Shown here piece by piece: positions 1 to 64,000 of a stretch of DNA of 64,000 nucleotides. The DNA lies in contig RSEE01000002.1 of the NCBI GenBank assembly GCA_003971905.1, positions 496,001 through 560,000 on the forward strand, written 5' to 3'. This DNA comes from Moniliella sp. 'wahieum'. Taxonomy: Eukaryota. The notes below the pieces were generated by a model. It searched no databases and had not been told where the DNA came from. It was given only the letters and a program-made list of their open reading frames with translations. The position numbers were made by a program, and so were the translations under genes. Position 1 is the stretch's first letter. Every line of letters starts with the position of its first letter.

Positions 1-109
1 GGACCGGGAAGAGCGTGATACATGGGATGGAGAATTGGAGATAGGGGGGCGATTAGAGAACTTAGTGAACCAGTGACAATTACTGTTGTCTTCTTTGAAG
101 ATGTATGTT

Positions 110-555
110 CTATAGATGGATCTGAGTGTAGCGTAGTAAGTTTTTTCCCCTCTCCTCCCACCATTGAATCTCTTTAGCGTCAATCGAGAAAAACATGCGT
201 TGAACAACGTTGACGTTGCTATCAATTTCGTGGAAACAATGACCCCGGAGGGTCCTGATATCCTGACGATCCCTCTGGTCCCTTGACCTTAGTGGCGCTT
301 CCAAGTAACCCCCGCAAGATGAACGGTTCGATTTAGACGTAGCGTTCCCCCTGTCCCAGCCTTAAGCTCTGTCAATGATATGGATCCAAGAGGGGTATAA
401 TTGATGAAGCATGCGCATCCATCATAATCCGCGTTTATATCAGTGCCCCCTATGTCATATTCCGCGTCGAACAGAAACCACCCGAGTATACATTTCTCAC
501 AACTGTACTGTGAAAGGGTGGACAGCACCTGAGAACGTATGTGTAGATGTGCCAT
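110..555 (-). CDS. Hypothetical protein (two overlapping ORFs probably joined by a frameshift)
   Basis: ORFs 289..555 and 110..304 overlap on the minus strand and have ordinary globular composition. No recognisable motif. Confidence 0.2.
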
Positions 556-1443
556 CCATACATTTCTCTCTTCCCTCGGAGAGTTTGCCCTGCCTTAATA
601 CAAGAACACATCTGTTATGCCACCAATCCGGTCATAACATGCGCCTCTCTTGTAGTGAAAGCCTTGCTCGAAAAGCGTTTTGCTGGAGAGATCGTCCCTT
701 GCTTGCACCCCCCACAAGTCTCAGCCTAATCTCGGGACCCAGACCCGATTTACTTCTCATCATGCGTGGAGACCACTATATACGGCGGAGAAACGAAAGG
801 GAGCCGGTTTCCACGCCCGGCGCGGAAACGCAATGATCATGTGGCTTTAGTACCTCTCTGTGCAATGATGACGAAGAGAGCGAGCGCGCTGCTATACAAA
901 CGGCACAATTTGGCAAGCCGATTTGGCATAGCCTTGCCTCCATATCTTGTCCGCGAGACGCTTTGGCCATGTAATGTTTTTCTTAACCAGAAGAGAAGTG
1001 GTGACCGCCGGGCACCGCCTCTCTGCCGAGATAATATGCGCAGGTCGGCACGTCAGGTTACGCGTTTCGCGTTACGCGTTACGGGCTGTTGGATATTCAA
1101 AGCTGTTATCCACAGGTCACGGGGACGCTGACGGCTGACGTCACCACATCACCTGCTGCATCACCGGCATCACCGGCGGGGTAGCCGGTAGAGCTTAGAG
1201 AGTAATGGAACTCAGGCCCATCATGCATCATGCATCGTGCATTGTTACCCGGTGGGCACTCCAATCAAATTTCAAACGCAAATGTTTCAAAATGCCAAGC
1301 TTCGAGGTGGCGAGTTGGGCATTCGGAGTGCCACTTAACCGCTCACTGAGTTCTAGTCGATCGATCGAGAGGACTAACAGACTCAAGTTGGGGGAGCCCC
1401 AACGCTGGTCTCATGCAGACCTACCACCACCATCGCCATCGCC

Positions 1444-2363
1444 ATGAGGCTGCGCAAGTCGTATGGATCCCCAACCCCCCCACCAGATGATGTGAAGAAG
1501 CCTCCTCCTCTCCCCTTTGGGATGGTAGGTGGGCCCGGCAGTATTGGGCCCGAATTCCTCTCTCTCGATGAGGGCACTGTCGCTTTGGGATCGGCAGCTA
1601 CCGCCTTCTTGGAAAAGACGGAGGAGGAGGGGCATTGGTTCAACCCCTTGCGCATCCCTGAATCGGATGTTTGTCCTAGCGGATACGAGATCGGAGCCAT
1701 CATTCTCGAGCCTTTTGAGGGTGAAGTGCGCAAGTACGACCCCTCTACCAAGATATGGCAGCCCATTACCTCCCTGCGCCTCAGCTAGGCGTCTCGGACG
1801 ATAACCGTCTCATCCTCACGGGACCATACGTGTGGATGTACCTCCTTACTTCTGGTTATCTGGGCGATGAACTTGTGGCCCCCTTGAGCTCCCACCCTAC
1901 CCGGCCCAAGGAGGCAGTAGACGTGCTCCTCCTCCGCCCATTGCGGGACCCGGCAGTACGAGCGATTGCAGATAAAGAGGAAGCGCACCAATGGTTTAAC
2001 ACTCATCGTTTGCCTCTCATCCAGCGTGCAGTAAAGGAGGGGTCACATCTTACTTTGACATACCCCGTGGACGACCCGTTTGGTCCACTTGGGACAAGCA
2101 CCGGCGAGCTCGTGGTGGAGTATTATCGCGTGGGTTACGCTGCGGTTACATTGGTAGGTGTTCCCTCCACGAGGGGGACTGATACGCTGACATTCTTTCT
2201 AGGGATCACCGTGGGACATGTCCCCTGCCCAGAAGCACGATCGCCTGGTTGCGATATCCTCCAATGGTCGGACTCAGTTGAGCTGGACCGACTATGTTAC
2301 TGTCGAGCAGGGCTTTGTCAAGGACTCCTAGTTAGATGGACCTTTCGACTGACCGATCGGTAA
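1444..2363 (+). CDS. Hypothetical intronless protein (~300 aa, one frameshift near 1775)
   Basis: The ATG sits in a GCCATG context. ORFs 1444..1788 and 1755..2363 overlap and both read as globular protein. No family recognised. Confidence 0.35.
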
Positions 2364-4797
2364 AATGTTCGATGAAATGTTTGCGTATAGACGAGTATTT
2401 AGCTCCCGCAATACATGATGGCAGGTCTTCGACAGAGGGCATCAGAAGCAAACCATCTGATGAGACCTCGAGTCCTGACGGTCCTCGAGGGTGTTGCAAT
2501 CGCACTGGCGGTGGTGGTCTAGTAAGCCAACCAGCAACGCCTACAGAGGAACATCAAGAAGCGAATCGCCACCAGGGCTAAGCTGCGGAACAAGGAAAAG
2601 CAAGAGAGAGAGACAACGGAACTCCTAGACCTGAGGAGGAACTGAAGGGACGTTGGCCAAAGCACGAGCCACCCGATGGCTCAACACGTCTGATGTTGGT
2701 CATTCACCATCATGCATCACTTCTAGCGGCGAGAAGATCGACCTAGCACATAACAGCTGTGGATGTGTTCAATCCACAAGGTTATGCGGCTTACAGAGAT
2801 GCCCGGAGCTGTTAGTATACAAACAGCACTGACGCTCATTGTGAATAACTCTGCTGGACTCCATTCTCACTTACATCTCGCCATGTGCACATTTCTTGCT
2901 ATACACACAAGCACGTGGTAGTCCCTTCTGTTGCGTCCTGTTTTGAAGGCTGCCTGAAAGAGGACCAAAACGAGACACTTCGTCCACCGTGCTCACTCTG
3001 AAGTCTTGGCGCTCATGCCAGGAGGGTCATGCACTCACACATTCATGCAGTTCATGCCCCGCAATCAGTAGACCAAAGGGGTCGCAAGATAACGAAAAGT
3101 TACCTATTCTGGAAATTTCCTACATTGCTTTCCGGTGCTTTGGAGGCGGAGAGATAGTGAGCACCAGGGATTTCCTGCACGCCGTAGTTGTGACTAGTAG
3201 GTGACATTCTGGTCCTTCGATCTGTTACGCTGTGTGCGGTGGATGACGTGACATGTGACATGCTATACAACAGCCGGACTCAAAAGGCGGGCAGCACTAG
3301 GGCAGCAGTCCTTTGGGGTTCAACGCGTGTTCAACCTTGTTCAACCGCTGTTTAAACCTTTTACCAGTCCCTGAAAAGCGGAGAGGCCCGAGGAGTAGTA
3401 TCCTTCATTCAGTCTCGTAGAGGCTTTTGTTTTACTCAAAAGTAGTAGTATACTAGCTGTCCCTTTCTTCTAGTATTCTCCACTTCTCCGCATGTTCCGC
3501 TTCCTCTGCTGCTCTGTTCTCCCTGAGGCCTGAGGCCTGAGGCCTGAGGCACAATCGAAGAAGACCGTACGAAAGGGACTTGAGAGTTGCATATAGATCT
3601 ATGGGGACATGCTCCGTTAGACGCAACGGAACGCCTAGCTTTGTTGACAACAACGTTCAGACCAGTCAGCCCCATCCACAGTCTTTTGACGTAGACCTAA
3701 CCTAGGCAAGGGGGAGACAAGTGGAGAGGTAAGTTCGACTAGGATCGGACGGGCTGGGCCACCCGCCGTCGCTCGTGACGACACCCTCGGTGATGATGAA
3801 AAGCTTGAAGCTCTTGAGGCCAATCCAAGTGGTGGATTCGTGGCCTGCCTTGGTATAAAATCGGATGCATGTGGTGAATGGTGAAACGCGAACTAATCCA
3901 AGCAATTCGGGCGACGATCATCTATACGATGAGTCAGTACATCTTTTAGTTGGCCTGGTAAAACTGCTGTGCTTCAGAACAAACCACAGAGGGCACTGTG
4001 ATGAACAACAGAATTAGGCATGTCGCGGCTATAATCCCGTGTTCCTATGAGAGACAACCATAGACTTAGGGCCAACCTATGCTTGATTTCGTGCCTGCGG
4101 CTCCTGCAGTGAAATCTGTCGGGAATAGAGATATGAAACGTGTGGGGTGGAAAAGTCACTTACTGCTACTACCAGATGTCTAGTCCTGTAAAGTTTGTGA
4201 GCCATGTGGATGTTTTTGACGCCTTTTGTGCGCCGCAAAGCGTAAAGCTCGAAGCTGGAACACTGAGCCACGCCTTGTCCCAAGGCGGGGCAGGACAGGG
4301 CGCTGTGGCTGGGGCAGGGCGGGGTGGTCGCTATGTGATGGCAGAGGTGACTGTGATGTGACAGGTGGATCCTACATAGCCAGGCTGGCGGAGTTAACCT
4401 GTGCGCTGGGCAGGACATGGATGAAAGTGATAGTGATTACAAAATGGCTGGCACTGTCCCCGCGACGGACCCTTCCGACGGGTGCCGTTGTCCCACCACT
4501 CTGCCCTCCCACGCACGCGGCCAGTGTGCCCAGCTGCCCCGCCCACGTCTGGCCGAGGGTGGCAGAAGGCCAGTCTGGCCGATGCTCAATTTTGAGGCAG
4601 TCAGTCTGCCGTGCCTCAGCGCCTCAGCACTCAGCCAGAGCTGCAAACGTTGCAGCTGAGCCCCCATTCGGGGCAGTTGGCTACAAGTTCCATGTGCAGA
4701 GGCGCAGACTCCTTATGAACCACCTATTTCCACAGCCTTTTCGATTCCTCTTCCTCCCCGCCACCTCTCCCCACGCTTCTCATCGTCGTTTCTCCTG

Positions 4798-6704
4798 ATG
4801 GGTGTCGCACTGCGCCTCGATGAGTCTTCCTATGGCTCATCCTACAACTCTTTCGAGCACTTCGGGCCTGCCTATGGCCTTGCTTCGCCTACCTTGCTCC
4901 CAGCATGCGAACCGTACTGGGAAAAGTACAGCCGTTCTCACTTTGATGGCAGCCGTACGGTTTCCAATCGCAACATGGGATCCACGAGAGGATGTCGAAG
5001 AAATCCTGAGATGGCTCACCCGCTATCAGTTACGGCCTCCAATTATTATGATACCGCGCCTGTCAGGAGGGGGAGTCATCAGCCCATCCATTCCGTGACG
5101 CCCCTTCCCCCTGGATCGATGCGCTTACTAGGGCGACCTGCCGTTTCGCACTCCAGGGACCCTTCTCCTCCCCCCCAACGAGATGCGTCTTACAGCCCTG
5201 ATGCCCTTGCAGGTATGCGGACGTCGCGCAACCTCCGTCCTATTGAGAACAGAAGAATCACCACCTCCGATAACAGGGATGCCTTAGGCGAAGCGGGAGA
5301 GTCAAAAGACTCCTTACTGTTGCCGTATTCGGGAGGGGCCTCCTATCGCGGTCGGCGCGACCGTCCCCTCTCAGCGCCTGAAGAAGAAGCCCACGTTGGC
5401 CAACCCATCGTTTCACGACAACGGACTCCACAGTCTACAAGTCCACGGTCTGCAAGCCCGTCACGAAAAAACAGTCCAACAAAGTCGAGCCTACGGCTAC
5501 CAAATCAACTAAACTACGACACCCCGATTCATCATGCGCCCGGCCAGATTCCTCGCAAAGTGTCTTTTTCCCCTGTTGTTTTGGAAAGAACGGAAGCTTG
5601 GGAGACCGCTGCCCAAATCCACTCCTTGCGGCACCTCAATCCACCGGAAAGAGTGCCTACGCACCCGCCGTTGCTTGTTGAGAACACAAAAAAGAAGAAC
5701 CATCTACCATTAGCCAACAAGGGCTATGCACCCAAATGCAAGTCTATCTCTCCTTCGCCTGGGTCAGTGGTGTCGGATTGCCCAACACGTCCTCGCACGA
5801 GCCGCTCAAAAAGTTTATTCAAACTCCTCAAGATGCGCAGTATGTCCTTATCCTGAACACTGTTTGATGAATCTGAAATGCTGACGAAGATGCTTGCCCA
5901 TGTGATCTGCCCAATCCCATCCTTGCCAACAAAGCCAACGTAATGGAGTTTTCCTTGCCGGACACGGTGCCTGTCGAGAAGGACTACAGGGAAAATTGCA
6001 CGTGTCAGCCCGGCACAATCACCCGCGAGAAACTTGATCCTGCTATCTCGGCGATCGTCATGGATCCCCAAGGAGGTCGGGACAATTCGTCTGTCTCCCT
6101 TGCATCCACCCCGACACGCTTCCCCAGTGAGGAGGAAGAACGTTATACTGTTAAATACGCTTCGAGCACCAACGTCTCTGCCCTGGATGGCATGCCCTCC
6201 CGCAAGCGAGAGTTTCTTGTCGTTCCGGGGAAGGTCTCAATCCGTGACTTCGACTCTATGCAAGGCAGACGGCAGTCTGGCGACTCCCGCTGCAGCGATG
6301 GCAAGCTGACGTGCCGTACTCCAACCTCTATTATGTGGGTCGATGAGCTGGCTGAGCCCAAGACCGATGCCGGCAGACAAGTTTTCCACTCCGCGGCACC
6401 GCTTAGTGGCTTTCAACGTGGTCGGGGATTTCCCCCCTATGCCAATAGGTGCGCCGCATCAAGTGAAGAGCACCTCGCCCCACGGTCGTGCGATGGTGGA
6501 TCACTTCGTTCTTACGATGGCCAACGTTTGCCTCGTCGTGTTATTCGACCTGGTACCAGTTGCGGGGCTTACGCCGACCCAAGGGTACGGCTGGAACAGG
6601 AAACTCGGCCTTCTGCACACCCTAGGACGTTTAGGAGTAACAAGTTTGTAAAGGCATCAAGGGTCAGGAGCGCTACTGCATCCGGTCGCATTCCACAACA
6701 TTAA
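4798..6704 (+). CDS. Ser/Pro/Arg-rich, probably disordered hypothetical protein
   Basis: The 352-aa and 253-aa ORFs are separated by a canonical intron (GTATGT at ~5840, GCTGAC branch site, AAG at ~5890). The 3' end is uncertain. Confidence 0.5.
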
Positions 6705-7395
6705 GGGCCCTCTGTTCGGCTCATCAGTGATTTTTCCAGCTCCACAAGAGAGGCTGCTACGTTCTCTGTGGTCAACGCAACTCATATCAACTAAAGTTCT
6801 CACGTGCCGCACTTGTTTTTAACTACCAGACTATCATTCTTTTTTGTGCTGTTAAATGCTATAGCTCTGATTCTGATCTCCGGTCATTGGCTCTTGCCAC
6901 GAAGAGTACGATCGAATCCCCCCTCCTCCCCCACAGTATGGAAGAGAAGAGGAAGTTTGTCGTATGTAATGAGCGCACACACAGCTCCTCGGAACTCATC
7001 AACGGTGGTTCCTTCTCTTTTGCAGAGTTGGAAATGATCGATGACACGGCGTGATGATGTCGATGATGCGGAGAGAACATGATCTTGAGCGTCTCCGGAT
7101 ATATAACGCCCGAGCTGTTATAGGCTGTACGGTTGCCCCTGGGGCGACTATCGGTTACGTACCCTCTCCCAGGGCAGGGTGTGAGCTAGGGCGCCTAAGG
7201 CCTAACGGCCTAACACAGGACGGCGCGGGGCCCCGCGTGCGGAACCAGAGGGTGCGCCGAGGTAAGGGCCTGGGCGGAATTACCACCCAGCACAGGGGCA
7301 GTGCCACAGCGTTGGGCGATTGGAGCGCATGCCCACTCTCGCATCCCCCAGTCACACATGCCACACCCGGGCCTTGCATTTGCCCCACCATCGCC

Positions 7396-9299
7396 ATGAC
7401 GCCCTCCAAGGCGCGACCCAGGAAGCGCAAAGGCGAGGCCAAGCGCCGCAAGGTGTCGCTGGCATGTGTGTACTGCCGCCGATCCCATATGACATGCGAC
7501 TCGGACCGCCCCTGCCAGCGTTGCGTTCGGCGCGGCATTGGTCATCTTTGCCATGACGAACCCGTCTCCTCTTCCGAGCCCCTTGCACCTGCTCCCCTTA
7601 CCGACCAGCCATCGCCTTCATCTGCCCCCGCTCCCGTTCCCTCCGACCCGCCTGCCACTGCTCCGCCCCCACCTGCTGTCCCTCCAGCCGCACCAGGATG
7701 GGGTGTTCTCCCAGCCATGGGCTTTCCTCCGCCCGCCCATTGGCCACCTGTCCCTCCCGGACCTCCCTCCGCCCCTTCATCTGACAGGAACTGGCCCTAT
7801 CCTCCCACAGGCATGCCACAGATACCAGCCCCACCACGCAATCCATCTTGGTTTGATCTTGCTTCTGGTCAACAGCAATGGAATGGCACCCTGCCCGAGA
7901 CGAACACCAACGCGAACGAGTACCAGATGCTCAGGTATGTCAGTCCCCCTCAGTGTCCTCCTGAACCACTAACACAGTAGGCAGCGAGTTTCTCGAAAGT
8001 CTCAACAACGCGATGGGGTACCAAGCTTATGCGCAGCCCCCGAGCCAGAACGCACATGACCAGCGCGGTATGTCGCTCGGGGCCGGCTCGGCGTTGGATA
8101 ATCCCGCCCCAGGCCAGACAAGGATCTTCCCCCCACATCGGGCTGCGTCATCTAGTGAACTTCATCGCACTAGAGGAGCTAATAAAGGGAAACGGGCCTC
8201 AGCGCCTGCGGCGCCGGATAAGGGCGATGGACCTCCTCACCTTCCGTGGACCAACAAGACCGAACAGTTTATCATGACAGCCGCAGACCAACATGACGGT
8301 TCTCGGGAGTCCCGGTTAGGCAGGGTGATTCGGGCCAAGCATGATGCCGGGCTTCTCAAACCGTACAACCACATCAAGGGATATGCTCGTCTGCTCAAGT
8401 GGATGGATTTCAATGTCAGTGCCGATTCGCGGCGACGGATTCTGCAGCCTCTCTCCGTATTCCGGCCAGCTTTCCGCGCCGTTGCTCAGCGCCTGACCGA
8501 CATTGACCTCATCTACATTGAGGAGGCCTTTGAACGTCTTCTTCTCGATTACGATCGCGTATTTGCATCTCAGGGCATCCCGGCATGTCTTTGGCGTCGC
8601 ACGGGGGAAATCTACAAAGCCAATAAGGAATTTGCGGAGCTGATTGGTGTATCCATCGATGCGCTCCGAGAAGGCAGACTTTGTATCTACGAGCTCATGG
8701 CTGAAGGTACGTCCGTCTGTTAGGTTGATTCACGCTGAACGTTGAACGTTGAACTCTAACTCGATGACAGAGAGTGCGGTTAACTATTGGGAACGATATG
8801 GCGCTGTCTCGTTTGATCCCGGGCAAAAAGCCGTGCTAACAACGTGTGTGCTCAAGGTGCGTCGACTGCCCCGCCAACGCTCTTCCGTTCCGGTAGCACG
8901 CCAGATTGCTGCACAATTGCCCATCTCCTCTCAAGCCCCCTCTGCCCCACCAGCGCCCCAGGCGGCATCCAAATCATCATCTCCCAAACAAAATCCGGGA
9001 TCCCGAAAGCGGCGGAGATCATCGGTTTATTCAGCTAGCGCCGGCTTGGGCCCGTGGAAGATGACCCCCAAAGAAGAGGAGAGGGCGATCAGCCCTGCCT
9101 CGGGCCCAGCAGCTTCGGGCCCATCAACTGCCCATCAGGCCCTTGGGTCCCCGCCGCATCGGGTGCCCCCGCCCCCCCACGCCGAACCGCGGAGGGCTTG
9201 TTTGAGCTCAAATGTTGTTTCTCCTTTACCATCCGACGGGACCAGTGGAATATCCCCACTATGGTCGTTGGCAACTTTTTACCCTTTGACCCGGCTTGA
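7396..9299 (+). CDS. RDS2: Zn(II)2Cys6 transcription factor with C-terminal PAS domain, RDS2/AcuM (gluconeogenesis regulator) family
   Basis: Zinc cluster ACVYCRRSHMTCDSDRPCQRCVRRGIGHLCHDE. Family motifs GLLKPYNHIKGYARL, EEAFERLLLDYDRVF, PACLWRRTGEIY and CCFSFTIRRD..IP..VVGNFLP. Introns at 7935-7984 and 8707-8770, plus a frameshift in the last exon. Confidence 0.88.
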
Positions 9300-11113
9300 A
9301 GCTTGCAACTTGAACCTTGCTTTCATGCCTATGACCATATGACCCACTATGTTATCCAGCTCACACCGATGGGTTTTACCAGCGGGAATCCTCCCGACAG
9401 CGAATGAGTGGGTGGGAGTGGGCGAGAGAACAGTGTCTAGATGGGAGAACATCACGTGGATCATGCAGTCATGGTGGTGGCGGGAAGCAGATTGTTCGGC
9501 GCGTGAAGGTTGAGGCCCGAGGCCTGAGATCAGGGTTGACGTTGAGGTGCTTGAGGTCAACTTGATCCCTCAGCGCCTCAGCCTGAGGAGGAGGGATTCG
9601 GAGGCTGGGTGCCGGGGGTTGGGGGAGGCGAGCAGGAAGGGTTCAGAGTCGGGGAATGGGTCGGGTGGAGCAGGCCCAGGACCAACGTTGAAAATTGGAA
9701 AGCTGAAAGATCACATGTGACATGTGACACGTGGCATGCGATGCATGTGACATGGCAGGTAACGTGCATGCAGCGCGTGGCAGATGGCACGTGTCAATGT
9801 GACATGCGGCATGTGACATGGGTGACACAAATGCATGATGCATGATGCATGATGCGTGATGCATGCTATGTGCCCCCCTGCCCCTTGCAGAGCCGGACGC
9901 GCCATCGATCACCGATCACAGATCACGGGTCATATCCAGCGTAGACCATGGCGTCATAGCGTGCTTTCAGCATGCCCCAAAGGGCTAGCTTCAAGCCACG
10001 CGGGCCACTTCTCTGTTCTTGAATGTGGATTTGGGTCCCGCCTCAAAAAAGGATGTAGCAACTTGCGAAGACACGGGGAATGATTGAATGACATGAAGGA
10101 CATGGACAGAAGGCTTCGCCCACCACGCTGTCCTAGCTTGCTACAGTTACTGGTTACTCGTATGGTTGCTAGCCGCTAAGTATAACGTTGGAAAGAAAAA
10201 GAGGGTAGAGAGATCCAAAATTCAATTGCGGTATATATGCCGTGTCACACATTTATATCAGGTCCCTGGGCCTGTTGTGATCGACACGGGCCCAAATTTG
10301 ATGCGACAGCCAAACAGCAATGCAAAGCTGTACTAGTGCTAAAGCCGCACAGGTTATACAAGGCTGCACGACAAGCAACGCGCCGACCACGTTATGGGGG
10401 AAGCATGTACAAAAGCGCTCTTTGATGCCGACTCTTCGGGATACTTTCTATTGTGGCAGCGCAAAGTAGCCCGTTTGCAACAGAGGTGTGAACGGGAGCT
10501 GTCACTGGACTATCTTACGCGTTGCGCGCTACGCGTTATGCGATATGGGGTCCCAGGGCTTCAAGCTTCAGCAGCTTCAGCTTATAACGCGCTGCTGTAC
10601 TAACGGGGTGCGCCTAATCCACAGACTCTGACATGTGTTTTGGTGGCGAAGAGAGGATTCGGATTTTGACTGACTAGTACCGGTGATCTGTGGCCCGACT
10701 GATGTTTTCGCCAGTAGCCTAATAGTACTGTGACTATACAGCGCGGCAACTGTGTGCCAGCCGGGCCTGGACGGCTACTGCATCAGCACCAGGCCACTTC
10801 ATTCGAGCCCGAGGGCCCAAGCGCTCACCCCGGGCCTGGTCCCTCAGTGCTTATGACCGAGGCACACGGGCCGGGACACGAGTCCTAGAGTCTCAACTAT
10901 CATAAGGATGGACCGGACCGGGCATGGGATCTGAGAGCCTTTTGCGGTTGTTTGCAGTGTGCCTGTAGTAGCCACATCTTCTCCACCATTGCTTGTGCCA
11001 CCACCTGTTCTCCCTGAACCTTGGTGCCTACCCATTGACCACAGAAAGGGATCGGGGCTGGGTGTGTTGTTACTCTCCCTCTACCTATACCAATGCTCCC
11101 GCGCAGTACCGCC

Positions 11114-12885
11114 ATGGCTAAAATCCCAACTGAGGGGTCGGCTCATCCAAGCCCGCCTAGCAGCATCACGGAAACTGCCAACACACTCCTCAGTTCGCCT
11201 CAGCCCCACAACATGAACCACTCCTTAGACAACAAGACCGGCGAAAAACTTCCTCTGGATACCGATTCAGATGAGCAAGCTCCGAGTGGAAGATCCGACG
11301 TGTATGAATATGCCAAGGCGTGTGACAAGCAGGGTGGAGAGGTTGATCCCAATATCGAAAAGCGGGGGGTTTATTCAAGCTGGATTGGCTCTTTATGATC
11401 CCACTCATGTCCTTGGTCACCTTTGTCCAGGTTCTTGGCACGGTGAGAAAATCTGTGTGGCGCCCACTTTACCTACGGGAACGTTTCTGACCCTTTTCTG
11501 TTTTCTTACACCTTCTACAGCAAGCTACGGCCATCATGCAATTGGTGGGCTTGCGCGACGATCTCCACATGAGTATGGCCACTTACACTTGGCTTGGAAG
11601 TGCCATGTACTTTGGCATGCTAATCGGCGGCCCGTTCCACTCAATTATGTTCCTCAGGGTGCCAATCGGGATACCTTGGCGTATGTGTGATCCTTTGGGG
11701 AATGCTCTTAATGCTTCACGCCGCGTGTTTTGAGAAGGCCGGTTTGATCGTGTGCACACTTTCTTTGGTTTCGCCCAAAGTAGCGTTGGACCAGGCTATG
11801 CCATCCTCCTGGCTCGCTTTTACCCTGGACGCGAGCTTTCTACCGCTCCGCCATCATCATTGGCGGTGTGGCCGGGTTGACCCAGTTCATCTCTTCGGGT
11901 ATGCTTTATGGTTTGGTGGTGCGGTACTTTGGTCACGAAGGCGGTTTGACTACATGGAGAATTATGCCCATCGCGATTGGAGCTGTGACGATTATGATCG
12001 GTCTCTTTACCACATTCGTTTACCCAACTCACCTTCCGAGTTTCGTTTCTTCAGCGAGGAGGAACGATATGTGGCCGTGTCGCGTATGCTCGTGTCACAA
12101 CAGAAAGGGGAACACTCTCATACGTGGCAGTGGTACCAGTTCCGAGAATCGTTTCGCGACTTTCGCCTGTATCCACTCATGGTTATTGGCTTTTGTCTCG
12201 GCGTTGCAGATGCAGGGGTGCAGGTATGCTCAACCATCATTCTCCATCTAGGTATGGGCTGGAGTCCACGGATGACTGCATTGCTCTTTATGCCTGTTGG
12301 GGGATCGCTTCTTGTGTGTCTCTTCACCTCGATGCTCCTGGTGTATACGACGAAAAAGACGTCGATTGCCGGGGTGTGGGCACAACTCTTTTCGGTTTTG
12401 GGGGGATGCTTGCTCTTTGGGGAGCCGGCTCCAGAAGGCCGGAATGGACGGGTTGCTGGGTACTGCTTGATTCCGTGGTACTCCATGACGATCACACTTG
12501 TTTCTACTCTGTTTGGCAATGCGGTGAGCGGAGACACGAAACGCATCACCTTCAACATTGTTTACAGTTTTTGCGTCGCCGCCGGCAGTATCTGTGGGCC
12601 ACAAATGTTCCGTCAACAGAACACACCCCAGTACACCCCCTCACGAGCCTGTGTCTTTGGTAGCTTGATTGCGACGTTTTCTTGCCTACGTTAGCATTTA
12701 CATCTACGTGCCCCCTCTCCAGTTTTTGATATTGATTTGACTTACTAACTCTTCCCACAGCACATTTTGGAGAACCGAAGGAGAAATCACAAGTACGGAA
12801 AACCTCCGAAGCAATGTTGCGCCGTCGCTTCCCTGTCGGACGAGACCGATAAGAGAAAGAGTCCTGGTTCCGGTACCCCATGTGA
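11114..12885 (+). CDS. MFS transporter, anion:cation symporter / Dal5 (allantoate permease-like) family
   Basis: Multiple TM helices and motifs GL..DL.M...Y.WLGS..YFG, LPNSPSEFRFFSEEER, NAVSGDTKR, GSICGPQMF, WENRRR and D.TDK...FRY. Introns near 11433-11520 and 12689-12760, with several frameshifts. Confidence 0.85.
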
Positions 12886-13274
12886 GGTGTATGCACACTG
12901 CCCTCTCCTCAAAGTCGGACGTCCAACAGCAATATGCCGGTCTTTGTATTTCTCTTGTCTCTATAACTATTCATTCATCAACCTCATGTTCCTTCCCTTG
13001 GATGTCAACCGCCATAGCCGAATCTGGAGCAGCAGAAGTGGCCTGAACGCCTGAAACGCGGAGCAATTTTGTTTAGTTCAGTCGACGGGGAAAAGCTACT
13101 GAAATATGAAATCTGGCCGGAACCAGTGGGGGTGGGGCCGGGGTGTCGAGCGGGCCGGCGCAACCGATAACCCGGTCCAGCCGAGCTCAGTTGCCCGTTC
13201 CAGCTACCCAATCCACCTGCCGGCCTCCACCACCCAGCCCGTGCCCCTCGCCCAACGCAGCAGACGACGAGAGC

Positions 13275-14735
13275 ATGCTGGGCAAGTATGCAATGGGAAG
13301 CCTCATCTCCCGGCGATACCTCCATGGGGCATCGGGAGTGCCAGCCACCTTCTACCGCGGCGGCACCTCGCGCGGTCTCTTCTTCCGCACCGCCGATTTA
13401 GCCCCTTACACTCAAGCTCAACGAGACGCCATCATCTGCAACGCCATGGGATCTCCCGATCCTGATGGCCGACAAATCACTGGCCTTGGCGGTGGCATCT
13501 CCAGTTTGTCCAAGTGTGCCATCATTGGCCCTCCCGGCATCGCTACCAACCCAAAGGGAGAGCCATTCCTTGGCACCCTCCCACGTGGGGACGATATGGT
13601 GGCCAGCCAAGAGCCGGGGTGGGATGGGACGTTGTCTACCGTTTTGGACAGGTTCCAATCAATGGGTCCTCTATCGATTGGGGCAGTACGTGTGGAAACC
13701 TTGTAGCTGCGGCCGCCACGTTCGCCATCGATTCGGGGGCCGTGCCCCAAACACGATTGGCGGCCTATGCAGCAGCACATCCTACCGAAGGCCAAAATCC
13801 CCATGGATACGCTTGTACCTATCCCGTACGTTTGTTTGTAGCCTGCAGCGGCTCGATCTTCACGGCTGGCGTACCCATCATTAAAGCGGGGGGGATGTAT
13901 GTCGCCGCCAAGAAGGGCGATACTTTGATTGCAGGTGTCCCGGGAAAATTTCCAGGTGTGCAAGTTGCCATCCCCCTCTGGACCCGGCACCGTCTTTCCC
14001 AGTGGCGATGTACTGAACACCGTTTCAGTCAAATTACCTTGCTTATCTGGAGAGCCGACACGGGAAATACCTGTGACCTTGGTTGACGCTGGTTTGGCCG
14101 TCACGTTCGTCTCAGCTGCCTCACTGGGTCTGTCCCCAGACGATTTGGCACTTCCCGTCACCCGAGCTCGAGGCGCCCACCCGAGGGTTGATGGAAGCGT
14201 TGGGAATGTGCGATACGCCGGAGGTATGCTTAGTGAAAGACACGTAAAATCTTTTCCCCCCCTGAACCAAAGATCTGCATTGTCGCCCCGTCCCAGGCGT
14301 ATACTACCTCAGTGGGACCGCCATTCAAGCTAATGAGATGGACCTTCTCGTACGAGCTGTGTCGGTTGGGGTAAGTCATATCGTTCTTTCCCTCTTTGGA
14401 ACACGCGGGCTGACCATGATCATTGTCCTCCAGAACATCCACCGCACCGTCCCAGCTACCACTCTGTCTGCTTTGGCTGTCGCTGCGGCCATGCCTGGGT
14501 CGATTGTGTGGGAGATGGCAGGCAAAGCAAAAGGTGCGGAATCAAGGTCTTTGCCAAGAGTGGGGGGCAGGGCCTGCTCGCAACCGTCCGTGTGGGCCAA
14601 CCCGCTGGTGTAAGTGCAGCTACTGTCCGCTTGGAGAGGAGGACCGACGCTTTTGAGGCCACCGACATCGTCATGGAACGATCTGCCAATCGGATCATGA
14701 CAGGGACAGTTGAAGATCCATTCGAAAGTGCCTGA
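13275..14735 (+). CDS. prpF: PrpF/DUF453-family isomerase (diaminopimelate-epimerase fold; aconitate/methylaconitate delta-isomerase-like)
   Basis: Motifs PATFYRGGTSRGLFF, MGSPDPDGRQITGLGGGISSLSK, IDWGSTCGNL, TLVDAG, HRTVPAT and RSANRIMTG. Intron at ~14370-14433 and frameshifts. The N-terminus resembles a mitochondrial presequence. Confidence 0.9.
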
Positions 14736-14882
14736 GTCGTCCCACGAAGATTCTCACCGGACCAAAGCAAATGAGATCTCACTATGCAGCAAGCCCTACA
14801 TGACGTTGTTAACTGCGATTCCCATCTGTTTTATTACCAACAAAGGATTGCAGTTTAGGCATAGCGCGGGAGAGAAGATCAG

Positions 14883-15208
14883 TTACGCCCGCTCAACTTC
14901 TTGTTCATCTCGTCCATCCATCGAGTTGTTGGTCGGTGGGCTTGTCGGGAACCTTTCCCTTTTCCTCCTCGATTTGCCGTGCGATGGACTCGGCCGCGGA
15001 GCGGTTAGGAGCAACGTTGTCCAAGGATCCTTTTGCTTGAAGATGGCGTCGTTGATGTTTCCCTCGGTAGTGTGCTGATTGGGGGGTGGGAGCCGATCAG
15101 CATGAGCAACAACTTGAAAAAAGAGAGAAAAATCAAACGCACCTCGGACCCAACGACCTGGACGGTCTTCTTGAACTGGTCGTCCGTCGAAACGCTGTTG
15201 CCGGTCAT
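14883..15208 (-). CDS. Small hydrophilic hypothetical protein
   Basis: ATG at 15208, intron GTGCGT...GCTGAT...CAG (~15142-15076), and a TATATAAA element ~50 bp upstream on the minus strand. Confidence 0.5.
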
Positions 15209-15710
15209 GATCGTGGATGAGGATAGGGTGTAGCAACCTACAACTGTGAAGGGGGTTTATATATCGTACGGAGGGAATTGGTCTATGTAGTAGAAGGATA
15301 ATGAAATGACATCATGATGGCAAGGCAGGGCCGTTGAACGTTGACGATCGGGCGGAGGTATCATACATCATCATTTGTTGGTTAGATATAAACGTGGAGG
15401 ATCGGCGGCCCAATTTACTATGGCAGCGCTGCTTCTGCGATCTTGGACTGCTGCATATCGTTAAGCGTCAAGCGAAACCACAACCTTTGTAGGGGATTTT
15501 ATATAGGTGAAAGACGTCGATTGTCCGGTGCATCCGATGGAAAGCCCTAACGCGGATGACATAAGAGGGTCAAGGGGTGGGGTGCTCGAGGGCAGTATTT
15601 GCCGTCGGATGCATCCTGACCAACATCGCCGATTCCGATCGCCAATAGGATCTAGCATGGAGGTGGGAGTGATGCAATGAGGGAAAGTTTGGGTTACGAC
15701 AGCATGTGGA

Positions 15711-16247
15711 TCAGAGGTCCCCGTGCCCGCTGTGGAGGGGGCGTACGTGCACTGGTCCATGGTGAATTGTTGCGAAGGTAGCGAATGGCGCTAGACTGAG
15801 TACAGCTTTGACCAGCGTTTGTGGAATCGTGTACCCCCGGTTGGAGCGGATGACATCGGCGCCTGTCTGGGTATTGTGGAAATGAAAAAGATTGGTGTCC
15901 CACATTTGGTTGACTTGTTCGGCAGTGGAATGGACGGTGAGCTGCTCCCCCTGCCGGGTCACTTCCACCTTGTCCCCCCCAAGGCCATATTGAGCCAGAT
16001 ATGCCTTTACATCAAAGAGATAATCAGGCGTGGGTTTGGTATACTCGTCGACTTGTTCCTTGGTCAGCCAGGAACTGCCGGACTGAGCGATCTCTTCCAT
16101 CTTGCTCTCCAGCTCGTCGGTGCGCCCTCCATTGAGATAGATGGTGTAGGTCACTTCCTCGGTTGGGGCACACGGTTCACGCTGTTCGAACGTTGGAGGA
16201 ATTCGCCCGGGCTCCTCATGCCTTCCTTCGATGTGGGGCGCGGACAT
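15711..16247 (-). CDS. Stand-alone peptidase S53 (sedolisin/TPP1) activation prodomain protein, no catalytic domain
   Basis: Matches the Pro-kumamolisin pattern: ELE..M.EI, WLTKEQV...KP...V..YL...G, V..T.EQVN.MWDT..F.F, IRS..YTIP..L..AV. About 178 aa, with no signal peptide. Confidence 0.7.
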   Translation of the reverse strand: MSAPHIEGRHEEPGRIPPTFEQREPCAPTEEVTYTIYLNGGRTDELESKMEEIAQSGSSWLTKEQVDEYTKPTPDYLFDVKAYLAQYGLGGDKVEVTRQGEQLTVHSTAEQVNQMWDTNLFHFHNTQTGADVIRSNRGYTIPQTLVKAVLSLAPFATFATIHHGPVHVRPLHSGHGDL

Positions 16248-16521
16248 GGTCACGGTGTGGAGCAGCAGGCGTAGATGGTGGTGGTCCGACAGAAGAGGCG
16301 TACACGTGGCTTTGGAATCGGGCCAGCACCCAACGTATTGAGTTCACGATGCGTGAACTGCTGGTGCCGCTGGCCTCAGCACGCCCGAGGGAACACGTGA
16401 AACTTTCAGAAACCTACTCACTATTTTTTTCCCTGTTCAAGCTGTCCCTGCGGACGCTTTGTTCGCTGTTGGACGCTGACGAGACCTTGCTGGCCCCAAC
16501 GAACACGACTCCCCCCGATCC

Positions 16522-18840
16522 ATGGCAGGCGGTGGCCTCGTCGCACGCACCACTGCTCTTGTTTTGTGTCGACCTTCCTGCTATCAACTGTTGCGTCCCT
16601 CCCGCCGCATGTCGTCTTCAACCCCACAGAGGCCACGGGAAGTCGTGGCCGTCATTGGCTCCACCGGGACGGGCAAGTCACAGCTGGCCGTTGAGCTCGC
16701 TCAGCATGTCCAACGCCTGTACGACCACTGCAACTCATCTTCTCGTGCACGAGAGAAGTCGCCGTGCTACGGATCGGCAGAAGTTATCAGTGCCGACAGC
16801 ATGCAGGTCTACCAAGGCTTGGACGTAGTGACCAACAAGGTCACTCCGGACGAGATGGGGGGCATTCCTCATCACCTCATTGACTTCCTTACCCCCAAAG
16901 AGCAGTACCACCTCCTCCAGTTCTGCTCCGACAGCCAGCAGATCGAAGAGGAGCTCCGGCACCGCTCTATCCCGGCCTTGCCTATCATTGCGGGGGGCAC
17001 CACGTACTATGTCCAGCACCTTCTCTTTCCCGGGTTGGTGGTGAGCAACGATATGGAAGATGCTGAGGGGGGTGCAGACCAAGTCTCACAAGGCAATGAC
17101 TGGAAGACGGACGCTCCTCTGCCCGAGTGGATTGAAGATGCCGTCGCCTCTCTCCCTGAACCTGAGGCGCAACTGTTTGAGGCGCTGCGATTCGATTCGT
17201 CAGGGGTGCTGAAGCGGGCCATGACAACGTCCAAAGATCAAAGCTACCTCAAGTCTTCAACGGGGATCGCCAATCCCGTAGTACCGGATGGTCTTCCTCC
17301 TGCTCCACAGGGAATTGAAGCTATGGTGGACCTCAAGTCTGCTTGGCGGGATGAGAAAATCCTGTGGCGCATCCTCAATGCTCTGGATCCGACTATGGCA
17401 AAGCGTTGGCATCCTACCGACAGGCGCAAGATTCTCAACTCACTCCGCGTGCTTATGGCTACGGGAAAGCGCCACTCAGACTGGATCCAGGAAGAACACA
17501 GTCATCGTACAAAGCCTACACCCGACCTTGATGCCCAAGAGAATGATACAAGGGTCCTCCTGTTCTGGGTCTGGAGGAGAACAGAAGAACTCACCGAATC
17601 CCTCAATTCTCGGATTGGAAAGATGGTTCAGCGCGGACTGTTGCCCCAGATTCAAGAGCTGAGGATGATTGCTCATGCACAACGGGCTGAACAACGTCGT
17701 GGCCTTGACCCCACGAAGGATGGACCCCTCAAAAGCCTGGACGTGTTCGATTATGAACGCGGCATTTCCAGTCGATCGGATACAAAGAGTTTGACCCGTT
17801 TTTGCGTTACATTGAAGCACACCAGCTGCGGCCAAGTGGGCGAACGAACATCTAGGCCCTTTGAGTCAAGAATCAGCTTTAGCCACTCGTGAGGTGGACG
17901 AGCTTCCTGTCGAGTCTGAGCCTCATGGAGCGACTAAGGAAGAGTTGGCCACGAAAAAGAACTCTTTGACCACGGAATTAAAGCGATGCAGGTTGCCACT
18001 CGTCAATATGCAAAGAAACAAGTTCGCTGGATCCGCCGCTCGCTGGCTCCAGAGATTCGTCGGGCTCAAGCTGCCGCTGCGCAGGGGGCAAGACATGCCC
18101 CAGGTTGACCTCTTCCTGTTGGATGCGACCGATTTGGAGCACTGGTCTGACCATGTGGCCTCTCCTGCTAAATCAGTGCTCGAGATGTGGTTGACCGGTG
18201 CCCCGCTCGAGTCGCCGTACGATTTACCATTGTGCCAGGATGCTCAAGGCATGTTAAAGGAGGTATTGACTGGCGCACCTCTCCCGCCTGCTCCGTCAGG
18301 AAGAAGAGGCGCCCCCGCCAAGTCCGCAAGACCTCCTCCTGAAGAAAAAGGGAGCTCGATCGAACGCAATGAGTGGCGTATGTGTTCTACTTGCAGCTCT
18401 TTGCCCCCGTACCAAGACTTGATCCAGCACTCTACCCTGGGGAAATATCTCCTCCGATTGGGAAAACAGGGAAAGATCTCCCCTGAGACGCTGGCCACAG
18501 TAGAGCGGGAACTGGCTCTACGGGACGAAGAAGAGGAGCTGCAGCTGCGTCATCTCCGTGGCGAGGGGGAGGCGGGACTGATCCACTCGACGGAACAACG
18601 CTTGTCAGACGATGACCTAGCCCAATTCATCCCCCTGAACTTAAAGCTGACGTGCACATTCGCGTCGCGGACTGGGAGTTCCATACCCGCTCTCGGATGC
18701 ACCGTGCTGCCATTCAGTTTACCTCAAAGGATGCACACATCCGCTCACAGCGCCTGGCGGGCGTGAAGAAAGCCATGGCTCGACAAACAGAGCACCACCA
18801 AGTGAGGCACCCTCCTTGGCAGATCGGTTGCAGCAGATGA
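16522..18840 (+). CDS. MOD5: tRNA dimethylallyltransferase (tRNA isopentenyltransferase)
   Basis: P-loop VIGSTGTGKS and motifs ISADSMQVYQGLDVVTNK, IPHHLIDFL, GGTTYY, RWHPTDRRKI and RIGKMVQRGLL. Frameshifted copies of QSIGYKEF and TRQYAKKQVRWIR are present, as are C-terminal CxxC...HxxxxxH ligands. Several frameshifts. Confidence 0.92.
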
Positions 18841-19490
18841 AACTTCGGCGGGGATGGAAGCGATACCCAATCGGCTTGACTTATTCAATGGGGATCCACT
18901 AACATGGTATTAACGAAATGAAGACATGCCCCCCCTCCCTTCCCCCCCCCCTAAAGACATGGCATGGGAAAACGGTAATAGTGTGCTAAGCTGTATAGTT
19001 CGTCAGGATGCGGATGCGTAGCCTGGACCAAAAGAGATATGGTCCAGAAGCTCCAAATGAGAAGAAGCGAAGCAAGCTGGCATTGCCGGACACTGTAACT
19101 TCGACAGCAGTGGCTTGGAACCAACTTCAACGATCACAAGCCCAGATCGTCATCTCAGGAGGAGAGGGAGGCAAGTAGCCATAAACCTCTTGACTGCATT
19201 CAGTGAAGCATTCACATCTACTTCACCGTACAATGGCTACCCCGCTTTCTGGTCCTTAGACTCAAGAGTCGGTTCGCTCCTGCTTTCTTCAATTCTGGGG
19301 GGGGGAAAACAGAAGAGCGAAGGCGGATTCGGGTAATTCCCTTGGTAATTCACTCACCCATCTATATATGCCCTCAGTGCTTCATATCCATCTCGTTGCT
19401 TTGGGGTGTTATGCCAGAGATGGGAACGAACAGGATACGAACAGGATGTGAAAATTGTTTGTAACAATGATTGGTACAGCAGGCTCTTCA

Positions 19491-21951
19491 TCATGTGAGG
19501 GGCTGCAAGGACACTGGCGCCACAGTATCATAGGCTGCTATCGCCTGTTGGACCGAAATCAGAGATGAGACTGGACCTGACTCAGGCGGTGGGTGGGGGA
19601 CATTCGAGTTGCACAGGACACGATTAGCCGCCCGCCACTCGCTCAAGAAGCGGCGCGTGTCGTCTAGCGTCAAGGCCAACGTCGCTTTTTCCGCTGTTTC
19701 TGCCCGGACCCGCTGAGCAAGGCATCTTCCCGGCTCTGGGCCAGCTCAGCCTCCATTGCAGCTTGTCGTAGGTGCGCCTCTTGCATCTGCTGAGCCATTC
19801 AGCTTCCAACTCGTTCGCGCGGGTTTGATGCGCCATCTCCAATGCGACGCGCTCAGCTTCCAGAGTTGTCCGTAGCTGTTCCTCGTGAGCCTTCTGTACC
19901 CTTTGGGCTTCGCGCACGTGCTCCTCTGCTTGCTGTTGTGCCTGACTGCGTGCCTCATGGTCAACTTCGCCCATTTGGGTCTCCAGCCCACGGATCTGGA
20001 CTAAGAGCGTTTCGACCTGCAGTTGAAGCGCCTCCTCTCGAGCCTGAGCTTCCTTCTGAGCCTGATTCGCCGCTTGGATTTGCGCCTCGGCATCGGACGT
20101 GATGGAGAGCACGAGCTCCGAACGGATTTGCTCCCTCAATGAGCGACATCCACTGGGGGTGCAATAGCTTCAAGTGTGAAGGGACCAGTTTCCCCGTCAA
20201 GGCTGGCTGTCGGTCGAGGATCGGCCTTCCCAGAGTCGGGGAAGAACGCGTGGGGGACCCAGGCGGCGATTCGTCCACCAGAACGATGGAATAGACAGAT
20301 CGTGAACAGCTTCTTGAATCACAGCTGTTGTCGTGGAGGTCGAAGGGCAGAATCAGCCGCAGTGGGTAAAGGTGCAGAAGGCGCGGAAATAGAAGCATGA
20401 ACTGCCCGCTTGGATGAAGAGGTCCCGCATTCCTCATTGGGGAAGCGATTGGGGATGCGATTGGGGATGACATGCGTGCAGCAATGCGTTGTCTCAAAGT
20501 GCTCCCCCGCGGAGCGGGGGATGGCCGCAGGAGGATGTCCTCCTTGGCATCTCGCTGGCCGTCCGATTCATCATCTAACCATTCAGATTCTTCTGGCCCT
20601 GACTTGAGCAATGCGGGAGATGAGGGCTGGGCATTAGATCCCAGCGACGCGGGCAGATTTGCGGGCAGATTTCCCCCTTTTCCATGCTCAAGGGGGGTGG
20701 ATAGAAGAGAGCGCCCTGCCCCTGGCCAACCAGAAACGATCAAGGACTGCCGAACTCCCGCTTAAAGAGTGGGCTGCGCAGAGACGAGTGAACCGGAGTA
20801 GGTGTCATGGTTGTGACAGATAGCTCTTGGTTGCGCGGGGGATTCGAGAATGGTTTTCTTTCTTTGGCAGCAAAGCCGGCATGGGGCTTGAATCGGGACC
20901 CAAGTAGGCCAACATTGAGGCTGGCATAGCCGTGGTCAACAAGGACGTATCAGATTCCTCCTGCGTGTCTTTTAATGTCTTTGGGACGGACGAAGTTTCG
21001 GGAGCCTTGTTTGGGATGGGGCAAAGGTGGGTTATTGTTCGAAGAACTTGAGTGAGAACGTTATGGAAGAGGTCTGGAGTTGATGCTTGAAGACGAATAT
21101 CGAGGAGAAGAAGTGAGTTTAGGAGAGCGCTTTAAAACGGGAATTCCAGAAGGCGATGCCAGTCGGGCAGGGGAAGTTGAGGTCAAAATATGCTTCTCCT
21201 GTGCCCGTGTAACGGTAGAAAAGGGTGCGTGAGTTGCGATGGGTTGGACGGACACAGGCGCCCGCTGACGACCTGTAAAAGAAGGGGATGCGCGTTGCGG
21301 AGCCACATGTGCTGAACCAGGAATGGAATCATGTGGGATCGGGATCGGGTTCGGGGCACTGATGTGCGGCGGGAGAGGAGAACGACTGCATGATTTGTTC
21401 TCCATCCTTGATACGCTCGATGCAGCAGCCGCACCGGGAATACGCGACGCCTTACGGTTGAGCTGGCTTGGGGATTGAGCAACAGACGATGATTCTGGCG
21501 TGGCAAAGTGTTTTGAGGAAGTCCGCGGGTGATCCGATGGGCATCTGGCTTGGACACCATCTGTCCCATGCCACCCATAGGCTGCACCCGTAATGGAATG
21601 CCTCCCAGACGGCAAGGCCACCTGAGCGACGAGGGGGGCGTATGATGGAGGGACCGGAGCTGGATGTCGAGGCAGGGGTAGATGCCGACACAGATGCAGA
21701 TGCGGATGGTATTCCCGACTTGGACAAGGACGCGTCACCGTACAGGGTGATGCGGTGTCTGTGGCACTCGGGAGGGCGGCACGCGGAGCGGCTCCGCTGC
21801 CTGTGGGCCGGCGACCAGGCGCGGAGGGGCCGGACTTGGACAATGAGAGCCGTGCCGTGGATGAGTGTGCAGATGCGGTGGGTGCCTTCATGCCGGTGGC
21901 AGCGCGCCTGTCCACACGAGGCTCTTTGGTTGCCGACATCGACGTCGACAT
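19491..21951 (-). CDS. Ser/Pro-rich hypothetical protein with C-terminal coiled coil
   Basis: Chain of overlapping minus-strand ORFs (21061-22227, 19961-20743, 19624-20139, 19491-19679). The E/Q/A/R-rich heptad segment lies at 19700-20139. Confidence 0.55.
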
Positions 21952-22423
21952 GGCGGTTGGACACAGCTTGGATCGCCCCCTGAGCAATGGGCGTCTTGGC
22001 GGGGCGGGCGCGGTGGGCGGCCGGGCGACAACCCACCCAAACCACGCAATCAACACACGCGCGCGCACGTGACGATCATGCATCACACTACGACTGACGT
22101 GTGATTGTGTCGCGGTTGCCCCGCACCCCCTTGGTAGGCGTTTAATATAATTCTCCAGGCCGCTGGCAGCTCTCAGCAGGGCCTGGCACGCTCCCACCCT
22201 GGCTCGCAAGGCTCGACTCTCGTTCAACGGCTAGCAACTCAACTCAACACTCAATATTCAACGACGGAAGCCGAGCCTGAGGTCAGGAGGCACATCACTC
22301 AATCAAAGGCGCACAGCTCACAAAACTCTCTGTCTGTCGTTCAACCTCTCAATAATATGGGATCGTCAATCTCTCGTCTGTGCGGGCGCTCTCACAGTTA
22401 ACTGGCGTTATTACAGCTGGTGA

Positions 22424-22921
22424 TTAATTGACTTGAAGCCTGTTCATTGATGTGGACATCTGCGGTTCTTCTGGGCTTTGATACGCTTTCTTCCACCCCC
22501 CTCCCAACAAGGAATGGACAAAGAAGGCAGCATTACTCATTCCTCCAGCCCAACAAACAGGGGTTGTCAATCTCGCTTCGAAACTTAGGAACCACGGTGT
22601 TGGGAGAAAAGGGTGCCTTAAATCCTTTAGAGATGGGGGCTTTGTAATGGGTTTTGCGGGAGCAAAGCACATTGTGGTTGATTGCGGTCCTCCGGGTCCG
22701 AGACGGTACACTGGGTTCAACTCGGTTCCATGGGAACGGCTTGCACGCACAGCGAGTAAGTATCGTGCCAGCGTGACAGTGCCCCTGACGTTGCCTCCAT
22801 TCTCTCCTGCGATCATTCTCTCCAGTATGTGTCTCACAGGACTTGTGCCTATTATATAGTGCGGCCTCCTACATATAGATGCCTGTACGAACAGACCCAA
22901 AACTCTGGTTCCACATTCCAT
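22424..22921 (-). CDS. Possible hypothetical protein
   Basis: 165-aa ATG-initiated ORF with no recognisable motif. Confidence 0.15.
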   Translation of the reverse strand: MECGTRVLGLFVQASICRRPHYIIGTSPVRHILERMIAGENGGNVRGTVTLARYLLAVRASRSHGTELNPVYRLGPGGPQSTTMCFAPAKPITKPPSLKDLRHPFLPTPWFLSFEARLTTPVCWAGGMSNAAFFVHSLLGGGWKKAYQSPEEPQMSTSMNRLQVN

Positions 22922-25179
22922 ATCCCTTTCTTGGCGTCAGGCCTGAGCCTCAGGCCTCATCCTCCTGCCCATTCGGCTGCCTAGACCAACAAACACGCCA
23001 GAACCTCAGCATCACAGGCCTATTTTGTGCCGGGCCGAATCATCAGTAAAGTATCGCGGCAGTGGATCAGAGAGGATAAAATGTTTTGGGTGCGGATTCA
23101 TTCATGGATTGAACGCGAACGCGTTGGTGTTGTGACGAGATGGTCATACAGCCATCCTCCCACAGAGAGACCTGAGGACGGGCATGCCGTGTGGTGAACG
23201 CACCCAAAACAGAGACGCGCGCCTGTGTAACAAATGTCATGTGTATCAATGTTTTGCCAGCGCAATCCAGCACCGTAGTATAGTACGAAAATGAAGTTCA
23301 TATCTTTTCTGCCGAGACTCCTCCGTCAGTAAAGGGCCTCCAGTGCCCAAACATCTTGTTGGCCGTCGTGATGGGATCGTTTTGTGGGGGGCGAGCAAGG
23401 CCGAGGAAGAAGTGGGGACATGCAATAGGGAAAAGGCGGAGCCCGGAGGCGCAACAGAAGAGGGAGGTAGCGGAACAGAGGCGGAACGGGGCCGCGTTCG
23501 CACAACTAACAAGTTCTCCGTCGGCATGCCGTCACGGCCTGCATGACCCAGTGCATGACCAAGAGGGAAAAGAACGGGTATTGAGTGTGTATCCTCAATT
23601 CTTCGTTCTCTCGGTGTATTCGTATTCAGTCGAATAAAGGCTCTCGAGTTGATCGGTAGTAACACTCCCTGTTAGAAGTTCCGTTCGCAGGCTGCGAACT
23701 CCCCCGCTCGCTCCATCCCTTTGTTCTCACTATTCTGTCTCTTTCCCATTAATAGAGGTGTGCTTGAAGACTTGTGGCTCGCCACACTTTTCACATTTAG
23801 GCATGACGCGTGACGCATGACGCGCGCGCCTCACACATGACAGCTGTCTGAACGTCCGGACAGGTCGTGCTCAGCAACCGATCCCGATCAGAGGGATCCG
23901 CGAGTGCTCGCTCTCAAGGCGCACTTTAGCAATCTGATGCATCTGATGCCCCTCTCTCCGCAAGCGCACACACCAGAATCTAGTCATCTTGAATCACAAC
24001 CGAGATCTCAGCCCGAGACCTGAGACAGAAAGCGAGGGACGACAATATTATCGAGATTGGTGGCGAGATAATCGATAGCATATCTGATTTGATCATACAG
24101 ATCAGCCAGCCAGCCATGCAAATCCATTTTTGGGCGGTCGTCGAAAATCATTAATCACTCCATCGCGTTCGAAGTTCATGCTGAACGTCAAACGCCACCT
24201 TCTCCACATATACTCGAACCGCGGGGAAAACCAATACTTTGCGGAGGGCATGGTACTTTGAGAGAAGTGGGGGTGCCCATGCAACCATATGATGCTGTCG
24301 TGTGGTAAAGCCTCCGAGCCTCAGCGTCACCAGTGAGGCTGATGCCATCTTTTTGCACAGGGAGATAGCCGAGGGTGAGAACATGCGCGAATCAGTCCCA
24401 ACTACTAGTATACCGTGTGCATGTTACTGTGTGTTGCCTGCATGGTATTCACGCTTCACGCTTCACATTTCACATGTCACAACCCGATGTAACTTTCGTC
24501 TTCTCGCCAACGGACACAACTACAGCCTACCACAGCGCGCACGACCCGTAAACTTTTCACACGAAAGGAGCGACTGCCGCACGCAATCGGCATCGAGAGT
24601 ACCCCCGACTGCTGTACGCGCTCTCAGAGGGCATATCCGACAGATGGCCGAAAGCCAGTTAATTACTCCAACAGGGCGGCAGTGTAAGACCGGAGGAACA
24701 CAAGGATTTGGATGGCGAGCATCTGAAATGCAGAGCAATGCAATGGCGATGGTCGTGGTTGTGGTCTAAGCCGTCTGCCACACCTGGAAGAGACAGGGGT
24801 TCGAACAACTCGGGCATGCATGTGGAGGCTTCGGAGGTCAACTAACGAGCAATGGTGATGATCGATAAGGTCTAAGATCTAAGGCCTAATGAGTATAACC
24901 GGGTCTAAAACGTCTTGGCATACGTACGGGGTCCCAACAGTCTGTACGTGAAGATTTCACTACCTTAAACAGGGAACACTGTCCCATCAGGCTCACTCAT
25001 CCCGCAGGATATGCTCGCCTTGCCAATCCAATTAGGATACTAGCCCAGTGGAGTTGCCAGCAAGTCGGGACCCTCTGGCGCCAGCCACATTTGCTTCCGA
25101 GTCGGAGCACGAGCGCGAGCTCTAAAGCGATATACCAGCACGTTCGGGACTGCAGCACTCTATTGATATGCAATCCGTC

Positions 25180-27930
25180 ATGATGCGCCTCGGATGGCTC
25201 TCCATATTTTCTTCTTCTACCTGATGGCGGAGCATGCTGTTACTGATGTTTTGGGCTTTTTAGAGACACGCAGTATCGTGTACTAAGGCCGGAGCTAGCC
25301 TTATGTTTTGTTCCTACTTTCGATGCAGCCACACTCCAACACAGTTGTACTATAGATGTCCGACTCTGATTATAATTAGGCTTGTACCAGACTGTGCCAG
25401 TGTGATTTGGTCAGAGATGAGATCCATGTGTGCATGGACAAACGGAGATATATTCAGCGCAGAGGTTTGTGGCTTGAGCGTATGACAAAAAGTGAGATCG
25501 AGTATCATCAGCATCTGAGTGTGTCCTATATATATGGTGCGAGAAGGAACAGGATTCCCTTTTCTATTGACCCACTTCCGGCATCACCTTGTGGTTATTA
25601 CCGGGCGACTCCAACTTTTGCCTCATATCTCCTCTTCGCATCCGACATGCTTTACCATGGGAGTTGTCTAGTAAGGCGAAGGATTACATCAACTCGCTTC
25701 CTCCCGACCAGCAAGAAAACATGAAGAAGAACTATATATTGTTCAATGACGACTCTTTCAAAGTCTCTAGCATCTGTGGGTGAGTGTTTAATCATCTCCT
25801 ATGGTCTCTACATCAGCGCTAACTTTTTTTCCTCCTCTCACAGCTATGCCATCTTAGGAACGTTTGGAGCCGTTATCGTTATGATCGGGCTGATGCGTCT
25901 CCTGAGGTTCATTCTCGTCAGGATCTTCAATGTTCGTTATGGGTCTCACCACCCTTTCCCACGGCTATACCGCACCCATCTGCTCGAAGCACCCTTGTTG
26001 CACCTTCAAAAACGAGCCCAAGCGCATGAATGGTTTCACGGTTCTCTGATCGTCCGTGCCCCAGGAAGGATTCACACCTGTGCTTTAGTGGCATTGCTCA
26101 TTACCAACGTGGTCTGTTGTTTTGCGTTTTACCATTCGCTTCCACCCGGTATCCGTTCCAGCGAGTTTCTGGGATCCATATGGAACCAACATGCTCGGTC
26201 CTTCTCCGACCGAGCTGCTCTCCTCACCATGTCGCAACTGCCCCTCGTGTTTTTTTTCGGGTCGGAACTCACCCGTGGTTCTCATCACAGGATGCAACTT
26301 CAATACGTTGATGCTGTATCATCGCTGGCTGGCTCGAATTGTCACAATTCTCACCCTCGGTCACGCGATTGGATACACCATCGTCTTTTCCTGGTACAAG
26401 AGCTACAACACAGCGTCATTTAAAGAGGATTGGTGGAACTGGGGGATTGCAGCGTTGTCCATGTGGTTCAGTGCTTGCTTTTCTCTTACACCCTCTTCCG
26501 TCGCTGGTCTTACGAGATCTTCATCGCTCTCCACATTATTTTTGTCGCTTGGTCCTGCGCCTCGTTGTGGAAACATATCCAGCGTCTGGAGAAAACCACA
26601 AATACGCCATTCCTTGTCTACCTCTGGGTCGCACTCGGTTTTTGGATCTTGGACCGCCTCTTACGATGCATCCGAACCACTGTCATCAGCATCAACCTGT
26701 TTCTCTGTGCGAGGCAAGGGAGGCTTATCGCAGGCATTCGTTCAATCACTCCCTGACGGTGTGTATTGCTCGTGCGGATCCGCCCGGCTGGGTACTGCTC
26801 TGGAATTTTGCAAGTTCGTCCTGGGCAGCACATTTACATCAACATCCCGCGGATCCAGCCTCTGTCATTGCATCCCTTCACAGTCCTAGCAACCGGACGG
26901 GATGAAGACGAAAACAAATCGCAGTGGATTGATGTGGCCATCCGCCCCGTTTCCGGCTTTTCCCATTTATTGGCCAAAAAACATGATGCGGAGGGCAACA
27001 GCCAGGAGCATCTCAAGTTTGTTGCCTTTCTCGATGGTCCTTATGGTCGCGGTGTCGAAGCGAACGGGTATAATTCGTGCGTCATGATTGCGGCTGGAAT
27101 TGGTGTGACCCACATTCTTTCCGTACTGCTCGATACGTTGAAAAGGTCTGCTCGCACTTCATCGATTACTGCGGGACAAGAAGACCAGGAGGCGGGAGAG
27201 GTTGTCAAGCAGCGGATGGATTTTATCTGGGTGATCCGTTCCCCCGCTTCACTCGTCTTGGTCCTCCCCTATCTTGTCACGGCCCGCACAACGTCTCGGC
27301 ACGGACCGTACCGTCGATGTCCACATTCGCATCTTCATTACTGATGTTGCGGGTCTGACAGGATGCCAAAGTCCGGATAGCACTCCCAATCGATCAATGA
27401 TTTGAGAAAACCGGACAAAGTCTCACCCCCCGCACACCGTCTCCTTGGAGGAACCGACATGTCTTACGGCTTCGTTGGGAAAGGACTCCAGCTCGAACGG
27501 ACCCGGACGTTGACCTGCCTTCACCCCTGCTCTCCAGTCCTACGGCGGGGGTACACAGAGTGACTCGGGGAAGTCAACAAAGGATCAAAAGATTGACGAG
27601 AAGATCCGCATTGAAGATAACATCACCATTGAGGACAACATCGACGCTTTCCTTCGCCGCCACGACCCCTCAAGCGATCTGGCGGATGACCTGAAAATAC
27701 TACGCAAGGTCATGTCGGTTAGCTTTTTGCTCCATCGCCCTAGTATCGAGCAAGAGCTTAAGCTGGCTGTCATGGCGTCGCCCACATTCCATAAGGACAA
27801 CGCCCGACGAAAGATTCTGGTCACTTCATGTGGCCCTGCGCTTTTCAGCGACGAGGTGCGCCGTTGCATCCGTCAATCTCGTTCGACCACGGACCGCATT
27901 GACTACGATGAAGAGGTGTTTGCCTGGTAG
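25180..27930 (+). CDS. Ferric/cupric reductase (FRE family flavocytochrome)
   Basis: Signal-like N-terminus. Heme-ligand helices GRNSP...YHRWLARI...HAIGY and YEIFIALHI. FAD motifs RPGQH and HPFT, NADPH motifs DGPYG, AAGIGVT and SCGP, and C-terminal EEVFAW. Several 5' introns and frameshifts. Confidence 0.9.
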
Positions 27931-28939
27931 ATTTCTTGTGCCCATGCTTTGCTTGCCCCATATGTCCCACGCACGGTCTTATGCCTTAAGCCCTGTCAAT
28001 AATATGACCGCGATTTAATGTAGGGATGCTGTCACGGTCTCTCCTCTAAAAAACAAGCGAATCAGGTAGATCTTCTCGTCGATCTCGAACTCAGCAGTCA
28101 CTTGTCGACAACTAGCCACTAGTGCCACTGCTCTTCGGAAACCTGTGTCTCCTTCTCTTTACCAGCGCATCTTTGCCCCCTTTTTGGTACTTGATCGATG
28201 ATCTCACTCGCATCGCTTTTCCAGATGCGATGAATGAACGGACTGGACGTCTGAAAACGCCTGGACAGGCTAGGATACGACCCCGCTCAGGCCTCTTGCA
28301 CCGAAGCCAGGATTCGATGAAACAGGAAATGGCCATCCAATCACCGGTGTTTCCGATGATTCAATTTTCAATAGTCACCGGTCAATACCTCACAATCACC
28401 GGTCAATGCATCCCGTGGTGCAATTGGGCAGTGCTAGTGATGCCGGTGATGCTGGTGTGTGATCTTCTCGTCCCCGCTGCCCCATCGGATTCCCCGCCGG
28501 GACAGCACCAGCGCAGTGTGCGGCCCTGCTCGGGGACGCTCGTGCACCTGGGCGCTTGGGCGCTGAGCCTCAGCGCCGAATATGAATGCGGGACGCGGCA
28601 CGCGGCACGGGGCCGGTGGCAGCCTGTGGCAGCCCGTGGCAGCCCCCGGGGCCCAGACGCAGCGCACATGCAGGGCGCATGCAGCGCCCGGCACGCGGGC
28701 AGTGCGGCCTGCGTTGGGTTGAGCTGATCTCGACTGGGATCGGCAGTACAGGCCCAGCCTCGGCGACGCCGCACAGGGGCACTCTCTCGCCTGCCCGCCC
28801 TTCCACCCGCAGACCGCCGAGCGCCCGCCCGCGCTGGCCAGAACACCCGCCCGCATCCACTCGTCCCCGCGTCGCCTCGCCTCGCCTCGCCCCCGCCCTC
28901 CACCTCGCCTCGTCTGTGCTCTCCGTGCCGTCCGCTGCC

Positions 28940-30642
28940 ATGGCCTACGACGACTACGAGTACGACGACCGCACCACCGGCTACGACGCCCACGAGTCCT
29001 ATGGCCGCCACCCCTACCACGACGCCGATGACAGCGACCACCTCGAACCCCGCGACCAGCACGACTACGGCGTGAGCCACAGCCACTCGTACGGCCACCC
29101 CGAGTACGACTACCCCGCCCAGCAGCAGCAGCGCCTGCGCTCCGCCCCCATCTACGAGTATGGCCACGGCGAGTACGACTACCCGACCGCCGTCGACCAG
29201 CCACCTAGCCCGCACCCCCGCCCCTACGGTTCGGACCGAACGCCAACTGAGGACGGGGCCTACGGCGCCGGCGGCTACGACAGACGCTCCGTTCCAAGCG
29301 TCTATGGAGAGGGACGGTCCAACGTGGGCGACATTTGGCTTGCGGATGAGGCCCATCGCCCGGTGCGCGACGAGCGACCCTTGCTGCTAGGGTACGTGCC
29401 TGCCTGCCCTGCGTTCCGACGAGGATGAGCAGGAGATTGACTGTATGCTGACTACCTGACTCACATCTGCCCCTGCAGTTCCATCTTTTGCTTTTTGGCT
29501 TTGGCAATCATTGGAATCGTGTGCGGCATTATGTTGGCTGTCGTGGTGTGTATTTTCGGCCTTCATCGCCTCCCCTCCCTCTCCTCCCCATCCCCCCACC
29601 CTCCTTTCCTCACTAACGACCTCCTTACCTCCCCTCAGTTTGTTCGTCCCCCCAATGTCGGCATTGCTGGATACACCACTCCTAGCGTTTATGTGCAAAA
29701 CCAAGCGTTGATGATGAACACATCGGTATACGCCGGGGTTTCGAACCCCAACTCGGTTAGCGCCAAGGTCAAGAAGGTGCATGCGACGATCTACGAGCGG
29801 GACGTACCCAACCATGTGCTTGGCACCTCGGACACATCCAACTTGAAAGTCAACGCGCACGCCAACACGACCCTTGTCTTGCCTGTGCAGTTCCAGATCG
29901 CATCGTCACAGGACCTGGCCTCCAACGCCCAGACGGTGACTAGCATGGCTCAGAGCTGCGGCTGGGACCTGTCGAGCTTGGCAAAAGCGTTGGGCGTTAG
30001 TTTGCCTTCCAACTTGCGCCGCCGCGCCGCCCCTCACTCGCTAGCCAAGCGCTCAGGCACCGTTCCCCTCTCCGTTGATCTGGACATCAAGGTGTCCGTC
30101 ATGTCACTCAACTTCCATTCTCCGGTACACAACGTGTCGGTAGATGTGACCTGCCCGAGTTTGGCCAACTTGATTGGCGGATCGAACGGCAGCGGCAGCG
30201 GCAGCGGCAGCAGCAGCAGCAGCTCCACCAGTTTGCCCACCTTTAGTTCTCACAGCACTTCCCCCACTTCTACGTCCACCACTAGTGTGCGGAGCAGCAC
30301 AACGTACGTCTTCCTCTCTGTTCCTTTGTGAAAATGTTACTAACATACAGTAGATCTACCCCGGTACCTGCTCCCACCACATCCACCCCGCCCCCCTCGT
30401 CCTCACGCACCCACTCGGCCACGCCCACGTCCACACCGGCCCCGAGCCCTACTTCCATCCCAGCCAATTCTCAGCAGTCCATCGTTAGCTCGGTCCTTTC
30501 GCAAAGCCCGGCTCTCAGCTCCTCGTTGGAGAGCCAAGGTGGTGATGGCGGGGTGGGCAACCCATTCAGCGGTATCTTAAGTCTCATTTCCGGTGGCTTG
30601 CCCATTCGCCGTGCCCTGCCGACTGGGATGCCGATTGCGTAA
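28940..30642 (+). CDS. Type II membrane protein with LEA_2/WHy-like domain and Ser/Thr/Pro-rich tail
   Basis: Tyr/Asp-rich N-terminus, one TM helix (ALAIIGIVCGIMLAVVVCIF), then VRPPNV and VSNPN motifs. Introns at ~29392-29478, ~29560-29638 and ~30304-30351. Confidence 0.65.
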
Positions 30643-30943
30643 ATACACCAATCGAGTTGGCCCCGACTGGTAGGTAGCTCGGTGTGGACGAGTGGCTCTT
30701 GGCGAGCAGCAAGTGGCCTGTAGCTTAAACCGGCTACGTTAAGCGTACTTGGTTTACCAGGGTTGTTTTCCTCCCTCTACCTTAACTCTAGCTCTCATCC
30801 CGTTGCTTCCCTGGCCTTTTTTGTCTTGTGCACTGGCGTTGTCGGTTGGGGTTTGTATTATGCCCTGTCCTATCCTATCCTTCCTTCGCCTATCCTTTCC
30901 CCTTTCGTTCTGCTGTCTGTCCTGTTCCCTCCCGCTCTCCTTT

Positions 30944-31005
30944 TGATTTGATTTGATTTGCTTTGGCTTGCTTTGACTTGCTTTGACTGGAGTTGGTTGG
31001 GTTGG
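30944..31005 (+). repeat. Degenerate pentanucleotide microsatellite (TTTGA/TTGCT/TTGGG)
   Basis: Sequence tgatttgatttgatttgctttggcttgctttgacttgctttgac...gttggttgggttgggtt. Confidence 0.6.
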
Positions 31006-31825
31006 GTTCGCGTTCGAGTTCGATCTGTGCATGGTATCCTTTGTGTTTCTTCCTATCCATCCTTGGTATCCAACTCAGTACTCATTAGTACTCATTGTTC
31101 GTCAGGCTGAGCCGGTGTGCCCATCCCTACTTATCTTGACTCGTCACGCGTCACGACTGCCATGACCGCTGCGGCGTCCTGAGGCTCCTTGAAGCTCAGA
31201 CTGAACGGCACCCAGGTCTGATGCACGGGTGGATGCCACACAGGGAAAGTCCGTAGCTTCGTCGGACCCCTGTCGACCTGAGCCCACACTGCTGCCAGGG
31301 TGGGGGAGGGAGGGGGGAGGGGCAGTTTCACACAGATAAGGATCGTTTGTTGTGTTGGTCATCGTTCTTCAATGTCAGATGATCGAGGAGGCCTGAGGCC
31401 CGAGGGAAGATGATTGAGATGTGAGCGGGGCTCTTGCGTTAAGATCAGATGACTACGTTGAGCGAGTGGCGATTGAATACTTACTATTGAGGCTTGAAGC
31501 TAGAAGGGGCGGAGCCAAGAACACCATAGCCAATCCATCTGCTTGCCTCCCCTTCCTCCACAGGCTCACAACTCACGTTTCCTAACACACAGAACCACAA
31601 ACTCTACTCTTTCGAAGTCGAGGGATACGAATGGCGGCTGTGTGGGTACACAACCAGTATGGAGCACATATAGTTTACTCATTCAGCGCTTTGGACCTGG
31701 TAGTCAACGGCGAAAAGGAGAGCGTAGAAAGAAAGATGAAAAGTGTGTAAGGAGAGCGTCAATAGTGACACATATCATGTGTCCATCACTAATATATAAC
31801 GTTGACCCATCAGTGGAGACGCTCC

Positions 31826-32315
31826 TCAAGCCAAGGCCCACAAGACGCTCATGAGGCTCACTGCGATAGCAAGAGCCTGCGAAGGTCGAGCCAAGGTGGA
31901 AGCGGAGGAGAAAGCAGTTCCTTGATCCTTGTTGCCTCCACCAAAATAGACACCTCCCTGTGTGGCTTGCACTAGGTTGGATTGGGTACTCCACCCAGGA
32001 ATAGCCCCCGTACCCGAAAGAATGATGCCAGCTGGCACGGTGGGGGTACCAAGACTGCTGAACACCGGTGGCGTGTACCCTCCAATGGACTGCAGCGAGG
32101 CGTGGGTCGTGGTCGCTGGACGCCCTCCTCCGGCAGCTGCCTGTATGTTGCAAAGTATGTTGCGAAGAGGGTGCGTTCGTACAGCGAAGGGAGAAGGCAG
32201 CATTAGCGTTTGCGGAAGGGGAGGGGGGCACACGCATGGGACGTACCTGTGCTGACACTGTAGTAGCCAGGAGAGCCATCAACATGGCAAACAGTAGAAC
32301 GGATCGCGGGATCAT
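31826..32315 (-). CDS. Small secreted, probably GPI-anchored protein (~127 aa)
   Basis: Signal peptide MIPRSVLLFAMLMALLATTVSAQ, intron 32246-32141 (GTACGT...ACAG), G/T/S-rich body, and hydrophobic C-terminus SSAS...ALAIAVSLMSVLWALA. Confidence 0.75.
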
Positions 32316-33742
32316 GATAAAGATGCACACTGGTGGTAGCCACAACAGAAGGAACGAATGAAAAGAATGAAGATGGACACAGAAAAGAAGACGGAGTCCA
32401 ATGGGGCAGTTCTGCGGGCTGAAAAGAGACGAGATGAGAGAGTTGATAATGTGGCTGGGAGAAAAGGATGTCCAAACACCATGACTTTTTGAGGCTGGCG
32501 ACCCTTAGCGACGCTAGTGACTAGTGACGAGGCTCTTGCATTTACAGCATTTGGAGACCACGAGCGATGAGATCGGAGATCGGAGAGCCGAACCACACCC
32601 CGTGTTGATGCCCTATTAGCATGATCAACGTTCGACCTATACTATTGTGTGGGCATGTGTGGATCGGTGGCCTCGCATCCCCGCGCGTGTGGCTCTGTTG
32701 GCTGTGCGCGGACTCCCGGCAAAGGGTATCGTGTTCCATCCTCGGCACTTGCGCCGTTCCTTGCTAGGTCATCGATCATCATGAATCGTGTGTTAAACAA
32801 ACGTCAACGTGTTCGCCAACGTGTTAACGCATCAACGTGTTAATCACATGTGTTAATCATGTGTTAATCATTTGTCACACTGATGTCATGCCGTGTTGCC
32901 TCCGGCCTCCAGGACGAACCGCGAGCACTGTTGCTCGTACTAGGCCTGTGCGGAAAATCCCTGTTTCACAAACGCCGCCAGGCATGCAGGGCCTGCTTCC
33001 AGCTTCAGAAGCCGCACAGCTCTGACAAGCTCTGGCAGCTTTCAAAGGGCTTTTCCAACTGTTTACGCGAGCGCATGCAAGCTGCCACAAGCCGTTTCTT
33101 GGCAAGGGGCTGTTAGTGATCAGGCTGATCATCGACACCGCTGAGTCTCAATCTCAGGCCTGAGGCCCTGAGGCCTAGTCAGATGGTGGCAGCCAAACGA
33201 AGAGGACTGAGTACGTTGAGTTACACACTAGCTTTTAGTAGTCCAGTACAGTATATAGTTACTGAGTTACTGACTGAGCCGTTGTGCAAGTAGCGGCAGG
33301 AACAGGCTTGGCGTTGTTCAGTACCAATAGTCACTGGTCACTAGTGCTGTGGCTTGCGCGCTGGCTGAGCTTGCCCTGACAGTAAGTGACTAGTGGCCAG
33401 CGGCTGCTGCTCCCCCTCTCCCCTCGCTCTACTTCATTTGGTGCGCGCGACACATGTGATCTCGCGTTTTGCTCGCTGCGCCCGCCCCGGCAACGCTGTG
33501 GGGGATTAACAACGTGCTCTTTTGTTGAAGAGCGCGCTGAGGCTGAGCGCTGAGCCGCTGAAGTTCAGCGCTGATGCGCTGATGAACGAACACGTTGAAC
33601 GTTGAGTTGAACGGTCTGAGCGCTGAGCGCTCAGGTTGAGCCCGCGGTTGAGTTCTTCCACCCGGTAGCTGATTTTTTGTCTCGTGTGCCTCGTCTCTTC
33701 TGGACTTTTGCCGGGTCTAATAAGGTAACCGGTAACTGGGTA

Positions 33743-33953
33743 TGTCACAAGCCTAGCTAGCGATGCTGGCGATGGTCGATGGAGATGGCATTCAAGAGCT
33801 AAGGAGAGCTAGAGCTATGGGCCTTGATAGGCTCCTGGCCTGGAGGCCAGTGGAAACCCGTGGAAGGGTCGGAACTCACTGCCCCGGTGCACTGTGTGGA
33901 TCGGGCCACGTGTCACTGAAGGCCGATGGGCTCTAGACCACTGGTGGTCAACA
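33743..33953 (-). repeat. 3' LTR (211 bp)
   Basis: Identical to 38803-39014 except one substitution and a 1-bp indel. Preceded on the minus strand by the purine tract AGCGGGGG. Confidence 0.97.
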
Positions 33954-36900
33954 CCCCCGCTGGCCAGAGGTCTCAGTGGCACGATGGAAGGTTGTAACGT
34001 CCTCAAGCTTGAGGCGAGGCAAGTTGGCCAGGAGTGAGACCTTAGTGGCTGGTTTGGTGAGGATGTCGGCCGGGTTCTCGTTTCCAGCAATGTGCGCGAT
34101 TTTGACTTCGCCCGAGTCGACATGCTGGCGTACGTTGTGGTACCGGATGTTCAGCTCACGTAGTTTGCCCGTGCTGCCCACTTTTTCGGCCAAGGCAAGT
34201 GCCGCCATGTTGTCGCAGTACCAGTGTATGGGCTCGTCTGAGGTGATGGCACCGAGCTCCAGTAAGATGTTTTTAACGTAGTTCGCATCAATGAGGCCCT
34301 CATATCCCGCCGTATATTCGGCCGCAGCAGTGTTGGTGACGCTCTTGGGTTGACGCACGCTCCTCCAGGACACTGGAACCCCGTAGACGAAAAGCAGGCA
34401 TCCCGACGTGGAACGCCATTGGTCAGGGTCTCCAGCCAGGTCGGCATCCGTGTATAGCGCGAGAGCGGGTGCGTCAGGCTCGGGTGTTAGTCGGAGACCG
34501 TAGCCCTTGGTACCGTAGAGGTAGCGGAGGAAGTTTGTTGCCGCAGCGCGGTGGGCCTTGGAGGGATCGGCAGTTGCTCGGCTTAGAGCTGAGATGCCGA
34601 ACAGCGCATCAGGGCGGCACATGCGGGCAGCCCACAGCCCAGATCCTACTTTGGCTTGGTAGTCGCGTCTCTCGGCGGGCAGTGCGGGCGGTTCGGGGTC
34701 GGTGCGCGCGGGGATCATCTTGCTGGGGTGGGGGAGGCCCATAACCAGGGGTGGCGGAACCTCATGTTTGGCAATGGATTCCTCAATGAATTTTGGCTGG
34801 CTAAGGTACAGTTTCCCGTTTATGGTGTCGTACTGGCAGCCAAGATGGTAGTGTAGGGGGCCGTTTCCCCGCACCTCGATATGGGTGTTGATCTCAGTGA
34901 GGAAGGAATCGTAGCGTGCGTGAGACGTGCAGGCGATGAGAAGATCGTCGGTGTGCACGGCAAGGAGGACCGTGTCGCCTTTACGGGGTCGGATGAACAA
35001 GCACGGCTCAGCCAGAGATTGTACAAAACCCATGTCTCCGCGGAGCAAGTCACGGATGAATACCGCCCAGTTTGCGCCGGATTGGTGGAGGCCATATAGG
35101 CTTTTCCGGAGACGCCAGACCTTGCCTTTTTCCTCGGGAAAGAATGGGGGTGGGCGGAGGTACACTTTTTCCGTGAGGGGAGCGTTCAAATAGGCAGAGT
35201 GCACATCAGCAGTGAAGAGGTGGAGGCCGAACTTTCCAGCAAGGGCGATAAGGCTGAGGATGGCAGGAGTGCGCACGGCAGGGGCGAATGTTTGTCCCCA
35301 TGTGTCAGCATCCTGCTGGTGGCCCCCGGCAACGAGACGGGCTCGGTAGCGTAGGAAATTTCCGTCCGCGTCCGTTTTGGTGTTGACGCCACAGACCAAT
35401 CAGCAGCTGCGCGTCTGGAGGGGGCGTGACGACTTCGAATGTGCCGTAGCGGGCTAGGGTGTCGATTTCCGTGCGCATCGCCTCCAGCACTGGTTCGAAT
35501 GAGGGGTGTGATTGGAGGCCCTTCATTGTCTTGGGTGCAACAGGTACTCCGTCCTTGGTGAGCTGGATGCGCTCGTGCGGCCCTGGCTCGCTAAGGGCGA
35601 TCATCGCCTTGTATTCAGGCGGATGGAGACCGTCGCTGTACGCGGGCAGGGCAGTGTCGGGCAGTGGGAAGCGTAGGCCGATCGCAGGACTACGACTACC
35701 GTCAGGGAGGGGAACCGGAGGCAGCGCGGCAGCGTGTGCGTGGAAGTCACCATCATGAGGGTCGTCCGCTACGGGGAGCTGTGCCCAGTCAAGGTCAAAA
35801 CGGCGCTGGTGGGTCCGGGCGGGGTACCGTCTGGTGGTGGGGGTGGTTGGATGGGTGTCGTTTTGTCTTGCGATGGTCGCGTCAGTATCAGTGTTGATTC
35901 TCGGTGGTGTGTTGGGATTTGCAACTTCAATTTTGTTCATTTTTTCTTCTCCCTTTTTGGTTTCAGTGTCAGTCATAGTTCTGTCAGGCAGGGGTTGAGC
36001 GGGGAAGCGAGATACGTCAGGCGGAAAGCGGTCGGGGAAAACCTCGTGGTATTGGCGCTGGGTCCACTTGTATGGTTTTGCCCATTGGGATCGGAACGTG
36101 CCCATGGACGGGTCGTACACAGCCCAGCGCCAACCCTTTGTACCTCGACCTGCGTCGTACCCGACGAGCATGGCTTCGACAGCCCGCGGACTGAGCTTAT
36201 GGTCACGTTGGTCCTGGGCCAGGTGAAGGTACGCCAAGGATCCGAAGGCGTGCATTGGCAGCGGTGGGGGTGACCCCTTGTACAGCTCAGCCCGAGATTG
36301 TGTGCCCTGGCGTGGAGATGTCGGTGGCATGAGGTTGTGCGTCCAGCACCCTGCCAGCAAGGCATCCTGCCACCAGTTTGATGTCGGGAGGCCCGAGGCG
36401 ATGATGAGTTGGCGCGCGCGTGTGGTGATTGCCTGGATGGCTCGCTCGGCCACCCCATTTGATTGACTTTGGCCTGGTATGGTGGTTTCCGTCGTGATAC
36501 CTTCGGATTCAAGGAACGGACGGAGTGCGCTGGTGAGCTCGGGGGCATTGTCTGTCTTCAAGATGCGAAGCAGACGGTCCTTTCCGATGCGTTGCTCGCG
36601 GGTGATGAGTTTTTTCAGCTCCGCCGTGGCTTGTCCTTTCGTCTTTAGGGGAACAGCGAAGGTGTAACGGCTCCAGTCATCAACCGCGACCAGGGCGTAT
36701 CCATGTCCCATGCCAGTGATGCGAGGGAGGTCGACTACGTCGGCGTGCAGTACTTCGAAAGGACGTTCCGAAATGCGGCGGCCGTGGCGCGAAGGGTGGC
36801 TGGGCGCTTTGGCCAGAGCTTTTGTGCAGGTGGGACAATGCCAGAAGGGGCGGATGCGTCGGATTTGGGCAGGGCTGACGCGGAGGCTCGCTCGCGCGTT

Positions 36901-37422
36901 GGCGGTTAGTGTCGGGAGTAGGTCTAGCGCGGCGTGGTTGTACTGTTGGTGAACGTACATGACGTGCTCGATGGTGTTGGCTGCGGTGTGTTGGGTGGCG
37001 ACGGCAGCTTTGGCCGCGTGTTCGTTTGTGGGTGTCGGTTTCGGGACGATGTTCAGCTTGTATGAGGAATCCGCGATTTGGTGATATTTGCCATGCTTGT
37101 CATTTAACCAGATACCTTTTCGGTGGGGGGCGAACCAGGATGCGTGGCCTGCGTCACTTATTTGCGCTACGCTCGTGAGATTGCTTGCTATGCCGGGGAC
37201 GTATAGACTGCCGGGTAGGTCTACATGGATACATTTGCCGTCGGTACACTTGATACCGATGCTACATGTTCCGCGTCCACTGGCTTTAATATGTTTTCCA
37301 TCAGCGATTTCGATTGAGCGGTTGCTGGGCTTGAGGGTTTTGAATACCCTGAGATCCTTCCAGATGCTAGGATCCGCGCCCGAGTCGTGACGAGACTGGA
37401 TGTCCTGGTTGCCCGCGAGTTC
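33948..37422 (-). CDS. pol: Copia Pol polyprotein (protease, integrase, reverse transcriptase, RNase H); one frameshift near 35400
   Basis: PR: HDSGA and LYVPGIASNLTSV. IN: HxxxxH...CPTC, LHAD, TDNAPE, NGVAER, GTKGW. RT: YRARLVAGG, DVHSAYL, LRKSLYGLHQS, HTDD. RH: YTDAD, AAEY, CDN, NPADILTK. The stop lies just inside the 3' LTR. Confidence 0.93.
33954..33961 (-). other. Polypurine tract of the retrotransposon
   Basis: Minus-strand AGCGGGGG directly abuts the TGTTGA start of the 3' LTR. Confidence 0.6.
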
Positions 37423-38654
37423 CTATTTGTCAGATAGGGCAAGGTCCACAGACAGGGTCTCCCCTTCGGAGACGTCGTCTTCGGTGGCAATGTGCGCTCG
37501 CGCGGAGCTGTTGCGGTGCCATTTGTTGTTCGAAGGAACCCCGGTGTGGCCGGACGGCTTTCTCGCAAGAGCACCCCCGCTACGGGGAGATGCACCGGCA
37601 GGAGGACCCCCGCTATGCTGCTGGGATCCCGCGCTGTCGTGTTTGCCAGCGCCCGAGTTGGCGGTCCGGGGGTGACGGCCCCGGTACGGAATTCTGTACT
37701 CTGGGTCCGCTGGGATTCTCTCCACGTCTTGCATTGTCTCCGCCAGAGTCATGTGCTCTAGGCGGCGACGGTCACCAGGGTCGCGGAGGGCCCCGACGAG
37801 GATACGGCGGAATTGCTCGTCCGACATCGGTGTGGTTGCGCTGATCCGGTTGCGGAGCGTCCCCATTTCAGATAGGAACTCGCTCCCGCTGCGCCGGTTT
37901 TGGTAGCAGTGGTGAAAGCGACTGGACAATTCATGATACGTCTTGCAGTCGACCGTACCGTATTTGTTTCGCAGGGCACGGAGCAAGTCAGCTGACGTGT
38001 CAACGTTGTCCTGTGCAATAATGGCAGATTGAACGTCGTTCGGGAGGTGGGACCACAGAAGGTTCTGGAGGCGTAGATCGAGGGACGAGTCGTAGTGTGG
38101 TGACGATGGACCGGAGCGAACGATGTCCTTCGCGGCGGGGGGATGCGGTCCAGGATGTTGAGGATGGAGGGCTCCCAGAGCACATATTCGGTGGGGTCGC
38201 GGAAGGCGTCCTTGCGCGTCGCGTTGGTACGCTCGATCTCTTTTGACGCGCGTTTCTCAGCGTGGCGAAGCTCGGCCATGTCCTCACTCGCGGATGCAAG
38301 GGCCTCACGGGTGTTTTGCGGCTTCGTGAATTCAACGGCCAATACATATTTCTCCAACGCGAGGGTGAGCGTGTAGATCCAATTTTCCTTTCCGCCCGGT
38401 GTTTTCTTGCTCTTCGGTCCATACGCCGCCGTGTGTGCATCCGTAGCGAACGAGCGGCATGTGGAGCGGAGATTGTCAGCGCTGGTGGGCTTGAACGCGC
38501 GGGTGCTTGCGAGGAGGTTGTCTCTGACGTCGGTGAGGGCCTGTTGCCAGGTCGGGTCGGAGACAGGGGTGGTGGTCGGTTCGTCGATGTCCTGCGCCTC
38601 TTCGATGACAGAGACTTCGGGAGGAGGGGTGTTTTCTTCCAGTTCGGGGGGCAT
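37423..38654 (-). CDS. gag: Copia Gag (one frameshift near 38140)
   Basis: ATG in GCCACCATG context. Copia-gag-like SADLLRALRNKYG and EFLSEMGTLRNRI segments. Ends at TAG 37425-37423. Confidence 0.8.
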
Positions 38655-38788
38655 GGTGGCTGATTTTTCCTTTGTTTTTTTTTTGAATTGGTTGGTGTGT
38701 GGTGCCGATGGTGGCGTTGGGGTGGTGGTGGTGACGGTGGGCGCCGATGGTGGTGCTGAGTATTGATCCTTTGCGCCAGTGGGGTGCT

Positions 38789-38802
38789 TCAGATTGTAGC
38801 TC
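38789..38802 (-). promoter_or_regulatory. Primer-binding site, putatively complementary to a tRNA-Tyr(GUA) anticodon arm
   Basis: Directly after the 5' LTR the RNA reads GAGCTACAATCTGA, with no TGG start. Its complement TCAGA-TT-GTA-GC-TC has anticodon-arm geometry. Confidence 0.55.
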
Positions 38803-39014
38803 TGTCACAGGCCTAGCTAGCGATGCTGGCGATGGTCGATGGAGATGGCATTCAAGAGCTAAGGAGAGCTAGAGCTATGGGCCTTGATAGGCTCCTGGCC
38901 TGGAGGCCAGTGGAAACCCGTGGAAGGGTCGGAACTCACTGCCCCGGTGCACTGTGTGGATCGGGCCACGTGTCACTGAAGGCCGATGGGCTCTAGACCA
39001 CTGGTGGTCAAACA
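38803..39014 (-). repeat. 5' LTR (212 bp)
   Basis: Near-identical copy of 33743-33953, followed by the TSD GGGTA. Confidence 0.97.
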
Positions 39015-40083
39015 GGGTATATCGAGTACCGTCGGAGAGTTGAACGTTGAGATCTGAGAGAGCACTAGTCGGTACAGACGAGATCGAGATTGTAGCGATG
39101 TCCTGATCTACCTGTCAGGTTACGGAGATCTCAATGGATGTTGTTGACGTTGAGCGCGCTGAAGCTACTACACAGAACGGCAGCGTAGGAAGTCAGTTGG
39201 GGGCGAGAGTGATGGGCGTTGGCGATAGGAAAAGCAGGACGATCGAAGAGAGGGCTACAGAAGGATCAGACGATATTGCTTGCTGGCTTCGGGGCGACCA
39301 GGCCAGTGCTAGTCGAGTCCGCGGTGCATCGGAGGCAAGTGAGGCCGGAAATGTTCCTAGTCGCCCCGACGGAACATGTGCATGATACGAGGGTGGCGCA
39401 AGTGCGAGAAAAGTCTATCCTCCTCGGGGGTGTTCTCTCGATTATCGATCTTAGTATGGTCGACATATGATTTTTGATGCACCCTCACATTTGCGTTTGC
39501 CTGCACGGGGTGCTGCTGGTGACGGGAAATACCGGTCATATTGACACTTTTGGTATAGACATTTGAGTGGTGCGATCCAAATGATGCAAGCTCTATAAGA
39601 ATCTTGCTTGCCTCTAATCGCGTAAGACCCAAGCGAGGAAGACAGATCTGCTTTTTGGGGCCCCGAGCGGCGAGCGTCAGGCGTTACGCGTTGTTGGGAT
39701 GGCTTCCTCCATTCGCCCCCGTTCTCTGGAGCAGGCTAGAGTGAACCTCCCGCAATCGTTTGCTTTGCTTTACCCGTTTCGCCTACAGGCTCTCTTGTCT
39801 GATCGATCTGACCGATGCGATGGACGAGATGAACGCGCAGCGCCCCACCCACTACTTGTGCAGATCGCCTGCCGTGCGCCCAGCTGCTCGGCGCACGTGA
39901 CCGCCCCCCTTCTTTTGAATGTTCAAGCTCCCAGCGGCCTCTCGCGTTGCAATATGAAATTTGAACTATGAGTACAACTGAGTGGAAGCTGCCAGGTGAG
40001 CGGAATGGGAAGCAGCAACTCCGCCTCTCTCCCCATCGCGCACTGTCTCCTTTCGAAGCGCTGCCCACCACCACGCCCCCAAG

Positions 40084-40948
40084 ATGGCACCACGCAATCA
40101 AGACCTGCTCGACGCTGACGAGGATGTAGACATGGAGGACGGTACGTGCTGCTCGCTGGATTGCTTCGACACACTCTTGTGCTCGGTGCTCCCGCTTCTC
40201 CGCGATGGGCCTGGTATTGACGGGTCTTGCTGGCTTTGGTACTCCCTTTTTGTTTTCGTATTTTCCATCCCGCATCTTCCATTCCCGGTTGGTTCCCTCT
40301 TTCTTGCGTTGTCCCTGTGAACGATTCAGACCCTTCTCTCCAACGCAAGGGGCGTGGGTTTGACAGCCGCGGACACGCCGAGGAGGATGGCGTCAAGAGT
40401 CAACACTTTGATGTCCTGCCGACCGATGAGTTGCAAGGGAGGAAGCTAAATGTACGCAAACGCCGCTCTCGAGTAGACTGGGCATAAAAATGCACCTGTG
40501 CACCTCTTCTGACACCCTGTGCATCTTCTTTTTTCAGCTGTGGAGGGATGGATCGTGATTGTAACCAACGTGCACGAGGAGGCGACCGAGGAGGACGTGA
40601 TGGACAAGTTTGCCGACTTTGGCGAGATCAAGAACGTGCATCTCAATTTGGATCGGCGGACAGGCTATGTGAAGGTACGTGTTATTTTTGTTGAGGTGGA
40701 TGGGCGGAAGACGGCTAACGTCATACTGCATCCAGGGTTACGCCCTGATTGAATACGCCACTAATGCCGAGGCAAAGACGGCGATCCACGCGTGCGAAGA
40801 GGGCTTGACGTTGATGGATCAGCACCTGTTTGCGACTTTGCCTTTGTGCAGCCACCGTCACGCAAAATCAAGGGCGAGCCGAGCAGCGCGCGCGCGCCGC
40901 GCGCCCGCAGCAGGAGCCGGGGCGCTAGAAAATATCTGGGTTGAATGA
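40084..40948 (+). CDS. RBM8A: Exon junction complex RNA-binding protein Y14/RBM8A
   Basis: Motifs [57 protein letters not shown] and CDFAFV. Introns at ~40142-40329, ~40473-40537 and ~40675-40735. The 3' end is approximate. Confidence 0.92.
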
Positions 40949-41509
40949 GGATTTGATTGTTGGGACTGGTATGGGTTAGGGTGAAGTAGAGGGTGGGCTG
41001 GACGGGTCAAGGGCAGCGTGCGGGCCGCCAGACAGCGGGCGAAGCAGGGGCTGGCCAGGTGAGCTATGGACTGGGATGGGATGGAGCTGGCTAGGGATAG
41101 GCGAACGTGGTTGTGGTTAATTTGTCTCTAGCTGTACCGGAGCTGGACGGCGCGGGGCCGGACGGGGACAGTGTGCGAGCGGCGGCAGAAAAAACACTGC
41201 TGTCGCAGCACGGGGCGTGTGTGTGGCCGCGGCCACGGTGTGTGGTGGCCGGCCGGTGGGGCTCGACGTGGCGCTGCCGACGTTCCGGACGACCATCATC
41301 GTGTCGCCCATCGTCTTCATCTTCGTTGCCGCCGCCGCGTCTCTTGTCGTCGTCGTTGTCCTCATCCATCTCCCGTGCTGCGCTCTCCGCCTCTCGGCCC
41401 CGCCTTCTTTCGCCCCCGCCACGCACGCGCACCCGCATCCAGGCAGGCAGGCAGACAGGCGGCATGCCATCTATGCCCCTCCGCCCCGATACTGTTAAGA
41501 CCCGCATTC

Positions 41510-48673
<7,164 letters not shown>

Positions 48674-49270
48674 GAGGGCCATCGACCCAGCTCCCGACCT
48701 CGGCCAGACCCAGCAACGCAAAAGCAGGATTGGTCCCCGTTTTCATCACCTCTAACTCTTAACTTGGCCTCTTGTGCTGAAATATCATTCGTTTTGTGGC
48801 TGCGCTTGAAACCTTCCCTTGCCTACGATGAAAAGTAGACCGTAGACCTTGGAGGAGAGGTCCACGACTGTCATTGTCCACATGTCTTGGGGACGTCGGG
48901 AGAAGGGGAGCGGCGTGCATTGGCTGCTGGAGCAAACCGCCTGGATTGCGAGAAGGCCAAACACTCGCAGGACCTACTCGAGTTCCATTCTTCTTCCCCC
49001 TGGTTGTCATGGACGCGCATAACGACGGGAGGGTACGAGCACTACACCACTATGGCTGTCTGATAAGACGAAAGAAGATGTGGGAGCACGGGAAAGACCT
49101 TGCTGAAGAGTTTCAGACCTCATTGAGGGGCATGGTAGCATCACTTTCGATCGACCATAGCCTTGATCGACTTCATCGGAAGGGTGTCGTCAGCCGTTTT
49201 CTGTGGCATTACCCGGCACGGCATACAGGCAGATACGAGACATCTCGATCCTTTAAAATTACTTTCGTAT

Positions 49271-50667
49271 TCAGAGCTTGCTTGGAGGCGCCCGAATACG
49301 AACGACGGCTTTACCCCACGTCTTGCGGTCTTGAAGATCCTGCAAACCCTGGACCACCTGCTCGAGACCTTGGTAGACCGGCTGCATCACCACCGGTTTC
49401 AGGTCGCCCGAGGCAAACATTTTGAGCAGAGTTTCCCACACCTCGCGCGCCTTGGCCGGCTCTTTGACGGTGAAGGCGCCCCAGAAGACACCGATACTGC
49501 ATACAGGGTCAGCTACTGGGGCGGCATACTCACTGGGAGAAGAGTGGCAAGGAAGCACATGATGCAGGAGGAAGGAGGGAGGACACATACAGGCTAACAC
49601 TCTTAAGAAGCACAAGGTTCATCGGGATCTTTTCGATCGTACCAGCCGCAAAGCCAATGATCAAAATCCGGGCGTTGAAGGCTACCACCTTGAGGGAAGG
49701 CGACACCAATCCCACAGGGTCAAACACCACATCTACTCCCTTGTTGTTGGTAATCTCTGTCCGGATCAACCAAAAATAAAAATGGGTCAGAATCCGTCCG
49801 TCAAGCTAGCCATGGGCGACAGGAACGAAGGAGACGAGGAATACGAGGAATACGAACGCTTGACCTGGTCTTGCCAGTTAGCGTCGCGGTAGTTCACCAC
49901 ATGGTCCGCCCCACTTTTCTGACAAATCGCGAGCTTGTCGGCTGAACCGGCGGTGGCGATCACCTTGGCCCCCAGAATCTTAGCCAGGAGAATCGCTGCC
50001 AACCCCACCCCACCAGCGCCAGCATGGACAAGGAGCCACTCGCCCGGTTGGAGCTTGCCGCGTACCGTCAGTGCCAAATATGAGGTGGGGAACGTGACGT
50101 AAATCCCAGCAGCCTCATCAAAACTCAGATTATCCGGGATGGGAAGGAGCGTCTTGTAGTTGACTGCAGCCTGGGAAGAGGTCAGCCGGTTAAATCTCCC
50201 CAAGCATGCAAAGAAAGAAAGAAGAAAGAACCGAAAAGGAAAGACAAGCACGCACTTTCTCCGCATATGCGCCTACTGTCGACCCAAACACACGCGTTCC
50301 CGGGCGCAGAGGACACCCAGCTGGGATGGGTGAGTCCTTTTGAACCACACCGGCAAACTCGGCCCCGAGCACGTAGGGATGGCGGCTTGGTCTGATACCG
50401 GCCTGGAGCAAACCACGTCAGTGGCCCTGTGGCAAGAGGGGATCGCGTCGTCGAGGGAAGGAGAGACACTCGGGGTTGCACTGAAGTCGGCGCTCAGGCG
50501 GAGAGCGGAGAGTACGCACCAGCAGCCATGAGGATATCAAAAAAGTTAAGTCCGACCGAGTAGACGTCCACCAGCACCTCGTCCTTGCCCGGTACGGGGT
50601 CAGGGATGGAGTTGAGGGTGGGCGCGAGGTCGGCGAGCTGTGTGTGGGTGATCTGGTACGCCTTCAT
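49271..50667 (-). CDS. Zeta-crystallin-like NADPH:quinone oxidoreductase (MDR superfamily)
   Basis: Motifs VGLNFFDIL, YQTKP...GAEFAG, PTSYLAL, LLVHAGAGGVGLAA, GADHVVNY, KGVDVVFDPVG, IGFAAG, NLVLLK and RKTWGKAVV. Four introns. Confidence 0.9.
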
Positions 50668-51490
50668 TGTCTGGCGAGCAGAGGTCAGCGAGGTGGGAGG
50701 AGTCGATGAGGGGGGTAGCTGCGGTTAGCTGGGTTGGTCCGGGCGGGGCAGCCGGGCAGACGGAATGGGTTACTACCATCGATTGTTGATCCCTGCTGGG
50801 TCCACCGACCGCCATTGATGGGGCCGGAGCAGCCGGTGGATGATCGCTGACCGCTGACCGCCGCTTCCATCCCCCAGCTGCCCCCCCCCGCCCCAAGCCG
50901 AGTTAGGCCCGAGGGAGGCTTGGGCCGGGGGCATTGCACCGATTGTGCATGCTTGGACAAAGGCAGCTGGCCAACTCGGACACACTGCGTACGCAGAGCA
51001 GCAGCTGCTGTCTGAGGGGTAGCGTAGCCATATCCACACCATGCCCACGCCTCTCCTCTTCTAAACCAGCTGATTACATGTTGGAACGTGTATCCGATCT
51101 GAGAGGGTCCACTGCGGCAAGGCCCCAAGAGGACTAGGCCGATGGTGGTATCCGTGGACTCGAGACCTGTGAGGCAAAGGTACTCGAATACGTCGTCACC
51201 CGATGGCTGTACTAGGTTTTCCTGGTGTTCATCCGCCCCATGCGATCAACGTGCCGTGTGACCAGCTACTAAGCGCACATTCTCCTTGCCTCTTCTGTAT
51301 GATAACGGTCGAAGGTACACTACAGCCCATAGGAACGTTAATTATACATGCAAGATCAGCCGTTATTGGGAGGTACGATACAGGAGTGAGGTAGTTCAAG
51401 AGGGATCAAGAATCTAGCAGAGGTGTCGCATAAATCCATAGCCACAATCCTCGGAAAGGCATGGACTTTTTGCTCGAACAGCCTGCCGTT

Positions 51491-53160
51491 TTACCCCCCA
51501 CCCCAGCGGGCCGATTGGCGCCCGCGTTCTTCGTCCCTCACAGAAAGTGAGAGCGGGTCACGTTCCAAACGTTCCTCTTTGGTTCTCCGGCTCCCGCGGG
51601 TAGTCCCGCGGCTGCCTTGGACACCGACTTTCGACACGGATCGCGCAAGCGCCCGGCCCACTGCCGGGCACATCGTCATTGTACCTTCGTACCTGCGACG
51701 TCCGAACCGGGGAGAGCGAACGCGGTGGCGTAGTGGCCGCCGAGCTGCCCAGCGCCTCGAGCAAATTGCAAAAGCGTTGAGTACCCTTCCAAAAGTTGCC
51801 CACTTGGGTCCTAGCCAACTCCAACTCCTCACAGGCTTGAGATAGCCGCTCACCAGCCGATCAGGACGCTCCCACTCCATCCGGTCAGCACGAAGGAAGC
51901 GCTGGCGGGCTGGGAGGTAGAGCGTGGCAACGGACCGGGCCGTCGACCCCGCTTCATACTCCCCATTTCTTGGCGCTTTATCCTCGGCTCCGCGATTCAT
52001 CCCGGCTCAGCGACGTACAGCCGGTCGCGGAGGGGGACGTGTGGGCACACCCACCTCCATCAGCGCAAGCGCCGCCTCATTTCCCGCTCTTTCGGGTCGA
52101 GGTGCATCCGCGCCTGCGTCGGAGCATTCGCTTGGGCCAGGGCCTCATATTGTGCTTGAGCTTGTGCCTGAGCTTGTGCTTGTGCCTGTGCTTGTGCCTG
52201 TGGGGCCTGTGCTTGGGCCCTGTGGGCCTGTGCTTGGGCCTGTGCTTGGGCCTGTGCTTGGGCCTGTGCTCGGGCCTGCGCTTGAGCATGGGCATGGCTT
52301 GGGCCTGCACCTGAGCTTGGGCATGAGCTTGGGCTTGGGCTTGGGCTTGGGCTGGGCTTGGGCTTGGGCATGCGCCTGGGCTTGAGCGTGCATAGCCATG
52401 GCGTGCGTTGGGCCTGAGCCTGGGCCTGACGAACTGCTGCGCCATATGCGGGTCTGGCAAGAAAGAGGGGGCATTGCCGGCACAGGGCCAACAACTGAGG
52501 GCACATGTGGCATATGTGGAGGCGGTACTGGGGCTGGAGCCGCCGCCGAAGCAGAATGAGTTGCGCGTTTGCGCCGTTTGATGACTGCTTTTTCATCGTA
52601 ATGGACGTTTGACGCCATGGAGCTTGTGGTAGAGTCCACAGGCGTTGCAGAGCGGACTGCCCTCTTCGTCGCGCCGCCAGAGAGGGTTGGTATCTGTTCC
52701 GCAATTAATACACAGCAGTCCGCCATTCTTCTCCGTCCGCTTGCTTGGTCCGGGGGAGGAGCGGCAGAGCCGAGGGGCGTGGCCTGAGGAGATGGCTCTG
52801 CAGTATCAGGCGCGGTGTCGGGCGCAGTGTCGGGCGCGGTGTCAGTCGCGGCGTCGAGGACAACGTCGTCTGGCGAGGGAGCGGCGGGGCCGGTAGAAAG
52901 ACGGCTTCGGCCTCGCTTTCGGCTTCCCGGGGAGGTTGGAGTTGTAGCTGGGCTAGCTGTTTGGCCAGCGGAGCCTGGGGCGGGGCCTTGGGGGCGGATG
53001 CAAGAGCAGCAGCAGGGGCACCCGGAGCAACAGGGAAGCCGGAGCAACAGGGGAAGCCGGAGCAGCAGGGGTTGCAGGGGCAGAAGCAGCAGCGGATGGC
53101 GAGGCAAAGCCAGCCGCTGCGGAAGGGAGACGCTTCACCGGGGTCTGGGGACATTGCCAT
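51491..53160 (-). CDS. GATA-type zinc-finger transcription factor (single C-X2-C-X17-C-X2-C finger) with Gln-Ala repeat
   Basis: The minus strand at ~52712-52560 reads [37 protein letters not shown] followed, across frameshifts, by MKK.VIKRRKR. The ORF track missed this frame. The 3' end is uncertain. Confidence 0.8.
52150..52385 (-). repeat. Coding hexa/dodecamer repeat encoding poly(Gln-Ala)
   Basis: (GGGCCTGTGCTT)n and (GGGCTT)n on the plus strand translate as AQAQAQ... on the minus strand. Confidence 0.85.
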
Positions 53161-56100
53161 GTCTGTGGTGGGGTTGGGGATAGGGAGCGTTGGCGGACAG
53201 CAGGAAACGCCATCGGTTCTGTTTGCCCGAGGGCAGCCCGAAGCATGATGCATGATGCATGAATCATTAAACGTTAAATTTTGCACGTCAAGCGCCATGC
53301 GTCCCAGCCCCCCGCCCTAAGCCCTAATCGATAATCAGCGCTCAGCCTGACGCTACGCCTTAGACATTAAGTTTAAGTCAGGCCGCCGCTGACCGGTGAC
53401 CCGTGATTCCGCCCTAAGGCACAAGCGCCATGCCTGGTGCGGCTTCTGCCGCCAGGGTCGTCACTGCATCGCTGAAAAGCTGAGTGGGGCGCAAAGCGGG
53501 TGTTCCGCCGGCTGCCGCACCGCAACAGGGGACCACTGTGTACGGGGTCTGAGCCTGGGGGCGCAGTAGGCAGGCGCAGGCAGGCACAGGCCGGCAGAGG
53601 CAGGCGCAGGCGCGCAGGGGGGCGCAGGCAGGCGTATCGCGGCCTGGCGCGGCGGGGTGAGCGGCTGAGCAGTGTCGCCGCCACGTGGTCTCGGACTTAC
53701 CGACTGCCCCCATGCGCCAGCCGCACACCAGCGCCCTGCTGCCCCTCGCTCTGCCCTGTCCCTGAGGCCTGAGGCTCAGGTCAGCGGGTAGGCCGACCGG
53801 TGACTGGGGACCAGCCGAGGGGCCTTGGATGGGCCATGAAATTGAAATGTGAAAGGCCTTGAACGATATGGATAGGATGATGATCGAAGGCTGTGCGTCA
53901 CGCGTGACAGCGCCACGTGACAGCGTGTCTCCATATAATAAGTTCACTTGACGTTTTCCAGCCAACGTTGAAGCTTGAAGCTTGGAGCCCTTTGATCTTG
54001 ACTTCTATCTTCAGCCTATGACCAACTGGAGCCTGTAATCGAGAGAATCGGCGTATAGCTGCTGTAGCGCCATGACCAAATGGCCGTAATCAGATGGCCC
54101 CTACATTTACTGATTCAAAGGGCGAAAGGGTGCTAATCACGCGCGAGCCCAGAGGTGAACGAAGTATATCGAGTGTAAGCGGGGTCCGTTTTGGAGAAAA
54201 GACAGGAGGAGGAAGTCCTAGGTACGCGTCGCAGAGAATCTGTCTCGGTACGTTATCATCTCAGATCTCACGCCACAACATATCCTGCTCTTATTCTTCG
54301 TGAGCACGCGCTTATTACGCCAGAGGGGAGGAGATGGTTCAGTGTGGGTTTTCGGTATCAGTCGCGTACCAATTAGTCACCAAGGATTTGGGGTCTCAGG
54401 GATGCGATGGATGTCCCTTGCAGAAAGCCTTCCAGCATGAACAAGAAAGGAAGGAGGGAAACTGTGGGGCAAAGCGAGAAAGCAAACACACAAATGTTTA
54501 GGAATCGGGCGCCACCTCCGAACGAGCCCCCGCCCCTTTTTGCCGACGGTAGAACATATTCTTGGAAAGTTGCTCAAGGCGCAATCAATTAGCCTTTTTT
54601 CCTTGATATGACCGAGAGCTGGGCCAAAAATCACAGACTCTCACGATTCACTCCCCTCTTCTTGACTTCACTCCATGCACTTTTCTTTTTATATCTTTCC
54701 CCATTTATATTCGCCTAGCTGCGTTTGTTTTCCTCCTTTCACTTCGCGCTGCCCTCTTTTCAACATGTAACCTCTCACGTTTTCTCTCTAACGGGCTGAC
54801 TTATGTTGGCGATTCTTATACCCTCGCCCTGTCCAGTCTTGCATCGCGTCTCTTTTTGTTCTATACTGCTCACTGGTCTCGACCTCATCATGTCGATACT
54901 GAACTTGGCTTGACGAAGATGATGAAAATAGTCCGTAGGGAAAAATCACGGTCCATAGCGTAGAGATATGGCTAAATCTCGGTTATCAAGCGTGGAGCCG
55001 TCGGTCGACGATGGTTGCAGCGGGAATTAGCAGGAAGGAGCTTGTTTGAACAACCAGAGACAAAACCGGAAATTAAGAAGTAGGCTCTGCATAAGATGGA
55101 TCGGATCGGGGCAAAGAAGGCGAAGGGAGCGCGTAGGCTCTGTGTCGGCGTTGCCTACCTCTCTTTTGGCCTACTTTTCTGCCAGACTTATGCCGCGTAC
55201 TGGGAGGCTCTTGGCCCGCTAGATCAGTATGGGCACTACGGCGTGATTCATATCACTTGGGAGATCTTGTATCCACATCTCGATTGTGTCCCCCTTTCTT
55301 AGAAGGTGCAGGTACCTCCAGTCTGTCCATATTAGTTGTATTCAATCCATCTGCTCCCCTTTCCTCCATCTCTCCGTTTCCTGACAGTTTCCCAGTGTGT
55401 CCGTTGGACAGCAGAGCTGAATGCGATGGTGGTTCAAGATATGAGGTGGGACTAGGCGCAGCAGAGAAAAGATGAAGAGAGATGGATCATGGAGTCGGGC
55501 GTTTAGACTATTCTGGGGCCTCGAACATGATCGAATCCAGATTCAGCGCTCAGCGCGGTCAACTCGGACGACGAGAGAGCCAAAAAGTCTGCATGGCTTA
55601 TAGGGTTATCGGCCCTCGGAGCCCCTGGTAAACACTCTTAGCTCGTGGGAGGGGGAGAGTAAGCGTTTTTTACAGTTATGAGCATGATGTCCAGTGTAAT
55701 AGCCATGCAAAAGGAGATATATATTAACAAAATAAGTCCCCACGATCCATTCGCGCCTTCACCTCTATCCTTCTCGCCAATCCATACAAAACATGCCAAT
55801 CCATCTTTTAGTTGCCTCTTCCTCTGCTCTCCGTCTCTTCGTTCCTCAACTTTTCGCCATTCAGCTCCCGCCCCTATAACCCGTTCACAAAGGTCGAGCT
55901 TTCCCATCTCCACAGTCCACATAGCTTCAGTCCCAGCTTTCAGTCTCAGTTTCAGTCCCATTCCCTTACTATATCCAATCCCAATTCGGATATAGGGTAG
56001 TATCGAACGCGGCTTCAGGCAAAATATGTCACCACTAACCCAAGCTGCCATGTGCCTAAGCTCAGATTGACACCACTGCAAAGCTGTCGACTCCGTTACA

Positions 56101-57579
56101 GGCCGAGAGACCTATATTCTTGTTCTATCCCTAGTAGGTTCCACAACATACCAAGCACGAAACTACTGTGAGAGTTGACCCTTCCGACTTGTAAAGGGTT
56201 GCAATTAAAATCCTCCAGGCGTGCCCCCCACGCTGACTCAGACAGGCCCGCCCATGACGTTAATCAAGTCGCTTTTGTTGCTAGATACCTCAATCAGCTT
56301 TCAGTAACCAACTTTGATCTTCCTATTTCCTCTTGACCAGCATCTGTTGCTGTTGAAGTTCAGCAGTTACGTATACGTATAGTAACGTGTCTGAAGCCTT
56401 CGAGGCGAGTAGGGTCGGATGGATAGAGGCAGTGGGTTATAGGTGGTGGAAAAACACTGCCGGAGCTAAGAGGCTGAATGGCAGGAGGGCTGTCAACGTG
56501 GCTGGAAAGGAACCCGCGCGATAAGCTGGTACGGGGAATCGGCGCGAAGGCTCTACGATTAGGCGGATGGAAAGCTGGAGGACGAGAGGTTGGGAGACGA
56601 GGAGGCAGCAAGTTCAGACGACGTTGCCTGTACAGGGAAGAACGTGCAGGAGTTGGACAGGAAATGCGGGAAAGGACAAGATTGGAAGATGCATGGGGAA
56701 CAGGATCACAGCCAACCAGAGGTGGGTCACAGGCGGGCGCCATCAGGGAGACCCCATCGGGGCGGGTGAAGGGGTACAATCTTTGGAGGTCCTTGTTGCA
56801 TCGGTGGTTCGTGCTTTGGCCAATGTCCCTTCAGTTTCTCCTCAGTCCTATAGGAGTTCCGTTCTTGTTTTTGTCTCCTGTTTTTCGTTGTTCCGCCCTG
56901 GTGGCGACCCGCTGCTTGATGTTCCTCTGTAGGCGTTGCTGGTTGGCTTAGACCACCACCACCACCACTAGTGCGATTGCATCACCCTCGAGGACCATCT
57001 GGACTCCAGGTCTCATCAGTCCTAAGGTCGACTCAGTAGTTACTCGCTTGGGGGGATTGGTGGGTCAGAGCGGGTCTAGGGACAAGGAGAGGCCTCTCGG
57101 CGTATAGAAGAGGCCCAGCTGCAAGTGTGGCAGGCTGCGTAGCACAGGGTTGCCTGTTTTTTTTATTAGTCACTGTTCCCTGTACATAACCACCCTCTCC
57201 CCGATCTGGTGTGCCACCAATATGACAAACATACGACTTTTGGGTGTCATATCAAAAGGAGCATATACTCAGCATTTTGATGTCAGAGATAGCATCCTGA
57301 GAGAGTTCAACAATCTCCCTCTGGAGACGCGAATTGAAGAGCGATCCCTGTATGGGATAGAACGATGCAGGTTATTTTGTCACTAGAGGACCAGGACCAC
57401 CGGCCTACTGCCCAGTCTGCGTACTCCTGATGCTTTTACCGTGCATCTTTATTGCCCCAGCCATCCTCCGTGTTTTGCACAGCGGATCACGAAAAGACAT
57501 CATTTATGTTTATGATATAAAATACCTTCAAAAACGTCAGAGGAGTAATTTGCGGGGGGGAGCTAATTCTATCAGCGCG

Positions 57580-57740
57580 CTGCAGGTCAGTGACGTCGTC
57601 GATGTCACCACCCTGAACGTCAGATATGTCCTCGATGTCATCCCCCTGCAGGTCAGTTATGTCCTCGATGTTCCCCTTGAACGTCACATATGTCGCCGAC
57701 GTCACCCCCTTGAAGTCAGAAACGTCATTGACGTGCCCAT
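57580..57740 (-). repeat. About five copies of a degenerate 33-bp tandem repeat encoding an acidic 11-aa unit
   Basis: Minus-strand units read NIEDITDLQG / DDIEDISDVQG / GDIDDVTDLQ. Two upstream units are disrupted in G-runs. Confidence 0.7.
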
Positions 57741-60473
57741 GGGCGACGTATCTGACGAATATGATCCTCCTATGCTAGTTTTCCCTGGGTTACTATTGGT
57801 ATTACATTTATACTCAGTGGTTGCGAACACCCCCGGCTATCTTTCCCCCCTGGCCCACCGTTCCATAGGGTTCTTTCCCCACTGCTCATCCCCGATGTCC
57901 ACCGGTCCATCGTCAACAGAGACTCCATCAAAGCGTGGGGGAAACGTCCAAAGCAGGGAGATGGTAGGGCTAGGTGGATTTATAACCCATGCGTGGTGCT
58001 GAAGCGAGTCGCTGGGCTACACGTGCTATTAGGTCAGAACTTGGCATCCAGCTCTCTGTTTTATTAAAAGGGGGATAGTGTCCAATGGAAGTAAAAGGTT
58101 AGATGACATCAGGCATTTACTTTGGAAACCATGTCCATTACCAACAATGCGGATAGCGGGGGAAAGCAAAGATACGTAGCAATCAACTACACAGCGCAAT
58201 TATTATAATCTTGTTGCGGCGGCGGGGAATTGATCACTCCTGAACTTGCTTGTCTACAGACGAGTTGCCATGGAAATGATGTGTGCCTAAAATCTAGGGA
58301 ACGCCATTCCTCAAGGGAATGGGAAAAGTGACAGAGCAAGGGATGATCCTACCAAGAGAGGCGCAACGCTTTGAACATACGATCCGCTACAGGAGAGTCC
58401 TGACAATAGGTAATCGGCCATGGAGTTGCAGGTTTGTGAATTTTGGTAGTAAAATAGGTTGCTCGGGGATATTTGGGAAATGGCATCACAGAGAATGAGA
58501 CAGGATCACTGCTCTCAAATGGAGGAATGTGTCGAACTAATCATGATGCTTCCGAAATAAAGACTTGGTAGTTCCGGACCCTGAACGGGTTACGGAGAAA
58601 ACTCCAAATAATTCTGCTGTTCAGAGAGGCTAATCTACCAGAACATCAATCTGAAATCTATGCACTTACGAAATGACCCACTGAGCTGTATCCATTTGGC
58701 CCAGCCTTTGATCATGTCATCATGTTGACATGTATAGCTTGCGGATCGCCCCTTCTCATTTTCCTTGGTCGACCCACAGAGCCGTATTCGCTTACATTAA
58801 TTGTTAACAGAAAATACTGTTCCCATCACCTCGGATAGAAACTTAATCAACATAAGTATTTCATTACGGCAGGATAATTGACGTAGCTAAGATACACTAT
58901 GGGTACAGTCGTACCCTAGGGAAGGTACCACGCGGGCGTGTATCAGTAGTACTCACCTGCATCCCTAGGTTCCATTTGAATTGTTGCCGCTACCGAGTCA
59001 TCAGCAGAGTATAACTTGTGGACATGGAGCCAAAGCTCGGTGAGCCTCACTCTTAATACCCGAATAATTCTGGCATGTGATTGCGGTCCTTGTACACGAA
59101 TAGGCCACTGCTGTATACTCTCCACGTTCCATATTCCCCCCTATATGGGCTTTGCCATTGTGTCGTCAATTTGCCTTGCAAACTGTTGTATGAAGTGAGA
59201 TACGAAGTGAGATCTCAAAAGAAAGATACCTTTGACATCGAGGGATTCATCGGCATGGAGCTGCAGAGTTATTTGTGAAGCACGAGCACCGCCCGACAAG
59301 AACTGCTGTTATACTTACGGTGAACACCGAGCAGATCTGGAGAAATACATTTCGGATGTGGTTCATAGAAGACTGGGTCTGAAGGAGTCGTCGTCCCAAC
59401 CCATGGCTTTTTTGCCAAGACGTATTCATGTTGCGACGATTTAATGTTCAGCAAATGTATGCCTCGGAAAGTGTAATAACTCGCATTAACCCGTGATTAC
59501 TCGCCACTCTACGTCCCGGTCCATGAGGTGACTCAATTCAGGATCAGGATGAGAACGGAACGGTATCCTCAACAACTCCAAGTATAATCAAAGATCGTAA
59601 CGAGGCATACATATATTGATTTGATGCAGCAGTGAGGTCATATGGCCGGTAGCCTACAGAAAACACTCGGAAGCAGCTAGCCAGCCTAGGCGAAAATAGT
59701 GAGACACTTGAATGCCCATCAGACATGGCGGATTGTATGTGTGCAAGGGAATGCTTTTTTTCTCGTTAGCAACCGAGTCCTCTTACCACAATATCAAGAC
59801 AGGTTGGAAGGCAAAGGGACAAAACGAGTCTTCATGGTCGTCGGGATGTAAGGGCCGGGAAGTCCTTCGGACTGGCTCCCAATGTGCCCCGAATTACATA
59901 TCGATAACAAGGGCAGTCAGTATAACTGCGGTTCATCCGAAACATAAGATTGGACAATCGATCCTAAGCTGATCAAACTAACAAATGAATGCAATCATGG
60001 ACAACCATCCACCACAAGCAAATGCCTCTGAGTGCAGCGCACACTGTAGGGAGTCAGATTCCAGCTGCTATGGTCACTTCTGATGTGGGGAGAAAGAACT
60101 GGGCAAAAGTTATCTCCTTTTATAGGCAGCAAAATGATTGGTCACCTCAGCGTCTGCCGGGAAATACAGGACAAATCGTCGAGGAGAGACAGCAATCTAT
60201 GTGCTGATTGCTGTTGATGCCCTAACCCCAGCAGCATTAAATACACCATGACAGATTTGAACGCAAAATTTTCCCTGCTCCCGAAATGGCTCTTTCACTT
60301 GCACCCCCAACCACCTGAAAGAAGACGGCGTGAGAGAATGAGAAGATCCTTGGCTCGCATCCAACGACTGACAGAAGAACGAGAACCTATGGGTGCTATG
60401 CCCTACAAAGGCCAACAGGAAAGGGAGAACGTGCTAAACACCCACAGTACGACACTCAGAGACGTGATTCTAG

Positions 60474-61263
60474 GTGGTGCAGGCAGTGGCTTGGTGCCGA
60501 CACCATGCCAAACGACCGAAAGAAAACGACTATGATTGCAGTTTCTTCCACGTTTTGGAAGGAGAGATGTATGTACGGGTAGGCACATACTCTTTCGTCA
60601 TGAAGGCAAACTATTTCTTTGGGCGGGAAGACACGCCGATTGGAGAGGGGCATGATGTCACCAAAACGGGGTAGCGAGCGCTTGCTCCGCCCGCAAATGG
60701 AGCTCACTCCTAACCCCAATTTAATTCGTAGAATTCGTACAGAGGTTGTACCTTACCGGATGATGGCCACACCGACCGGCCATCCTTAGTATACCACTAC
60801 TGCAAGCATATCATTGATGGCGATGTTATTGCCTGTGGCCCGTTTGTCTTTCACGTCTTCACGCCGCGTTTTGATTTGGGGACTCCCGGAGTTCTAAGTA
60901 CATCTTAGCTGTTCCCTGAAATGATAGTGCGAGAGCTGTTTCCTCTTTCAGTGGCCTCTCCCTAACCCCTCGCGCCACCCCTTGCGGACTCCAAACCTGG
61001 AGATTACCGGATATCACGGCTGTTTTGAGTTCGCGTGCATTCACGGTGGTAAAGGGTATAGGAGGCCGGTCCAGGGCGCCTTCGAGTGCAATTCTATAGT
61101 TAAAGCAATCCAGAGAGAGACAAGGTAGTACACGGAAGCGTCTCGCCAGCATTACGTGCACTGTGAGGGCACACGCATAGTCACCCAGATGAATACTGAT
61201 AAACTTCTGGTGACATCGGGGAACACTGGGAGCATTCCACCTGGATGCGTTTACACCCACAAT
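60474..61263 (+). pseudogene. Cupin-like fragments (CENP-C/Mif2 C-terminal cupin-like)
   Basis: Peptides KRPK....FFHVLEGEMYVRVG..SFVMK and YVHCEG..V......V.SG..G.IPPG.VY..N resemble cupin beta-barrel motifs. No continuous ORF. Confidence 0.25.
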
Positions 61264-63176
61264 TATCCACCTGCAAAAGGATTCTTCAAGCGTCAAAAGC
61301 GTTCAGAACATGGAGTTCAGGATTTTGAGGTGGCCGAGCATACTAGTAGTAGGGCATTTTCTGCGTGAGCTCGTGCCTTGCTCCCCCTCCACAACCAGTT
61401 GGGTTCCCTGTCAGCAGGCAATTTGATACGATGTTTAAAGTATTGCAGAGTGGGACAGATGGGTAACAGAAGATGGAGATGAGGGAATGGGTGAGGATCA
61501 AATCAGGGTCCAGCCAACCTGGTGACTATGTGTGGTAGGTGGGTCTGATCCCGACAACGGCAGACGCATTTCCAGAATTGTGGGGTGTTTGGACAGCAAA
61601 TGGATCAAGTGAGATGAAGAGATGGACCCCGCTCCAGGAGACGGCGATGGGGGAAGGTAAGCAGATGTGGATTGCATTCATCTATAGACGGACAGGGGAT
61701 ATATGTACCTCCTCAGGAAGGGGGCACAATCGAGAGGTAGACACAGGACTATCTCCCAACTGATAGGAATCACGCCGTAGTGCCCATACGGGCCTAGTGT
61801 GCCAAGGGCCCCTAGCACACAGCGTGAGTCTGACATCCTCTTTGACTACTACACCAGATCGCATAGACGGCTGCGGACCAGTATACATGCGAATAATCAT
61901 ATCGTCATCTGGTCGCATATGTCCACAAAAGTTTCTGGGGCTCATAGAGCCCCCCTCACTCGCCCAGCGAGCCCCGTACGGTGATGCGCTAGCTGTAAAC
62001 TAGCTGCCGCTGGCTAGCATTACCCCACCAATGTGACCTATAGTTCACTCTGAGTCTACTAGTATGCCACCCTTGCTCAAGCCATGCATCATGCACCCCG
62101 CCCATTTCTCCTCTACGCTTGCCGCCGAGGTGTTCGACGACTTCGGCACCTCTCGTAACACTAAGAAAATCCAAGACTGTTGGCTCGCGTTTGATTTGAT
62201 CTATATGCCCCTCAAAGTCCAAGATCATAGACGCCGCTGACGCACTGCAAGCCCATAATCCTGTCAGCGCCGCCACAAAGTGGCCTTTGTGTGGTGGACC
62301 ATGAGTGGCAGGATCGAGTTTGATTTCACCTCCCTATGGCTTCGCTCCCTTGAGATTTGCAGTGGCGGGAACCTTCATATGACTGGCAATGATCCAGTCG
62401 CGGCGTACCCAACTGTGTGCACCAATAATATATTATTGCTCAACAATAAGAGCATTGGAGAGCGAGGTACTTTGCTGGGGTAGTAGAGACGGCATACTAG
62501 GGAGAAGTAAGCCACACGGACGAGGTTAGGATCAGACTATAACTCCAGCAGAGGCAGCATGACTGGTGTGTGTTGGTCTTTTAAGTCAAAAATAGGAAGA
62601 GAAACAGGGTATAAAAGTGATGAGAAACCAAGAGGGGGGCGCGATCCTGGCTGCGTGCAGCCCCATCTCACAACCGGACGAATGCATGTCCGCTATAGGT
62701 TTGGTGAAGAGCAGGGGTGTGGGGGAGAGAAAGAGAGGGGGGGGTTGGTAACAAAACACACACTGATTGTGCTTGAGCAATTTTTGCCCTTCCCTCTCTC
62801 ATCCAGGAGCATCTAACACATGTCATGGCCTTTTTGTGGCAAAAAAAAGACTCCTTTTAAACCGTCGTTTCAGTCAAATATGATCGTTAGCGAAAGCTTA
62901 GTAGTATGTGCGCTGCCATTGTACTGCTGGTCGAAACGATCAAAGTGTTCTCGACTGATCATATGCAGCACAGATAGGGTATTCTATCAATATCTTGTAA
63001 TTAGAGGAAGGGGCAACTAACCTCTCTTTTCTCTTGAGAGTACGGTTAACGGTTACAATATTATTTAGTCTACCAATCCTACTATGTCTACCCATCCTTC
63101 TTATCACCTGCATCAACCTCCCATTCCACTCTCTCAACAGATCTCAACCCCTCTGATTCAACACAATAAAGTAGCA

Positions 63177-63928
63177 TCACGAGAGAGTGCTTCGACCGAA
63201 GGTAGGTGGAATGCGGAGAACCTTGCCTCTGGCATCAAGGGATTGAGCCACCGGATCCGGGTCAAGAGAAAGCATGCTCGATAAAGCAAAGTCCCAAATC
63301 CGGAGGACAAAGGAACTTCCAACTGTGGTCGTGAGGGCGCGTGTGGGGTCGCGAGAGGCATCCGCCAGTGCAGCAGCGGCTCGTGGGCTTCCGGGTGTAC
63401 CCAAAGGACTGATGCCGCTCCGACCTGGCAAAAAGTAACTGCCCCCTCGGTCATATAGGGGGGTACTGAACCGACTCCGCGAACTGAAATGGAGAAGCAC
63501 ATAAGCGCAGCTCGGGGTCAGCGCGACTGCCACGGGCAAGGTCAGCCCGTTCCGAAGCAGAATGAGAAGCATGCGCGCGGTATTGGCGCGGTATACTTCC
63601 ACCTTGGTCTGGGGATCATTGGGATCAAAACTACGCTTGATTCCTGAACGAGAGACGCGAGGCGAGCGCGGGGAGGCAGGCATATCCGTGACCTGGGCTG
63701 CTCCCATCATGTCGGTGATGGACTCGATACTGTCTTCGTCCGGCACCTCCGAAAGGGCCCCGAGAGAAGCAGGGCTTGCCCTGCCCTTGCCCTTGTCCTT
63801 GCCTTTGTCTGTTCATCCTCATAAAACATCGCAGTGTCACCATAGACCTTTTCCGGGTGGAGGATGGGGTCAAACTGAGCAACTAACGCAGGTGCTCGGG
63901 CAGCAGCTAGGTCCGTCACGTGAATCAA
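63177..63928 (-). CDS. Hypothetical protein, probably continuing beyond the window end
   Basis: Overlapping minus-strand ORFs (63707-63928 and 63177-63746) in a GC-richer patch. No motif recognised. Confidence 0.3.
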
Positions 63929-64000
63929 GTCTAGGCGGTTTTCTCCTTGAGTAGATGCCAGGGCGGCAGCGGTGAAGTTGATGAGAAAAGGGGGGTGAGA

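Follow-up and report, generated by a model that had tools for sequence, protein, structure and literature searches.

The window, by which we mean the whole 64,000-nucleotide stretch of Moniliella sp. 'wahieum' DNA analysed here, carries on its minus strand a Ty1/copia LTR retrotransposon extending from 39014 to 33743; all the features of the element given below lie on that strand. It is delimited by near-identical LTRs of the TG...CA type, the 5' LTR of 212 bp (38803..39014) and the 3' LTR of 211 bp (33743..33953) showing a single substitution and a one-base difference in length. A 5-bp target-site duplication, TACCC, borders the insertion at 39015..39019 on the left and, with the identical five bases, at 33738..33742 on the right. 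Together with these termini, the domain order gag, PR, IN, RT (RVT_2) is that of Ty1/copia elements. The primer-binding site position is at 38790..38802 and the polypurine-tract position at 33954..33965. The flanks of the insertion (39150-39020 and 33740-33500) contain short repeated motifs and may represent another repeat hosting it. Host genes of the window include one that matches LEA_2 weakly (29441-30331) and a tRNA isopentenyltransferase (16522-17892) sharing about 40% identity with proteins of Tilletia.

The gag ORF (37423..38654) encodes 410 aa in unbroken copies; no zinc knuckle was seen in this Gag and its Pfam gag matches were all sub-threshold. It is divided from pol by an in-frame TAG (37423..37425), established from the sequence and from comparison of copies, the junction reading TCT GAC AAA TAG GAA CTC GCG GGC AAC CAG ... 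CAC GAC TCG GGC GCG. DSGA (37386-37375) begins 12 codons past the TAG and opens the aspartic protease barrel (37147..37386), which corresponds to Pfam Pol_BBD (E 9e-12, residues 13-92 after the stop). Then come the integrase core (36469..36768; rve, E 1.5e-9), an SH3 domain and the copia-type reverse transcriptase (34761..35381; RVT_2, E 2.4e-34), pol being closed by a TGA (33948..33950) inside the start of the 3' LTR. The first in-frame ATG after the stop is codon 155 (36958..36960), downstream of the protease. Sequence and Pfam thus confirm the original prediction of a single in-frame TAG at 37425-37423, followed by DSGA and by no ATG until 36960.

The window copy is broken by two frame shifts, one in gag near 38140 and one near 35386 that parts the reverse transcriptase from the integrase. 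We consider both as private errors or mutations, since most other copies and outside contigs differ at these points. Copies of young elements each carry from 5 to more than 50 indels of one or two bases, most of them private, as is typical of an unpolished long-read assembly, and because such indels are so abundant, frame shifts seen in a single copy of this genome are not trustworthy. By the same token, one copy proves nothing about the stop, and it is the sharing of the TAG that decides.

The stop codon within and between families

A search of the genome with the element (family A) gave 22 matches, of which 20 span the junction. Nineteen match a 20-nt anchor with an identical junction and the last one, a noisy copy, also has TAG, so the stop is not an assembly error. 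When junctions were collected by a pattern search blind to the stop, TAG preceded 74/74 of them (20 in family A, 54 in family B), and the sense codon that the original prediction proposed to look for in other copies occurs at none. A single in-frame stop between gag and protease is fixed in the family. A contig of 5089 nt from an outside assembly displays 178 substitutions relative to the element (96.5% identical), with no indel between 35386 and 38136; the proteins recorded for a contig of this length are a Gag of 410 aa with ..SDK at its end and, called separately from Met155, a Pol of 1004 aa, and its stop is placed at the same codon via these protein calls, the base triplet itself not being visible. 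TAG is absent in frame from three pol frames of 1202, 1146 and 1139 codons, which contain 35-43 Gln codons each, and is therefore not a sense codon in this organism.

Other copia lineages were retrieved by protein and Pfam searches of the genome, again blind to the stop, and 11 of them were readable. Ten (families A-J) have a TAG 12-54 codons before DSG, while in the eleventh, L140, an ordinary copia, gag and protease run on in one uninterrupted frame. The proteases of different families are 24-56% identical, and in families that retain an unbroken copy pol and gag share frame 0. Decay has affected families H and I, the sole I copy having DSG one base out of frame. A stop-less status of family J was rejected, TAG being present in 7/7 copies; it is in frame in two of the six copies reaching DSG, the other four having small deletions. 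Family J has a 54-codon linker between stop and protease, and its Gag carries a CCHC zinc knuckle, absent from the family A Gag.

In reverse transcriptase trees, the eight families that have this domain group with three outside clusters (FastTree 0.84 with 90 sequences; UFBoot 97 with 30 of those). Outside proteins of this clade with an integrase were called without Gag in five of five cases (three clusters), against 7/73 outside the clade; these Pol-only calls, known from proteins alone, could be explained equally by a stop or by a frame shift. At the sequence level, the comparison of these families, which share a common ancestry and whose DNA all comes from one genome, shows the stop to be inherited, in frame and clade-wide in this genome.

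Nucleotide context around the stop

Context was compared at 12 representative junctions, three of them from group D, with about 14 decayed C- or D-like copies left out. The conserved positions are A at -2 (11/12), G+1 (12/12), C+6 and G+7 (11/12 each), G+9 (12/12), and G+10 and G+11 (10/12 each). Some of the decayed D-like copies left out depart from this motif, with A at +1, +7 or +9, which counts against the readthrough reading. In the window element the motif reads GAA CTC GCG GG (37412..37422), a candidate readthrough signal for which the clade consensus is G-N4-C-G-N-G-G-G.

Both +6 and +9 fall on the third base of a codon, where they are fixed while the encoded amino acids vary (Leu, Ser, Gly, Tyr, Cys at the first; Ala, Gly, Trp at the second). 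Four-fold sites elsewhere are at chance or saturated, with 120/394 identical between A and B and 68/227 between A and E. GAA CTC G(C/G)G is common to six families, for which the chance of the codon choice, given the amino acids, is about 0.03 per family, or about 0.001 counting only three deep lineages. Family J provided an unplanned test: it has the TAG and five of the seven positions previously conserved in at least 10/11 junctions, lacking A+2 and G+10. Within the window, only 6/1040 TAG triplets are followed jointly by G+1, C+6, G+7 and G+9. As judged from codon usage at the junctions, the flanks of the stop are conserved as nucleotides at synonymous positions.

UAG is followed by G in 12/12 junctions, as in type III readthrough sites, and conservation of nucleotides at synonymous sites likewise agrees with that class; the junctions do not fit type I or II sites (UAG-CAR-YYA, UGA-CGG/CUA). 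UAG-G is generally a strong stop context, which counts against readthrough. Scanning metagenomes for the motif combined with DSGA codons gave 18 matches, none of which is copia (0/18), and of 48 stretches found in IMG/VR none was confirmed. Among the sequencing runs listed as containing the element, none is an RNA run.

RNA structure downstream of the stop

Hairpins whose 5' arm holds the +9 G-run are predicted in families C, D and E in all the folding windows tried, and largely in I and F, with unrelated sequences. In several families, family A excepted, the predicted hairpins start 4-8 nt after the stop. Combined over nine families, the hairpin p value is 0.002 versus ordinary windows, 0.045 versus grafted controls keeping the G-rich motif and 0.33 versus synonymous recoding. 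Since the result depends in this way on the control, we grade RNA structure, as modelled here, only as a possible helper of readthrough.

Hairpins in families A, B and G are no better than those of controls (p 0.76, 0.95 and 0.88). The original prediction had pointed to a GC-rich segment 3' to the stop of the window element as able to fold. Over 105 nt this segment gives z -1.22, with 21/200 shuffles folding as well, and over 45 and 70 nt a z of about +1.0; in family A it thus does no better than shuffled sequences, and no stable stem-loop or pseudoknot was obtained. Inspection of hairpin loops by eye revealed no compact MuLV-like pseudoknot. A long-range helix in families A and B, pairing +7..+12 with +93..+99 and closing a possible multibranch fold in the window element (37324..37416), shifts with window size, is not significant and was rejected as unproven. 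A 12-nt complement of the junction within gag (near 37884-37873) is treated as chance because one base differs in nine copies and the outside protein differs there.

Two observations touch on these structures. At the family J locus L186 a long nested hairpin is predicted downstream of the TAG, spanning +5 to +80, with -36.7 kcal/mol calculated for 80 nt. At 37395-37375 and in families C and D, polar residues (SRH-DSGA, AQH-DSGA) precede the protease motif in place of the usual hydrophobic pair, and it is their codons that supply the 3' arm of the hairpin after the stop in C and D.

Stop-less derivatives

The stop has been lost repeatedly in family C, where 17 copies with an 81-nt in-frame deletion (e.g. 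L058, L097-L100) and three with TCG (L060, L070, L102) face six with TAG (e.g. L094), that is 20 stop-less copies to 6. The deletion takes out the TAG together with the hairpin's 5' arm. Its endpoints, which are not GT-AG, fall within an imperfect 13-nt repeat, suggesting a template switch of the reverse transcriptase. The seven deletion copies examined are young, separate insertions with distinct target sites and LTRs 98-100% alike, and one has an open frame of 1504 codons. Independent losses are found in L085 (family E), by a short deletion, and in the decayed C-like L068 and L069, which have a sense codon at the site.

As these derivatives have multiplied, the stop is dispensable for the short-term spread of a copy. 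That gag and pol can be fused at the stop site in copies that keep spreading agrees with Gag-Pol being normally produced as a fusion. On the other hand, every family retains stop-keeping members, which suggests long-term selection for the stop.

Primer-binding site and tRNA

The sequence at the primer-binding site position is not of the iMet type and is conserved in families A, B, C, D and G, with an unusual GAG-Y-TACA-A-T-C type; families E, F and J have a GGTTATG type. No primer tRNA matching the conserved site was found among 45 of 63 listed tRNA loci, nor by pattern. In the same register, the unusual site would be complementary to an anticodon arm with GTA, that of tRNA-Tyr, a natural UAG suppressor. 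No such tRNA was found, so this pairing is no more than a lead. None of the 45 tRNA loci is an amber suppressor, which is uninformative given that only 63 of 2133 candidates were scored. About 40 tRNA matches have an identical score (G000, L146-L170 etc.), those examined being one tRNA-Ala(AGC) gene, and five intron-bearing tRNA-Trp-like genes differ only in their intron.

Readthrough and other routes to Pol

We favor programmed UAG readthrough of a type III-like kind as the best and a probable reading of the gag-TAG-pol arrangement. This core of the original prediction is reinforced by the conservation across families and by the nucleotide context, whereas the fold that accompanied it is unsupported in family A. 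Also in favor of readthrough, no usable ATG precedes the catalytic Asp in 9/11 junctions. According to this model, one LTR-to-LTR RNA would be translated from the gag ATG; most ribosomes would terminate at the UAG and release Gag, while a few would insert an amino acid by means of a near-cognate tRNA and go on to produce Gag-Pol, such rare events setting a high Gag:Pol ratio. The signal would consist of the local context, namely A at -2, UAG-G, C+6, G+7, G+9 and the G-run to +11, and a stem-loop starting 4-8 nt after the stop may help in several families. We infer in this way the ribosomal readthrough itself, its rate, the inserted residue and any role of RNA structure.

Splicing is the main rival, although an unlikely one. 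Here the AG of the TAG would act as splice acceptor (TAG|G): in a minor share of the RNA an upstream donor would be spliced to pol, and the RNA left unspliced would give Gag only. The 12 junctions all fit YAG|G; yet acceptors of intron-like host stretches are CAG in 17/21, which is never the case at these junctions, and in family E, which reads CAG-TAG, use of the first AG would keep the stop in the exon. The branch-point-like pentamer CTGAC (37429..37433) lies 3 nt upstream of the TAG, a placement confined to families A and B, branch-like pentamers occur within 14 nt in C, D3 and E, and one intron-like host stretch has a 3-nt spacer. Six of the 11 junctions, however, have no branch pentamer within 45 nt, and the A at -2 (11/12) is unlike a pyrimidine tract. 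Donors are not conserved and no strong one is present within 400 nt in A, B, G, F, E and D3; family A has just one strong phase-0 donor-like hexamer, which sits in the LTR and is preceded by no ATG. Family B, with its own ATG at codon 6, would be suited to such an RNA. Retroposed spliced forms are found at 0/74 junctions, and splicing leaves the conservation from +6 to +11 unexplained.

Slightly less likely still, Pol could be made separately or by bypass, through reinitiation, a non-AUG start, an internal promoter as at the Tca2 junction, or stop hopping. A weak junction promoter has been reported for Tca2 in the accessible text (PMC2194720), families B and F have an ATG at codons 6 and 16, respectively, and the conserved post-stop motif could serve initiation. 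Against this, the first ATG comes after the catalytic Asp in A (155), C (58), D (63-92), E (32) and G (32), and frame 0 is kept between gag and pol, which separate initiation would not require. As for hopping, matched take-off and landing codons exist in H only.

A-to-I editing, which would convert UAG to UGG (Trp) in a fraction of the transcripts, like the correction of premature stops in filamentous ascomycetes, appears very improbable. The neighbors of the edited A (U at -1, purines at +1 and +3) correspond to the preference described for Fusarium (PMC11156358). But the host is Ustilaginomycotina-like (best named matches Tilletia, Parajaminaea and Meira), this editing is reported in the accessible part of the same paper as absent from basidiomycetes, and edited RNA would return as TGG, which is found in 0/74 A and B and 0/9 C junctions. 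A nonsense mutation or artefact, a non-autonomous family or a sense TAG, although the assembly is rich in indel errors, is refuted for practical purposes by a stop common to ten diverged families and an outside assembly, by young copies at distinct target sites and by the three pol frames free of TAG. A +1 frame overlapping the stop, judged by inspection, would need two shifts and was rejected.

Relation to known systems

The layout has precedents in fungal copia elements. Tca2 (pCal) of Candida albicans is described as a Ty1/copia element with a gag-stop-pol arrangement and UGA (PMC2194720), and shares with the present families gag and pol in one frame, a single stop and Pol derived from a gag-pol RNA. 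The original prediction had cited it as a known case of readthrough. When a 300-nt junction was tested in a yeast reporter, however, no readthrough was found according to the accessible text (PMC2194720), and a later account terms the mechanism undetermined in the portion available (PMC7175516). That a similar-looking junction gave none in yeast is an argument against readthrough here. Compared by description, Tca2 differs by its UGA and a predicted pseudoknot, against UAG and no pseudoknot found here; moreover, ten families here define a conserved nucleotide context, in contrast to Tca2. SIRE1 was also put forward as a gag-stop-pol case, but its stop reportedly separates pol from an env-like ORF rather than gag from pol. 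The accessible Tca2 text groups 'gag/pol or pol/env' stops (PMC2194720).

VdLTRE5 of Verticillium dahliae, another Ty1/copia element, is reported to have a gag-stop-pol organization with UGA, assumed to be leaky (PMC3441728). Like the present elements it is a fungal copia without the CARYYA motif; as far as its description goes, it differs by UGA, two copies, an ascomycete host and no defined signal.

Type III sites resemble the present junctions in context. According to the accessible text of Firth et al. 2011, they are characterized by UAG-G, with AAA-UAG-G in luteoviruses and stems after 7-9 nt spacers, and in tobamo- and tobraviruses a G ending the +3 codon is kept without amino-acid conservation (PMC3159437). 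With such sites (MuLV gag-pol, luteovirus, tombusvirus) the present junctions share UAG-G, a purine-rich spacer and the G ending the +3 codon, as well as a predicted stem about 8 nt downstream in families E, I and F and AAA-UAG-G in A, F and D3. They differ in that no pseudoknot was found, that structure is weak or absent in A, B and G, and that these are copia elements known from sequence alone.

A whole lineage of fungal retrotransposons keeping an in-frame gag stop with a short context has also been described among the Ty3/gypsy elements of fission yeasts, Tj1, Tcry1 and Tosmo1-3, with a conserved GAA-TGA-CT (bioRxiv 10.1101/2022.12.06.519325, accessible part). Besides being gypsy, this group has a type II-like GAA-TGA-CT, against A-N-TAG-G-N4-C-G-N-G here, and the Tj1 stop is reported as essential, whereas stop-less derivatives have multiplied here.

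A literature search that left out most subscription papers and supplements retrieved no UAG gag-pol junction in basidiomycete copia, which does not establish its absence from print; the accessible parts of PMC5009743 and PMC12810828 contain nothing on copia junctions. The gag-stop-pol layout in fungal copia was thus known already from Tca2 and VdLTRE5, and what is new is a clade-wide UAG with a shared signal. More tentatively, and with confidence somewhat short of even, we propose that an ancient compact type III UAG signal (A-N-UAG-G-N4-C-G-N-G-G-G, with an optional stem at about +9) runs across a smut-related copia clade and would be the first definable cis-signal for gag-stop-pol copia. Stop-less derivatives would recur and spread making only Gag-Pol, possibly borrowing Gag from stop-keepers.

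How gag-stop copia elements make Pol has been an open question since the reporter work on Tca2, as accessible, found no readthrough. A context of 12-14 nt shared by ten diverged families names the bases to mutate and would offer a direct handle on the mechanism, and the families contain natural controls, with hairpin, without hairpin and stop-less. If it works, a UAG-G signal with little structure would extend the known classes of readthrough, the fungal retroelement cases in the compared papers, as far as accessible, being all UGA. The stop-less lineages, finally, provide a natural experiment on why the Gag:Pol ratio is important.

Follow-up and report, generated by a model that had tools for sequence, protein, structure and literature searches.

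A copia-type retrotransposon with a primer-binding site complementary to a spliced tRNA-Tyr(GUA) half, and candidate genomic footprints of primer copying

The minus strand of the window (i.e., the whole 64,000-nucleotide stretch of DNA that was analyzed) contains one copia element flanked by long terminal repeats (LTRs) and by the target site duplication (TSD) TACCC. Its primer-binding site (PBS) is complementary, with one mismatch, to the anticodon arm of the spliced host tRNA-Tyr(GUA). We consider it highly probable that a half-molecule of this tRNA primes the element and its relatives, that the mismatch (C opposite A37) is inherited, and that a copy of the primer is occasionally inherited as well.

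All features of the window copy lie on the minus strand. The 5' TSD (TACCC; 39015..39019) precedes a 212-bp 5' LTR (TG...CA; 38803..39014) that differs by one substitution and one gap from the paired 3' LTR (211 bp; 33743..33953). The core PBS (14 nt; 38789..38802) adjoins the 5' LTR. The gag-like region extends from the first ATG to an in-frame stop (37426..38654); it has no Pfam match and contains one frame break at about 38260 to 37760 in this copy. An in-frame TAG in the context TAG-GAACTC (37423..37425) marks the gag/pol boundary, and pol (33948..37422) follows with protease, Pol_BBD, integrase (rve), SH3, RVT_2, and RNase H in the copia order (Pol_BBD, rve, SH3, and RVT_2 by Pfam; protease and RNase H by motifs). 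One frame break interrupts the pol of this copy near 35390. A polypurine tract (PPT)-like sequence, GGCCAGCGGGGG (33954..33965), which is also found in a noncoding partner element described below, precedes the 3' LTR, and the 3' TSD (TACCC; 33738..33742) matches the 5' one. The element thus has the paired direct LTRs, PBS, PPT, and TSD of Ty1/copia elements (Pseudoviridae), as well as their pol order (PR-INT-RT-RH) with an RVT_2-type reverse transcriptase (RT). In two protein searches, all matches other than two proteins (98% and 52%) were at most 35% identical; no match was named Tca2, Ty5, or copia.

The genome contains 20 near-identical copies of this element (family A), a count that, like the other copy counts given here, may include alleles and errors, given that the assembly has many indels and that two haplotypes seem to be present. 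The LTR pairs of family A differ by 0 to 1 substitutions, and a 5-bp TSD follows the CA-ended 3' LTR in 19 of the 20 copies, indicating that the family moved recently. Judging from its sequence, family A is a recently active Ty1/copia retrotransposon. The twentieth copy is internally deleted and does not contain the gag/pol junction. Two copies (L187 and L200) have a common 5' flank and different 3' flanks, and L200 has no matching TSD; this pair represents an allele, a recombinant, or an assembly error. Frame breaks other than the TAG vary between family-A copies, and a database protein that is 95 to 98% identical to the window pol reads through the break near 35390. These breaks are therefore probably assembly errors or private mutations. 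Because tRNA-Tyr genes with near-identical introns and flanks occur in the same order on two pairs of contigs (C5/C27 and C56/C59), the assembly probably holds two haplotypes.

As the initial annotation had described, the 5' LTR ends in TGTGACA and is followed, without a spacer and without a TGG, by GAGCTACAATCTGAAGC (38802 to 38786, minus strand), the reverse complement of which is shaped like a Tyr anticodon arm. This 17-mer has 20 exact matches in the genome, all of them directly after a family-A LTR, and none in a reversed control. The 17-mer itself, which the annotation had expected in a host tRNA, is not found there. Nucleotides (nt) 24 to 40 of the spliced tRNA-Tyr match it at 15 of 17 positions, the exceptions being nt 37 (A in the tRNA, where the site implies G) and nt 26 (G, where the site implies U). 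Beyond the A opposite G26, two more pairs fall within the 17-mer; conservation across families covers 14 of these nt rather than all 17. Over those 14 nt, 13 bases pair with nt 27 to 40 of the spliced tRNA. Mature nt 27 to 40 read TCAGATTGTAACTC and the complement of the site reads TCAGATTGTAGCTC, so the exact host match anticipated for the latter is one base off under standard splicing between nt 37 and 38. The match extends across the tRNA splice junction as far as nt 40.

The tRNA-Tyr genes were identified by an intron-tolerant pattern search of the genome (31 matches; 30 loci fetched). Twenty-eight of the fetched loci are tRNA-Tyr(GUA) genes with introns, and the other two are LTR elements. 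The host therefore has at least 28 such genes, with a single exon sequence and introns of 19 to 26 nt. In all 28, the base after the anticodon is A, and the base after this A varies; 27 of the introns end in G and one in T. For the three genes that were drawn, ARAGORN placed the intron after the base following the anticodon. The introns (L053 to L081) have variable middles, and inspection by eye suggests for many of them a potential hairpin that takes in exon base C38. When run without introns, ARAGORN reported no tRNA in the window or in 22 loci of the 17-mer, and an Rfam tRNA search, in which 63 of 2,133 candidates were scored, found no Tyr among those typed. About 40 equal-scoring 72-nt tRNA matches were spread over many contigs (L030 to L052), and the five that were checked are intronless tRNA-Ala(AGC) genes. 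The window also contains a tRNA isopentenyltransferase gene (PF01715; 16480 to 17892), the product of which is ~35% identical to proteins from Tilletia and 33% identical to those from Meira; among themselves, three Tilletia orthologues are 57 to 62% identical. Placed from this one gene, the host appears to be smut related and outside Tilletia.

At least six further families in the genome have a site that begins with the same tRNA-Tyr complement. The site of family B (RT 70% identical to that of family A) is GAGTTACA, followed by a 5-nt insert and then ATCTG. The site of family D (RT 50%) pairs with nt 40 to 30 (11 nt), has 4 nt looped out, and then pairs with nt 29 to 22 (8 nt). Families C, E, and F, which are older, have the perfect 14-mer, with T at the mismatch position (T-type, as opposed to the C-type of family A). 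An A lies opposite G26 in families A, C, E, and F. The noncoding partner has an unrelated 240-bp LTR, an interior of ~930 bp, and a C-type 14-mer, and it shares only the primer site, the PPT, and the LTR termini with the window element. Its LTR-site junctions number at least 97, and its copies frequently form tandem or inverted arrays (L123 to L179 and L222 to L259). Helenus elements carry a tRNA-derived block with A and B boxes in the LTR; in a comparison of the partner LTR with tRNA-Tyr only, the longest match was 7 nt. A search of metagenome contigs with a 20-nt pattern gave seven matches, which had no similarity to element proteins and 32 to 46% GC and were attributed to chance.

The pairing with tRNA-Tyr was better than expected by chance. 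Thirteen other host tRNA types with introns removed (an incomplete set that lacks tRNA-Cys) paired at only 7 to 9 of the 14 positions, and when the 50 nt next to the LTR were shuffled 500 times, no shuffle paired as well with the tRNA half. Downstream of the core, positions 38766..38788 pair imperfectly with nt 25 to 3 of the tRNA (i.e., the D arm and the 5' acceptor strand), with the A opposite G26, and the extended family-A duplex with nt 1 to 40 has a predicted energy of -34.3 kcal/mol. We assessed this extension by fixing the first 14 nt, shuffling the next 36, and computing the duplex with tRNA nt 1 to 40 (500 shuffles). The observed duplex was reached by 3 shuffles for family A, 1 for family B, 0 for family C, and 1 for family D, and the extension beyond the core was not significant for the partner (249/500), family E (33/500), or family F (94/500). 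When the downstream part of family A was considered alone, 18 of 500 shuffles reached it. The predicted D-arm pairing holds in four of the seven families. Additionally, the LTR contains a 13-nt block that is identical, in the same sense, to tRNA-Tyr nt 1 to 13 (38856..38868, and again at 33796 to 33808). It begins exactly at nt 1 and lies among short AGCTC repeats. A block of this kind occurred in 0 of 300 dinucleotide, 1 of 300 3-mer, and 2 of 300 4-mer shuffles, and it is absent from the LTRs of four other families. The block may be a captured primer end.

Several junctions in the genome have the form expected of copied primers. The 15-mer complementary to tRNA nt 40 to 26, which as a contiguous sequence is absent from the sites of all families examined, occurs twice in the genome, both times after a 3' LTR. 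One occurrence (C1:1548873) lies between the last LTR of a partner tandem, the inner sites of which are C-type, and host DNA; the target site may overlap with this 15-mer at the 15th base. The other (C134:93058) follows a family-C LTR with a PPT and an RNase H-like coding sequence in front of it, and unrelated DNA lies beyond the tail. The base at position 15 of this tail is the C that G26 predicts, in contrast to the A of the family-C site. A 5' LTR with which to compare a TSD is lacking within ~13 kb. At C11:51040, a 13-nt T-type complement is joined to an internal repeat that resembles the complement, as would be expected of a misannealed second strand transfer.

Converted sites were also observed. 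In family B, 1 of 53 sites carries the perfect complement in place of exactly its first 14 nt, with three changes that are all toward the tRNA, and the replaced patch is at most ~19 nt wide. The 97 partner junctions comprised 85 C-type and 9 T-type sites before a normal interior, the 2 T-type cases described above, and 1 8-nt C-type piece. Conversion in the partner was thus 9/94 (9.6%; 95% interval, 4.5 to 17%), far from one half. Among 92 aligned partner copies, only the T/C position and one other (three copies) vary recurrently, and the rest are almost invariant. The nine T-type sites have no linked marker in common, although they might still descend from one T-type sublineage. CpG decay was considered for the C-to-T change and discarded, the context being GCT. 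The tandem at C69 has a T-type site followed by a C-type site, the order predicted if the primer copy reaches the leftmost site alone. No converted site was found in 20 family-A or 30 family-D copies; the difference between 0/20 and 9/94 is not significant (Fisher P = 0.36). The 8-nt C-type piece stands at the end of a lone partner LTR without a TSD (C90:217416); it could reflect truncation of a 5' end or, alternatively, a tail copied from a tRNA that reads as G. The clean primer copies have A37 in four of four cases. These footprints indicate that nt 37 reads as A and that the primer is occasionally inherited.

We propose the following mechanism. The 14 nt after the LTR of the element RNA would anneal to nt 40 to 27 of mature, spliced tRNA-Tyr(GUA), and the D arm would pair loosely farther downstream. 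The tRNA would be cut after nt 40, as suggested by the register of the match and by copia and Ty5, and the resulting 3'-OH would prime minus-strand DNA. Copying of the primer into plus-strand strong-stop DNA would then extend to nt 27 or 26, a length taken from the footprints, and would probably halt at a methylated G26. Dimethylated G26 pairs with A and blocks reverse transcriptase. Among 160 eukaryotic cytosolic tRNAs with an encoded G26, 127 are reported to carry this dimethylation (PMC10275265). The element's own site would usually be kept, as in Ty1. In a few percent of the integrations of this clade, the primer-carrying strand, presumably the first plus-strand strong-stop DNA, would be used, and the site would be converted to the tRNA complement or a tail would be left after the 3' LTR. 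Conversions and tails were seen in the partner and in sister families and not in the 20 family-A copies. We take the C opposite nt 37 to be an inherited trait of family A and the partner rather than a readout of the tRNA, though a small fraction of the tRNA might read as G. Exchanging C for T at site position 4 left the predicted energy of the U5-PBS fold similar (-30.9 versus -31.7 for family A; -26.5 versus -26.7 for the partner), and the folds thus show no structural reason for the C.

A wider reading is possible but tentative. According to it, primer inheritance would be leaky, lying between that of Ty1 (none) and that of retroviruses (about half), the imperfect site would be selected, the LTR block would be captured, and tRNA-Tyr would also recode the UAG. 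The C·A37 mismatch is kept in ~90 to 100% of family-A and partner copies, although each leak corrects toward the tRNA. If selection for an imperfect site is real, it could reflect, for example, escape from silencing by 5' tRNA-Tyr halves or the holding of the U5-PBS fold.

Two other explanations accept tRNA-Tyr as the primer and account differently for the C and T forms. Much of the tRNA-Tyr could have G37, because of splicing at 36/37 or A-to-I editing, in which case the site would pair at 14 of 14 positions and T-type sites would reflect a minority A37 pool. The G that ends the intron in 27 of 28 genes is in keeping with this idea, as a 36/37 junction yields exactly TCAGATTGTAGCTC, and so are the predominance of C in two families with unrelated LTRs and the ambiguous C-type end at C90:217416. 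Moreover, the loop (A36-A37-C38) misfits the A36-A37-A38 rule for i6A as given in part of the modification literature (PMC10275265). We nevertheless regard a G37 primer as quite improbable. The base after the anticodon is A in every gene while its neighbor varies, and one gene ends its intron in T; the four clean primer copies all have A; the site after a family-B or family-D LTR end is never C-type (0/53 and 0/30, respectively); and families C, E, and F carry T. It is also unlikely that the primer is never inherited (i.e., strict Ty1 behavior), with T-type sites and tails arising by mutation, recombination between copackaged elements, or assembly error. T-type sites in several families could donate the 14-mer, the assembly is error prone, with LTR pairs that differ by gaps, and conversions number 0/20 in family A and 0/30 in family D. 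However, the errors are mostly indels, and the same substitution appears nine times in a near-invariant partner. The narrow family-B patch with its three tRNA-directed changes, the tRNA-predicted C at position 15 of the C134 tail, and the absence of the contiguous 15-mer from every family site examined also argue for occasional copying of an A37 primer.

The end and the identity of the primer were likewise considered. Spliced tRNA-Tyr has U41-G42, which could pair with the LTR-terminal CA, and the primer might accordingly end at nt 41 or 42 rather than at nt 40. A primer lying over the CA would presumably cost the right LTR its CA after primer removal, yet 3' LTRs end in CA followed by a 5-bp TSD in 19 of 20 copies; half-tRNA priming is, furthermore, known to start at nt 40, as far as it is described in PMC1181622. 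An end beyond nt 40 therefore seems very improbable. Hardly credible, in our judgment, is priming by the element's own 5' end (as in Tf1) or by the 3' end of another RNA, outcomes that had been named at the outset as refuting a tRNA-Tyr primer. Complementarity to an LTR repeat covers the first 6 nt of the site, and these are paired in a predicted fold. However, only these 6 nt are exact, the best LTR duplex (-12.7 kcal/mol) is weaker than that with the tRNA half (-18.2 kcal/mol), the site is common to families with unrelated LTRs, and the 3' half of tRNA-Tyr reaches only -6.6. Hemivirus-like priming by a cleaved tRNA-Tyr, as first suggested, thus gains support from the host tRNA, the extended pairing, and the footprints for a fragment ending near nt 40, while the exact match was not borne out.

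The in-frame TAG at the gag/pol boundary is present in all 19 family-A copies that hold the junction. In family B, 6 of 13 copies have an open reading frame (ORF) of at least 300 amino acids (aa) that ends at TAG-GAACTC, and the rest have no 300-aa frame at the junction. TAG-GAACTC is common to families A and B (L204, L206, L208, L209, L211, and L220), the RTs of which are 70% identical, and is likely a readthrough or bypass signal. Structure prediction for the 100 nt downstream of the stop gave nothing significant (z = -1.5 for family A and +0.1 for family B; pseudoknots are outside the model). In five of seven family-D copies (L213 to L219), the pol frame overlaps an ORF that terminates at this same TAG, and one family-D copy has a single 1,504-aa frame. 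The overlap reflects either a programmed frameshift or a recurrent assembly error.

The stop and the primer together invite comparison with Tca2 of Candida albicans, which likewise uses an internal tRNA region as a primer and has an in-frame gag/pol stop (PMC4139406, PMC2194720). According to the corresponding sections of these sources, the UGA stop of Tca2 precedes a purine-rich 8-mer and potentially a pseudoknot, the flanks did not direct readthrough in yeast, and the primer is tRNA-Arg(UCU). Here, the stop is a UAG, the next bases are GAACTCGC, and the primer would be tRNA-Tyr. For the Tca2-like lineage that the initial annotation had raised as a possibility, the stop agrees in being conserved (19/19) and disagrees in the codon, and such a lineage is no more than a candidate.

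The element appears to work like a Hemivirus, a genus that the ICTV defines by the use of a short tRNA segment as primer (PMC8515867). As in copia, Ty5, Osser, and 1731, the site adjoins the LTR, the primer would end at nt 40, where Hemivirus priming begins (PMC1181622), and the domains are in copia order (PMC1181622, PMC5371799, and PMC8515867, in the portions that treat these elements). The register (complementarity to nt 40 to 27 without a spacer) and the footprints agree with this assignment at the level of DNA sequence. The differences are that the site matches tRNA-Tyr(GUA) instead of the initiator tRNA-Met of copia, Ty5, and Osser, that the mismatch is fixed, and that a stop separates gag and pol. 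Half-molecule priming by a non-Met tRNA also has a parallel in the plant element Bianca, which is assigned tRNA-Ile and in which a tRNA modification, editing of the anticodon, explains the pairing, as far as PMC6317226 sets it out; in our case, editing of nt 37 is disfavored by the footprints.

The primer itself, which had at first been thought atypical, has a precedent. In rust fungi, according to section 3.6 of PMC10886601 (Kojima 2024), the spliced tRNA-Tyr primes Copia-50_PHord as well as several Helenus families through its anticodon loop, and this usage arose several times. Those hosts belong to a different subphylum from the smut-related host studied here, and the assignments in that section were made by complementarity alone. 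This was the only report of Tyr anticodon-loop priming in the literature searched, although internal tRNA-Arg sites in Candida and the half-tRNA-Ile of Bianca are also in print, at least in the parts of the sources cited above. The tRNA-Tyr primer type is therefore already predicted in print, and what is added here is a genomic record of primer copying and a persistent mismatch. No primer-copy tails of a half-tRNA element were found in the mainly open-access literature covered by our search.

Tests of half-tRNA priming are confined to very few elements (copia and Ty5), and in the others, such primers have been assigned by complementarity alone. The genomic primer copies described here support tRNA-Tyr, point to the spliced A37 form, and would fix the copied length at 14 to 15 nt, and a native system of this kind makes the tRNA-cutting enzyme and the reason for the persistence of an imperfect site testable. 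The natural mismatch also marks how often a copia element inherits its primer. In the portions of the reviews that address this question, Ty1 and Ty3 never do so (PMC5371799, PMC7472051): both strictly keep their own site, and in Ty3, 12 nt of the primer are copied into the first plus-strand strong-stop DNA, which is a dead end (PMC5371799). Retroviruses inherit the primer copy about 50:50, and common sites of mouse endogenous retroviruses are mismatched and revert to perfect ones by primer copying, as far as described in PMC7472051. Compared with these two extremes, the families of this genome show converted sites at 9/94 (partner), 1/53 (family B), 0/20 (family A), and 0/30 (family D).
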